62,079 bases of DNA from Guillardia theta CCMP2712 (taxonomy: Eukaryota > Protista > Cryptophyta), in contig NW_005434516.1 in the NCBI RefSeq assembly GCF_000315625.1, positions 23,918 to 85,996 on the forward strand. Direction: 5' to 3'. Positions 1 through 62,079 of the stretch are shown here, one piece after another. A model generated the notes under the pieces. It was not told the origin of the DNA. It made no database searches and saw nothing but the letters and a program-made list of their open reading frames with translations. The translations under genes and the position numbers were made by a program. Each line of letters starts with the position of its first letter. Position 1 is the first letter of the stretch.

Positions 1-195
1 GATGTGAGATGATCGCAGCTACGACACTTCCAGCTCGAGCGGCTGTCATGAGCAAGATCAGGTCCTACTCTGCCGCAGAGCACGGCGAATTCTTTCTTCG
101 ATTCCAGCTTCACGTCCCAGCTCCCCCGTGAGCTCGCAGGGAAGACGGAGTTCACTCTTCTCCCGTTAGAGCAGAGAGCAGAGCATCCATGCCGC
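1..195 (-). CDS. Possible exon of a gene running off the window start (…SSWKCRSCDHLT, possible RanBP2-type zinc finger start)
   Basis: Open minus-strand frame after a pyrimidine-rich ...ccgtccag acceptor; W-x-C-x2-C motif at the window edge. Confidence 0.3.
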
Positions 196-517
196 TGGAC
201 GGAGAGGAGGACGAGGGAAGGAGAGAAGGAAGGAGGGAGGGAGGGAAGGAGGGAGGGAGGGAGGGAGGGAGGGAGTGGAGGATGGATGGATGGATGGAGG
301 GAGGGAGTGGAGGATGGAAGGAGGGAGTAGAGGGGGCTGCAGGCAGAGGGAACGAAATATGAATTTAGTTGATTTGGTCGTTTGTCGCAGATTCCAGGAG
401 AAACCCCTTGCTTGCAGACAGTGCAAATGAAGGAGATGTTGAGCAATGAATTGTAATGCGGTTCTCGTTGTGATTGGTTGTGCCCTTCCCTCCCCTCACG
501 TTCCTCTCTCTCGCCCT

Positions 518-840
518 CACAACGCTAGTAGTGTACACGTATTGCTCTCATTCTCATCCTCATAACGCTAGTAGTATACACGTATTGCTCTCATTCTCAT
601 CCTCATAACGCTAGTAGTATACACGTATTACTCTCATTCTCATCCTCATAACGCTAGTAGTGTACACGTATTGCTCTCATTCTCATCCTCATAACGCTAG
701 TAGTATACACGTATTGCTCTCATTCTCATCCTCATAACGCTAGTAGTATACACGTATTGCTCTCATTCTCATCCTCATAACGCTAGTAGTATACACGTAT
801 TGCTCTCATTCTCATCCTCATAACGCTAGTAGTATACACG
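518..840. repeat. 43-bp minisatellite, about 7.5 copies (CATAACGCTAGTAGTATACACGTATTGCTCTCATTCTCATCCT)
   Basis: Unit restarts at about 518, 561, 604, 647, 690, 733, 776 and 819 with only 1-2 substitutions and no spacers. Confidence 0.95.
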
Positions 841-844
841 CGTA

Positions 845-1933
845 TTGATAGTTACACGTCATGCCATCAGTTTCTTTTCTTTGCTCACTGACGTTCAAAA
901 AGCGGAGGATGTGTCTCCACCCTACCCCCTCTTTACTTACTCGATCATTATCAACGGGTGGGGTGGGAGCAATCGAAATGGCGGGAGAGATGACGAAGGT
1001 GATATGCATGGGAACGCGATAGAGAAAGACGAAGAAAGAGAAGAAGAAGATGAGCATGAACGTGCTTGTGCATGCGAACATGTGAAGCAAACCTTACCAT
1101 CTCATCCTCATGCAAAGTTTGCAAACTACCGTCGCCAGATTTATCGTGAACTCTTTGCTTGAGAACAAGGACGGTCGGGAGGTCAGAAGCATTGCGCGAT
1201 GGAGGCATGGGATCGGAGGAGGCAGTCTCGCCGATGACGTGCTCCTCGACATCATGGACGGGCTTATCTTCTACTTGCAGTTGCAGCACGTCGACCCCAA
1301 GGCGAGGAGCGGGCGCAGCATGGAAGACGAGAGCTTCTGGATGGAGGTTCTGCGAGTTTACCTGGAGCGAGGGTGGGTATCTGACAAGAACCTGGAGTTG
1401 CGATGGGAGAGCAGGAGGGAGAAGCTTAACCGATCGGTTGTATCCTCCTTCACCCGCCTTACTTCACTACACCTTCACGGCATCTCCGCCAACGACGAGG
1501 TAGTCCATGTTGCAAGCTCCCTGAAATTTCTCGCGCACCTTGAGCTAGTCTGCGATAAGGCAGTGCCGTCCGTCGGTACGTCGGGCACGATGTCGTGCAA
1601 GAGATGTTTACAGCTGACCCACGGAGAAGTGAGCTCGTCGTTTGTGTCGGACACAAGTTTGACATGTCTGTCTTCCACGACCTCGCTTACCCACCTCAGC
1701 CTCCGTAACACCTGCATCACCGACAGCTCTCTCCCTCTCCTCAAGCTCCTGCCTGCCATCCGGACTGTCGACCTGTCAGGCAGTCACGTCACGGACGAGG
1801 GTCTGCGGTGGCTGGGGAGCACGACCTTCTCTGCGTTCAAGAGCTCGCAGTTCACCAACCTGTCACTTTGTGAGACTCTAGCGACGCCTACTGGCATTGA
1901 CACATTAGGTGAAAGCTGATGTTTCGCTTCTCA

Positions 1934-1966
<33 letters not shown>

Positions 1967-2020
1967 CTGCTGCTGTTGCTGCTGCTGATGATGATGGAAA
2001 CTACGATGATGTTGATGGAA

Positions 2021-2052
<32 letters not shown>

Positions 2053-2791
2053 AATGGAGATCATGATAATGGAGATGATTATGATGATGGAGATGATGGA
2101 GATCTAGATGATGATGACGACGATGACGATGATGACGATGATGATGATGATGAAGATGATGATGATGACCCCGACGACGACGACGACGATACAGTGGAAT
2201 GTGGTCTTGGTGGCGGAGTAGGAGATGATGATCGTAGAAATAATTGCTCTCGAGCACCACTGGCGCGCTCCTTGTTTTTCTGATTTTTTTGTCTTGATCA
2301 TATTGCAATTTTTCTCATTTGAATTGTTAGATCGTATCCAAACTTTGCAAGTTGTAACATGGGGATCATGTTCCAACCCAAGAGAACGACGTTTTGAACG
2401 AGATATGGAAACACAACAAGATTCCAACAAGCAAGGAAGCACGCGAACATCAGAAGGCACAATCAAATGTTTCTTCACATCCAAGGTCATGAATGGTCGA
2501 CAGGTCTGACTGCAATGTTCTGTGCTGGCATGTTGATCGCTTGTGTAGGTGCTGTCATGCGCTATCGAGAATGAGACGATGGAGACCAAGAGAAAGTACA
2601 AACTGACATGTCTTCTTCGACATCTCGGCAGGTGTGAGGGGTTGCGAACAAAACGAGAGGGAGAAATGAGAGTCAAGTCTGCAAACACATTCCCACATCC
2701 AGAGACGAAGAGAGATGTTGGCCGGGTTTCAGACATGACGATGCTAAACAAGAAGAGAAAATTCCTCCATCATCCCCGATTTTGTTCTTGA
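845..2791 (+). CDS. RNI-like leucine-rich-repeat protein, multi-exon (main exon about 1117-1908); ends approximate
   Basis: LRR units LTSLHLHG, LTHLSLRNTCITDSSL, IRTVDLSGSHVTDEGL, FTNLSLCETLAT; donor near 1909 and further exons from about 2331 and 2549. Confidence 0.6.
1936..2190. repeat. (GCT)n/(GAT)n/(GAC)n microsatellite tract in an intron
   Basis: Seen directly. Confidence 0.9.
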
Positions 2792-2796
2792 GATCG

Positions 2797-3853
2797 TTAC
2801 ACATCATTACCAAGTAAAGATTCTAAGTCCGGGATAACGTTGAGTTTGGCGAAGATGTCTCCCTAGTGCCTCAGTCAGGAACGATGAGAATGGACGCTGA
2901 TCTTACCAAGTGAAACATGTCGTCCGAACTGTCTTTTGTTGCTACAACCTGCGAGCAGGTCAGGAGGAGGGAGAAGGGAGAGTGAGGCAGGAGGAGGAGG
3001 AGGTAGGAGGAGATAACACCAGCTGGTTATGGCACGCGGCAGATGCAGGGAGGAAGAGCAGCGGAAGAAAGGACAGGGAAGGAAAAGGAGGGACGTGAGG
3101 GGAGGGGAGGAGACGATTCAGCGCTTGATAGTGACCTGCTGCAAGAAGTTGCTCTGAGCTGCCTCTGCGATCTTGTAGTTGACCTCTCCCAGTCGCAAAG
3201 TGACCTGAACATGATCAGAAGAAGCAGAGAGGGAGGGAAAGTAACACATGCCAATGATAACAAGAAAACGAGAAGATAAAGAAAGAGAGCGAGGAGAGCG
3301 AGGGAAAACGTGGTGGAACAGTTCAAGATAGAAAGTTAACATGGATAGGGCAGGATAGAGTAATGGGATGGAGATAGAGAAACAGAAGGAGGGGAGAGGG
3401 GTCAGGAGTTGGGAGGGGCCAAGAAGGAGGAGGATGGGAGGACGATGAGGATGAGAAGGGCTGGGGAGGAAGGTAGAAAAGTATACTTTTCCTGATTGGT
3501 GGATGCGAATCTTGCCCATTCGTCCTGACGGCTGGTCTCGCAGAGGATTCTTGACACTGAGCAGAGATTACCGAACCAAATCCTTTGTAGTGTCGATGGT
3601 GGCGCTGGTTGTGATATGATGGTGATGGTGATGACGAAGGAGGAGGAGAAGAAGGAGAAGAAGAGGGAGAAGAAGAAGAAGAAGACGGAGAAGAAGAAGA
3701 AGAAGAAGAGAGAAGAAGAAGAAGAGAGAAGAAGAAGAAGAAGAAGAAGAAGAAGAAGAAGACGGAGAAGAAGAAAAAGGAGGAGGAGGAGGAGGAGGAG
3801 AAGAAGAAGAAGAAGAAGAAGAAGAAGAAGAAAAAGGAGGAGGAGAAGAAGAA

Positions 3854-3885
<32 letters not shown>

Positions 3886-6800
3886 AGAAAAGGATGAAGA
3901 GGAGGATAGGAGAATAGGGAGGGATACTGGCTGTTCTGGTTCTGGATGTGGTGGAGGAGAGGAGGACGCAGAGAATAGAAAAAAAAGTGAAAGAGAAAGT
4001 GACAGAGTGAAAAGAGGAAAGCGAACAACTTAGCGGTGGTCTTTGTGGTTTTACCTCGGTTTGCTCAGCCCATCACTGTCAATGTCATCTTGAAATTCAT
4101 GCTGATCCACTGAGCACAAAAAAAGTTCAAACATGGTGGAAATCGAAAGGAAAAAGCGCAAAGAAGGGCAACATAGTAAGAGCCAAAACAAAGAATAAAA
4201 AACAAATGGTCACACAAGCACTCAAAGCAGAACACAGGAGGAAACAGAAACATCTTTGCTGGAATTCATATCATGTATCCACATAAGAACACCCTCAACA
4301 CTATCAGCTTCGCATCCCCGTGCTCTAGCCCTCCTGTACCTTCCATCGAGTCCTTGACAAACGGAAAGGTATGCGGCAACTGCAGCAGCAGCAGCCTACC
4401 AGCCCCGTCAAGCTCCTCACAGCGGTCAGACGCCCCACCTATCCTCAGCTTTACTGCCGTCCTGACGAGTTGGGCTGAGAATCGAGCCCTGCAGGAATCC
4501 GAGGAGTCAGCTGGGCAGCAGGTGGCAGTCTAGAGACCGCGGCGAAGCAGTGGTGGTTCGGAGCGTCAACGTTGACAGCCTCCTTGGCAACAGCCCAGAT
4601 GTTGTGCGGCTGATCGTCGGCATCAAGCTGCTCCATCATGCTCTCCGAGTGCTGGGAGGAGGTCAGAATAGAGGAGGAGAGAGAAGAGGCAGGGGAAGAG
4701 GTCAAGGGAGAAATGGAGAGCAGAACAACAAAGGGGGAGAGAACAAGGGGCAGGAGGAGAAGAAAACAGAGGGGAAGCAGAAAGTGAGGAAAGAAGGGGA
4801 GGGGGGGGGGGGGGGGCGCGTCAACCCCCGGCGGCCTGGCCCGATCATAAAATAATGGGCCCGGCCCGCACTACCGCCGGTGGCCGGGCAGGGCTCTGAT
4901 CTCCGTCTTTACTGAAAAGCCTGGCCGGGTGTTGGGGTGTTGAGCCTGCTGCTTTGGGGATGCCAGAGCGTAGGAGCGCCGTCCTCCTCCCTCTCCTCCT
5001 CCTCCTCTCCTCCTCTGGTTATGCCTCACAGTTTGCAGCTGACTGCGAGGGTGTCAGACGAACAGGTGGGAGCCAGGAGGACGTCCTCGAATGCTTGAGG
5101 GCGAGAACCAGGGCAGCTGCCGAAAGATCCTTCCGCATGGCTTACCCTTGGGCTGCNNNNNNNNNNNNNNNNNNNNNNNNNNNNNNNNNNNNNNNNNNNN
5201 NNNNNNNNNNNNNNNNNNNNNNNNNNNNNNNNNNNNNNNNNNNNNNNNNNNNNNNNCAGAGTAGGAAAAAGGCAAGGATGATAGAATTTTACAGCAGAAA
5301 GAGCAAGCGGGTCTTCAAGAAATTTCCTTGACATCAACTGGTAGAAAGGTGTCATACAAGCATGCCAAACATCTCTCCTCCCTTTCTCTTGTTTCCTTGC
5401 CTCTCAGTCGTTTCCTCTCTCTCTCTCTCTCTCTCTCTCTATTTCCTCTACTCCTTTCTTTCATTGTCGTTTCTCATCTCTACCTGCTGGACGTGCTCCT
5501 TGGTCAGTCCGATCGATTCGTTGTCCCACTTGTCTCGCCGCAGAAGGATAGAGTACACTGACAAGATGACAAAGGATGTCAGCAGGTAGACGGACACCTG
5601 TACAACAAGAGGGAGGCATGGGCAAAGGGAAGGAAGCAAGACGTGGAAGATATAAGACTATCTTGATATGAGTTACTCACTTTCATCTCCAAGAATCTCC
5701 TTTGCTTTCTCGCTAGATATCGACTTGGTCTGTAAGCTTTCAACACGTGTCGGCAAAGAGCTGGCATCAACATCACCAGCTTCTTCAGCATAGTCACGTC
5801 CGACATGTCTTCATCGCTGACCTTTTCACCAACATCACACGAGACAAGACAAGACAAACACAAGCCACTTTGATCTCTCTCGGATCCCAGGGCCTGCGGG
5901 GAGTGAAGGGAAGCGTTGTTGGCATGTGAGTTTCGTTGATCTCCTGGCCGTCAACATCTACAATCTCGTCAGAATCTCATGTCACAGGTTGTCATACATC
6001 GTGGCTGACAGTCATCGCACGTATCATAGGACTCGAACATTTCAGACTCACCCGCATCGACATCTGGACCCCAAGAGCCCTCCTGTAACATATTGGCATC
6101 ACTACCAACAGCAAGTTCCTTGTGAACCATCACGAGACCTGGTTCGCTGACTTCGAAGACAATTTCTGTCAAGGACATTTAACACAATTCCCACAATGCT
6201 GCCGGTAAGAACCTTTGACGCCGAGGAGTTGTTAGAGTAGGATATTCGCGTTCCTGTACGCAATCGTCAGTGGAAAATTTTCATCTCTCCTGGTGGTGGT
6301 GGTGGTGGTGCTCCTCCTCCTCCTCCTGCCCCCCCCCCCCCCCCCCAACGGAAAAATCCCCCCCTCTTATGAACGCGCTGGTGCGCTAGCGCTCTGGGTT
6401 GGTGCCCACGTTCCCTCACATGAATCAGCTGTGAGGGACCTGCTGGCTGACCCTGCAGGGCAACACGTTTCAACCTGCTCACCTCCCGTCATATAGTCTC
6501 ACCCTCCCTCTCCCTCTTCCCCTGCATGATCGTTAGCTCAGAGGACGTCGGAGGCATGCTCAAACCTGTTCGCTGCATCTCCTCGCTTCCCCCTTCCCCT
6601 TCCCCTCCCCTCCCCCATCCCCCCTTGTCCGTCTGCGCATCTCTGCTCTGCTTAGCAGCAGCCGGCGTATCCTGCGGCTCAGTCTTGATCACAGGCTGTA
6701 CTGGCAGTCAGACACGCCCGATGGCAGGGGTGAGGCAGGTACCGCGCGGACGGGGATCTTGGGAGCAAACTTGGGTTTCCTGCTAGGAGCAGATCCCTGA

Positions 6801-6985
6801 GGAGAGATGTCAGAGACAGGTGGATGTTGATCCGGAGGAGGAGGCACACCGAAACGTCCAAGTCTGGGGTTCCCCTGACGCTTGTCAGCCTATGGGAAGG
6901 AGAGAGTCAGCGGACGCAATGGTTCGGTTCCTGGTTACCTCCGGACCGACTCTGCTGGCTTGCTCCCTGAGTCCTGTGACGCCAT
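2797..6985 (-). CDS. RPC4: DNA-directed RNA polymerase III subunit RPC4 (Rpc53/POLR3D), multi-exon
   Basis: Spliced peptides MASQDSG…RLTSVRGTPDL, KPKFAPKIPVR, MPTTLPF, LLLLQLPHTFP, PSGRMGKIRIHQSGK|VTLRLGEVNYKIAEAAQSNFLQQ|VV…MFHL|GDIFAKLNVIPDLESLL* follow the RPC4 motif order; stop at 2797-2799. Confidence 0.85.
3638..3900. repeat. (GAA)n/(GGA)n/(GATGAC)n purine tract, intronic in RPC4
   Basis: Seen directly. Confidence 0.9.
4819..5156 (+). repeat. Inverted near-identical copy of 11040-11376 (promoter and 5' end of the TPR gene), abutting an assembly gap
   Basis: Reverse-complement match encoding MPERRSAVLLPLLLLLSSSGYASQFAADCEG…; follows a poly-G run and ends at the N gap. Confidence 0.9.
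5157..5256. other. Assembly gap (100 N)
   Basis: N run. Confidence 1.
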
Positions 6986-7366
6986 GCCTGCGAGAGGAGC
7001 AGATCATGTCAGTGCAAGAGGATCGGGGTCCAGACAAGGTTCTCCTCCTTGCTGCGAGGATGTGTGGACTGGAGGGGGTTGTCCTGCCTTGAGGACCCTG
7101 GAAGCGATCAATGGCTAGTCTGCCCCCTGCTCTCCCTCTCCTTCGTCTCGTCATCATTATGCTCTCGCTCGCTGCTCCATCGTTCCCTTTCATACATCCC
7201 ATACATCCCAACATCGCATGCCCGCATGCCGTCGACCCTCTCCCTCCCGCCACCTTCTGCCCCCACAGCACGCATGCATTTTCTGTTTCCTTTTACTCAT
7301 CTATCTCAGCAGGGCCTCGACTCGTTATGCGACCGTTACAACGAAACCAGCGGCGGGTTGAGGGCG

Positions 7367-8190
7367 ATGGAGCGGGGGCGAGGGAACATGCTGGGCGGGG
7401 GACAGCGAGCGAGCAAGGAGGAGACGCTGGAAGATATCAGGATATTTCAGGAGTGGCTGAAAGAAAGTCACCAGACCGTAACATGGAGCAGGAGGATCCA
7501 CCTAGGTATCCCTCCTCCCCTCCTCCTCATCGTCCTCCTCGTCCTCCTCGTCGTCCTCATCCTCCTCGTCCTTCCCCTTCTCCTCATCATCCTTCTCCCT
7601 TCCCTCCTCAGCCTTCTCCTCCTTCTCCTCGTCCTCTCCCTCCTTCTCCTCCTCCTCATAATCATCTGATTGCTCTCACTAGTGCTTTTATGTGAAGCAT
7701 GTCAGTGTTTCGTGCCATAATCACGGACATATGCTTCCCAGCCCTTATGTTGCATTCAAATCATTCAGCATGATCCTATTTTCCGATGTTTGCGATATTG
7801 CCAAGGGTGCTGATGATAACCGACGGGGCTGACTGACCTGCTTCAGGCATATTCGCCCTCCTTCTTCTTACCCTCCTCTACTGCTCAAGGTCCACATTGA
7901 ACTTCCTTTTCTCGTCAGATCGATCGGTTCCCCCACCCTCCCCTTCTCTGTACAAAGCATAACTCTTGCTCTGGCAGCAGCAGCGCTCGATGATGCAGTG
8001 GCTGGAGAAGGCCTGCCCAACTCTCCTCCTCTCCTCTGCCATTCTGGTCTTCTTCATCAGTGGCGCTTATCACGTGCGCATCAGGCACGCAGGCCAACGC
8101 GTTGAGAACATGAACGCGATTCTGTGCCAGCTCGGAGTCGTTTTCTGCTCTGAGACAGGCAGATTGAGGATGTTGGCTTCTCGAAGTTAG
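7367..8190 (+). CDS. CNEP1R1: Nuclear envelope phosphatase regulatory subunit (CNEP1R1/TMEM188/Spo7-like), multi-exon
   Basis: EDIRIFQEWLKE resembles EDLKAFERRLTE; two hydrophobic segments; FFISGAYHVRIRHAGQRVENMNAILCQLGVVFCSETGRL resembles [37 protein letters not shown] (recalled sequence). Confidence 0.7.
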
Positions 8191-8221
8191 CTAGTCTCGT
8201 TCTTTATTCTTCACATGTACA

Positions 8222-11235
<3,014 letters not shown>

Positions 11236-11279
11236 CCCCAAAGCAGCAGGCTCAACACCCCAACACCCGGCCAGGCTTT

Positions 11280-11545
11280 TCAGTAAAGACGGAGATCAGA
11301 GCCCTGCCCGGCCACCGGCGGTAGTGCGGGCCGGGCCCATTATTTTATGATCGGGCCAGGCCGCCGGGGGTTGACGGGTGCCTGTGGAGCGAGTCGGCGA
11401 GGGCTCCCGACGTGGCCGTGACTGAGATTAACGGGACCGTGACGTGGGGGGCCGCACAACGTGTCTATGGAAGATCCTCGTACTGATTCTTAACTTAATC
11501 TTCAGTAAAAGTCTATGAAGTCAGTGTCCTTTTGTTTTTACTGAA
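11280..11545. promoter_or_regulatory. GC-rich divergent promoter island with TTTACTGAA/TTAAGTT motifs
   Basis: Between the TPR gene start (-) and a + gene; motifs at about 11279, 11490-11509 and 11537. Confidence 0.5.
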
Positions 11546-11666
11546 CATTGCTTGCAAATCGCAGCGCCTCGGAAATATTTCGGGTACGGGTACTTTTATC
11601 TGTTTTTGAAGGGAGAAGTTGAGGGGTCGGGTGGAAAGACTAGCCAAGACCAGGCGACGCAGGTCA

Positions 11667-12242
11667 TGGACATGCGCGCCTGGATAAATCTGGAAGAATG
11701 GAAAAGAAGTCTTTTCGTATCTCTGGAAACTCGTACGGTCCCGATTTCCGCACGAGAAAAAGACAAATCGCGCTGCACAGGCAGGCGAGGCAAGAGAAAC
11801 AGGCGCTTTCCACGCACTCTACGACAAACCAAACAGCAATAAACTCGCGTTGTCTAGCAGGGACAATCTCAAAAGAAAGAAGCCCACTTCAAGTCAGAGC
11901 AAACAGTGCATGGGTTGCGAGAACAACAAACCCGACGAGCTGGCTGGCTCCCTTAGGCAAGATCTCTTCTTCCATGGCAGAGACGTCCCTTCCTCCTGGA
12001 GCCCTCATCCACCCAAGACTGTGCAGGCTGTCATCACGGTCAAAGGCAGCCTCAAGCTCAAGAACGCCAAGGAGGGGCAGAGGAGAGCGGTGCTCGTTGA
12101 AGGAGGGGGAGGACTGCTGCTGGGAAACATCGTGGAGGCGGCGAGGAAGGCGAGGGTGGCAGGGCGGAGCTTTGAGTCGAGCGGATGGCTTGCGGATCAT
12201 GTGGAAAAGGTTCTATCGGACAAGGGAGGAGAGCAGAAGTAG
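11667..12242 (+). CDS. Hypothetical protein, cassette-family copy 1 (…PDELAGSLRQDLFFHGRDVPSSWSP…GNIVEAARKARVAG)
   Basis: GC3-rich frame; differences from copy 2 are mostly synonymous in this frame. Confidence 0.5.
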
Positions 12243-13137
12243 AAGGGAGGAGAGCAATAGACGTCGGATTCATCAAACTGGGATGAAGCACCAAGTTGGC
12301 ACAGTCGACTTTCAGTAAGGTTTGGGGGAGGATAAGGCAAACGATTTTCTAGAAAGGGCTACCGTTTGGTAGAAAGCACGGATTCAGTGCGTGTAACATT
12401 AGACCTGTTTGTTTTCATATACGAGACCCCGAGGCGATCGGTTAAAAAATACTGAGTGGAACTGCATCTCCTATATATGGTCTCATACCGTCCTATGTAT
12501 CCTTTGCAGCACTACCCTGAAATGCACGCACAACGGGTGAAGAAGATCACTCTGGGATTGTTCACAGTGTCCCGGGCTCGCTGTCCCAGGTTTTTTTGAA
12601 ATCACCAACTTGGTATGAACCCTTCTATTCTGCATTCATCGCAGCTTGGAGTATCACTATATTGCCTTTGAAATGAGATCTGACATAACTTCCGATGGTC
12701 CATGTTAACACTTGTATTCGCCAATCGCTCGCACATGCTGGCGTCATTTCACCTTTGATGACAACATAACGTTTCCGCACATCGAACATCGTCTCTAGTA
12801 GACCGGAGGATCCGATGACAAAGTGCCTGTCAGATTTGTCTTCCGTTCTGTAGTAAATTATTCCTGTAAGGTTCCTGCAACATGCCGAACTCTATCCCAC
12901 AGCGAGTCGAATCTCAAACCCCAACGTTTCATATCCGGAGAATAATATCTCCTTTCCGCTGTTTGCCTGCCATCACTTTTTGTTCCCCGTATCCCCCTTC
13001 CCCAACTCGTTTCCTCTTCCCAAGTCCTCTTCCTCGCACTCTCGATCACGTCAAGGGATCCGACTCTCTGTTTCGCCAGCAGAGCAGGTGCGGGTGCAGG
13101 ACCGAGACTAGACCTGGAAGATTCATCATGTTGTGAG

Positions 13138-14145
13138 ATGGACGTAGTCCACGGAAAGAACGACGCTCCCATGCACTCCCTCAGGCAAGATCTCTTCTTC
13201 CATGGCAGAGACGTCCCTTCCTCCTGGAGCCCTCATCCACCCAAGACTGTGCAGGCTGTCATCACGGTCAAAGGCAGCCTCAAGCTCAAGAACGCCAAGG
13301 AGGGGCAGAGGAGAGCGGTGCTCGTTGAAGGAGGGGGAGGACTGCTGCTGGGAAACATCGTGGAGGCCGCGAGGAAGGCGAGGGTAGCAGGGCGGAGCTT
13401 TGAGGCGAGCGGATGGCTTGCGGATCATGTGGAGGAGGTACTACCGGCTGATTGAAATATGTGGTGATGCCTGCATGTTTGAGCTAGGGAGACGTAGACA
13501 AAAGTTCAAGTACAAAGTTGATGCCGATTTATCATAAAAGATCGACTATTGTGCTATCAGAGCTCATGTATCTGAGATGAAGACATGTACAAGCAACACA
13601 GCCATGTTCCTCGGTTTTCACTGATGGCAGTGCCAGGCAACACAAGCTTATGTTAGTCAGCAGGGACACTGACAACATGACCTGAGCTCACTTCCATCCC
13701 CGGGGACTTAGGGATGGGGACAAGTGCCATGGTATGAGGTGTTCGCATACAACGGCCCATGGTGTAACAGCTCAAGTGTTGATTCACACAGGAAGTGGAG
13801 CAGGTAGCTTTTCATGACAGTCCTCAAACTGGCTGGTCTCAACCTGTTCCCCACAACGTCATCACTCCGTACGCGGATAGAAAACAGATTCAAATGCTTG
13901 TTGAGCTGATAAGTTGCCTGTCATGCAGATACCTGCTGCTATCGTATAGAGACATCGCTCAAAAGCCAGACGTTTGCGATGTGATAATGCGTTTGCAGAT
14001 GAATGAGATTCTCGTCGAAGGTGGATGTCTGAATTGCAACACAAAACGATTTTCCGCCCCCCTCTCTTCAAGACGAGCTCCTCCTCCCATTGTTGATATC
14101 TTCGTATCTGTAAAGATGGAGCAAAACGAAACAACCAAAGGCTGA
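13138..14145 (+). CDS. Hypothetical protein, cassette-family copy 2, probably continuing through several small exons to about 14145
   Basis: Same 176-bp cassette at 13192-13367; possible donor near 13438 followed by short GT-AG introns. Confidence 0.45.
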
Positions 14146-15543
14146 CTTACAATCCCCGGCAACTCCCCCTCTCTCTTCCTCACGAACAAACGTGCTCACT
14201 GCTCAAGGATCTCAAAAGCGTATTATGCCTAGTTTCGATGCATCGTGCCAAGTGCCGATACATGCAAACCTTCATTCCATTTTCAGATCCAACAAAGGAA
14301 AAGGGAGAAAAGATAGAGAGAACGGGTACAAAATTTGTCAGTACAATTTTGTAAATTTGGTCAACGAAAAGCAGACCAGTTTAAATCTACATGACAAGGA
14401 TACTGAATGTAATTCAACAGGAACGAACGTGGCTTGAAGAACACATTGGAGATAGAGAGCTGACCCTCCTGTATGCTTGATTCTAACACAAGGCTCAGTC
14501 TCGGGCAACATGACAGGGGAAATTTCGATCTCAAAAACCTGATCCTCGTTCTCCACTCCTTTCCTCTTCTCCCGTTCCTTGATGAGGCAGGGAGGGCATA
14601 TGACCGGCCACGCAGCTAGCGATGTAGGCCAAGTACAAGTAACTTGCCCTCTAGCTTCTCTCTCACACCCATTCCTCCTCCCTTCCGCCCGCACCCTCCT
14701 GCCTTGTGCCTCCTCCATCATCTTTCTTCGCTCTCCTCTTCTCCTATCGCTCCTGTTATGTTCTTATCCTTTTCCTTTTCTTGTCGTCTCGCCTCTACTT
14801 CTATCCTCCTCCCCCCGCCTACCCTAAGCACTCTCCTGGCGCAGAAATCGGCAAAGAATCAGGCAGGAGGGCAGGAGAAACACAAGGGCGAGCAGCTCAA
14901 GGTGTCTAAGGAGGAAAACAAGGAGCAGAAGACTGAGGTAGGGCAGAAATACTAGGAGCAAAAGTTGACGAGGAAGTGTACTGATCATCCTCCTCCTCCT
15001 TCCTTTCTTTCCACTCCTTCCTTGTTATCCCGCTCCACCTCTCACTCTTGAATGTACCTGAAGTGTAGGGCGACAGATTGTTTAGACATGTCATAAACCC
15101 TAAACCCTTTCGTTCCCCTGCCTATATCCTCTCCTAATCTGTTGTGATGATGGGGCAGCTTGTTAACTTGTAAGTGTTGTTCGCTCAGCTCTAAAACAAT
15201 AGTAGATTTGTAAGAGCAAAGCAGCGGGAAAAGAGAGGAGGGACACAAGAGGAGAGACGGGGAAGAGGAGGAGGGAGGGTGGAAGGGTGAGAGGCTTTTT
15301 GGCCCAAATAGTGAGCTTTCTAGCTGGTGCTATAGAAAGAGCTAAAGGGGTAAGAGGATTGGACGCTCCCTTTCGCCACCGGTCCAACATTCTGCTTCTC
15401 CATGAGTTCAAACTTGGCGATCAGCGAGTATTGTATAGAAGCAGGAAAAGTGAGAAGGTGAATGGGGAAGAGGAATCAAGAGTTGTTGAGGAGGAGAGAA
15501 GCCAGACAAGTAGTGGACGACGACAGAGGAGGAGGAAGATGAG

Positions 15544-15783
15544 ATGGGAGAAGAAGCGGAAGAGAACAAGGATGAGGCCGATAGCACGAGAGAACTCGAT
15601 AATTGCAGTGAAAGACCGGATGACCTTCAAGGTAGCGATGCTGCTGCGATCGTGGCACCTTTCTGCCCAAGGTATTATTCTGCCGGTCCTCTCATCTCTC
15701 CTCCCTCCCCACTCTCGCTTCCTCCCAGGCCTACAGAAGGCGCTTGCGATCCGACACAAGGGTCGATGATATCTAAGAAGTGA
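15544..15783 (+). CDS. Divergent member of the same family lacking the cassette (RPDDLQGS motif)
   Basis: ERPDDLQGS aligns with NKPDELAGS and NRADDLSGS; shares the downstream TGTATTGCGAGRAATCTTCACTAGTTCATTT with copy 3. Confidence 0.35.
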   Translation: MGEEAEENKDEADSTRELDNCSERPDDLQGSDAAAIVAPFCPRYYSAGPLISPPSPLSLPPRPTEGACDPTQGSMISKK

Positions 15784-16415
15784 CAACAGCAATGACTCAG
15801 AAACTTCAAGTCAAAGAATTGCAGTTGCAAATGTATTGCGAGGAATCTTCACTAGTTCATTTCTGTCATCTACGTTGTTCCCGTATTCGCCTTGCCCATC
15901 TTGTGTTGTTCTTCCAACTTTCTCTTCGAATCTGTCTTACCCGGTTGACACATCAACCAACAGAATCAGAGCCTCGTGTCAGATGTTTTCTACACTTCAT
16001 TCAGGCGCAACAAGCACAGAAGCAGTGATAGATGTGATGGGCATCTAGTATCATCTGATGTTGATGTTCGGATTACAACATCTCACGATTTTCGACTTCA
16101 CTTTCTTTCATGAAGAGCTTGCAGGAGATTTCGATCTCAAAGGTACGCAAGGTGACTATAAAAGGTCCCTGCAGGAAATGTACCACCTGACATGGGATCT
16201 TCTCCGAAACCACCGGTAGTTTGATATAGTAGACCTGGGGTAGAAGGCTGGTGGGGGTAGTAGTGAGCCTTCAACGAATCAATGATGACCCACGTAGACG
16301 ATGACACGGCAAGAGAACAACTTGTGCGATCTCTCTGCCCTTCTCACTTCATCTCCCTCCACCTTCCTTCTCACTCCCCCTTCCGCTGAGCTCTGCTCGC
16401 TGACCGAAGACAAGG

Positions 16416-16703
16416 ATGGTGCAGTCTGACGAGTACATCCTCGATGACGACAACCGAGCAGACGACCTGTCAGGCTCCCTTGAGCTAGAGCTCTTCTTCC
16501 ATGGCAGAGACGTCCCTTCCTCCTGGAGCCCTCATCCACCCAAGACTGTGCAGGCTGTCATCACGGTCAAAGGCAGCCTCAAGCTCAAGAACGCCAAGGA
16601 GGGGCAGAGGAGAGCGGTGCTCGTTGAAGGAGGGGGAGGACTGCTGCTGGGAAACATCGTGGAGGCCGCGAGGAAGGCGAGGGTAGCGGGTAAGACTAGC
16701 TGA
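16416..16703 (+). CDS. Hypothetical protein, cassette-family copy 3
   Basis: Cassette at 16491-16666; TATAAAA at about 16158 upstream; GTAAG donor at 16690. Confidence 0.5.
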   Translation: MVQSDEYILDDDNRADDLSGSLELELFFHGRDVPSSWSPHPPKTVQAVITVKGSLKLKNAKEGQRRAVLVEGGGGLLLGNIVEAARKARVAGKTS

Positions 16704-16819
16704 TGACATCCAAGCAGTGACAACACCAACGATTGAGAGATTTAAAGTGAGTGAATAAAGTGAATGCGATTGTATTGCGAGAAATCTTCACTAGTTCATT
16801 TGTCAATGTCTCCTTGAAT

Positions 16820-19800
16820 TCAGTAGTGCTGCGTGTTCTTACACCGAAACATCTTCTTATCGTCGCCCTCCCCTATAACATAGATCTTTTCTTCTTCTTC
16901 CTCTCCTGCGTCTTAAAAACACATGGGCAGTTAGATAAAACACACGAGCACTTCAATAACATATGAGCACTTCAATAACGCAGTGTAATACCTTGACCAA
17001 ATTTGTTGTTTGCTTCTTGCCGTACCTCCTTAGCCTTGACCTGGGTCAGGTAAGCGGTTGAACACGCAAAAGAAGTTCTCTTGCAACCTGTTTGAAGTAG
17101 AGGTCTTTGACTTGCATGCTAATGTACCTCCAAACTTCGACATTGCTTACTGTGTCCTGCAAATCTATCATGTAAAGAGATCAAATCTGCACACGAGGAG
17201 AACATTCTCGTGATCAAACGTCCAAGAGAGCAACCCGAATACAGGACAAACAAAGACAAGTTGACCATAAAAACACTAACCTCGGGGTTGATTTTGTTGA
17301 TTTCTTCTGCTAGCTTCATGCACGCCTTGACCTGTAACAAACATCTGCCTTCAGCACTTATTTATAACAAAAAAAATTGAGGAGCCTATACAACATGCTT
17401 CAACAAAGAAAACAAGAAAACGAACATAGCAGAAACCAAGGCCAGAAACAACATGAAGAATTCATCCTCCATGATCAAGTGAAAGGATGACGAAAAAGAC
17501 GAATGAAACGCACTCTAAGATCCAACAGCAGAGAAATGCTACTCACCCCTGCGACTCGCAATGCGGCCTCTTCGCGTGACCCCGCCTCAATCTCCTGTGT
17601 AGATCAATCGACATGTCAGGATGATGAGAAAACATCATCATCTCCAGCATCTCTGTTTCCTTTACGCTCTTGACATTCTGCATCTTTTTACACCTCGCAC
17701 ATCTTTCTACGTCATCTGAGTCTTCTGCACCATATTCCTCGTCTTCAATGTCTGCATCATCTTCCTTAACTTCATTACGATGCATGAAACGACACAAAAA
17801 CCGCAGAACCGATTGCTTGACACGTCAGCAGCCAAGCATTCTCACCTTGTCGCTATCGATCTTCTTAGCAAGCGCTGGGCTGACCTCAATGAGGGAGAGT
17901 TTGCGGAGCCACGTGACCTGAAGGGTCCCGATCAGTGAGAGCTGTCAGAGGCTCTCGAGAGACGCACAGTTTCGGCGTCACTCCCTAATGTCAAGTCCTC
18001 CATGTCCGTGAAATTCAACCTGTGCTCTCTGCAATTCAAATGTCAGGCGCTATGTGCCAAACTCCGAGCTGAGAAGAATCACCGTGCAGCGAACCTAGCG
18101 ACCAGGTCTTCGCATACCAGCTGGGCTTTACGGTGGAGAGGAACTGAACTCTGAGGTGGAGACGTCACAGCTCGTTGGCTCTAGAGCCGCTGAGACCTGT
18201 CCGACGTTCGCCACATCCTGAAACGTCTCAAAACACTTGACGAGCCTCTCGACTGCATTGGAGTCAGCAGGGAGGAGGAGGGAGGGAAGAGATCGACCTA
18301 GTAGGGAGGCGCTGAAGTTGACATCAGATTCATCCACCCTGACATGCCCCTGCATGTTGCTCAGCGGATGGGGAAAAGGGAGTGGGGAGAGAGTGGGAAG
18401 AATCTTTCTTCTTCCCACTCTCGGAAGAGGAAGAGTAGGAGGAAGAGGGGATGGAGCAGGCAAGCAAGTTTTGAGGAATATGGATAGACAACACGAATTC
18501 GGTCATAAGAACAGCAACAATAGTATGTCGACAAAGATGCTATGAACGCCCAGGAGTTCCACATCGAAACATATTGATCGCATGGTACACTCTCGATAAC
18601 TCAGCAGAAATGCAACACAGACCAATAGAATGAAGCAGGCAAGAGACGAAGACAAGGCACTTCTATCCCAAACAGCAACAACATCAAGATTCTTGCAGTA
18701 CATCAGGAGCATTGAGCTCACATGCATTCTTGAAGAGAGAATGAAATCTGCGAGGTCTTTGAATCCCCTCGACGTCAAGTCACTGCACAAGATGAGATCT
18801 TTGACTGACAACGACGAGCTTAAAACCTCGACAGCGAGCTGAGAACTGAGTAATATTTGTCAACCAGCCACCGGTAATCCGACGGAACATCCTGAGGGAC
18901 AACAATTTAGTGCAATCATTTACACAGAAGGCACACGATGCAAAGGGAATTTCATGTTTTCTGTTGATGTGATTGGGACAAGCAGAGAGTCTGGGATACA
19001 GAAAGTGGTTGTGACCTGCCGTATTGGCCCTCCATCTAGTCTTTTCTCTTTTGTCAGTGGGATATCAAGAGCCTGCAAAATAATGCAATAAGTTGGGAGA
19101 TGAGTGCAACAAATGTAGAGAGAGAAAAATGCAAGGCAAAATTGGATGCAAAAGCACAATGATCAAGTAGAGCCGTCATACATGACAGGCACGAAACGAC
19201 ATGATCCTTCGATGGTCCTTGAGACAAAGAGCAAGAAACTACTTACATCGACAAATACACAACAGATGCTCCGAAACACATACAGACTTTCAAAAGTAGC
19301 AAAGGAACCTGGCTAAGTGCAAACAGAGAAACTTCTGCAAGTCCCGCAGCATCGAGGTTTTTGCTGTCCATGTGCAAGGATATCAACATGTTTAGAACTG
19401 AGTCTCGGGTTGGAACGCCCTTTGTTGGAGCTTTGCTCCACACTCCCTGGTGTAAGCAATCAAAACATGTGTTAGATCTCGGTTTGCACAATGAGCTAGA
19501 AAGATTGAAAAGAAAGAATGAGGACAAAACAACAGAGAGAAGCAAGGATGGGAGCGGCAAAGATTGGGAACCAGGACTGCACAGAAGACCGACCTCTTGC
19601 CATCCTGAACCAAAAGAAAGAGTTGCAAGCAGAGCATAGAAGTTGATTTCCTGCGGGAGCCTTGAGTTAGAGTATGCATCACCTTCAAGTGAAACAACGA
19701 AATGACAGCAAACAACTATGCAAGGAAAGACTGAGGTCAACATCGAGGATTGGGGGTTGATGAAAAGGAGGATGAGCTGACAAATCGACCTGGGAGGAGG

Positions 19801-20994
19801 GAAATGAGAAGGAGAAGGGTGGGATGAATAGATTGCGACCACTGAAGAACAGATGACTGGGGTGGGGTAGACATGGGAGAAAGGGTGGGGGGGGGGAGGG
19901 GGGGAACAGGAGAAGGTTTAAGGGGGGGGGAAGGGAAGCGAAGCGAAGCGAAGGGAAGGGAAGGAAAAAAGAAAACAACCTGTTTGACATCGTCGAATAC
20001 GAGTGGAAGACCGAATCGAACTTTGAACGATTTCTTAACCCTCCATGTCTCGATGTCTTTCGCCAGTGCCTCCACAGCAGTAGCATTGACGCTGCGACAC
20101 TCGTCACCGATGGCAGCCCCCTCCTCCTGTCTTCCAGAACCTGACGAGCTCCTCCAGCTCTTCTGTCTGCGACAGCACCGTGCTGCGAATGTCCAGTAGG
20201 ATAGAGTTCTCGCTCCTCCCTCCCCTCAGACGAGGCATGATGGGGGAGGTGCCAAACGCTCTCCTGCGCCATGACACCACGGGTACGCTTAGAGTGCATG
20301 TGGGGACCATGGAAGAATCCGCATGCCCCATCGCGGCAACAAGAAGAAGAGCTGGAGGAGTACAATCAGACTCCAAGTAAAGATGTCAAACTGCTCATGA
20401 GGATAGACTCAAAGATTGTAAGCCGACCATGCAGATCGGCTACTAACATGCCGACAACACTCACCCCGTTCAACATTTCTAGTCTTTTGTGACCTGTTTA
20501 CGTGTCTTTGTGGATTGGATACCCCGTCAACTATTTCATATCCTCTCGCTCTTAATCACCTGCCATGTACCCATTGCCCTTTCCTCTTCTCGTCCTCCCC
20601 GTACCTCTCCATCCCTCTACCCCTACCCGTATCCACATACAACAAGACCCATGACAGCTGCTCCCAATCCCTCTCCGTGGACACCTTTCAGCTCTTCGAT
20701 TTCTTCCTTCCGCCCCTCCAATTTTCCCCGTCCCCCACCTTGTTGGTCACTCGCACGCCTCCCCGTGTCTCTCTCCCTTCTCTCTTACCGTCTCGCTCTC
20801 TCCCCGTCCCCACGTTTTCCTCCGCCTCCCTGTCCCTTCATCCCTATCTCCCTACCGCCACTCCGCATGCATGCTTCTGCTCTCCTCTACATTCGTTTGC
20901 TTCGTCCACTCGCGCACACACACGCTCTGCATCGCCTACCTGTCGCGCCGCACCGTCGCCAAGATGCGGCCAAGGTCTTCACCATCGGCCTCAT
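16820..20994 (-). CDS. Queuosine salvage protein / Q-nucleotide N-glycosylase (QNG1, DUF2419, C9orf64)-like, multi-exon
   Basis: Exon peptides INFYALLATLSFGSGW, LDIPLTKEKRL, LVKCFETFQDVA, IEVSPALAKKIDS, EIEAGSREEAALRVAG|VKACMKLAEEI and C-terminal MFRCKNTQHY* follow the DUF2419 motif order. Confidence 0.7.
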
Positions 20995-21107
20995 GTTTTA
21001 GGCCAGTTACTAAATTAGCTGGAGCTCTTTCCAATTATTCGATGAGCTAGGGATAATTTACAAGGCCACTCCAAACATCGGAAATAGAAACAGACAGGGC
21101 AAGCAAC

Positions 21108-21445
21108 ATGTTTGAGGCGTTGTTGATGAGTCAGCTCAAGGTAAGGAGCAGACTTCAACGATATCACCAATATGGCGTGATTCCCTTGCATGCCATGTCA
21201 TTGATTGTCACCCAGTGCTCCTGTTCTCCCCGTGCAGCGCAAGCACCACGTGGCTGATCTTCGGTCCAACCCAGGCACCTGCTGAGGCTTGCGCGAGGAA
21301 TGAGAAGTTTGAGAGACAGCTGGAGCTTGCCGGCCCTTCGATGGAGTCAATGGTGAAGCAGGTGTTAGCATGCCATGCTTGCTTACTGGCGTGTTTACTG
21401 AAACACGTGATCCAGCTCAAGGCGACCATCGCAAAGAACTGCTAG
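21108..21445 (+). CDS. Small multi-exon hypothetical protein (MFEALLMSQLK…APAEACARNEKFERQLELAGPSMESMVKQ|LKATIAKNC)
   Basis: Canonical GTAAG and GTGTT donors, CAG acceptors, GC3-rich codons. Confidence 0.4.
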
Positions 21446-21887
21446 AGGAAAAAAGAGTGGCTGCAGATGCGTGTTGGACAGCGGAAACTGGTGCTCTTAC
21501 TTGGTGATTGTCATGACTCTACTTGCTGCAAAATCTCTGCATTGTAAATGGAAAATAACCTTAGTTGAAGTCTTTGAGGAATGAACCCATGTGTTCGCGA
21601 TACCGATGGTCCTTCCCTTACCGATGCCTTTGCCAAATTCCCCTGTCAACAGCCCAAAGCTGAGATCATTCGCACATCTAGACATTACCACAACTGCATA
21701 AACGATTTATTTGCTGCGAATCTGATACAAAGGCTTACAACATAGGAATACATGCTCTGATGCAAGAAGCAAATTGCCTTCTTGGATAAGGTAATGGGGC
21801 AAGGAAAAAGAATACACTAAGGAAAAGTATCTCATGAGAATCGTCAAACGACGGAAAAACGAAAAAATAAGGCCACACGGGGATAGT

Positions 21888-22781
21888 CTAGCAATTGAGA
21901 ATGTTTGAGTTGTTGTGCAGTGATATGTGGGGAGGGCATAGAGCTTGCATCTCCTGGTGGTTGCCCCCTCCCGCGGACAGCACGGTCTCAAGATGCATGA
22001 TCAGAAACTGAAGTGGAGCAACAAAAGATTTGTCCAGCCGAGCCTGAGAAGGGAGTAGCCCAACCTTGCCTTGTGTCTGGATTGCTTCAATCATCTCCCG
22101 CATCCTCGAGGCAAGGCTTTGTAGAAGGGCACAAGATACGTATCTGTCCGAGCTGCTCCCAGTCTTGTCCGAGACATCCCAGCATGGATCGTTATCTCTG
22201 TCGAAGGGTGCTTTATCTTGATCAGGTCGAGGATCGTACATTTCTTTTGCTCTGATCGCTGTGTCCTGGATACATTCTAACACTTTCTTCGTTTCAAGAA
22301 CCTTCCTTTCCACGACCCCCTTGACAAGATTGTTGACAATCAAACTTGTGATAGAGGGTCCATCCTTCTGCTTAGTCTCACTTAGCCTGTCATACGTACA
22401 AACCACATCCTCTTCAATCTCTGACTCGATCTTACGTATACACTGGATATCTTGCCATCCCTCGTTCTCTGTTGGACCCGTGTCCTTATGCGTTGTGTGA
22501 ACATCTGTTCTCATGTAGTTTCTTGTGATAGATAAGAAAGAGAAAGAAACCCTTCTGGGCTCAATCCTTGGTCTCTTCCCTTCTCTTGATCCTTCCTCCT
22601 TCGCATCCCCTTGAATGGATCTTCGAACACACCCTCTACGCAAGCCATGCTTGGGAGGAGCGCACGTAGGACTTACCCACATGATGGGTGTGGATATGGA
22701 TGCATTGAACATCTGAAGGCTGCTGATACCTCCCCCGTCCGCAGCTTTCGCTATCCCTTGCTCCCGCTCGCCCTCGACCAT
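21888..22781 (-). CDS. Intronless 297-aa hypothetical protein with NLS-like and RVxF motifs; paralog of 40746-41462
   Basis: Single ORF; aligns by eye with the 40746-41486 ORF over about 200 aa. Confidence 0.7.
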   Translation of the reverse strand: MVEGEREQGIAKAADGGGISSLQMFNASISTPIMWVSPTCAPPKHGLRRGCVRRSIQGDAKEEGSREGKRPRIEPRRVSFSFLSITRNYMRTDVHTTHKDTGPTENEGWQDIQCIRKIESEIEEDVVCTYDRLSETKQKDGPSITSLIVNNLVKGVVERKVLETKKVLECIQDTAIRAKEMYDPRPDQDKAPFDRDNDPCWDVSDKTGSSSDRYVSCALLQSLASRMREMIEAIQTQGKVGLLPSQARLDKSFVAPLQFLIMHLETVLSAGGGNHQEMQALCPPHISLHNNSNILNC

Positions 22782-23559
22782 CGCCGGACCACACGCCGTG
22801 GGACTGCAATCTCCAGGACTCGTGAAGAGGGGTGGGTACCAATATCACCCCCACCCCCATATTGTCCTTTATCTGTTCTGACCACCCCTCATAGTACTAT
22901 CTCTTGCTCTTGACGATACCCAACCCCGCAATTGGTTTCACTGGCAAGTTATGTCTGGATATGCCTAATGGTATGCGAATATTTATTATTGCTTCTATTA
23001 TAAGATTGAACTACTTGGCCCTAGTAAATATTGCCCGTTCTTTCTGAGGCTTACATCCCTTACTCCGAGGAGCACGAGGACCTTAAGGATAGTCATCTCC
23101 ACCCCCTCAAAGGACTACCCAGTCTTGAACCGACCACCACCCAAATATGCTTGTCCTCATATAAGGTAGTATATACCGGTCAGACTATGGAAATAACCGG
23201 GTCATATAATGAGAAAGTGAATAGAAAGGTACGGGTACTTTCTGCACCCCACCCTCCAACTCGATGTCATCCTGCCAGCGTAATGCCGGCAGTGGTCAGC
23301 TGATCCATAGTTGAAAACCCATTTTAGTATAAAACAAAAAAGACATCTAAATCAGCTCTTTTGGATAAAACTGCTAAGTAAAGAGGGAAAATTGGTAACC
23401 ATTACCTGTCCGTAGCAGCCTAGGACACCAATAGCACTGAGTGCTAGCAACAAAATGTCATTCGAGCTACGTATCTTTGCATCCAATCTCAAACATTTCC
23501 AATTTGCATCTTCTGGAATAAAACATATTATTAAAAACTGGCCCCCCACCCCTCGATCC

Positions 23560-23940
23560 GGCTGGTGACTCCGGGGTGCCTAGTTAACTTTTTACTCAAG
23601 CAGGGAGGGCATTACCGGCGTGACTGCCCGGCAGGAGGTGTGGCACGGCGCACTGCCGACATTTTTACTCATCAAAGTTAAGTTTGCGCCGCTGCTGCTT
23701 TCTTTACTCAAAGTTAAGTTAAACATCTGCTACTCTGATCCTGTTTTAACTTAACCTTGAGTAAAGCCGCTGAGACTCTCAGGGGCTTACAAGGTTGAGG
23801 GACGGTAGACGGATAACTCAGTGACTCGGAACTCGGAATCATTCTGGCGGCCCGGCACGGTGCTTTATCGGACGGTCACCGGGTCCTGCCCACTTACTTG
23901 ACTGATACCTTCCCCCGCGCCATGCCTGCGTCGCTGTGGC
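23560..23940. promoter_or_regulatory. GC-rich island with an inverted pair of TTTACTCAARGTTAAGTTAAA motifs (23703-23765)
   Basis: Arms of about 22 bp at 23703-23724 and 23743-23765 are near-perfect reverse complements. Confidence 0.55.
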
Positions 23941-25385
23941 GGCCGCCGAAGGAATGAGCCGCATACCGGAATGCACCCGCGATGATGGCAGCGAAGGACA
24001 GGGAGGCCTTGGGCTGACGAAAGATCCTGGACCGGATGCGTTTGCAAGCCTCGGATCACCTGAGAGTCTTGCGAGGCCGAGAGACCATCCATCTCTTTTC
24101 CTTGTTCGCCGAGCGATCCGCCATTCACCACAGAAAATGCAACGCATCATCCTGCAAGAGTCCATCAGTGCTGGCGATGATGAGAAGAAAGGCCTTTGGT
24201 GGGACGTGCTGAGCATATGCATTACGATGCCCTCGGATCTTCCTCTGTGCTGCTGCATGCAGTTTGCTCCGAGCCTTGTCCGGTATCCCATCATTGTCAA
24301 AAATATGCGACATACATGTGACATGCTGAAGTCCAGGATAAACCCATGCTATCGGCCTCCAGTAGCCTGCAATTGCGGAAGCTCAAAATCCCCTACGCGA
24401 TGATCTTCAGGGCCATGTTTGGGAAACGTCAAGCCTGGTGCCGGAAACGCCTCGCACATGGAAGCGGCATCACACTCCTGAATCTTTGATGAGGGTACTG
24501 AGGACGGCATTGCACTTGTCATGCGCATTAGTCCATAACGGGCTGCGGTTCCTGCAGGTTGCCATGTGTGTGGTCCCCCAGGATGACAGAGAAGATGGTG
24601 GCATTTTTCGCAGTGCGGCGGGTGGTCAACCGGCAATCCATAAAGAAACTTGTCAGCGGCAGTCACCAAGCTGATGGGCTGCTGCTCAAAGATCCCAAGG
24701 TTTGTACTTCCCATAATTGAGTGCCAGATCGTGCGATGAGGAGTAAACTGAGACAGAAGTTCATGAACCAGGTGGCCTGGTACTCGAAGTGGAGTAGAGA
24801 AGCGTGTACGCCGAGATTTTCTGCTCCATCAAGTGCCTGTGAGTGTCCAAGAAAGCAGCCAGCATGGGGACAACATCCCCAGCGGCTGCTTGCTGCGGTT
24901 TGCGGATTCGAAGTTCAGTGCCAGAATTAATCCGGTGGAAGAGTGGCGGTGTAGGTAACATCCCATGCTGGAAGATGTCATTTTGGAAAAGAAACAATGT
25001 CTTGATCCGATGATCAGTTTCACTCTTTGGTCCAAGATCTTTCAGGGCGGTGTCTGAGATGTGCAGCCTGTACGCGGCCGATTAATTGACTGACTTGAGA
25101 GTGAGGAATCGAGCTGGAATCAAATAGGCTGGAATACAACTATTTCCTATTTTCTTTTTCCTTGTGTAGCTTCTGGATCATCATTTGAACGAGAGGTATC
25201 ACATCAAAGCTCGCGTTCCATGGAGCCGGGATGAGACAGATGACTGTGTGAATGGTCGGAAGGCTGGCACATCTTTTTGCAACTTTCCTTGTTCTTGATC
25301 AAATCATTTTTCATTATATACATTGCAATTGAAAACCATGAACATATTTACATTTCTAGCATATCTGATCAAACCCGCAAGATTT

Positions 25386-25697
25386 TCATCTCATCTGGAT
25401 AGTTGCGAACAGGATGCCCTTACTGAAGCTGTTGCTAAACATGTATCCACAGCATTTTGAGCACATAGGATGCTTGTTCCTTTCGCCAACAAGGGTTTTG
25501 ATCTTTTTTGTCTTGTGATTTGCACATTCGATCACGCTCTCCAGGCTCTCAAAGTCGTCGATCCACGAATCGGAGCTCTCGCTTAGGTGAAACTCTGTCA
25601 TGAGGTTGCTGGTGGTGGTGACCGGTGCCGTCAGAGGACAGTGTCCGAAGAACTCCTCGAACGCGTCCTTGCATAGAGGTGTACTGGTTGGTGCCAT
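25386..25697 (-). CDS. Hypothetical protein, CKDAFEEFF family copy A
   Basis: About 150 bp nearly identical to 34416-34567; substitutions are mostly synonymous in this frame. Confidence 0.5.
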   Translation of the reverse strand: MAPTSTPLCKDAFEEFFGHCPLTAPVTTTSNLMTEFHLSESSDSWIDDFESLESVIECANHKTKKIKTLVGERNKHPMCSKCCGYMFSNSFSKGILFATIQMR

Positions 25698-25934
25698 GCT
25701 GCTGTTGCTGCTCGTGTCCCACGTGAATCTTGTGTCTGTAGTGCACAGCTGTTAAGGCTTTCAGGGATAAAAACCGTATCACGAGGACTTCCCTATAACC
25801 GTTAAGATTCCATTGGTTGATGACATTCGTATTGCAAAACGCTTCTATTTAACAACGATTCGAGTAAGATGACTCTAAAACTAGTTTATCCCTCGGTGTC
25901 GCTTTGCAACTGAATATGAATGCCTTCTCTCAGG

Positions 25935-26858
25935 TGTTGAAGTTCCCAGTAACCTTCTCTCCACAGACGGTGACACAGTCACAGTAGCAGTGACACCCGA
26001 AGTAGACAGTGATAGCACCGACTGCAAGTTTCTGTAGCAGTGGTAATAGGTATCACGAATGGTGGCCGCGCAGGAATGATATCAGGATACAGAGAACAAA
26101 CGGAGGTGATAAGAGATTGGTATAGATGGTCAAGCTTGTTTACTTCAAGCAATCCAGTCTCACAGAGACCGTACACCTCGTTCTCCTTTCCCTGTCCTGC
26201 CAATGCGTGCGGCCCTTCTTCCTCTTCCTCGGTCCCTAATATAGGGACTGCCTGGTCCTAGGAACTACCACTACCGGTACTCTACGCTTCTTATCTGCGA
26301 TATGATTCTTCGACCGGTCCGAGGCCTGGTTCCGTACCTTGAGGGTCCCCTGAGAAAGAGTCATAGGCTTGACATGACGAGGTCTTCGATTCTCATCCAA
26401 TGCTCTCTGTGAAGTTGATGTAGCTGCTCCCTTGACCTTGACAGGTCCTGTGTCTCCGTAGGAGCATGCTTGGAGGTGGTCTCGTGCATTCCTTGTATGT
26501 CCTCCGCTAAGATGATCATGATAGTACTGTCTTCTTTGATCAGACCCCTTGTTTTCCCATGTCCATGACTTCAGGGGTGATGCTTCCAATCTCCCCTTGA
26601 GCGTAGCCATATCCTACCACCGTGTCATCTGCTGTCCTGTCGTGGATTGGTATAAGCTGACTCGCTTATCTCCTGCTGCCATCCACGAGTCCTAGGTTCT
26701 TGCTGTCTTCTTCATGATTCTCCTACGTCGTCCTTATTGTAGCTGTTGCTGTCCTCTCCAGGGATGCATTCCGAGGCTCTAAGCATCTGTGCACTTGAGC
26801 CACGTCGATTACTTGGCATTGTCTGAGGTGAAGCTTCCTCCTATCAGGTGCTTCAACA
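25935..26858 (-). repeat. 3' LTR, 924 bp
   Basis: Bounded by 8-bp inverted termini, the TSD and the PPT. Confidence 0.9.
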
Positions 26859-28060
26859 CCCTCCCTTGGCTCTTGTGTGCCGATGCCAGCATTGTTACTT
26901 TGCCGCGCCTCCATTGACGGTGTCAGGCTTGTCAAATTTGACTATGCCTTTCAAATGACCTGCTGCGGTTGACTCTTCGCGCGTCGTCGCCGCAGTATTC
27001 CCTCCCTTGCCTAGAGTAGGCGGGAGCTGTTGCTTGACAGCAAGGTGGACTCATGCTTGGTCTCTGGTCGTCTGCCTTGAACTGAGCTGTATGGTCTTGC
27101 TCATCAGACTTGATATTCCTCTTTCCATAAGCGATCAGCCTCTTGACTTGACTTTCGCAGTAGGGCTGTGCATGGTACTGAAAGGTTCTCCTCAGCGCCC
27201 ATCAGCACTGATGTGCCTGGCGACTTGGGACCTCCTTCATTTCTGCAGCATCATTTCATAACTTCGATCGAAGGTATGTCTTCATCGTCTGCTTCTTCGT
27301 CTTGCGAAGGCTTGGCGCTTCAAGCTGCCTTTCATTTCTTCAACTCTGCTGTAGAGTTGGTTCGTGTCATCATATCGCCATCGTGAGATCGTGGCATGCA
27401 ATGAGGCTTTGGGACGTCTCCCTTCCTCGGTCTTCACAACCTTCAAGCTTTCATCTGCCGTGCTCTGCTTGCCGTATCAACATCACGGCGCTTGACCAGT
27501 GGAATCATGAGGTAATTCCTCTCCTCACTGTTGGCCACGTACAGGCTTTGAGGTTGGATTGAAAACAGCTCTTGTCACTTTTGACATTCAGAGCGACTTT
27601 GATCAGGACTGATCCCTCCATCATCGAGATTTTCTCGCTGTCATGTCACCCCTCAGCTTCTTTGCCACACTCATCATCATGGTGGGAGAGCTATCTGGTG
27701 GCCTCGTCGTCATCTTGTGCGACTCCTGGCTCTGCTTGGGGGATCCCTGTGACTCGTCCATGTCACTTGACATAGGAATGATGCGAGGCTCGATGCTGAT
27801 GTCATCATCAGATGTTCTCAGAGGTTCAGCCTGTCATGAAGTTCAGTATTCAGGTATGATAGTGAAAAGATATGATATTCCCTGATTTTGATTGTTCATT
27901 TAGTGAACCCTCCCTGACTGTCTCTGGTGTCGAACAGATGACCTCAGGCTGAAGTAGGTCCCCTGTGACTTCGCATCATCCATCTCCCTCCCTGACGAGG
28001 TACAGGGAGCTTGGCTAGCTTGACAAGGTCTTGCATGAAGCAGCGGCGGCGTAATGATGG

Positions 28061-31000
28061 TCAAACGGAGACCTGAGACATGTCGTTGCCGAACAAGAAC
28101 GATGCTAGCTGACGAATTTTGGAGACTGGGCAGATCTTGGTGAGAATGTCCGCAGGGTTGTATGTAGTAGCAATCTTCACAGCGATGATTTCGTTTTCAT
28201 CCACCATCTGAAGAGTGAACCGATGTCGAATTGCAATATGCTTAAGCTTCGAAAATGCGCGACGGTCCCTCAGCAGATGGATGACCGCTGCATTATCAAC
28301 GAGAATGATTGTTGGGTCACGCTGTACAAACCCCAGTTCAAGCAGGATGGATCGCAGCGTCCGTATCGCCTTCGCACAGTTGGAGCAACTGTACAGCTCG
28401 GCTTCCGTACTCGATAAGCTGACGACCTTCTGCAATTTGCTGGAGAAGTTAACTGGACCTCCGTTAAAAGAAATCACAATCCCTCCTTGAGAACGACGTG
28501 TAATTGGATCTGTTCCCCAGGTGGAATCACTCGCAGCTATCAGAGTGTTGTGATAATGCTGTTGATTGAAGAATGTACCCGATTGGGAGAACGTTAAGCT
28601 CTGTTCACGAGTGTTATAAACGTATTGAGTCAGATGGATTACGGCTTTGGAACTACAACTGGAGAAGGGAGTTGGATCAGAATTGTTCAGCNNNNNNNNN
28701 NNNNNNNNNNNNNNNNNNNNNNNNNNNNNNNNNNNNNNNNNNNNNNNNNNNNNNNNNNNNNNNNNNNNNNNNNNNNNNNNNNNNNNNNNNNCTAGCAGAG
28801 CTTGGTACAGTCGAATTTGCTTCTCATTCAACACCAGATCATCCTCTAGGTGGTAGGAGGAGACATAATCTTGTGGTAAGACGCTTCGCACTGACTTTTG
28901 AGGTATTTCGAATCGCTCAACAATCTGATGGATAAAATGTGTCTGGTTGAGCTCGACAGTGCCTTTAGCCAAGTCTTGTGTTATTTTGACTCCCAGGAAT
29001 GTTCCAGTCGCCTGAGGGGACTCGGAAAATTCAAAATGGTCAGAGAGTTTGAGCAGAAATTCAGACAAGATTGCTTCTGACTGAGAAGCCAGCAAAATAT
29101 CGTCAACGAAGATGGTCCCAATGATTCGATGACCACTGGCATTCTCGTAGACAAAAAGTACCTCGTCGACGCCGACTAGACGACATCCCATCTTCTTCAG
29201 AGTCTTCGTGAAACATTTGAACCAACTCCGCGGGCTGGTTGACAGGCCATACAGGCTTTTCTTCAGACGAAGTAGTCTTCCCCTTGGTAAGGCGAGCTGT
29301 TCTGGAGGTAACATGTAAATTTCCTCGTCGATATCTGCATTCAAAAACGCGGTCGAAATATCTCGCATCGTCAACAACCAGGCGTTTCCAGCGGCAATTG
29401 CACAAATGAGCCTAACGTTCTGGAAATCTGACGTTGGAGCATATACTGGACCATCAGTGGGAACTAGATTGCCCAGGATGACCAACCTCGCCTTAAATTT
29501 CGCAATCTCACCTTCAGTATTGTATTTCAAAGTATACACCCATTGGAATGGAGCGATCTTCGCCTTTCGGTTGCTGGGATAATCCACGTCTTCCCACACT
29601 CCCTTTTCCTTCATACTGTTGAGTTCTTTAAGCTCAGCTTGCAACCATTGGTGTCTTTCTGCGCTCAGCAACATTTGCTTTCTGGTCTTCGGAGCTTGGA
29701 TTCTACCGGTAGTGTCGATCCTGCTGCTGGCCGAATTGTCTGCCGCACTTGTCTGCAATAATTGAACTGTATTTCCCTGAGCTTCTGAGACATCCATGAA
29801 TTTACACATGTAGGCTGTCAGCATTTTGCTGTGAGACGCTTGCTCCGGCCCGACGTTCGTCTGGTTACTGTCGTCCTCGGCAGGCTGAGATATTCCCCTT
29901 GCACAGAAAGAATAGGCCGTTTCTGCCGTCCGGGATTGATTAAACATTCCTGTCAAGGTCGATTGGCTTCCTGACCGTCTAGAACGAATCATTGTGACCA
30001 GATTCACGCGTTCAGAAGTCAGACGTAGTTTCGGGTCCGTTGTAGGAACAATAATCCAATCATTGTCTGAATCGTCATATTTGATTTTCAAGTAAAATGC
30101 CCCGTTTCTGAACACAATCTGCGTTATCGTCGCCGCCCTTGTTCCATATGTTACTTTGCGGTTGACATACTGCCGTTCCATTAAGGTTCGATCCGATCGA
30201 AAATCGCTTCTTGTACGTTTTCTGCCGACTTCGCCGTCCTCGCTTCCCAGCACAGATTCCCCAGCAGTTATCGATTGCTTCTGATCTGCGGACGGTTCAG
30301 GTTGCCAGTCTGCATCGTGTCCATCGTCTTCACTGGACTCTGCCATACTGCCATCCGAGGCTTCCGAGCTGGTTGCTCCATGATCATTCTGAGTTGAGCA
30401 ATGTTCATCCTCCTCGCGCAGTCCACCATACTCCTGTCCTGGGGGTAGATGCAGTCTACTGGTCCTTCTGAAATGAAAGAAGGTCTCATCAAATCTTGCT
30501 TGTCGCGTATGTATCACCTTGTTGGTAGCTGGATTGAATACCAAGTACCCTGGCTGGTAACCCATGTGAGCCTCTGAATTTCCCAGGTTAACAGCAGTAA
30601 TAGCAGGCATATCATTCTTCAATTTCTCCTCGTTGGCAACAAATACCGTACATCCGAATACCTTCAGTTTATCATAGTCGAATTCTCGTCCCTGATAAAG
30701 TTGCCATGGAGAGAGGCCGTCCCGATTCGTCAGGTTGGGTAAACTGTTGAAGATCAGCGTTGCTTGTTGGACGGAGAAGTGCCAGAAGCGCTGCGGGACT
30801 TGTGCTTGGTACGAGATTGCTCGATGGATGGTAGTCACTGTTCGGATCGCCCTCTCTGCTCGACCGTTGGCAGCACTTGTGTAGTCCGGGGTAAAATTCC
30901 AGATAATCCCCTTCATCTTCACGAATGATTGCAACTGTAGGTTTGCGAACTCTGAGCCATTGTCGCTGACTACTGTTATGACTGCTGGTCGGCCTGAACG

Positions 31001-32452
31001 TTCTTCCTGCAAGATCAAACTCTGCATGACTTCCTTAGTTTCGCCTTTTGACGTTAACGGAATCGTAATAATAAATCCACTGTAGGCATCGACGACGACT
31101 AAGAAGTAACGAAATCTTCCTGGCTCCGATACTGTCCCCATGTCTTTCAAATCCACATTCCACTGGCTATTAATCCTTTCGGCTCTGTCTTGTCGGTAAC
31201 CGCCTTGGGTTTTGATAGGTAGCTTTGAGAATTTGCTGGTTTGACAAACGTGACAAGGAGCTGCTGTGCGATGGGTTGAACTGCATGTCACTTTGTTGTT
31301 TCCTTTTGCCAACATCCTTTGAACTCTGCCTGACGTATGCCCAAGTCTCCAGTGCCACAGAATGGTTGGAATTGGGTTGAATGGGGAGGCTGGAATGTCC
31401 TTGCTGCTCAAGGATTTCAGTGATATCTTGTCTTCTTCAGCAGTGGAGGGCTCTGCTGCACACTTTGTCAGTAGGGCCGCTGCCTCAGTATTACGGCTGC
31501 TTGACTGTGCTGCGATGACAAGTGAGTGTCGAGACTTATCAACTGCTGCTTTAAGCACATAGATTCCCTCCCAAAGGTGTACAGGTAACAGTAAGTTATC
31601 TGGCATACGAACCCAAGATCCAGTTGACTTCCCTGACAGTTCCACAGTTGTCTCTTCTCCAAGAAATTGACTCATTGAAAAGATGGTGAGCGGAGTCTCC
31701 GCACAGACCATTGCTGTGATTACGAATGTGTGTGCGATAGTAACATTTCCATTGCTTGTAATTGCACATTGCACTCTCATTTCTCCTTCTTCCTCGCACG
31801 TGAATGTCTCCCCGCTGGCTGTGCTGACAACAGTGGCTTGTAGACTTTTACGCACATTCGTCAATAGAGATCTGTCACCGCAGAGACTGATATTAGCTCC
31901 GGTATCGAGTAGCATATGGTGACAACCCGGTAAGTGTACGTTCAGGAACGCCTTAGCTCTGAGCAATTTTTCGATATCAAGGCAGACGTGCACCCTGCGC
32001 ATAACTCGTCGTACATGAATGTCACCTGATTGAAATGGATTATCTGTATCTGAGGCTTCCTGACAAGAATCCACTTCTTCTCGTTCGCCAAGCCTCTGGC
32101 TCACATTTCTTGTTCTCCTATCCGAGGTTGCTGGTGCCTGACCTATCAAGGCCACATCGTCCACTGCCGATCGACCATCTGTCAGGTACAGGACCCTCCT
32201 CTCATTTGCTTGAGGAGCGGCTTGTCTCCGCGACACTGATACTTCTGTCCGGCTGGAATGATCAGGAGCAAGTCTCTCCATCAGTCGGTCTGTCAAAATA
32301 TCGAGTTTTTCCTCCAGCAATGCAACACGACTGTTGTCATACATACGAGTCCCGGGATCGTGCCTCATGCCCCTAGTCGCATGTCCAGGCCCGTGTCCCC
32401 TCTGTCTTGTCGTGGATTGGTATAAGCTGACTCGCTTATCTCCTGCTGCCAT
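28061..32452 (-). CDS. pol: Copia Pol polyprotein (protease, GAG-pre-integrase, integrase, Tudor-like segment, RT, RNase H); spans an N gap
   Basis: LLDTGA; LWHWRLGH…CHVC; VDL/SDNGSEF/NGRAER; KFKARLV, DISTAFL, LKKSLYGL, FVDD; SDSTWG, SSTEAE, DNAA, KHI, NPADILTK. Confidence 0.95.
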   Translation of the reverse strand: MAAGDKRVSLYQSTTRQRGHGPGHATRGMRHDPGTRMYDNSRVALLEEKLDILTDRLMERLAPDHSSRTEVSVSRRQAAPQANERRVLYLTDGRSAVDDVALIGQAPATSDRRTRNVSQRLGEREEVDSCQEASDTDNPFQSGDIHVRRVMRRVHVCLDIEKLLRAKAFLNVHLPGCHHMLLDTGANISLCGDRSLLTNVRKSLQATVVSTASGETFTCEEEGEMRVQCAITSNGNVTIAHTFVITAMVCAETPLTIFSMSQFLGEETTVELSGKSTGSWVRMPDNLLLPVHLWEGIYVLKAAVDKSRHSLVIAAQSSSRNTEAAALLTKCAAEPSTAEEDKISLKSLSSKDIPASPFNPIPTILWHWRLGHTSGRVQRMLAKGNNKVTCSSTHRTAAPCHVCQTSKFSKLPIKTQGGYRQDRAERINSQWNVDLKDMGTVSEPGRFRYFLVVVDAYSGFIITIPLTSKGETKEVMQSLILQEERSGRPAVITVVSDNGSEFANLQLQSFVKMKGIIWNFTPDYTSAANGRAERAIRTVTTIHRAISYQAQVPQRFWHFSVQQATLIFNSLPNLTNRDGLSPWQLYQGREFDYDKLKVFGCTVFVANEEKLKNDMPAITAVNLGNSEAHMGYQPGYLVFNPATNKVIHTRQARFDETFFHFRRTSRLHLPPGQEYGGLREEDEHCSTQNDHGATSSEASDGSMAESSEDDGHDADWQPEPSADQKQSITAGESVLGSEDGEVGRKRTRSDFRSDRTLMERQYVNRKVTYGTRAATITQIVFRNGAFYLKIKYDDSDNDWIIVPTTDPKLRLTSERVNLVTMIRSRRSGSQSTLTGMFNQSRTAETAYSFCARGISQPAEDDSNQTNVGPEQASHSKMLTAYMCKFMDVSEAQGNTVQLLQTSAADNSASSRIDTTGRIQAPKTRKQMLLSAERHQWLQAELKELNSMKEKGVWEDVDYPSNRKAKIAPFQWVYTLKYNTEGEIAKFKARLVILGNLVPTDGPVYAPTSDFQNVRLICAIAAGNAWLLTMRDISTAFLNADIDEEIYMLPPEQLALPRGRLLRLKKSLYGLSTSPRSWFKCFTKTLKKMGCRLVGVDEVLFVYENASGHRIIGTIFVDDILLASQSEAILSEFLLKLSDHFEFSESPQATGTFLGVKITQDLAKGTVELNQTHFIHQIVERFEIPQKSVRSVLPQDYVSSYHLEDDLVLNEKQIRLYQALLXXXXXXXXXXXXXXXXXXXXXXXXXXXXXXXXXXLNNSDPTPFSSCSSKAVIHLTQYVYNTREQSLTFSQSGTFFNQQHYHNTLIAASDSTWGTDPITRRSQGGIVISFNGGPVNFSSKLQKVVSLSSTEAELYSCSNCAKAIRTLRSILLELGFVQRDPTIILVDNAAVIHLLRDRRAFSKLKHIAIRHRFTLQMVDENEIIAVKIATTYNPADILTKICPVSKIRQLASFLFGNDMSQVSV
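28692..28791. other. Assembly gap (100 N) within the RT/RNase H connection
   Basis: N run. Confidence 1.
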
Positions 32453-32628
32453 CCACGAGTCCTAGGTTCTTGCTGTCTTCTTCATGATTCTCCTACGTCG
32501 TCCTTATTGTAGCTGTTGCTGTCCTCTCCAGGGATGCATTCCGAGGCTCTAAGCATCTGTGCACTTGAGCCACGTCGATTACTTGGCATTGTCTGAGGTG
32601 AAGCTTCCTCCTATCAGGTGCTTCAACA
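32408..32628 (-). repeat. Truncated 5' LTR (221 bp, identical to 26638-26858)
   Basis: Base-by-base identity at offset 5770. Confidence 0.92.
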
Positions 32629-34290
32629 TCAGGTCATACAAGACGCCAGGCGCATTTGATCCTAGTGGCCTGATTATAAAACTCTGCACCTTTAGCCCCA
32701 CCCTCCTTCAACTGTGTGATCAGTGTGCCATGAGTGCCGAGCCTTCGGAGATCGCAGGAGATTCGATGAAAGCGATGCAGAAGGTGTCAAACCAAGAGTG
32801 CATCGCTTGGTCAGCAGCGACTCTAGAAACCTTCTGCAACCCGCCCACTACCAACCTATCACATATCGTCTTAAAGCCTCAGCTGTGTATTCTTATACCA
32901 TAGTCCAACCCAATTGACATTGAAAGGGTGATATTTGGTCTTGAATGCAAGAGTGCAGCCCTTGGGCTGGAATTTCCGTTACTCGTTGTAACCGTCTGAA
33001 TATCTCTGCGTCGGACATGCCAGTCATAGGAGTAAACCGCAGATAGGATCCTACACCCGATCTATTGAGTAAACATATCAGCTAACCTGGTCAAACTTTT
33101 GAAATGGCGTGTTGAACCGTTTGCCGCCATCTCGGGCTGTGGGAAGAGGAGAGCAGGGAAGGAAGCTGAGCTTCGAGGGCCTGTCTGTCACGATCCAATC
33201 AGTGCTTTCATACAGATTGATGACGATCAAGACATATCGTCTCACCAGCAGTACAGTTTGACATAAAGAATGGTCCTTTGCTCTTCTAATGTAGAGGCGT
33301 GTTTCTGCTTGGCTCCTGGTAATTCTTGCAGTGAGATGCTTTGAAGAACCTGGCCCCAAGTTGTTATCCTGGACTACAACCGTGGAATCAGAGTCAACAA
33401 CGAACTCTGAAAGCACAACCCTGAGGATCAGCAACTCAGGAAGCATAAGAAGCTAAAAGAGTCCGATAGGCAAGTCCAACACTGCTTCAAGATCGTGCCA
33501 ACCTGTTGATATGCATCAGCATCAGCATGCATGCAAGGATGCTGTCCCCCGCATTCTCTCTGGAAACGTCTCTATCTACAGCCTGCCAGCACAGAAACTA
33601 AAGGGTCAACCACCCAGAGCATCGTGTTTTCAAAACAGCCATGAGTCATTGAGGTGTGATTGATATCTTATATGAAACTGGTGTTTTTGAAAGAAAAAAA
33701 TTATCTTTCATTCAAGTGTGTACGTCCATAGTGTTGTAAAAGATGAATGCCAAACCAGTCATAACCTGATGAAGGTTTGTAGCTAATTCCTTCCGGTTCT
33801 GTAAATATTGAGTATGTAGTAGTTGAAGTACATCAAAGAAGCGTGTGGCCAAAAGCCAAAAGAGATTCTTATGTCTGCAGAAGAAGAATTGAAGCTCTTG
33901 TATCGAGGCTGAGTTATGGGTCTAGATGAGGAGTTGTCAACACTAACTTCATCGGAATCATTTCTGGGAATCTGATTCACATCGACTCGAGATCAGGGAT
34001 CCCAGCACTAGTCGATTTCGGTACGATGGTATCTTCATGATGCAGCATCATTTCAGAGTTGGGAAAGTGAAGCAATGTTCAGGATGTATTGCAGCTTTGA
34101 AGACATGAGACTGTTTGTAATCGTAATCGCGGGTTTATTTGTTTAGAGATCACGCGTTACAGCATTGAACTCAAAAAAAACAGAAGAAAACAGTCCTACA
34201 TGCAGAACAACAAACGGTGTTGCTGTCCAAACACTCTTAACTCAATGTACATAAGAATAAAAAATACAACTTAACACGCAATGTGATAAT

Positions 34291-34593
34291 TCACCCTTTG
34301 ACGTATGAAGGTTGGGGCTGGCACCCTGTGTTCCTTGACCTGACACTCCTGCTTCTTCCAATCGAAGCACCATCCGAGAATTGAGCCCTCGTATACTTCT
34401 TTTCGTTCATGAACTCAATCACGCTCTCCAGGCTCTCAAAGTCGTCGATCCACGAATCGGAGCTATCGCTTAGGTGAAACTCCGTCATGAGGTTGCTGGT
34501 GGTGGTGACCGGTGCCGTCAGAGGACAGTGTCCGAAGAACTCCTCGAACGCGTCCTTGCATAGAGGCGAGGTCGAGGACTGCATGGCACGCAT
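34291..34593 (-). CDS. Hypothetical protein, CKDAFEEFF family copy B
   Basis: Shares PLCKDAFEEFFGHCPLTAPVTTTSNLMTEFHLS.SSDSWIDDFESLESVIE with copy A; different C-terminus. Confidence 0.5.
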   Translation of the reverse strand: MRAMQSSTSPLCKDAFEEFFGHCPLTAPVTTTSNLMTEFHLSDSSDSWIDDFESLESVIEFMNEKKYTRAQFSDGASIGRSRSVRSRNTGCQPQPSYVKG

Positions 34594-34869
34594 GGCTGAG
34601 TTTGGTGAACCGGGGGAAGCTTGCGGACAAGAACTAGGGAAAGGGGATTTGTAAGGGGAGTGGGAGTGGTCTTAAGATCGTCCTGCCCAAAAAGGCCGAA
34701 GCAGATAAGGTTTATCGTTAACGGACCCTTGATGAATTGTGTAGTAAAGCCTGACATGAGCGGAATGACCCGTACAAGGAGTAAAGCCACCCGGTAAAAG
34801 ATTCGCAGGCAGTCGCTTGCTGACAGTGGACATGCCTACCAACTGATTAAAATGCAACGGTTGGGCATC

Positions 34870-35620
34870 GGACTCCGAGACAGTCGGACCCTGTCACGAG
34901 CCTCTGACAGTCATGAAATTTACCGCAGTGGCTCACGGACTTCCGAAGTTCCTCACGCCGTGCCAGTCACCGCGCCGGATGCGCGTCACGAGCCACACAC
35001 TGACAGCGGGTAACGAGCCCCACAGCGGCGGGGGGGGTACTTTGAGTACTGAGTCAAAAGCGGCTAGCGGGTCACTGCCCGCCGGGTGTGAAAGTTGATA
35101 CCGCATGGTGATTGAACTAACGGTGGGGACAGCAGTTGGCAGGACTCCGATTGGGTTTGGTTCTGAGTCGCTGTCTTTTCAAGCCTCTTCTCGCCGTTTG
35201 GCCTGTGCGACAGTGTCAGGGTCAAGCCTCGGAGGCTCGACTTAACTTAACTTTGGCAAGTTGAGTCACGAAAGAACGTGTCGGTCCTTGCCAAGTCCGA
35301 TCAGCCTGACGGTGTCAGTCGGGCCCGGCCCCGGGCCCGGCCGGGCGCCGGCCGCGCCGCGGGGGGGCCGCTGTGACGGCCCGGCGGCGGTGCAACGGTT
35401 GACTCAGGTCCGATCACTGATAGTTCCGAGTCGGACGGTCACGGTCAATACGGTAGTGCCACGGTCGGACGACGGTCGGATGAACTTTCAAGCTGCCGGA
35501 GGCTTGGCAAGGCTTCCAGTCCGGCCTGACTCACTGAGCCTTTCCGATGTTCTGACTCACAGGCTCGGATGATCCGATCACCGGCCGTGGCACTGAGGCT
35601 CCCGGAGTCCCGGTCGCATT
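34870..35620. promoter_or_regulatory. GC-rich island dense in TGAC/GTCA/ACTC/CCGG words, with ACTTAACTTAACTTT
   Basis: Composition and motif at about 35240; lies upstream of the 34593 gene. Confidence 0.45.
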
Positions 35621-36747
35621 CCATTGGGTTCTCAACTGGATTTTATTCCGTCTCGGCGGGGTCTTTTTCTACCTGGATTTTTCTTAATGAATAGGTTTTG
35701 GATTTCAAAGTGAAAATTTTCCTTGAAATGTTTTACTTCTGTCAAACCACGCCATTTCAAATTGTGGGATCCTGCCAGCACCGTGCCATTTCTAGAATTT
35801 AAACGTTGTACAGAATGTACCAATGTTGTACACGGTGTCAGTTTGGGAGACTCACGTTCAAGCAGATCGCGCCCTGTGGGCACCATGTTGTGAGATGAAT
35901 ACATCATTGTGATGACAAGAACATCTTTTGATGCCAAATTTGACCAGATTTGAATGTATCATGTGGGAAAACGACTGCATTTCCTTTAAGCAGAGTGTTT
36001 TGAGGATGATGCATATCATGTTGCAATAAGAATTTTGTGGAAAGGAAATATTTGAATCTCAGTTCGTTGAGTTGCGTGTAAATGCAAATATGCTTTGAAG
36101 CATTGTGAGCATAGTTGTAACTGTGCATTGACTTGTAAGGTACGCATTCAAATTTGCATGCTCACGCTATCCAATAATTGTGTGACTTTCCTTGTCATAC
36201 TTGCACTGAAACACCTCAATTCTGATGTTCCAAAGCCCTGATCAGCTGTTTTCACACTTTCAGAAGGGAAACATGAAAGGAATCGATGAGAGAGGCAACC
36301 TTCGAAGACATAAAGGAAATGCGATTCTCCTTATTGCGATGACGGCCTAGCTTCCTGTACCAGAATGCTTCGTCGGTTGTATATGAAACATATTTCAAGA
36401 GACTTGCTGGTGCTTTGCCATGATTGCGTTTTTTGAGGCTTCTCCCAACGCATTCCACAACAGTTTGAGTCTTGTGAAATGCTCTCAACAGCCAGTGGCA
36501 TGGCGGTTGTAACATGTCATTGGAGTTTGAGAGGCTGGGGGAGGAGAGATGAGGGGAGGGGGGAGGGGGGAAGGAGAGGGGATAGGAGGGGTTGGAAGGA
36601 AAAGCGAAGCCTGGGAATTATTGATATGCTGATCGCGAGAGACTGGGAGATGCCAGAGGAGAGACGGTTCACTCAAGACCACTAGCGAGGAAGGGAGGAG
36701 GGCTTGGAGGAGAGGCGAGGAAGGAGAAAGCTTCGGGTAGAGGCGGT

Positions 36748-39089
36748 TTACTTGATACCACTAGCGAGGAAGGGATGCCTCAGAGCCTCCTGTGCAGTCA
36801 TCCTCGTGCGGGCATCGATATCGAGGCAGCGGCGTTTGAGGAAGTCCCAGATCGCATGTTTCTCCTCCACCACCAGCCAGCCCTTGCCTCCCGCTTTCGC
36901 GCTCAGGGAGCTTGATAAGGTCAGGGCATAGCTGAGATGCCGTTCGAATGGTAGCATCCCCAGGCTTCCCGCCACCATATCACCCTCATCCTCATCCTCA
37001 TCCTCATCCTCATCCTCATCCTCATCCTCATGATACAACAACAACAACAACAACAACAATACCAACAACAACAATTTTACTTCAGCGTCGAGCTTGCATT
37101 CTTCGATGACATCTCTGATCTTATCTCTGTACTGACCCGTTTACCCATAGTTGTGCTTCCACTCAGCGTCCATGCTCTTGATGTGCATGCGCAAGCTGCA
37201 GTGCTCAGACCATACAGTCAGACCAGCGCACTTACTTACACAACGAGTGTACCAGTAGATCTCCATGACCGCCATGTTGTCATGTACAGACAAACAAACA
37301 AACAAACAGTACGGACAAACGAACAAACAAACAGAACGGACAAACGAACAAACGAACAGTACGGACAAACGAACAAACAAACAGTACGGACAAACGAACA
37401 AACAAACAGTACGGACAAACGAACGAACGAACAGTACGGACAAACAAACAAACGAACAGTACGGACAAACAAACAAACGAACAGTACGGACAAACAAACA
37501 AACGAACAGTACGGACAAACAAACAAACGAACAGTACGGACAAACAAACAAACGAACAGTACGGACAAACAAACAAACGAACAGTACGGACAAACAAACA
37601 AACGAACAGTACGGACAAACAAACAAACGAACAGTACGGACAAACAAACAAACATTCCCTTCAAATTTCAAAGTGTTAGCAAATATTTTGGATGTGTGAA
37701 ATCAGATTGGTTACATTTTATAATCAGACGCAATGGGTCGGGCACACATGTCGCGCCAACGATGATTGTTTCCTGGGGTTGCAACACGCATAAGCCCACA
37801 ATCAGCTGCGTTGAGAGGCATCGAGACTAGAAGAAATGGAGATAATATGTCCTCCAATGAAAACATTGACTTTCAAGATGTGCCACCTTCCAGTTTACAT
37901 AAACCCCTGATCTTGAAGATTCAAAGTTCCTTCCTATCTCAACTTCAGAGTTCGATTGAAGTTCGATGGACAAATAGCACCCTGGGCTTACGGGTTCTTT
38001 TAACTCCTGGTTGTTGAATCCGCTATCATGAAGATCACGGTGATCTATGCCAGGTTGTTCACAAGTGCGTTTCTGCTTGGCAACAAATAGCAACGCTTAG
38101 CAGATGTGATTGTTTACACATCCTCATTGTCATCCCTATTGTGATCAGTAGAGTTTCAATTATCTTTGGTGAAAATTCAAACCTTGTTGCCAACATGATT
38201 CATTTAGGATCCTGGCACCTCTGTTTCGATTTGCATGCAACATCATTCTATTTGTTTGCATCTCCTTCTTTTGATGAGTGTATCTCAGAGTGTTATACGG
38301 TCTACTGTGACATCCTCCCGAAGTTCCTCCTGTCCTTTGCGTGCTTTGTGTTCTGTGAGCCGCTACTACCAGGACAATGCTGCTTCAGAGCTGTTGTATA
38401 CAAGGGACCACAGTAATCACCATCATGGTGAAGAATCTTTTATTTGTTGGCAAATAAACAAATAAACAATCTTCAGAAACTGTTGTTACGCAGATTCAAG
38501 TTTGCATGACTGATACAGCCTCTGCCTACTCTATATATCGCTTGATCCCTGGTATCACAGCCTAGATGTCAAACATGCAATACTATCTCGGAGTGTGCAA
38601 GACACTTTCCTGAAATTGCATGGTTGGAGCAAATGCGAGACAGGATTTGCAGAGAGAATAAGCATTTGCACGGGTTGTCATGAAACATGCTTCATCAACA
38701 TCATCGGCAATGCCGCAGTAACACGATGATACGATTCACTGCCGTGATTATCAGCGTAGAAAGGAATCTCATATCGACACGTCTGAAGCAAGCATCTGAT
38801 ACAAACGATTATCTTCTTAAAACTCTAAATATCGCCAACCATATCATGTACCTGCCATTGTCCAATCAGCACATCTACAGTGTTCCCGATGCAACTCACT
38901 GGCCACATGGGTTTGTGCCACGAAGGATACCGTAGACCATGAGACAGAGAGAAACACAAGGTAGACACTATTTCGTATGATGTTTTTGCTTACCATCACA
39001 GTTTCAAAATACATGCTGAGATCGGCTGTTGCTATGCCATCTTCTGTCCATTCTGAAATTACACTTGAACATTTTGAATGAATCGTCAT
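36748..39089 (-). CDS. Ser/Thr protein kinase-like (CDC7/CK2-like C-lobe), multi-exon; 5' extent uncertain
   Basis: Subdomain XI WDFLKRRCLDIDARTRMTAQEALRHPFL*; catalytic-loop exons were not confidently resolved. Confidence 0.5.
37286..37653. repeat. 25-bp minisatellite (ACAGTACGGACAAACAAACAAACGA), about 14 copies
   Basis: Seen directly. Confidence 0.95.
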
Positions 39090-40019
39090 TGTGCAAGAAT
39101 TTGAATTTTTTGCTCAGCTTTAACATCATCTTCGGCCTAAGCTAAGTGATCTAAGTGGTCTTAGTGCAATTTGAGGCAGCGTGGTAATGATAGAGATGTT
39201 GCATTGGCTTTATGTTGAGGAAGAGATGTTGAGTTCAAATCTCTTGCTACTTCTTGAATTTCACAGAAGAGACCAAGTCATCACAAATAGACAAGTAACC
39301 GTATCTTCGTTTCCTGCATATCAATGCATGGTTGGATTCGAAGTCTCACATTGTTCATTATCGTCCTTACGCGCGTCAATGGGACAATCTCACCATCTCT
39401 TGTTCGTCGAGGGAGGGGGGGGCTGGAGTGGAGACAAATGGGGGGACCCCCTACCCATCATTTTCCCATTTGAAATTCAGAGACTGGGGGGTAGAGGGTG
39501 AACCTTGGTCAAATTCGAACCGTAAAACTCGCAACGCTCGAGAGTGTGACCCACCCTACGCGACAAGGAGGTTTGGAGTGGAAATAATGGGGTCAAAGGC
39601 GTGGCGATTCAAACCCACATCGCGGCCACCCCCCTCGAGTATAAGACTCTAGCTCAGGTGGGTGCTGTTTGACCACGCGTTCGAATCCTAACGGCAATCG
39701 AAGAGATTGCTTTTCAGCGTCAATTCCACTACCAGAATGCCCAAGACTTTTATGATTCTCGCCCACTCCTGAATTCAGACTACCTACCCTGACTTCATCT
39801 CTTCTGAAACATACGGGTGGTGTCACAGTGTAGAGGTGATAGTCGAGGGAGCTCTGCCAGCCCACGGGAAATGCTGACATTGACAGTACAAACTTAGTAC
39901 GGAGGGGAAAAGGGGATCCTGATACAAAAATCCTTGAACCCGGTAAAACTCAATTATACCTCGGTACAAACAGGCTAGCCTGGTACCGTGAAACAAATCC
40001 AGTCGAGAACCCAATGGAA

Positions 40020-40440
40020 TGAAGTTCGCGGCGCCGGCCGGGCCGGAGGCTCGGGCCTCCGAAGTTCGGAAGTTCCGCCGGGAGTCCCCGGCGGCGAGTC
40101 CGTAGAGCCTCAGGCCGGCCCTGAGCCTCCGAGCTCGCCCGGCCGCGAGGCTGGCGGGCGCCTTTCGACGGCCGCCCGGAGCCTGCCCGGCCCGGCCGGC
40201 GGCCCCGCCGGCGGTTGGGCGGGCCCCGGCCCGGGCCCGGCCGGCCCAGTGAGCCTGGTGCCCGGACACTGTACATGAACTTTTCTTGTGACTTCGCGGT
40301 TCAACGATCGGACGCCGGTTAGCCTGCGACAGGCCCGGCGGCCGGCTGAGTGGCGCGGCCTCAGGCCCTGAAGGTGGCAAGCTACTCCTCAACTCTGCTG
40401 ATTGTCCTCGTACTGGTTTTTAACTTCACTTTGAATAAAA
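40020..40440. promoter_or_regulatory. GC-rich island ending in a 36-bp element similar to 11475-11510
   Basis: 29/36 ungapped identity between 40405-40440 and 11475-11510. Confidence 0.5.
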
Positions 40441-40745
40441 AGGCTTAGGGTTTGGCACTTCGTACGGTACCGTAGCGCTACGAGTTGACTTGAAGTGATA
40501 CTGAAACTTTGGATGCTATGAAATTGAGATGATGAATGATGCCACCGTCACTGTCGTTGTGTCGGCCATTGCAGTACTTCGAGATGAATTTATCATGGTA
40601 AAATTACAACTTTCAAAGTTTGTAGTAGGCATGTGAAAATACAGAAGTTTGTCTGAGAAAAAATGTTTGAAAACGAAACTTGAAAACTTTCTCCAAAGTC
40701 AGGCTTCCAGCAACCGTTAAGGCTTTAGGAACTCGTACGAGTCTT

Positions 40746-41462
40746 CTAATGTGCAATCACAATAGTCTTCCTTTCCATCACGTCAGGGTGACCGCAGAAC
40801 GTGGGCAATGTCGGAGTCTCGCTAACAGAAGTCCTTGACTTCTCCAGGTAATACCCACATTTCTTGACGTGGATGTACAAGAACTTCAGGGGCTCAAGAA
40901 ACGTTGCGTCCAACCTTGTTGTTCCAGGAAGGATTCCAACGATCTTGTTTGCCTTGACACGCGTAGCTATTGACTTGAGGCGATCCGCTACTTGCTCGAA
41001 CAGCCCAGTGCTTGCCAGCCCCTTTCCAACGCACCATAGAATGTCATCGCTCATCTCGTCCACCCCGTCCTTATCGTTTTCTTTCTTTGCATCGATCGGC
41101 ATGTTCTTCCTCAGCAGGCATGTAATCACACATTTTAAGACGTCAGAGGCGTTGTTTATCTTCCTCTTCACCAACCCCTCGAGCAGCTTCAACACAATGA
41201 CCTGTGCATCTGCAGGCCCGTCTTGCTTCTTTGTGAACATCATGTTGTCGATTATTTTGCATTTCTCCTGATGATGAGGTTCCGAAACTTGGCAGATTCG
41301 CTCTATCGAAATCTTGTTTTCGTCTTCAAGATCCTCCTCTATGATTACAGACCGGCTGGTGGTAACTCCAGCAAAAGTTACTTTGTGGCTACTTTTCAAT
41401 TTCTTCTGGCATTTATTTAGTGTGTCATCTTCCAACTCACTTCGATTTCTTTTTCCGTTCAT
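40746..41462 (-). CDS. Intronless hypothetical protein of about 238 aa with NLS-like and RVxF motifs; paralog of 21888-22781
   Basis: Shared blocks KVTF/RVSF, KKQDGP/KQKDGP, VGILPGTTRLDATFLEPLKFL/VGLLPSQARLDKSFVAPLQFL. Confidence 0.7.
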   Translation of the reverse strand: MNGKRNRSELEDDTLNKCQKKLKSSHKVTFAGVTTSRSVIIEEDLEDENKISIERICQVSEPHHQEKCKIIDNMMFTKKQDGPADAQVIVLKLLEGLVKRKINNASDVLKCVITCLLRKNMPIDAKKENDKDGVDEMSDDILWCVGKGLASTGLFEQVADRLKSIATRVKANKIVGILPGTTRLDATFLEPLKFLYIHVKKCGYYLEKSRTSVSETPTLPTFCGHPDVMERKTIVIAH

Positions 41463-43119
41463 GGTTTGATCAGCACTGTTGTGCAAGCTTGTTCTTGATC
41501 CTCAGTCTAACCTGTTCTGAATGGTGTATAGTTGTCCGAGGAATGGCTGAGTTTTAGCAATGCGTGGGAAGGAATAGGGGAAGGGAAAACAAGAAAAGGA
41601 GGCAAAGGGGAAGAGAGTGTAGGAGGGAGGGGTATGGAACGACAGCAGGACAAGGAAGGGAGGAGGAGGAGGAGTTGTATTGAGGGACGGAAGGAATCGG
41701 GATAATCTTCACGTGATGACAGCAAGCGACGAAAGTTTGTCGGGGAAACGAAACCCCTTTGGGCAAGGGGTAACATGGTGGGGTGGGGGTACATTCTTGA
41801 TGGGAAAAGGAGGGGTAGTGAATGAACAGTTCGGGTGTGCAGAGACCAGGTGCAAACTGGATTAGGGGAAATCAACTTAAAGTTTTATGTACCGGTCCAT
41901 CTATGGATAGAATATCACCATTGAGCAGGTAGGGTAGTAAGATTCTCAACAGATGATTGATAAGAAGGATAGATGGTGGGGTGGTCAGTTGTGTAGCGAT
42001 CCTCTTCATGGGACGGGTAGTGCATAAGGGGGTGGGGGTGGGGCTTATAGGAAGATAGACTTCACTGTCTGTGCTAGTAATGCTGTCAGCACAAGAATTC
42101 CTGGCGCCAACCAGCAATAGAATAGTATTTGATGTAGTTAAAAGATTAAGAATATATTAACTGCAAGGAAAGATGAATTTAAAAGGGGAAAACCAGATGT
42201 CCAGGGGCCGTAGATTTCTAAGTCAAGATTTACAAGGCACCAAAGTCAAGTCCTTCCGATTAACAGCCCTCGATTAACTCAGGGTACCTGCACTCCTTGA
42301 GGGTGGTATCGCTGAAAAACGCTGGGTAGTCAAACAAGTGCTCTCGAAAGAGTTGGCAGGCTCAAGGTAGCGTTGGTGGAGTGACCAACCCTGGCGGAAC
42401 GTTTCAAGTCACAAGGGGACGGATGGGTTAAGGGGGTACCTGATAGTTAAAAGGAGGGGTGGGGGGTTTTCCGTCACCGGACGGAACTTGAGCTGACCGT
42501 GTGGGGGGAAATTGAATTACGAATACTAGGAGTGAACATTTTTACGGGGGGTGGGGTAGTTTCAGATATAGATTTCTTCGGAATCAGGGTGGGGTCAACG
42601 GTGAAGGACGGGGTACTAGAATGGATGAAAGGGGTGGGGCTCAAACCAATAGGAACGTCATTTGTTGCCAGATGGTCAACTTGATGACGTACGGAAAAGG
42701 ATTCTCTGAAATAGCGTCTTTTCGTTTTCGAGCTGTCATCATGATAGCAGGAGCTACCGATAAGGAAGTTGTCAGCCTGCTTCACACAGCGGCCAAGTCC
42801 CCGTTGTTTCTGAAAACACTTCTTTTCATATTATACTACCGGGAAATGAACTCCGTGATGTGACACCGCCGCTGCTCGCGTCACGGAGCTCCTTCTCAGT
42901 CCCCCACGAGTTCGGCATCCGGCCCGGCGCCAGGCCCCGGTCCAGGCCCCGCCGGGCCCCGGGGCCGGCAGAACTTCGTGGTGACACTTTAACCGTCATT
43001 AGGATATCCGTTACGTATCAAAATAGATCAGACTCGAAGGTTCGGGCGATGTTCGCTGCTGCGGTGGCAGTCCTAGGCGACAGCGTAAGGCACACGCCAG
43101 GAAGGTGAGGAAGCATAGA

Positions 43120-43234
43120 AGGGAGGAGGATGAGAACGAGGAGAAGAAGAAGGAGGAGAAGGAGGAGGAAGAGACAAAGTCCGAGGAGGAGGAAGAGGAG
43201 GAGGAGGATGAGATGGTGATGGTGGTGATGATAC

Positions 43235-43270
<36 letters not shown>

Positions 43271-43510
43271 GGAGGAGGAGGAGGAGGAGGAGGAGGAGGA
43301 GGAAGAGGAGGAGGAAGAGGAGGAGGAAGAGGAGGAGGAAGAGGATTACGACGACGACGACGATGATGACGATGACGATGACGATGACGATGGTGGTGGT
43401 GATGGGAATGATGATGATGATGATGGTGATGGTGATGATGATGATGATGATGATGATAACGATGATGGGGTTGATGATGGTGATGGTTGGTGATGGTGAT
43501 GATGGTGTCG
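43120..43510. repeat. (GAG)n/(GAT)n/(GAC)n low-complexity tract
   Basis: Seen directly. Confidence 0.9.
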
Positions 43511-44604
43511 ATTATGAGGTGGCAGAGGGACGACAGGATGAGGATGAGATCTTACGAAAGTGAAAGATAACGTTGGAGTAGATAATGATGAAAAGGGTGG
43601 TGATGGTGATGGTGATGATGATAACGTTCATGATGAAAACATGAATGACAGTGAATATTGAGACAATCAGGGTGGTTATTTGGTGTAGAAGCAACAATGA
43701 TGATGTGGTAGATGCGAATTGATGCACGACCAATAACATTGACAGTGGTGGGGTCATAGGCAGAGGCAGGGGCAGGTGCAGGGGGAGCTTGACAACGAGG
43801 GAAGGAGAAAGGGAGAGAGGGCGCGCTTAAACAGTCAGGCAGGGCTCAAAACAGCAAGCTGATACCCCTTCCTCAGACCTCAGGCTCTTTCCGAGGTTCC
43901 CGGCTGCCCCATGTGCTCAGTGCCTGTCCCCCCCGCTGTTCATGCCGAATGGAAGCAATCGTTGCATGTCCGATGGGACATGCACGCGTCCAACCACGGG
44001 ATGAGGTATTTCCCTCTTCCTTCCTTGATTCCTGCCCTCTGCCCCTGCGGGGAGTTCTTGCTGATCTCCTCTCCTGTTCCTGTCCCTGCCCCTCTCCCTT
44101 CCCATGTATTCCTGTTCCTCCTCCTTCCCTGTTCTTGATAACGTTTCTTACTCCCATCTGCTCCTGCTGTTATGTTTTCCTCTTCCCTGCCACTCTCGCT
44201 GAATATCTTACTGCCCGTCCGCATCCTCTGCTGCTCCTCCGCCTGCCGCCTCACCGCGCGACTCGCAGCATGCCGTCGGACAGCAGCAGCTTCACCGGTC
44301 TCCACTCTCAGATCTACTCCAGTGCGACTTGTTCCTGTCCTCGTGTGCGCGACTCGCTGAGCTGACTGGCAGGAGTGAAGGGAGATAGCATCGACTGCAT
44401 GTCTCACCCTGGAGGATTCGGCTGCCCTGGCCCTCACTAATGTTGCTTGGAGGAAAGGGAGGGAGAGAGAGGGGAGACAAGGAGGAGGAGGGTGTAGGAA
44501 GAGCGAAAGGTGGCAGGGGGAGGACAATATCTAGAGATTTATTCCTTAACTTGATATGTTTGCGTGCAAGAGCAGGAAATCAGGCGCTTACAGCAGCTCT
44601 CCTT

Positions 44605-47600
44605 TCACTCGTCCTCATCGTCATCATCATCGTCATCAACATCCTCGTCCTCGTCAGCCTCCTCCTGGCTCTTGGTGGCCGGCTTAATTCCGGAGTGAGG
44701 ATCAGGTTGGGTCTCTGCCTCCTCCTCCTTCTTGGAGGAGTCCTGCGCCTTCTCCTCCTGCGACTCTGCCATCTTCGCATCCTCAGCAACTTTTGTTGCC
44801 GACTGCTTCAGTTCCTCGGAGTTCGGTACAGCAGCAGCATCCTCTCCTTCCACAGCGGACGATTCCTGTTCCTTGTTCGGCTTCACGCTGGCCTGCGTCT
44901 TCGCCTCTTTCTCTTCATCCTCGTCTCCTTCATCGATCTCGAGGCCTCCCTCATCCGAGTCCTCGCTCGCATGATCAGCAGCTGCTTCTGCCTTGGGTTC
45001 CTCGCTCTCCGACTTCTTCCTCTTCTCCTTGGAGCCCTCTTGGCTGCGCTCAGCCTCGTCCGATGACATCTTCCTCTTCCCGCTCGAGGGCTCGTTCGCT
45101 CGATCCTGGTCGGCCCCACCAACGGCGGCAGCGTCACTCGCGTCGCCACCTGCAGCCTCGGGCTTCTCCTTCTTGACCTTGTCACCGGGATATTCCTTCT
45201 GCGACCTGGTAAGCACAAGTAGCGGGGGAGAGAGGAGCAAGGACGGGGCGAGGGAGGAGGTGCTAGTGGAGCTTTCAGGTGGAAGGGTAGAGGAGGGAGG
45301 AGGAGCTAGTGGAGCTTTCAGGTGGAAGGATAAAGGAGGGAGGAGGAGCTAGTGGAGCTTTCAGGTGGAAGGGTAGAGGAGGGAGGAGGAGGACAAGGGC
45401 GGGTACCTCAACAAGGTCGATGAGCGCAGACATGGCGCCCGAGCGATCTTCTCCCTCCTGCTTCACCTTGCCAGGAGCTTCTTCTCCCTCCCTTGGCTTC
45501 TTCGCCCCCGCGTCTTCACCTTTCACCACGGGGGTCGCGAAGGCCTGCGGGATGGGGTTGGTCTCCTCTGTCCTTGGGCGGTTGCCGGAGGGGGCCGACA
45601 GCTGCTCTAGCAGCATCGCGTAGTTCCTCCTCGCCTGCTGCGTCCTCGGGTGCAGCTTCCCCTGCACCTCCTCGCGTATCTGGACCTCCTTCTTCGACCA
45701 CTCGATCGCTGCTTCGGGCCCGCGCAGCTTGTTGCTCACGGTGCCGAGCATAGTGATGGCCTTGACAGTCTCCAGCGAAGTCTCTCCGAGGCGGGATTTC
45801 CAGTCGTCGTAGACCTCCTGGAACAGCTGGAGCGCCTCTGCGTACAGCCCTTGCGCCGCCGCTTCCTTGTTGGGCGTCCCCTTGTACAGGTGGCCTGGAG
45901 GGGGAGCATGACAGAGTCAGCCATGGAGCGTGAGAGGGGAAAAGGTGAGGGAGGGCGAAGCAGCAGGGGAAGTCAGAGGAGACAGGGAGGTCGCTGCTGA
46001 GAAGCAGGAAGAGGAAGACGTGGTGATGGTGGCAGCGATGCTGCAAGAGGGAGGAGGAGGAGGAGGAGGAGGAGGAGGAGGAGGAGGAGGAGGAGGCCTG
46101 ACCTGCCGCGAGCGCTTCTGCCATGCAGAAAGTGAGCACACCGCGGGCGAACTGAACCTCCGCGATCTTCGCCGCAGCTGCCTTGATTGACTTGCGGACG
46201 GACAAGCACTTGTCAAGAGCCTCGCGTGCAGTGGCGCAAGACATCTCGGCTGAGCAACGCTCCGTTCCTCCCAGCCTGCAGAGCGTCGAGTAGTTGAGGC
46301 CCTTCCAGTAGAGAGCCTGCAGCCGAGTGAGCGAGAGCAGAGCAGCGGTCAAGAATGATAGTCAAAGTCGCTAGTCAAAGTCGCTAGTCAAAGTGTACCT
46401 GGCTGAATTTCTCCTGCGTCGGGATGTCGTTGGACATGTCGATGCCCTCATACAGCTGTGCTGCCTCTGAGGCGTACTCGGCCGAGCGCGCCATGGTGTC
46501 AATGGAGTAGGCCGGGTCAGAGGCGCTCCACTTGTTGAGCAGCTCAGCACAGTAGAGCGAGACCTGCTGGGGATGAGCTGGAGAAGGGGATGGGTCACGG
46601 CACTCACCTCGGCACAGAAGTGCTTGTTGCCTCCCTTGATCGCTAGGATACGAGCGCGATCGAAGAGGATGTCTGCCTCCCTGAACTGCCCGGAGTCTCC
46701 GAGGAAGCGCGCGATGATGATGCAGGACTTGATCACTCCCGTGGGCTCGTCGGAGTTCTTCTCCGCCTGGTCAGGCTTGAGCGCCTCCCGTGCGAAGCCC
46801 TAAAAGGAGCAGGTGAGGGCGAAAAGCGAAGGTAGAAGGGAGCAGCAGGAGAAGACTGAGGAAGAGAGAGGAGGGGAAGACGACAAGGAAGCAGGTCAAG
46901 AAAATCCCTTCCCTTCCAAGAGAACAGCAGGCTCGGCCTCACCTCCTCGAGGCTCGCAAGGGAGCGAGAGAGGTACATCCTGAGCTTCGCCCAGTCACCT
47001 CCCAGCTCCTGCGCGAACACCTGGCCGGCCTTGGAGCCCATGTGCTGCGCGAGCCTCGACTGAACCTGAGCTCTGTGCTCGCTGGAGAGGATGTAGCGCC
47101 TCTCGACTGCAAGACGCAGCGCAGTCTGAGCGAAGGACAGGAGGTTCTTCGAGGTGCAGCCGAGGGTCTCTTGCAGGGCCGTCCAGATGCGCTTCCACGC
47201 CTCACTCAGGCCCCTCTCCTTCACCCGCAGGATGGACTTAAGGTCGCTCTGTGAGATGTCCTGCGCCACCGAAAGGATGCTCAGAGTCTCCTGGACGAGG
47301 TTCAAACTCGCTCCTCCTCCCAGCAGATGCTCCCAGTCCTGCAGCATGCCGGTGTAGAGCGTCTCCTGCATCAGGACGAGGACGATGTACTTTAGGTCCT
47401 TGTCGGTGATGGCCAGGGTTCTCGACTCAGAGGAAGCGGAGGGAAGGAATTCAGAGGAGGGGAGCTGGAATGGAAGCCCCTTGCTGCCAAACGCACTGAG
47501 GAACGTGTTGTTCTCTGCCAGCACCTGCTCACAATCATCAGCTCGGAGACCAACGTCTCTCTTTCGGCACCTTCTTATCGCCTGCTCCCGGCTTAAGCGA

Positions 47601-50600
47601 GGCAGGACGAGGAGTCTTCTTGATGCCGGAGAAGTCACCCCCAGAGATCCACTTCATGTCTGACTCGTCCTGGTCCTTGTCCATGGCAGAGGCAGCGCGC
47701 TTCGAGCCCGGCCCACCGCCCTCCAGCGGCTTCTTCTTCTGCTGCTTCAGAAACTCGGTAGCTTCTTCAAGCATCTGCAGCAGCGCCAGTCACCTCCCTT
47801 CCTTCATCTGTCTACGACGTACCGCACTCATCGAACCAAGGGCTCCTTCATCGACCATGGAGGGCTTTGACTTGTCTTCGCCTTCCATCCCCTCCTTCTT
47901 GCGCACAAGCTTCTTCATGGGGTCAGAAGGAAGCATACTCTTCCCCGCCAGATCCTCCTGCTTGATTTTCTTGGCTCTCATGTCATCCTGAAACCGCTAC
48001 GTCACATTATAGGCATTGAGAACCCAAACACAACGGCTGCAGCACACCCTCTGAAACAAGACATCTACAACACAAACTCCAATGGCAAGCACCTGCTCGG
48101 GTCTTCGGGCTTGAGCGAGCATGGGAGACGCTCCGCCGTGACTCTGGTGCAGCTGCTGCATTGCTTGCGAGACTTGTTGGAGCCCTCCCTGAGCCTGAGA
48201 GCTCATGGCAAGCGACGGCTGCGCGACAAGGTTGTTTGCTCCTACATTGGAGGAAGGTTGTGAGTTGCCGTGAGCAAGATGTTGTTGTTGCTGCTGCTGC
48301 TGCTGCTGGGCTTGCTGGAGGAGCTGCTGGAGTTGTTGCTGGAAGCAAATGAGACGAGAAGAGGGGAGACGTCAGAAATTGAACCTGCTGCTGAAGTTGC
48401 TGCTGAAGTTGCTGCTGATGGAGAAGCTGGATCTGCTGAATCTGGTCTTGTGTGATGCCAGGGATCTTTTCACCAGTTGTCAGTGCAAGCTCTCATCGAA
48501 GTAACGACAGCGGAACCTGCATGGCCTGGAGTAGCTGCAGCTGCTGCTGCTGCTGCAACGACTGCGCCTGCGGCGATGTGAGCAGCGGGAGGGAAAGGAG
48601 AAGACTTGACTTGCACCTGCTGCTGGACTGAAGCAAGGGCCTGGAGGATCTGGCCAGTCTCAATTCCACCCAGCTGCATGTTTCTCTGATCAGCCTAGGC
48701 AAGAGTGTGAGCGGACCTGCAAGGATAATGGAGGGGAGACTTTACCTGTTGCTGGAAGAGCTGCTGCTGCTGCTGCTGCTGCAGGAGCTGGAACCATGTC
48801 ACCCGTTCTAGCTGATCACAGTGTTGAATAGTCACCTGTTGCTGTTGCTGCTGAAGCTGCTGCTGCTGCGTCAAGCCTGCCAAACCACCCTGCCCATCCC
48901 CGATTAGCATTTGTAGGTCGAGAATGATGAAAAAGATTTTCAAAAATCAAGTTTTGGCTTGAAATTAACAGAAATGATTCAGCAAGAGAACATGAAACAA
49001 CGGAATTCCGCTACACACATGGAAGATCATGCCCAATGCCTCTTCTCTTTTACCTGCTGCTGCAGATGCTGCTGGAGCTGCTGGAGCTGCTGGAGCTGCT
49101 GGAAGTTTGCAGCTCCACCGGACACGTCAGCCCCTCCGAGCTACATGATCCAGTGAGAGGACGCAAGATGGGCAGCATCTGAACAAACCTCAGCCTGCTG
49201 CTGCAACAGCTGCTGCAGGTGTGACTGGAGCTGGTCAACGCCAACTGTGAGCTCAACGTAACGGGCAAATCAGACAGCTCACCTGCCCCTGGGAGACTTG
49301 CATCCCTGACTGCTGGTTCCGGTACTGATCAGCCCATTGCTGTAACTGGCGTGGCGTCAGAGCCCCCAACCATCCCTACTGTCATGGCTCAGACCTGCTG
49401 GAGCTGCTGGAGCTGCTGGGCCTGCGCCATGCCACTGGACTGTTCTTGCATCTGTACAGATAGTCACATCCAGCACCCAAGGGAGCAGAATGTGTGCCTG
49501 TAGAAGCTGCTGAGCCTGCACCAGGTAAGCGGGATTGACACGCAAGCGACAGATGTACCTGCTGCTGAAGAAGCTGGAGCTGTTGAGCCGACGCTCCCAT
49601 TTCAGCCTAAGCAATGTCAAGACGCCAGCAGCGTCGTTGCGCAGCATCCACCTGCTGCTGGAGCTGGGACTGCAGCTGCAGCTGGAGTTGGAGCTGAGGA
49701 GGTGGTCACAACGGTCATCATAGGCATAAGCCACGTACCTGCTGGTTGGTGGCATTGTCGTTCTGCAACTTCAGTTGCATCTGCAACGGATTCAAGTGCT
49801 GCTGCTGGCCAGCTGAGGAGAGCATAAGTGGATGAACCAGAAGCGCTAAGCTAAGGCACACCTGGACTCTCCTGGAGCTGTTGGTGGAGTTGCTGATGCA
49901 GCTGTCGCACACGTGAGACAAAGATTCCGAGTCTGTCATCCTTTCACCTGTTGTTGGAGTTGACCCTGAAGCTGCTGCTGCAAGAGAGCGAATTGCTCCT
50001 GAACACCAGTTCCTTGAAGCTGAGAGGAACAAGACACAAGTCAACAACGTAGCAAACCAAGTATTGAAAATCAATGAGACAGTTAGACTAAGGTGACGAG
50101 CATCGATTCTTGGCATAATTTATTTGCACCTGTTGAAGTTGCTGCAGCAGCTGTTGCTGCTGCTCCAATCCATGACCATCGTTGCCTTGTCCTTGCCCAG
50201 ACATCTGCCGGTTGTTACGATATAGGGCAACACAGGGCTTGCAAACCTGTGTTTGCATCTGCTGCTGGAATTGCTGCTGGAGCTGCTGCTGGAGCTGCAC
50301 TCGACCGTCAGAGAGGGAAGCCAGCTAATGAGAGATTGACAACCTGCTGCAAGCCTACTGAATCGCCCCCCTTCTCCTGCTACATCGGCACAATGAGTGA
50401 TTCAAATTCGTGGTGTCCTCATGTGCAGTCCAAAAAAGGATTTGGCAGTGGTGTGCAAAGCGCTGACAAAAATTTCAATAATCACCTGCTGCTGAAGCAA
50501 CAAAAGTTGCTGATGTTGTTGGAGCTGCTGTTGGAGCTGTTGGAGCTGTTGAACAGCCGAGTTGTCTACATAGAAGCAGTTATGATCGTCTTCTGGGTCA

Positions 50601-50717
50601 GGTTTGCATCACCTCCCATCAACCCTTGTTGTTGCAACTGTTGTTGAACAAGCTGCATCTGTATTTACCTTAACGAAAGCAATCATCAACATTCATCTGT
50701 CAACCTGAAGTTGAAGT

Positions 50718-50749
<32 letters not shown>

Positions 50750-51106
50750 CTGTTGCTGCTGTTGCTGCTGCAGTTGTGGCTGTTGCTGCTGTGGCTGCTG
50801 CTGCTGTGGCTGCTGCTGCTGTGGCTGCTGTTGCTGTGGCTGCTGTTGCTTCTGCTGCTGCATGCCGCCGTCTGAAGCTTGATCAGTTCCTGACACGTGA
50901 ATGAGATCGACCTTGTCTAATGCACACTGCCATACCTGGAGAGGACGGAACTTTCTGCGGCTGTAAGATGAAAACAGAGTTAAACCACTTTCACATTGAA
51001 TGCAGTCTATCATTACAATCTTGATATCAGCAAAAGCATCTTTCGGGGGCTTGTTGGGTGCTGGGGTTGGCTGACCGGAAAAAATCAACCAATATCATAC
51101 ATACAT

Positions 51107-51193
<87 letters not shown>

Positions 51194-51330
51194 AATTGTT
51201 TTTAGAAAAAAAACAGAAGGAAGAACACAAACAAGTAGAAAAAGAACAAGGACAAGAACAAGGGACAGGAACAGGAACAGGAACAGGAACAGGAACAATG
51301 ACAGGGACAAGAACAGGGACAGGGACAAGA

Positions 51331-51363
<33 letters not shown>

Positions 51364-52569
51364 AAGAACAGGAACAAGCAGAAAACATACAGCGTGTGTT
51401 ACCGTTTTGGGTTTCGCTGCTTGTTGAACTGGAGGCTTTCCTGCATTGTCTTTTGGCGCTGTCTTGTTCTGAAGAGAAAGCAAGAAAGAACGTTAGGAGC
51501 AGAGACAAGTATCAGCCATGATGAAACAGGATAAAAATTGCAATCACAAGAGGAGAAAAATTGCAATCACAAGGAATTGCATATGTTTGGCTTGAAAATG
51601 GTAGGTGTAAATCACCGGATCTTGTTGCTGTTGCTGCTGTTGCTGCTGTTGCTGACCTCCGACACCATTCATGTTGGCATTCCGTCCTGTATGGGTATCA
51701 CACAATGTTGTTGCCACCTCGTGCCAGCACCTGAGACAGCTGCAGCATACAAGGCGTTCGCATCGAGAGATACGGGTTGCGAGAGGGACTGCGCCTGCTG
51801 GGGAATGTCAAGAATACGAGGATGGTCACTCCACCGCTTCCTGACCTGCATGCTAGTCTGCAGCCCTTGTAATCCTATACATCAGATAAGACATCAACCA
51901 TGCGTGCCTTTAGCTGACTCACCCGTGCTGAAGGCACCCGACATAGCCCTATCGTCACCCGAGCAGCAGAAGCAAAGTCAGCGAGGCCGGCCAAGAAAAG
52001 ACCAAACAAGGGGGAAAGAACAAGGATCAAGAAGAAACCAGAATGCAACAACAGAATTTCAAACATGCGAGAAATCAGAACAACAGATGAGGACATGTAA
52101 ACTTACAGATTTATCCCTCCCGAGCCAAGCAAGGAGGCAAGGTCGTTGGGGTTGAGCTGCCTCAATTGAGACATCTGCTCACATTTCAGGAGAAGGAGCA
52201 AGAGGCGCAAGCGCGAGCTAGCATACTTACCATATCGGATGCATCTTGGCCCTGCTGTTGTTGCAGCAGCTGCTGCTGCTGCTGCCCAACCTGTTGCATC
52301 TGCGGCTGGGCCTGTTGCTGAGAGTTCGGGTTCGAGGGCGAAGCCGCGCTCTGGAAGAGCTGTTGCTGGAAAGGAGAAGCATTCTGCATGCCGACGTTTG
52401 AAGACAACCCGGCTGAGAATGGCGTGTTGAAGCCGCCCATAATGCCCCCAGCAAGGCTTGTGCTTGCATATGGTGACCCACCGCCCAATGTCGATTGATT
52501 CATTGCCATGGAGGGGTTTCCTGCGCCTGCTTGCGCTGCAGCAAGCTGCCTAGCCCAAGACTGGTCCAT
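44605..52569 (-). CDS. Very large multi-exon protein: polyQ/G/M-rich N-terminus, NPHP3-like winged-helix and TPR region, acidic tail
   Basis: Many Q-rich mini-exons from MDQSWARQ; LLSFAQTALRLAVERRYI; TPRs ARFLGDSGQFREADILFDRA and EVQIREEVQGKLHPRTQQARRNYAMLL; E/D/K-rich final exon. Confidence 0.6.
45262..45390. repeat. 43-bp tandem repeat, 3 copies, intronic
   Basis: GCTAGTGGAGCTTTCAGGTGGAAGG restarts at 45262, 45305 and 45348. Confidence 0.9.
51097..51376. repeat. (CATA)n(CA)n plus (GGAACA/GGGACA)n microsatellites, intronic
   Basis: Seen directly. Confidence 0.93.
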
Positions 52570-54069
52570 CCTCAATCAAGAGGAGCTCAGGCTAGCCCGA
52601 GGCAAAGAAAATACTCCGATCAAAGTGAAAAACCCCTTCCTCGGCCTGAGATATCACTGTCGAAATAATCTCACGTCAGATTTCCTGCCTTGTGGTCCAG
52701 TGGATGCAGGGCAATGGGCGGAGGTAGTAAAGCCTGCTACTCACATCAGCCTTCATTCATTAATGCGAGTACAAAGAATGTTTTCACTGCATTGGTTTCT
52801 TTGTACTCACTAGTTGGCACGGTGAAATGAGCAAAGGAATCGTCACATCAAAATTGAAACCAACACATGCCCACTCGTCATCGCAAGAATGCAAACAGGA
52901 AGTATATCTTCTTGAAAAAAATATATCAACAAAATAATGCAAAGAGAGTAACATTTGCTGCCACCGCCATCGTTCTTCTACTACTTAGGCATTCGCACTG
53001 CAGGGGCGAGGCGGAGGGAGCAAGAGGTACCGGTAGTCTTGACCCTTGTTCCAGACGAGAGATGGGTGGGGTGCCTTCCAGACGGCAGAGGAGACGAACC
53101 TCTCAGAAATATACTTGAAAAGTTCTATTCTTGGTGCAAAGTGTACCATTATCTCCAGATTTCAGGTACTTCTGCGAGGCTAGCCGACTCCGTCACGTCA
53201 CCGAACCCACTCCTTCACTCTAAAAACATTATAATTATACAACAACAAACCCACGTGACGTATGTAAGGGGTATCTCCCAAAGGGGCATCAAAACAAAAA
53301 AAGGTTGTACAAACGAAGCCAGTGGGTGGTACAAGAGGACCCATACAAGATCCAAATTGGCCTCTGCGCTTTCTTCTCAGCGCAAGTGACTATATGTATT
53401 TAAAAAAGGCACTAAGAATAGATATCACGGTCGGTGCTGACATAAAACTTCTTTTAATGATTTGTTACTGCCAGGACCAGAACTGATCTCGAGATCGTTA
53501 AAAAAGGAGACGACATATCCGCAAAAAAAGACAATGGGGCGGGCTCAGATAATGGGGGCATCAACCAGGCATCAACAGCCAATAGATGCTTTACTACCTG
53601 GAAGCAATCAATGCCCTTCGATCCAGTCGTAGAATCATCGGTCACATGGGAGCACAACCCATAACGGTTATGATAGGGGGTTAAAAGAGAACCGTGCTAA
53701 AAAAAATTAAAACAGTAAGCAAGTCGCTGCGTGTGGTATCAAGTGATTCTGAAACGTTGCAATACCTCAACGTATAGTAGAAGGGTGAATCTTCAGACGA
53801 CTTTCCAAACTATTCCGTGCCCAACATCTTGAGATCTGATCTCAGGATTACATCCCCTCCATCGCCTGCAGGGTTGCACTCACTTGAAGGAAGGGTGAAC
53901 GTGCACAGGGGTCGCTTCACACTACCCCTTCTTTGCTACTGCACTACCCACCCAATTATCGTCTCTGCGACTCCTCGATCCTTCAGTAGTAGCAGAGGTA
54001 CCTACTGGCCTTTTACTCTGTACTGGAAGCAAACTTGACTAAAATGTCTCGTGCTGTCGTTCCACCAGT

Positions 54070-55235
54070 CTGGCAGGCAGACAAGCCGGGGCGGATCGGA
54101 CCGGGCTCAGTTTAGAGCCTAGTTACCGGCGTGCCGCGCAGTGCCGCAGTGGCGGGCCGTAGCACTGGGCCGGGGGCCGGGCTCACAGTGACTCCCCCGG
54201 GCGCCCGGCCCCGCCGGGCCGGGCCGCCGCTCAACTGACTGTACTCAAAGTTAAGTTGACGGTGATTCGCTGAAATTCAGTTCAACCGTGACTGTGACAC
54301 GCGGGGTCGATCGGACGGTACGTACGGCGTATTGTATACTCACACGCCACTTGAACACTCGACCGTGTTTTCACCGTGTTGTCATTGAAGTTTACGGTTG
54401 AATTTCCCAGCAGATGACGGATGACGGACCCGGCGTACTCCGGCCCGGGATCCGTAGTACTGTGATAACTGATCAATAGTAGCGATCACGGCGATGGCCG
54501 CGCACTGGTGACTCGAATACGCCGCACGGCGGTCCAAGTGACTACGGTATGATCCTTCAAGTAAGTACCGACGACCCCGGCGGCGCGGGCCGGGTCCGGC
54601 CCTCCCCCGCAGCGGCGTCCCGGTCCCGAGTCCACTGACGTGACACGGCGGGCCGTCACGACACTGACTCGAGCCTGGAGAACTTGCCGGGCCTGGTGAC
54701 CCGATCCGCCGCCGATGCCACAGTGTGTACGGTCCGATCCTCCGATGTCCAGGCTCGTGCCGCCAGCCCGCCCAGGATCCAGTACGCCGGGCGGCGTCTC
54801 AGTTTTCGGGTTCAGGCCGGGCAGCGCTGAGCCGCCTGCTGTGACTCCCGCCGTCCGGCGGCCGAACTTAAGGCTTCCGAGTTCGGAACCCCCGCCGGGC
54901 CCCGGAAGTTGTTCCCGAGTCCGGCCCGGCGCCGCTGAGTCTTTTGGCCGCGCGGCGGGCCTGGCTGGGCCATGTCCATGGCGTCCGAGTCAGTGACCCC
55001 CGGGCCGCGGCGGGGGCACTGGGGGGCCAATGTCACGAGTCTCGCCCACTCGGTGACTGCCAGTCACTGAGTTGAGTGCTAGGCTGATCATCGGATCGGG
55101 CCGGTCCGATCCGAGCCTGAGTGGCAGTGGCAGTCACCCGGCACGGCACGGTACGGTCAGACTGAAACTTTACTAAGTTACTCAAAGTACGGTACGGTGT
55201 CTCCCCGGCGGGCCCGCCCCGGGGCCGCGCCGGCC
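54070..55235. promoter_or_regulatory. GC-rich divergent promoter island of about 1.1 kb with TACTCAAAGT(TAAGTT) motifs
   Basis: Between the polyQ gene (-) and TRM3 (+); motifs at 54241-54259 and about 55178. Confidence 0.5.

Positions 55236-62079
<6,844 letters not shown>

Follow-up and report, generated by a model that had tools for sequence, protein, structure and literature searches.

Can a Ty1/copia retrotransposon carry a chromatin reader of the Tudor type between its integrase and its reverse transcriptase? Nature offers no clearer case of a programmable choice of integration site than reader domains fused to integrases, and to our knowledge almost all cases of such fusions are chromodomains on Ty3/gypsy elements. 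The locus that raises the question lies in a stretch of 62,079 nucleotides from Guillardia theta CCMP2712 (contig NW_005434516.1, positions 23,918 to 85,996; hereafter the window). A preliminary description, made from the letters of the window, had noted a compact segment following the integrase and an acidic linker of a copia Pol protein, and had likened it to Tudor/Agenet barrels.

The segment belongs to a lineage-A Ty1/copia LTR retrotransposon copy on the minus strand (25935–32628), which was delimited by blastn against a longer copy, L054, and against the window itself as well as by a repeat search. The internal region and the 3' side of the window copy are collinear with L054, and its 5' end is formed by a 239-nt LTR-derived piece (32391–32628), which repeats positions 26620–26858. 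The element is 5'-deleted, and its first ATG falls inside this piece. The Pol frame is open over 1463 aa (28061–32452, minus strand), has the order PR-IN-module-RT-RH and contains a 100-N gap (28692–28791) in its RT/RNase H part. Pfam placed Pol_BBD at Pol residues 181–240, gag_pre-integrs at residues 362–407, the integrase catalytic core at residues 426–524 (rve, PF00665, E 3.5e-14; 30881–31177, minus strand), the SH3-like domain of the integrase C-terminus at residues 588–660 (SH3_retrovirus, PF25597, E 5.5e-12; 30473–30691, minus strand) and the reverse transcriptase at residues 952–1178 (RVT_2, PF07727, E 7.5e-41; 28919–29599, minus strand), which is the order of a Ty1/copia element. Two poorly conserved linkers occupy much of the interval between the SH3-like domain and RT: an acidic, Ser-rich stretch of low complexity (residues 661–743; 30224–30472, minus strand) and a second linker (residues 825–951; 29600–29980, minus strand), with a Ser/Arg-rich stretch downstream of the peptide that had been quoted in the preliminary description. 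The second linker of the window lineage lacks a second conserved region that is found there in lineages B, C and D, and for which AF2 returned pLDDT values of 35–51.

The quoted peptide, QYVNRKVTYGTRAATITQIVFRNGAFYLKIKYDDSDNDWIIV, is exactly present as Pol residues 761–802 (30047–30172, minus strand), inside the interval 30025–30175 that had been assigned to it between the integrase with its acidic linker and RT; the plus-strand frame across it is full of stops. The noted segment of 42–50 aa is real, but the conserved unit is larger. Alignments A1 and A2, own-genome searches, an island of conservation and a dN/dS of 0.21 define a module of about 80 aa (Pol residues 744–824; 29981–30223, minus strand), which begins at the basic RKRTRSDF (residue 744), finishes near residue 824 and consists of a basic N-terminal helix and a Tudor-like barrel. 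Each of the three full-length frames has the module downstream of the integrase SH3 domain (3/3); in the window Pol it starts 84 aa past this domain and ends 128 aa ahead of the Pfam RT match.

AF2 predicted an α-helix at Pol residues 748–762 (30167–30211, minus strand; model residues 11–25, pLDDT 87–91), which comprises invariant columns and holds the near-invariant motif T-R-x-D-F-x3-R-x3-E of the module alignment. It is followed by a predicted five-stranded SH3/Tudor-like barrel at residues 766–811 (30020–30157, minus strand), to which Foldseek, VIA and hhalign against host Tudor domains also point, with strands at 766–769, 772–782, 785–792, 799–803 and 809–811. For lineage A, pLDDT was about 90 over the helix and the five strands, and the identical architecture was obtained for lineage C (pLDDT 76–88). 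In structural comparisons by VIA, the model of this five-stranded barrel matched Tudor and chromo-barrel chains with Z 6.0–6.4 (50–59 aa). The best matches included TbTudor (6if4; Z 6.3, 53 aa, 2.4 Å, 24% identity) and the Tudor domain of RDM15 (7de9; Z 6.0, 51 aa, 2.1 Å), as well as MRG15, the PHF20L1 Tudor, RBBP1, SETDB1, Spindlin and the tandem Tudor of UHRF1. Foldseek put the same structural classes on top, with Tudor, chromo-barrel and CarD barrels, and MBT barrels were also matched at Z ~6. The check by AlphaFold and Foldseek that had been proposed thus came out in favor of an SH3/Tudor-type barrel, predicted with high confidence, with Tudor classes in the top ranks. However, barrels of the Tudor, chromo-barrel, KOW, CarD and R67 DHFR types all reached the same VIA Z of ~6, so that the fold class is established but the family is not. 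Since the alignments are shallow (5–9 sequences), the confidences of AF2 and of the profile comparisons by hhalign rest on little diversity.

Profile-profile comparison was more specific with regard to family. When the module alignment (A1) was compared by hhalign with an alignment of nine host PF21743 Tudor domains of the PTM/DIR17 type (A3), a probability of 84% was obtained (P 7.4e-6, score 30.3, 47 columns). For 200 column shuffles the mean score was 9.5 (sd 2.0, maximum 15.8) and for the reversed alignment it was 15.3; the observed score thus lies ~10 sd over the shuffles. As a scale, the host Tudor and host Agenet domains, two families of the Tudor group, scored 25.2 against each other. 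Control scores against the module were 8.3 for the element's own SH3_retrovirus domain, 8.4 for SH3_Tf2, 11.7 for Chromo and 13.8 for Agenet. In the hhalign register, YVNRKV pairs with xIGxxV and Y-x-I-x-Y-D-D with Y-x-I-x-F-E-D-G-D, which is the register that the Tudor pattern of the preliminary description had implied, here with host domains of the histone-reader type. The host Tudor profile in turn matched the Tudor domains of RDM15 (best), KDM4A, PHF1 and 53BP1 when searched against the PDB. A language-model atlas pointed to the clusters PTM_DIR17_Tudor, Spin-Ssty and Tudor_5/Agenet, at scores that are to be read as leads only.

The module lies below the reach of standard models. Searches with the module alone, the wider linker and eight alignment members returned no match to Pfam Tudor, Agenet or Chromo models even at E 10, and the best Pfam matches of these queries were at chance level, e.g. 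PB1 at E 0.07. A search of the module profile against PDB sequences yielded no Tudor domain, the only match being uS11m (E 0.04), which we take as chance. Three more specific identities were discarded. Comparison with three host Agenet-type domains gave an hhalign probability of 1.1% and there was no PF05641 match; of the initial Tudor/Agenet proposal the predicted barrel and the profile similarity to host Tudor domains are supported, but the Agenet part is not. An identity as a chromodomain failed likewise, as PF00385 found no match and hhalign against the chromodomains of the genome's gypsy elements gave 0.4%; moreover, AF2 predicted an N-terminal helix and five strands, whereas Chromo has three strands and a C-terminal helix. 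A duplicate of the element's own integrase SH3 domain was rejected at an hhalign probability of 0.1%.

A canonical methyl-reader cage, i.e. three to four aromatics plus an acidic residue, was not found in the module in the hhalign register. In the host Tudor domains the cage positions are occupied by F/W at the end of strand 1 and by W-Y at the start of strand 2. Lineages B and C have V/M (strand 1) and V-E or V-R (strand 2) at the corresponding positions, where the window copy shows a gap and T-R (strands 1 and 2, hhalign register). Conservation among the cage positions is limited to the strand-3 F/Y (Y792) and the Asp (D796). Strand 4 carries a Tyr in lineages B, C and D and an Asp in the window lineage, and lineages C and D retain the 53BP1-like pattern F-[DE]-D-x-Y. 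Since two canonical cage positions are non-aromatic, the module is at most a putative methyl-lysine reader, and its ligand may differ from classical trimethyl-lysine. An alternative pocket may be formed by F781, F786 and W799.

Conservation singles out the module from its surroundings. Own-genome searches, which covered the 87.1-Mb assembly of 669 contigs, showed that it is shared at ~35% identity with two other copia lineages of G. theta. In the three-way Pol alignment of lineages A, B and C the module forms a local conservation peak, with an identity of 0.24–0.36 and few gaps, as compared to 0.07–0.23 for the linkers. Its dN/dS of 0.21 contrasts with 0.58 for the first and 0.34 for the second linker. 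The excess of conservation over the flanking linkers, which had been proposed as a check across family copies, was observed by both measures. A word-based homologue search with the module region retrieved three close relatives (82–91% identity) and no distant ones; the integrase region, at a strict E of 1e-10, retrieved the same three proteins. A profile search of 1.84 billion representative proteins gave eight matches. Seven of them, either Pol fragments of the copia type or short fragments lacking annotation, align to the module; the eighth, P0011, was dismissed as a repetitive artefact. These eight matches included no cellular Tudor protein, so that the search pointed to no donor gene. Outside the G. 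theta genome the module is carried by only a handful of copia fragments among 1.84 billion proteins.

What the analysis shows is a predicted fold, a profile similarity to host Tudor domains, conservation under selection and the location of the module within Pol. We consider it fairly probable that Pol 744–824 is a Tudor-type accessory domain of a narrow copia clade, most likely serving as a chromatin tether of the integrase. The segment would fold independently, with the basic helix packed against the five-stranded Tudor-type barrel, and would lie in the extended tail that separates the integrase SH3-like domain from RT, in a Ty1/copia clade that has three lineages in the G. theta genome. The barrel would be homologous, though divergent, to eukaryotic Tudor domains of the histone-reader class (PTM/DIR17- and RDM15-like), and would have been gained before the three lineages split and then maintained by purifying selection. 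We infer the assignment to the integrase, the binding to chromatin and the targeting: processing of Pol would leave the domain on the integrase, and the domain would dock the integration complex onto a chromatin feature, leading to biased landing of new copies, a role that chromodomains play in chromoviruses. The basic helix may add contacts to DNA or nucleosomes, or contribute to nuclear import.

Other readings have to be weighed against a chromatin tether. The barrel could have an SH3/Tudor fold without being a chromatin reader and instead recognize a nucleic acid or another protein, candidates being the element's cDNA or RNA, a particle component or the nuclear import machinery; for such binding, bacterial CarD and Mfd-RID Tudor-like domains, KOW motifs and the C-terminal domain of retroviral integrases provide models. 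In structural Z, CarD, KOW and R67 DHFR barrels do as well as Tudor domains, the module lacks a complete canonical aromatic cage, and its most invariant residues fall into the basic helix R-T-R-x-D-F-x3-R, which resembles an NLS or a nucleic-acid-binding element. However, the profile similarity is specific to the host Tudor domains of the histone-reader type and does not extend to the other small barrels compared, the strand-3 aromatic and the Asp are present in all lineages, with the 53BP1-like motif in C and D, and the position of the module parallels that of the reader domains of other elements; on this evidence we rate a non-reader barrel as rather unlikely. A chance resemblance, in which the segment is a better-conserved linker or a duplicated integrase SH3-like domain, would accommodate the missing Pfam match and the shallow alignments. 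It is already disfavored and very improbable in view of the high AF2 confidence in two lineages, the margin of the hhalign score over the column shuffles, the low score against the own SH3_retrovirus domain and the purifying selection on the module.

To which mature protein the module belongs is a separate matter. It could extend mature RT/RNase H at the N-terminus, or be released as a separate peptide, with a role in reverse transcription or particle assembly. Its spacing (84 aa past the SH3 domain, 128 aa before the RT match) would allow this, and the linker ahead of the module is as weakly conserved as the one behind. In Ty1, integrase and RT are separated by cleavage some tens of residues before a conserved W-x-x-A-x-x-x-E helix that precedes RT. 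Because a helix of this type sits at about residues 925–950 of the window Pol, cleavage would be expected downstream of the module, and long integrase tails with an NLS and targeting determinants are usual in Ty1 and Ty5, which makes an RT extension quite unlikely. That the module would form part of the mature integrase and not of RT is suggested by analogy with Ty1 only.

A more far-reaching version of the tether reading can be put forward tentatively, as possible though doubtful: a cryptophyte-restricted Ty1/copia clade may have independently captured a histone-reader Tudor and remodeled it, through degeneration of the cage and addition of a basic helix, into an integrase tether for a chromatin feature other than classical trimethyl-lysine. 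If true, this would represent a third independent kind of reader-guided targeting of LTR retrotransposons and the first Tudor-based one in Ty1/copia. A conserved and selected Tudor-type barrel in the integrase tail of a copia clade would mean that different families of retroelements have turned convergently to the Royal superfamily, and the ligand of such a compact domain with its unusual half-cage could serve to define a chromatin state in algae of a lineage that has received little study. Since domains of this kind can be too divergent for Pfam, domain-based surveys of fusions between transposable elements and readers would miss them.

Among cellular proteins, the PTM/DIR17-like Tudor (PF21743) is the best profile-profile match of the module, and the Arabidopsis RDM15 Tudor (PDB 7de9), an H3K4me1 reader, is a top structural neighbor (Z 6.0). 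The module and these domains have the pattern [GN]-R-x-V ... G-x-I ... [YF]-x-[IV]-x-[FY]-[DE]-D in common. Unlike them, the module possesses an extra N-terminal basic helix and two additional residues in strand 2/3, the cage aromatics of strands 1 and 2 are replaced in it, and it remains below threshold in Pfam. With regard to targeting by copia elements, the targeting domain of Ty5 binds Sir4 and a motif in the C-terminus of Ty1 integrase binds AC40. In Ty5 and Ty1 the targeting determinants reside in the long C-terminal tail of the integrase, to which the module may likewise belong; however, these are short linear motifs for specific host proteins, whereas the module is a predicted folded domain of ~60–80 aa.

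By its nature the module joins a theme known from chromoviruses, from the chromodomains of CoDi-A copia elements and from a Tudor domain on an Ectocarpus Gypsy element, and given its distant resemblance to the Tudor chromatin readers of the host it may steer insertion. Chromoviruses are Ty3/gypsy elements with a chromodomain after the integrase, e.g. MAGGY and Tf1 (Gao et al. 2008, as cited in PMC5348765). The gypsy chromoviruses of the G. theta genome itself carry IN-SH3-Chromo, in agreement with the earlier remark that a chromodomain occurs at the equivalent site. Chromoviruses share with the window element a small barrel of the Royal superfamily, predicted in the latter, after the integrase SH3-like domain and a presumed role as chromatin tether. 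They differ in being Ty3/gypsy and in having a Chromo barrel; here the element is Ty1/copia, so that the domain sits inside Pol with IN before it and RT after it, and the module, its cage incomplete, matches Tudor profiles and not Chromo. In the Ty1/copia elements CoDi-A and CoDi-I of Phaeodactylum tricornutum a putative chromodomain is found at the integrase C-terminus (PMC2774666; PMC5348765). These elements resemble the window element in type and in a reader-type module at the same site, for which independent capture has been proposed. The CoDi-A module has been described as similar to the chromodomain HMM, whereas the G. theta module gives no Chromo signal; the two are probably not the same, as the search of 1.84 billion proteins gave copia-type or unannotated fragments only and none more distant. 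A precedent in domain type is Gypsy-10_Ec32 of the brown alga Ectocarpus, described in 2025 with a C-terminal Tudor domain as the first Tudor-carrying transposable element and with a homologue in Tribonema (PMC12477816). As the module would, it represents a Tudor-type reader fused to the integrase of an LTR retrotransposon in a chlorophyll-c alga, but it is a Ty3/gypsy element of a stramenopile and its domain is presumably recognizable by standard models. The window element, with a domain too divergent for Pfam, would place such a fusion in Ty1/copia and in another algal lineage.

The peptide quoted in the preliminary description, which placed a Tudor/Agenet module at 30025–30175, is present exactly (Pol 761–802, window 30047–30172, minus strand). 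An open frame of 1463 aa on the minus strand (28061–32452) encloses these coordinates, and the plus-strand frame at the position of the peptide contains stops throughout. Pfam assigns Pol_BBD (aa 181–240), gag_pre-integrs (aa 362–407), rve (aa 426–524), SH3_retrovirus (aa 588–660) and RVT_2 (aa 952–1178) to this frame, i.e. the Ty1/copia order, and an acidic, Ser-rich linker (aa 661–743) lies upstream of the peptide. A longer copy resides on a different contig (L054) and shares 99.2% identity with positions 28792–32407; its frame comprises 1825 aa, and the lineage to which both copies belong is designated lineage A below. The window copy is 5’-defective: at ~32407 the internal part gives way to an LTR-derived piece of 239 nt (32391–32628), which recurs at 26620–26858 and contains the first ATG of the 1463-aa frame. 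In addition, the RT/RNase H part is broken by a 100-N gap (28692–28791). A 152-nt direct repeat (98% identical; 25528–25679 and 34415–34566), with its two units 8.9 kb apart, flanks the copy and could either be left over from an outer element or have arisen by local duplication. Host-type genes encoding a TPR-repeat protein (9610–11241, minus strand) and an LRR protein (1110–1919, plus strand) are located nearby; the surroundings of the copy are no obvious TE-only region. Elsewhere in the window, an unbroken ORF of 1528 aa (55834–60420, plus strand) within a GC-rich (~60%) stretch matched no Pfam family at E ≤ 0.001.

When Pol 721–851 was used as query in a six-frame search of the organism’s own 87-Mb assembly, four near-identical copies of lineage A were obtained, and copia elements of two additional lineages (B and C) matched at 34–38% identity across the same 70–90 residues; a profile search confirmed these matches. 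In each of the three lineages, full-length frames place the unit downstream of rve and SH3_retrovirus and upstream of RVT_2, between integrase and RT as given in the preliminary description. The unit extends in the alignment from a basic stretch to ~aa 824 and contains the invariant residues T-R-x-D-F, R, E, N-R, Q-x-V-F, F, D and W. In a three-way alignment of Pol, the module is nearly gapless and reaches pairwise-identity scores of 0.24–0.36, as compared to 0.07–0.23 for the two linkers and 0.45–0.64 for the IN and RT cores; it is a conservation island within Pol. Using an environmental relative (P0001, locus L051) as reference, dN/dS amounted to 0.21 for the module, 0.58 and 0.34 for the linkers and 0.03–0.06 for the enzymatic domains. 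Since its identity is higher and its dN/dS lower than in both linkers, the module is better conserved than the surrounding linker, and the opposite outcome, named in the preliminary description as refuting, was not observed. In the comparison with L051, positions 29890–30378 (Pol aa 692–854) also showed a third-codon-position identity of 0.88–0.95 (remaining Pol 0.60–0.82) and a dS of 0.15–0.19 (elsewhere in Pol 0.45–0.66); recombination could have produced this tract, or a constraint acting at the nucleotide level could overlap the linker and module.

A profile search with the module in 1.84 billion representative proteins yielded eight matches, one of which was a repeat artefact. Six show a relationship to lineage A, B or C, and in the two of them that possess RVT_2 (P0008 and P0002) the module is located upstream of this domain. 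A fourth lineage, D, is known from the short fragments P0012 and P0013; it shares 38% identity with C and is absent from this genome. No cellular protein, and thus no donor, was among the matches in these 1.84 billion representatives. Capture of the module predates the split of lineages A, B and C. Downstream of it, lineages B, C and D have a second conserved region of ~100 aa in common (L053:5207–6124 and L052:5208–6269, both minus strand, and P0012), which lineage A lacks and for which AlphaFold2 predicted a helix and about four strands at low pLDDT (35–51).

For Pol 748–812 of lineage A, AlphaFold2 predicted from an 8-row alignment a helix (748–762) followed by five strands (766–769, 772–782, 785–792, 799–803 and 809–811) with a pLDDT of ~90, and modelling lineage C separately produced the same helix and five strands (pLDDT 76–88). 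Foldseek returned no match for the module model at E ≤ 1e-3; its top rows were CarD/Mfd-RID, MRG chromo-barrels, TbTudor, UHRF1 tandem Tudor, 53BP1 and SETDB1 Tudor, and PWWP. Structure comparison by VIA-align with 48,161 representative chains gave the best Z score, 6.3, for TbTudor (6if4; 53 aa, 2.4 Å, 24% identity), tied with R67 DHFR, MRG15, PHF20L1 Tudor, RBBP1, CarD and RDM15 Tudor (Z 6.0, 51 aa, 2.1 Å); re-examination of the Foldseek list added SETDB1, Spindlin and PHF20 to these neighbours. Such scores below 8 settle the fold class, not the family. Judged from the models in two lineages and their structural neighbours, which are mostly Royal-family members, the module is predicted to adopt an SH3-like small barrel; the lack of a predicted Tudor/SH3 fold, the other refuting outcome named in the preliminary description, was not observed either.

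Neither the module nor any of its aligned relatives matched a Pfam model at a cutoff as lenient as E 10, and a profile search of PDB sequences with the module retrieved no Tudor. A language-model atlas provided only sub-threshold leads, all of them Tudor-type clusters (PTM_DIR17_Tudor, Spin-Ssty, Tudor_5/Agenet). The genome has 13 PF21743 matches, nine of which were aligned to represent the host Tudor domains (PTM/DIR17-type). Comparison of the module profile with this alignment by hhalign yielded a probability of 84%, a P of 7.4e-6 and a score of 30.3 over 47 columns, in the very register put forward in the preliminary description. In comparison, shuffling the columns of the module alignment 200 times gave scores of 9.5 ± 2.0 (maximum 15.8), and the reversed alignment scored 15.3. 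Other small barrels of the same genome served as controls. The element’s own SH3_retrovirus scored 8.3, leading us to reject an origin of the module by duplication of the SH3 domain of integrase, and gypsy SH3_Tf2-1 scored 8.4; a Chromo identity was likewise discarded with 11.7 for gypsy Chromo, and an Agenet identity with 13.8 for Agenet-type domains, the yardstick being 25.2 for host Tudor against host Agenet. The host Tudor profile itself is of the histone-reader type, its best PDB matches being RDM15 Tudor (E 1.7e-8), KDM4A, PHF1 and 53BP1. Taken together, the match to the host domains, their reader type and the low control scores lead us to place the module, as a divergent member, in the Tudor branch within the Royal superfamily. 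The original interpretation is thus partly supported: it holds for a predicted Tudor-type fold and a probable distant Tudor kinship, but not for Agenet.

In the hhalign register, lineages B and C have V or M where the host Tudor domains end strand 1 with an aromatic residue, and the window lineage has a deletion there, adjacent to Y769; the W-Y that opens strand 2 in the host domains is matched by V-E, V-R or T-R. As only the strand-3 aromatic residue (Y792; F in the other lineages) and the Asp D796 are kept, the canonical methyl-lysine cage is incomplete. Lineages C and D keep the pattern F-[DE]-D-x-Y-W, resembling the F-D-D-G-Y carried by 53BP1. In lineage B, Y-W is present after a longer loop, and the window lineage has Asp at the position of that Tyr. 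The further invariant aromatics F781, F786 and W799 might be core residues or form an alternative pocket.

The best-supported reading of the module is an integrase-tail tether descended from a Tudor reader. In Ty1, cleavage occurs shortly upstream of a conserved helix that precedes RT. The corresponding helix in the window Pol is located at ~aa 925–950, and solely by this analogy the module would stay attached to integrase after Pol processing. Its position and ancestry suggest that it may bind chromatin and influence site choice. Because the cage is degenerate and the basic helix strongly conserved, the ligand may differ, with DNA, the surface of the nucleosome and a host protein as candidates, and the module could also act in nuclear import.

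In our literature search, we did not find a Tudor-type domain reported in a copia element. The same genome harbors Ty3/gypsy chromoviruses in many copies (loci L071–L082, e.g. L075:1–1731, plus strand), whose Pol C-terminus carries Integrase_H2C2, rve, SH3_Tf2-1 and Chromo; across the genome, Chromo matches number at least 73. Capture of chromodomains has been published for chromoviruses, the oomycete Chronos and the diatom CoDi-A/CoDi-I copia elements (PMC2774666, PMC5348765), and capture of reader domains by TEs in general (bioRxiv 10.1101/2021.11.30.470311). A Gypsy element of Ectocarpus was described in 2025 as the first TE bearing a Tudor domain (PMC12477816).
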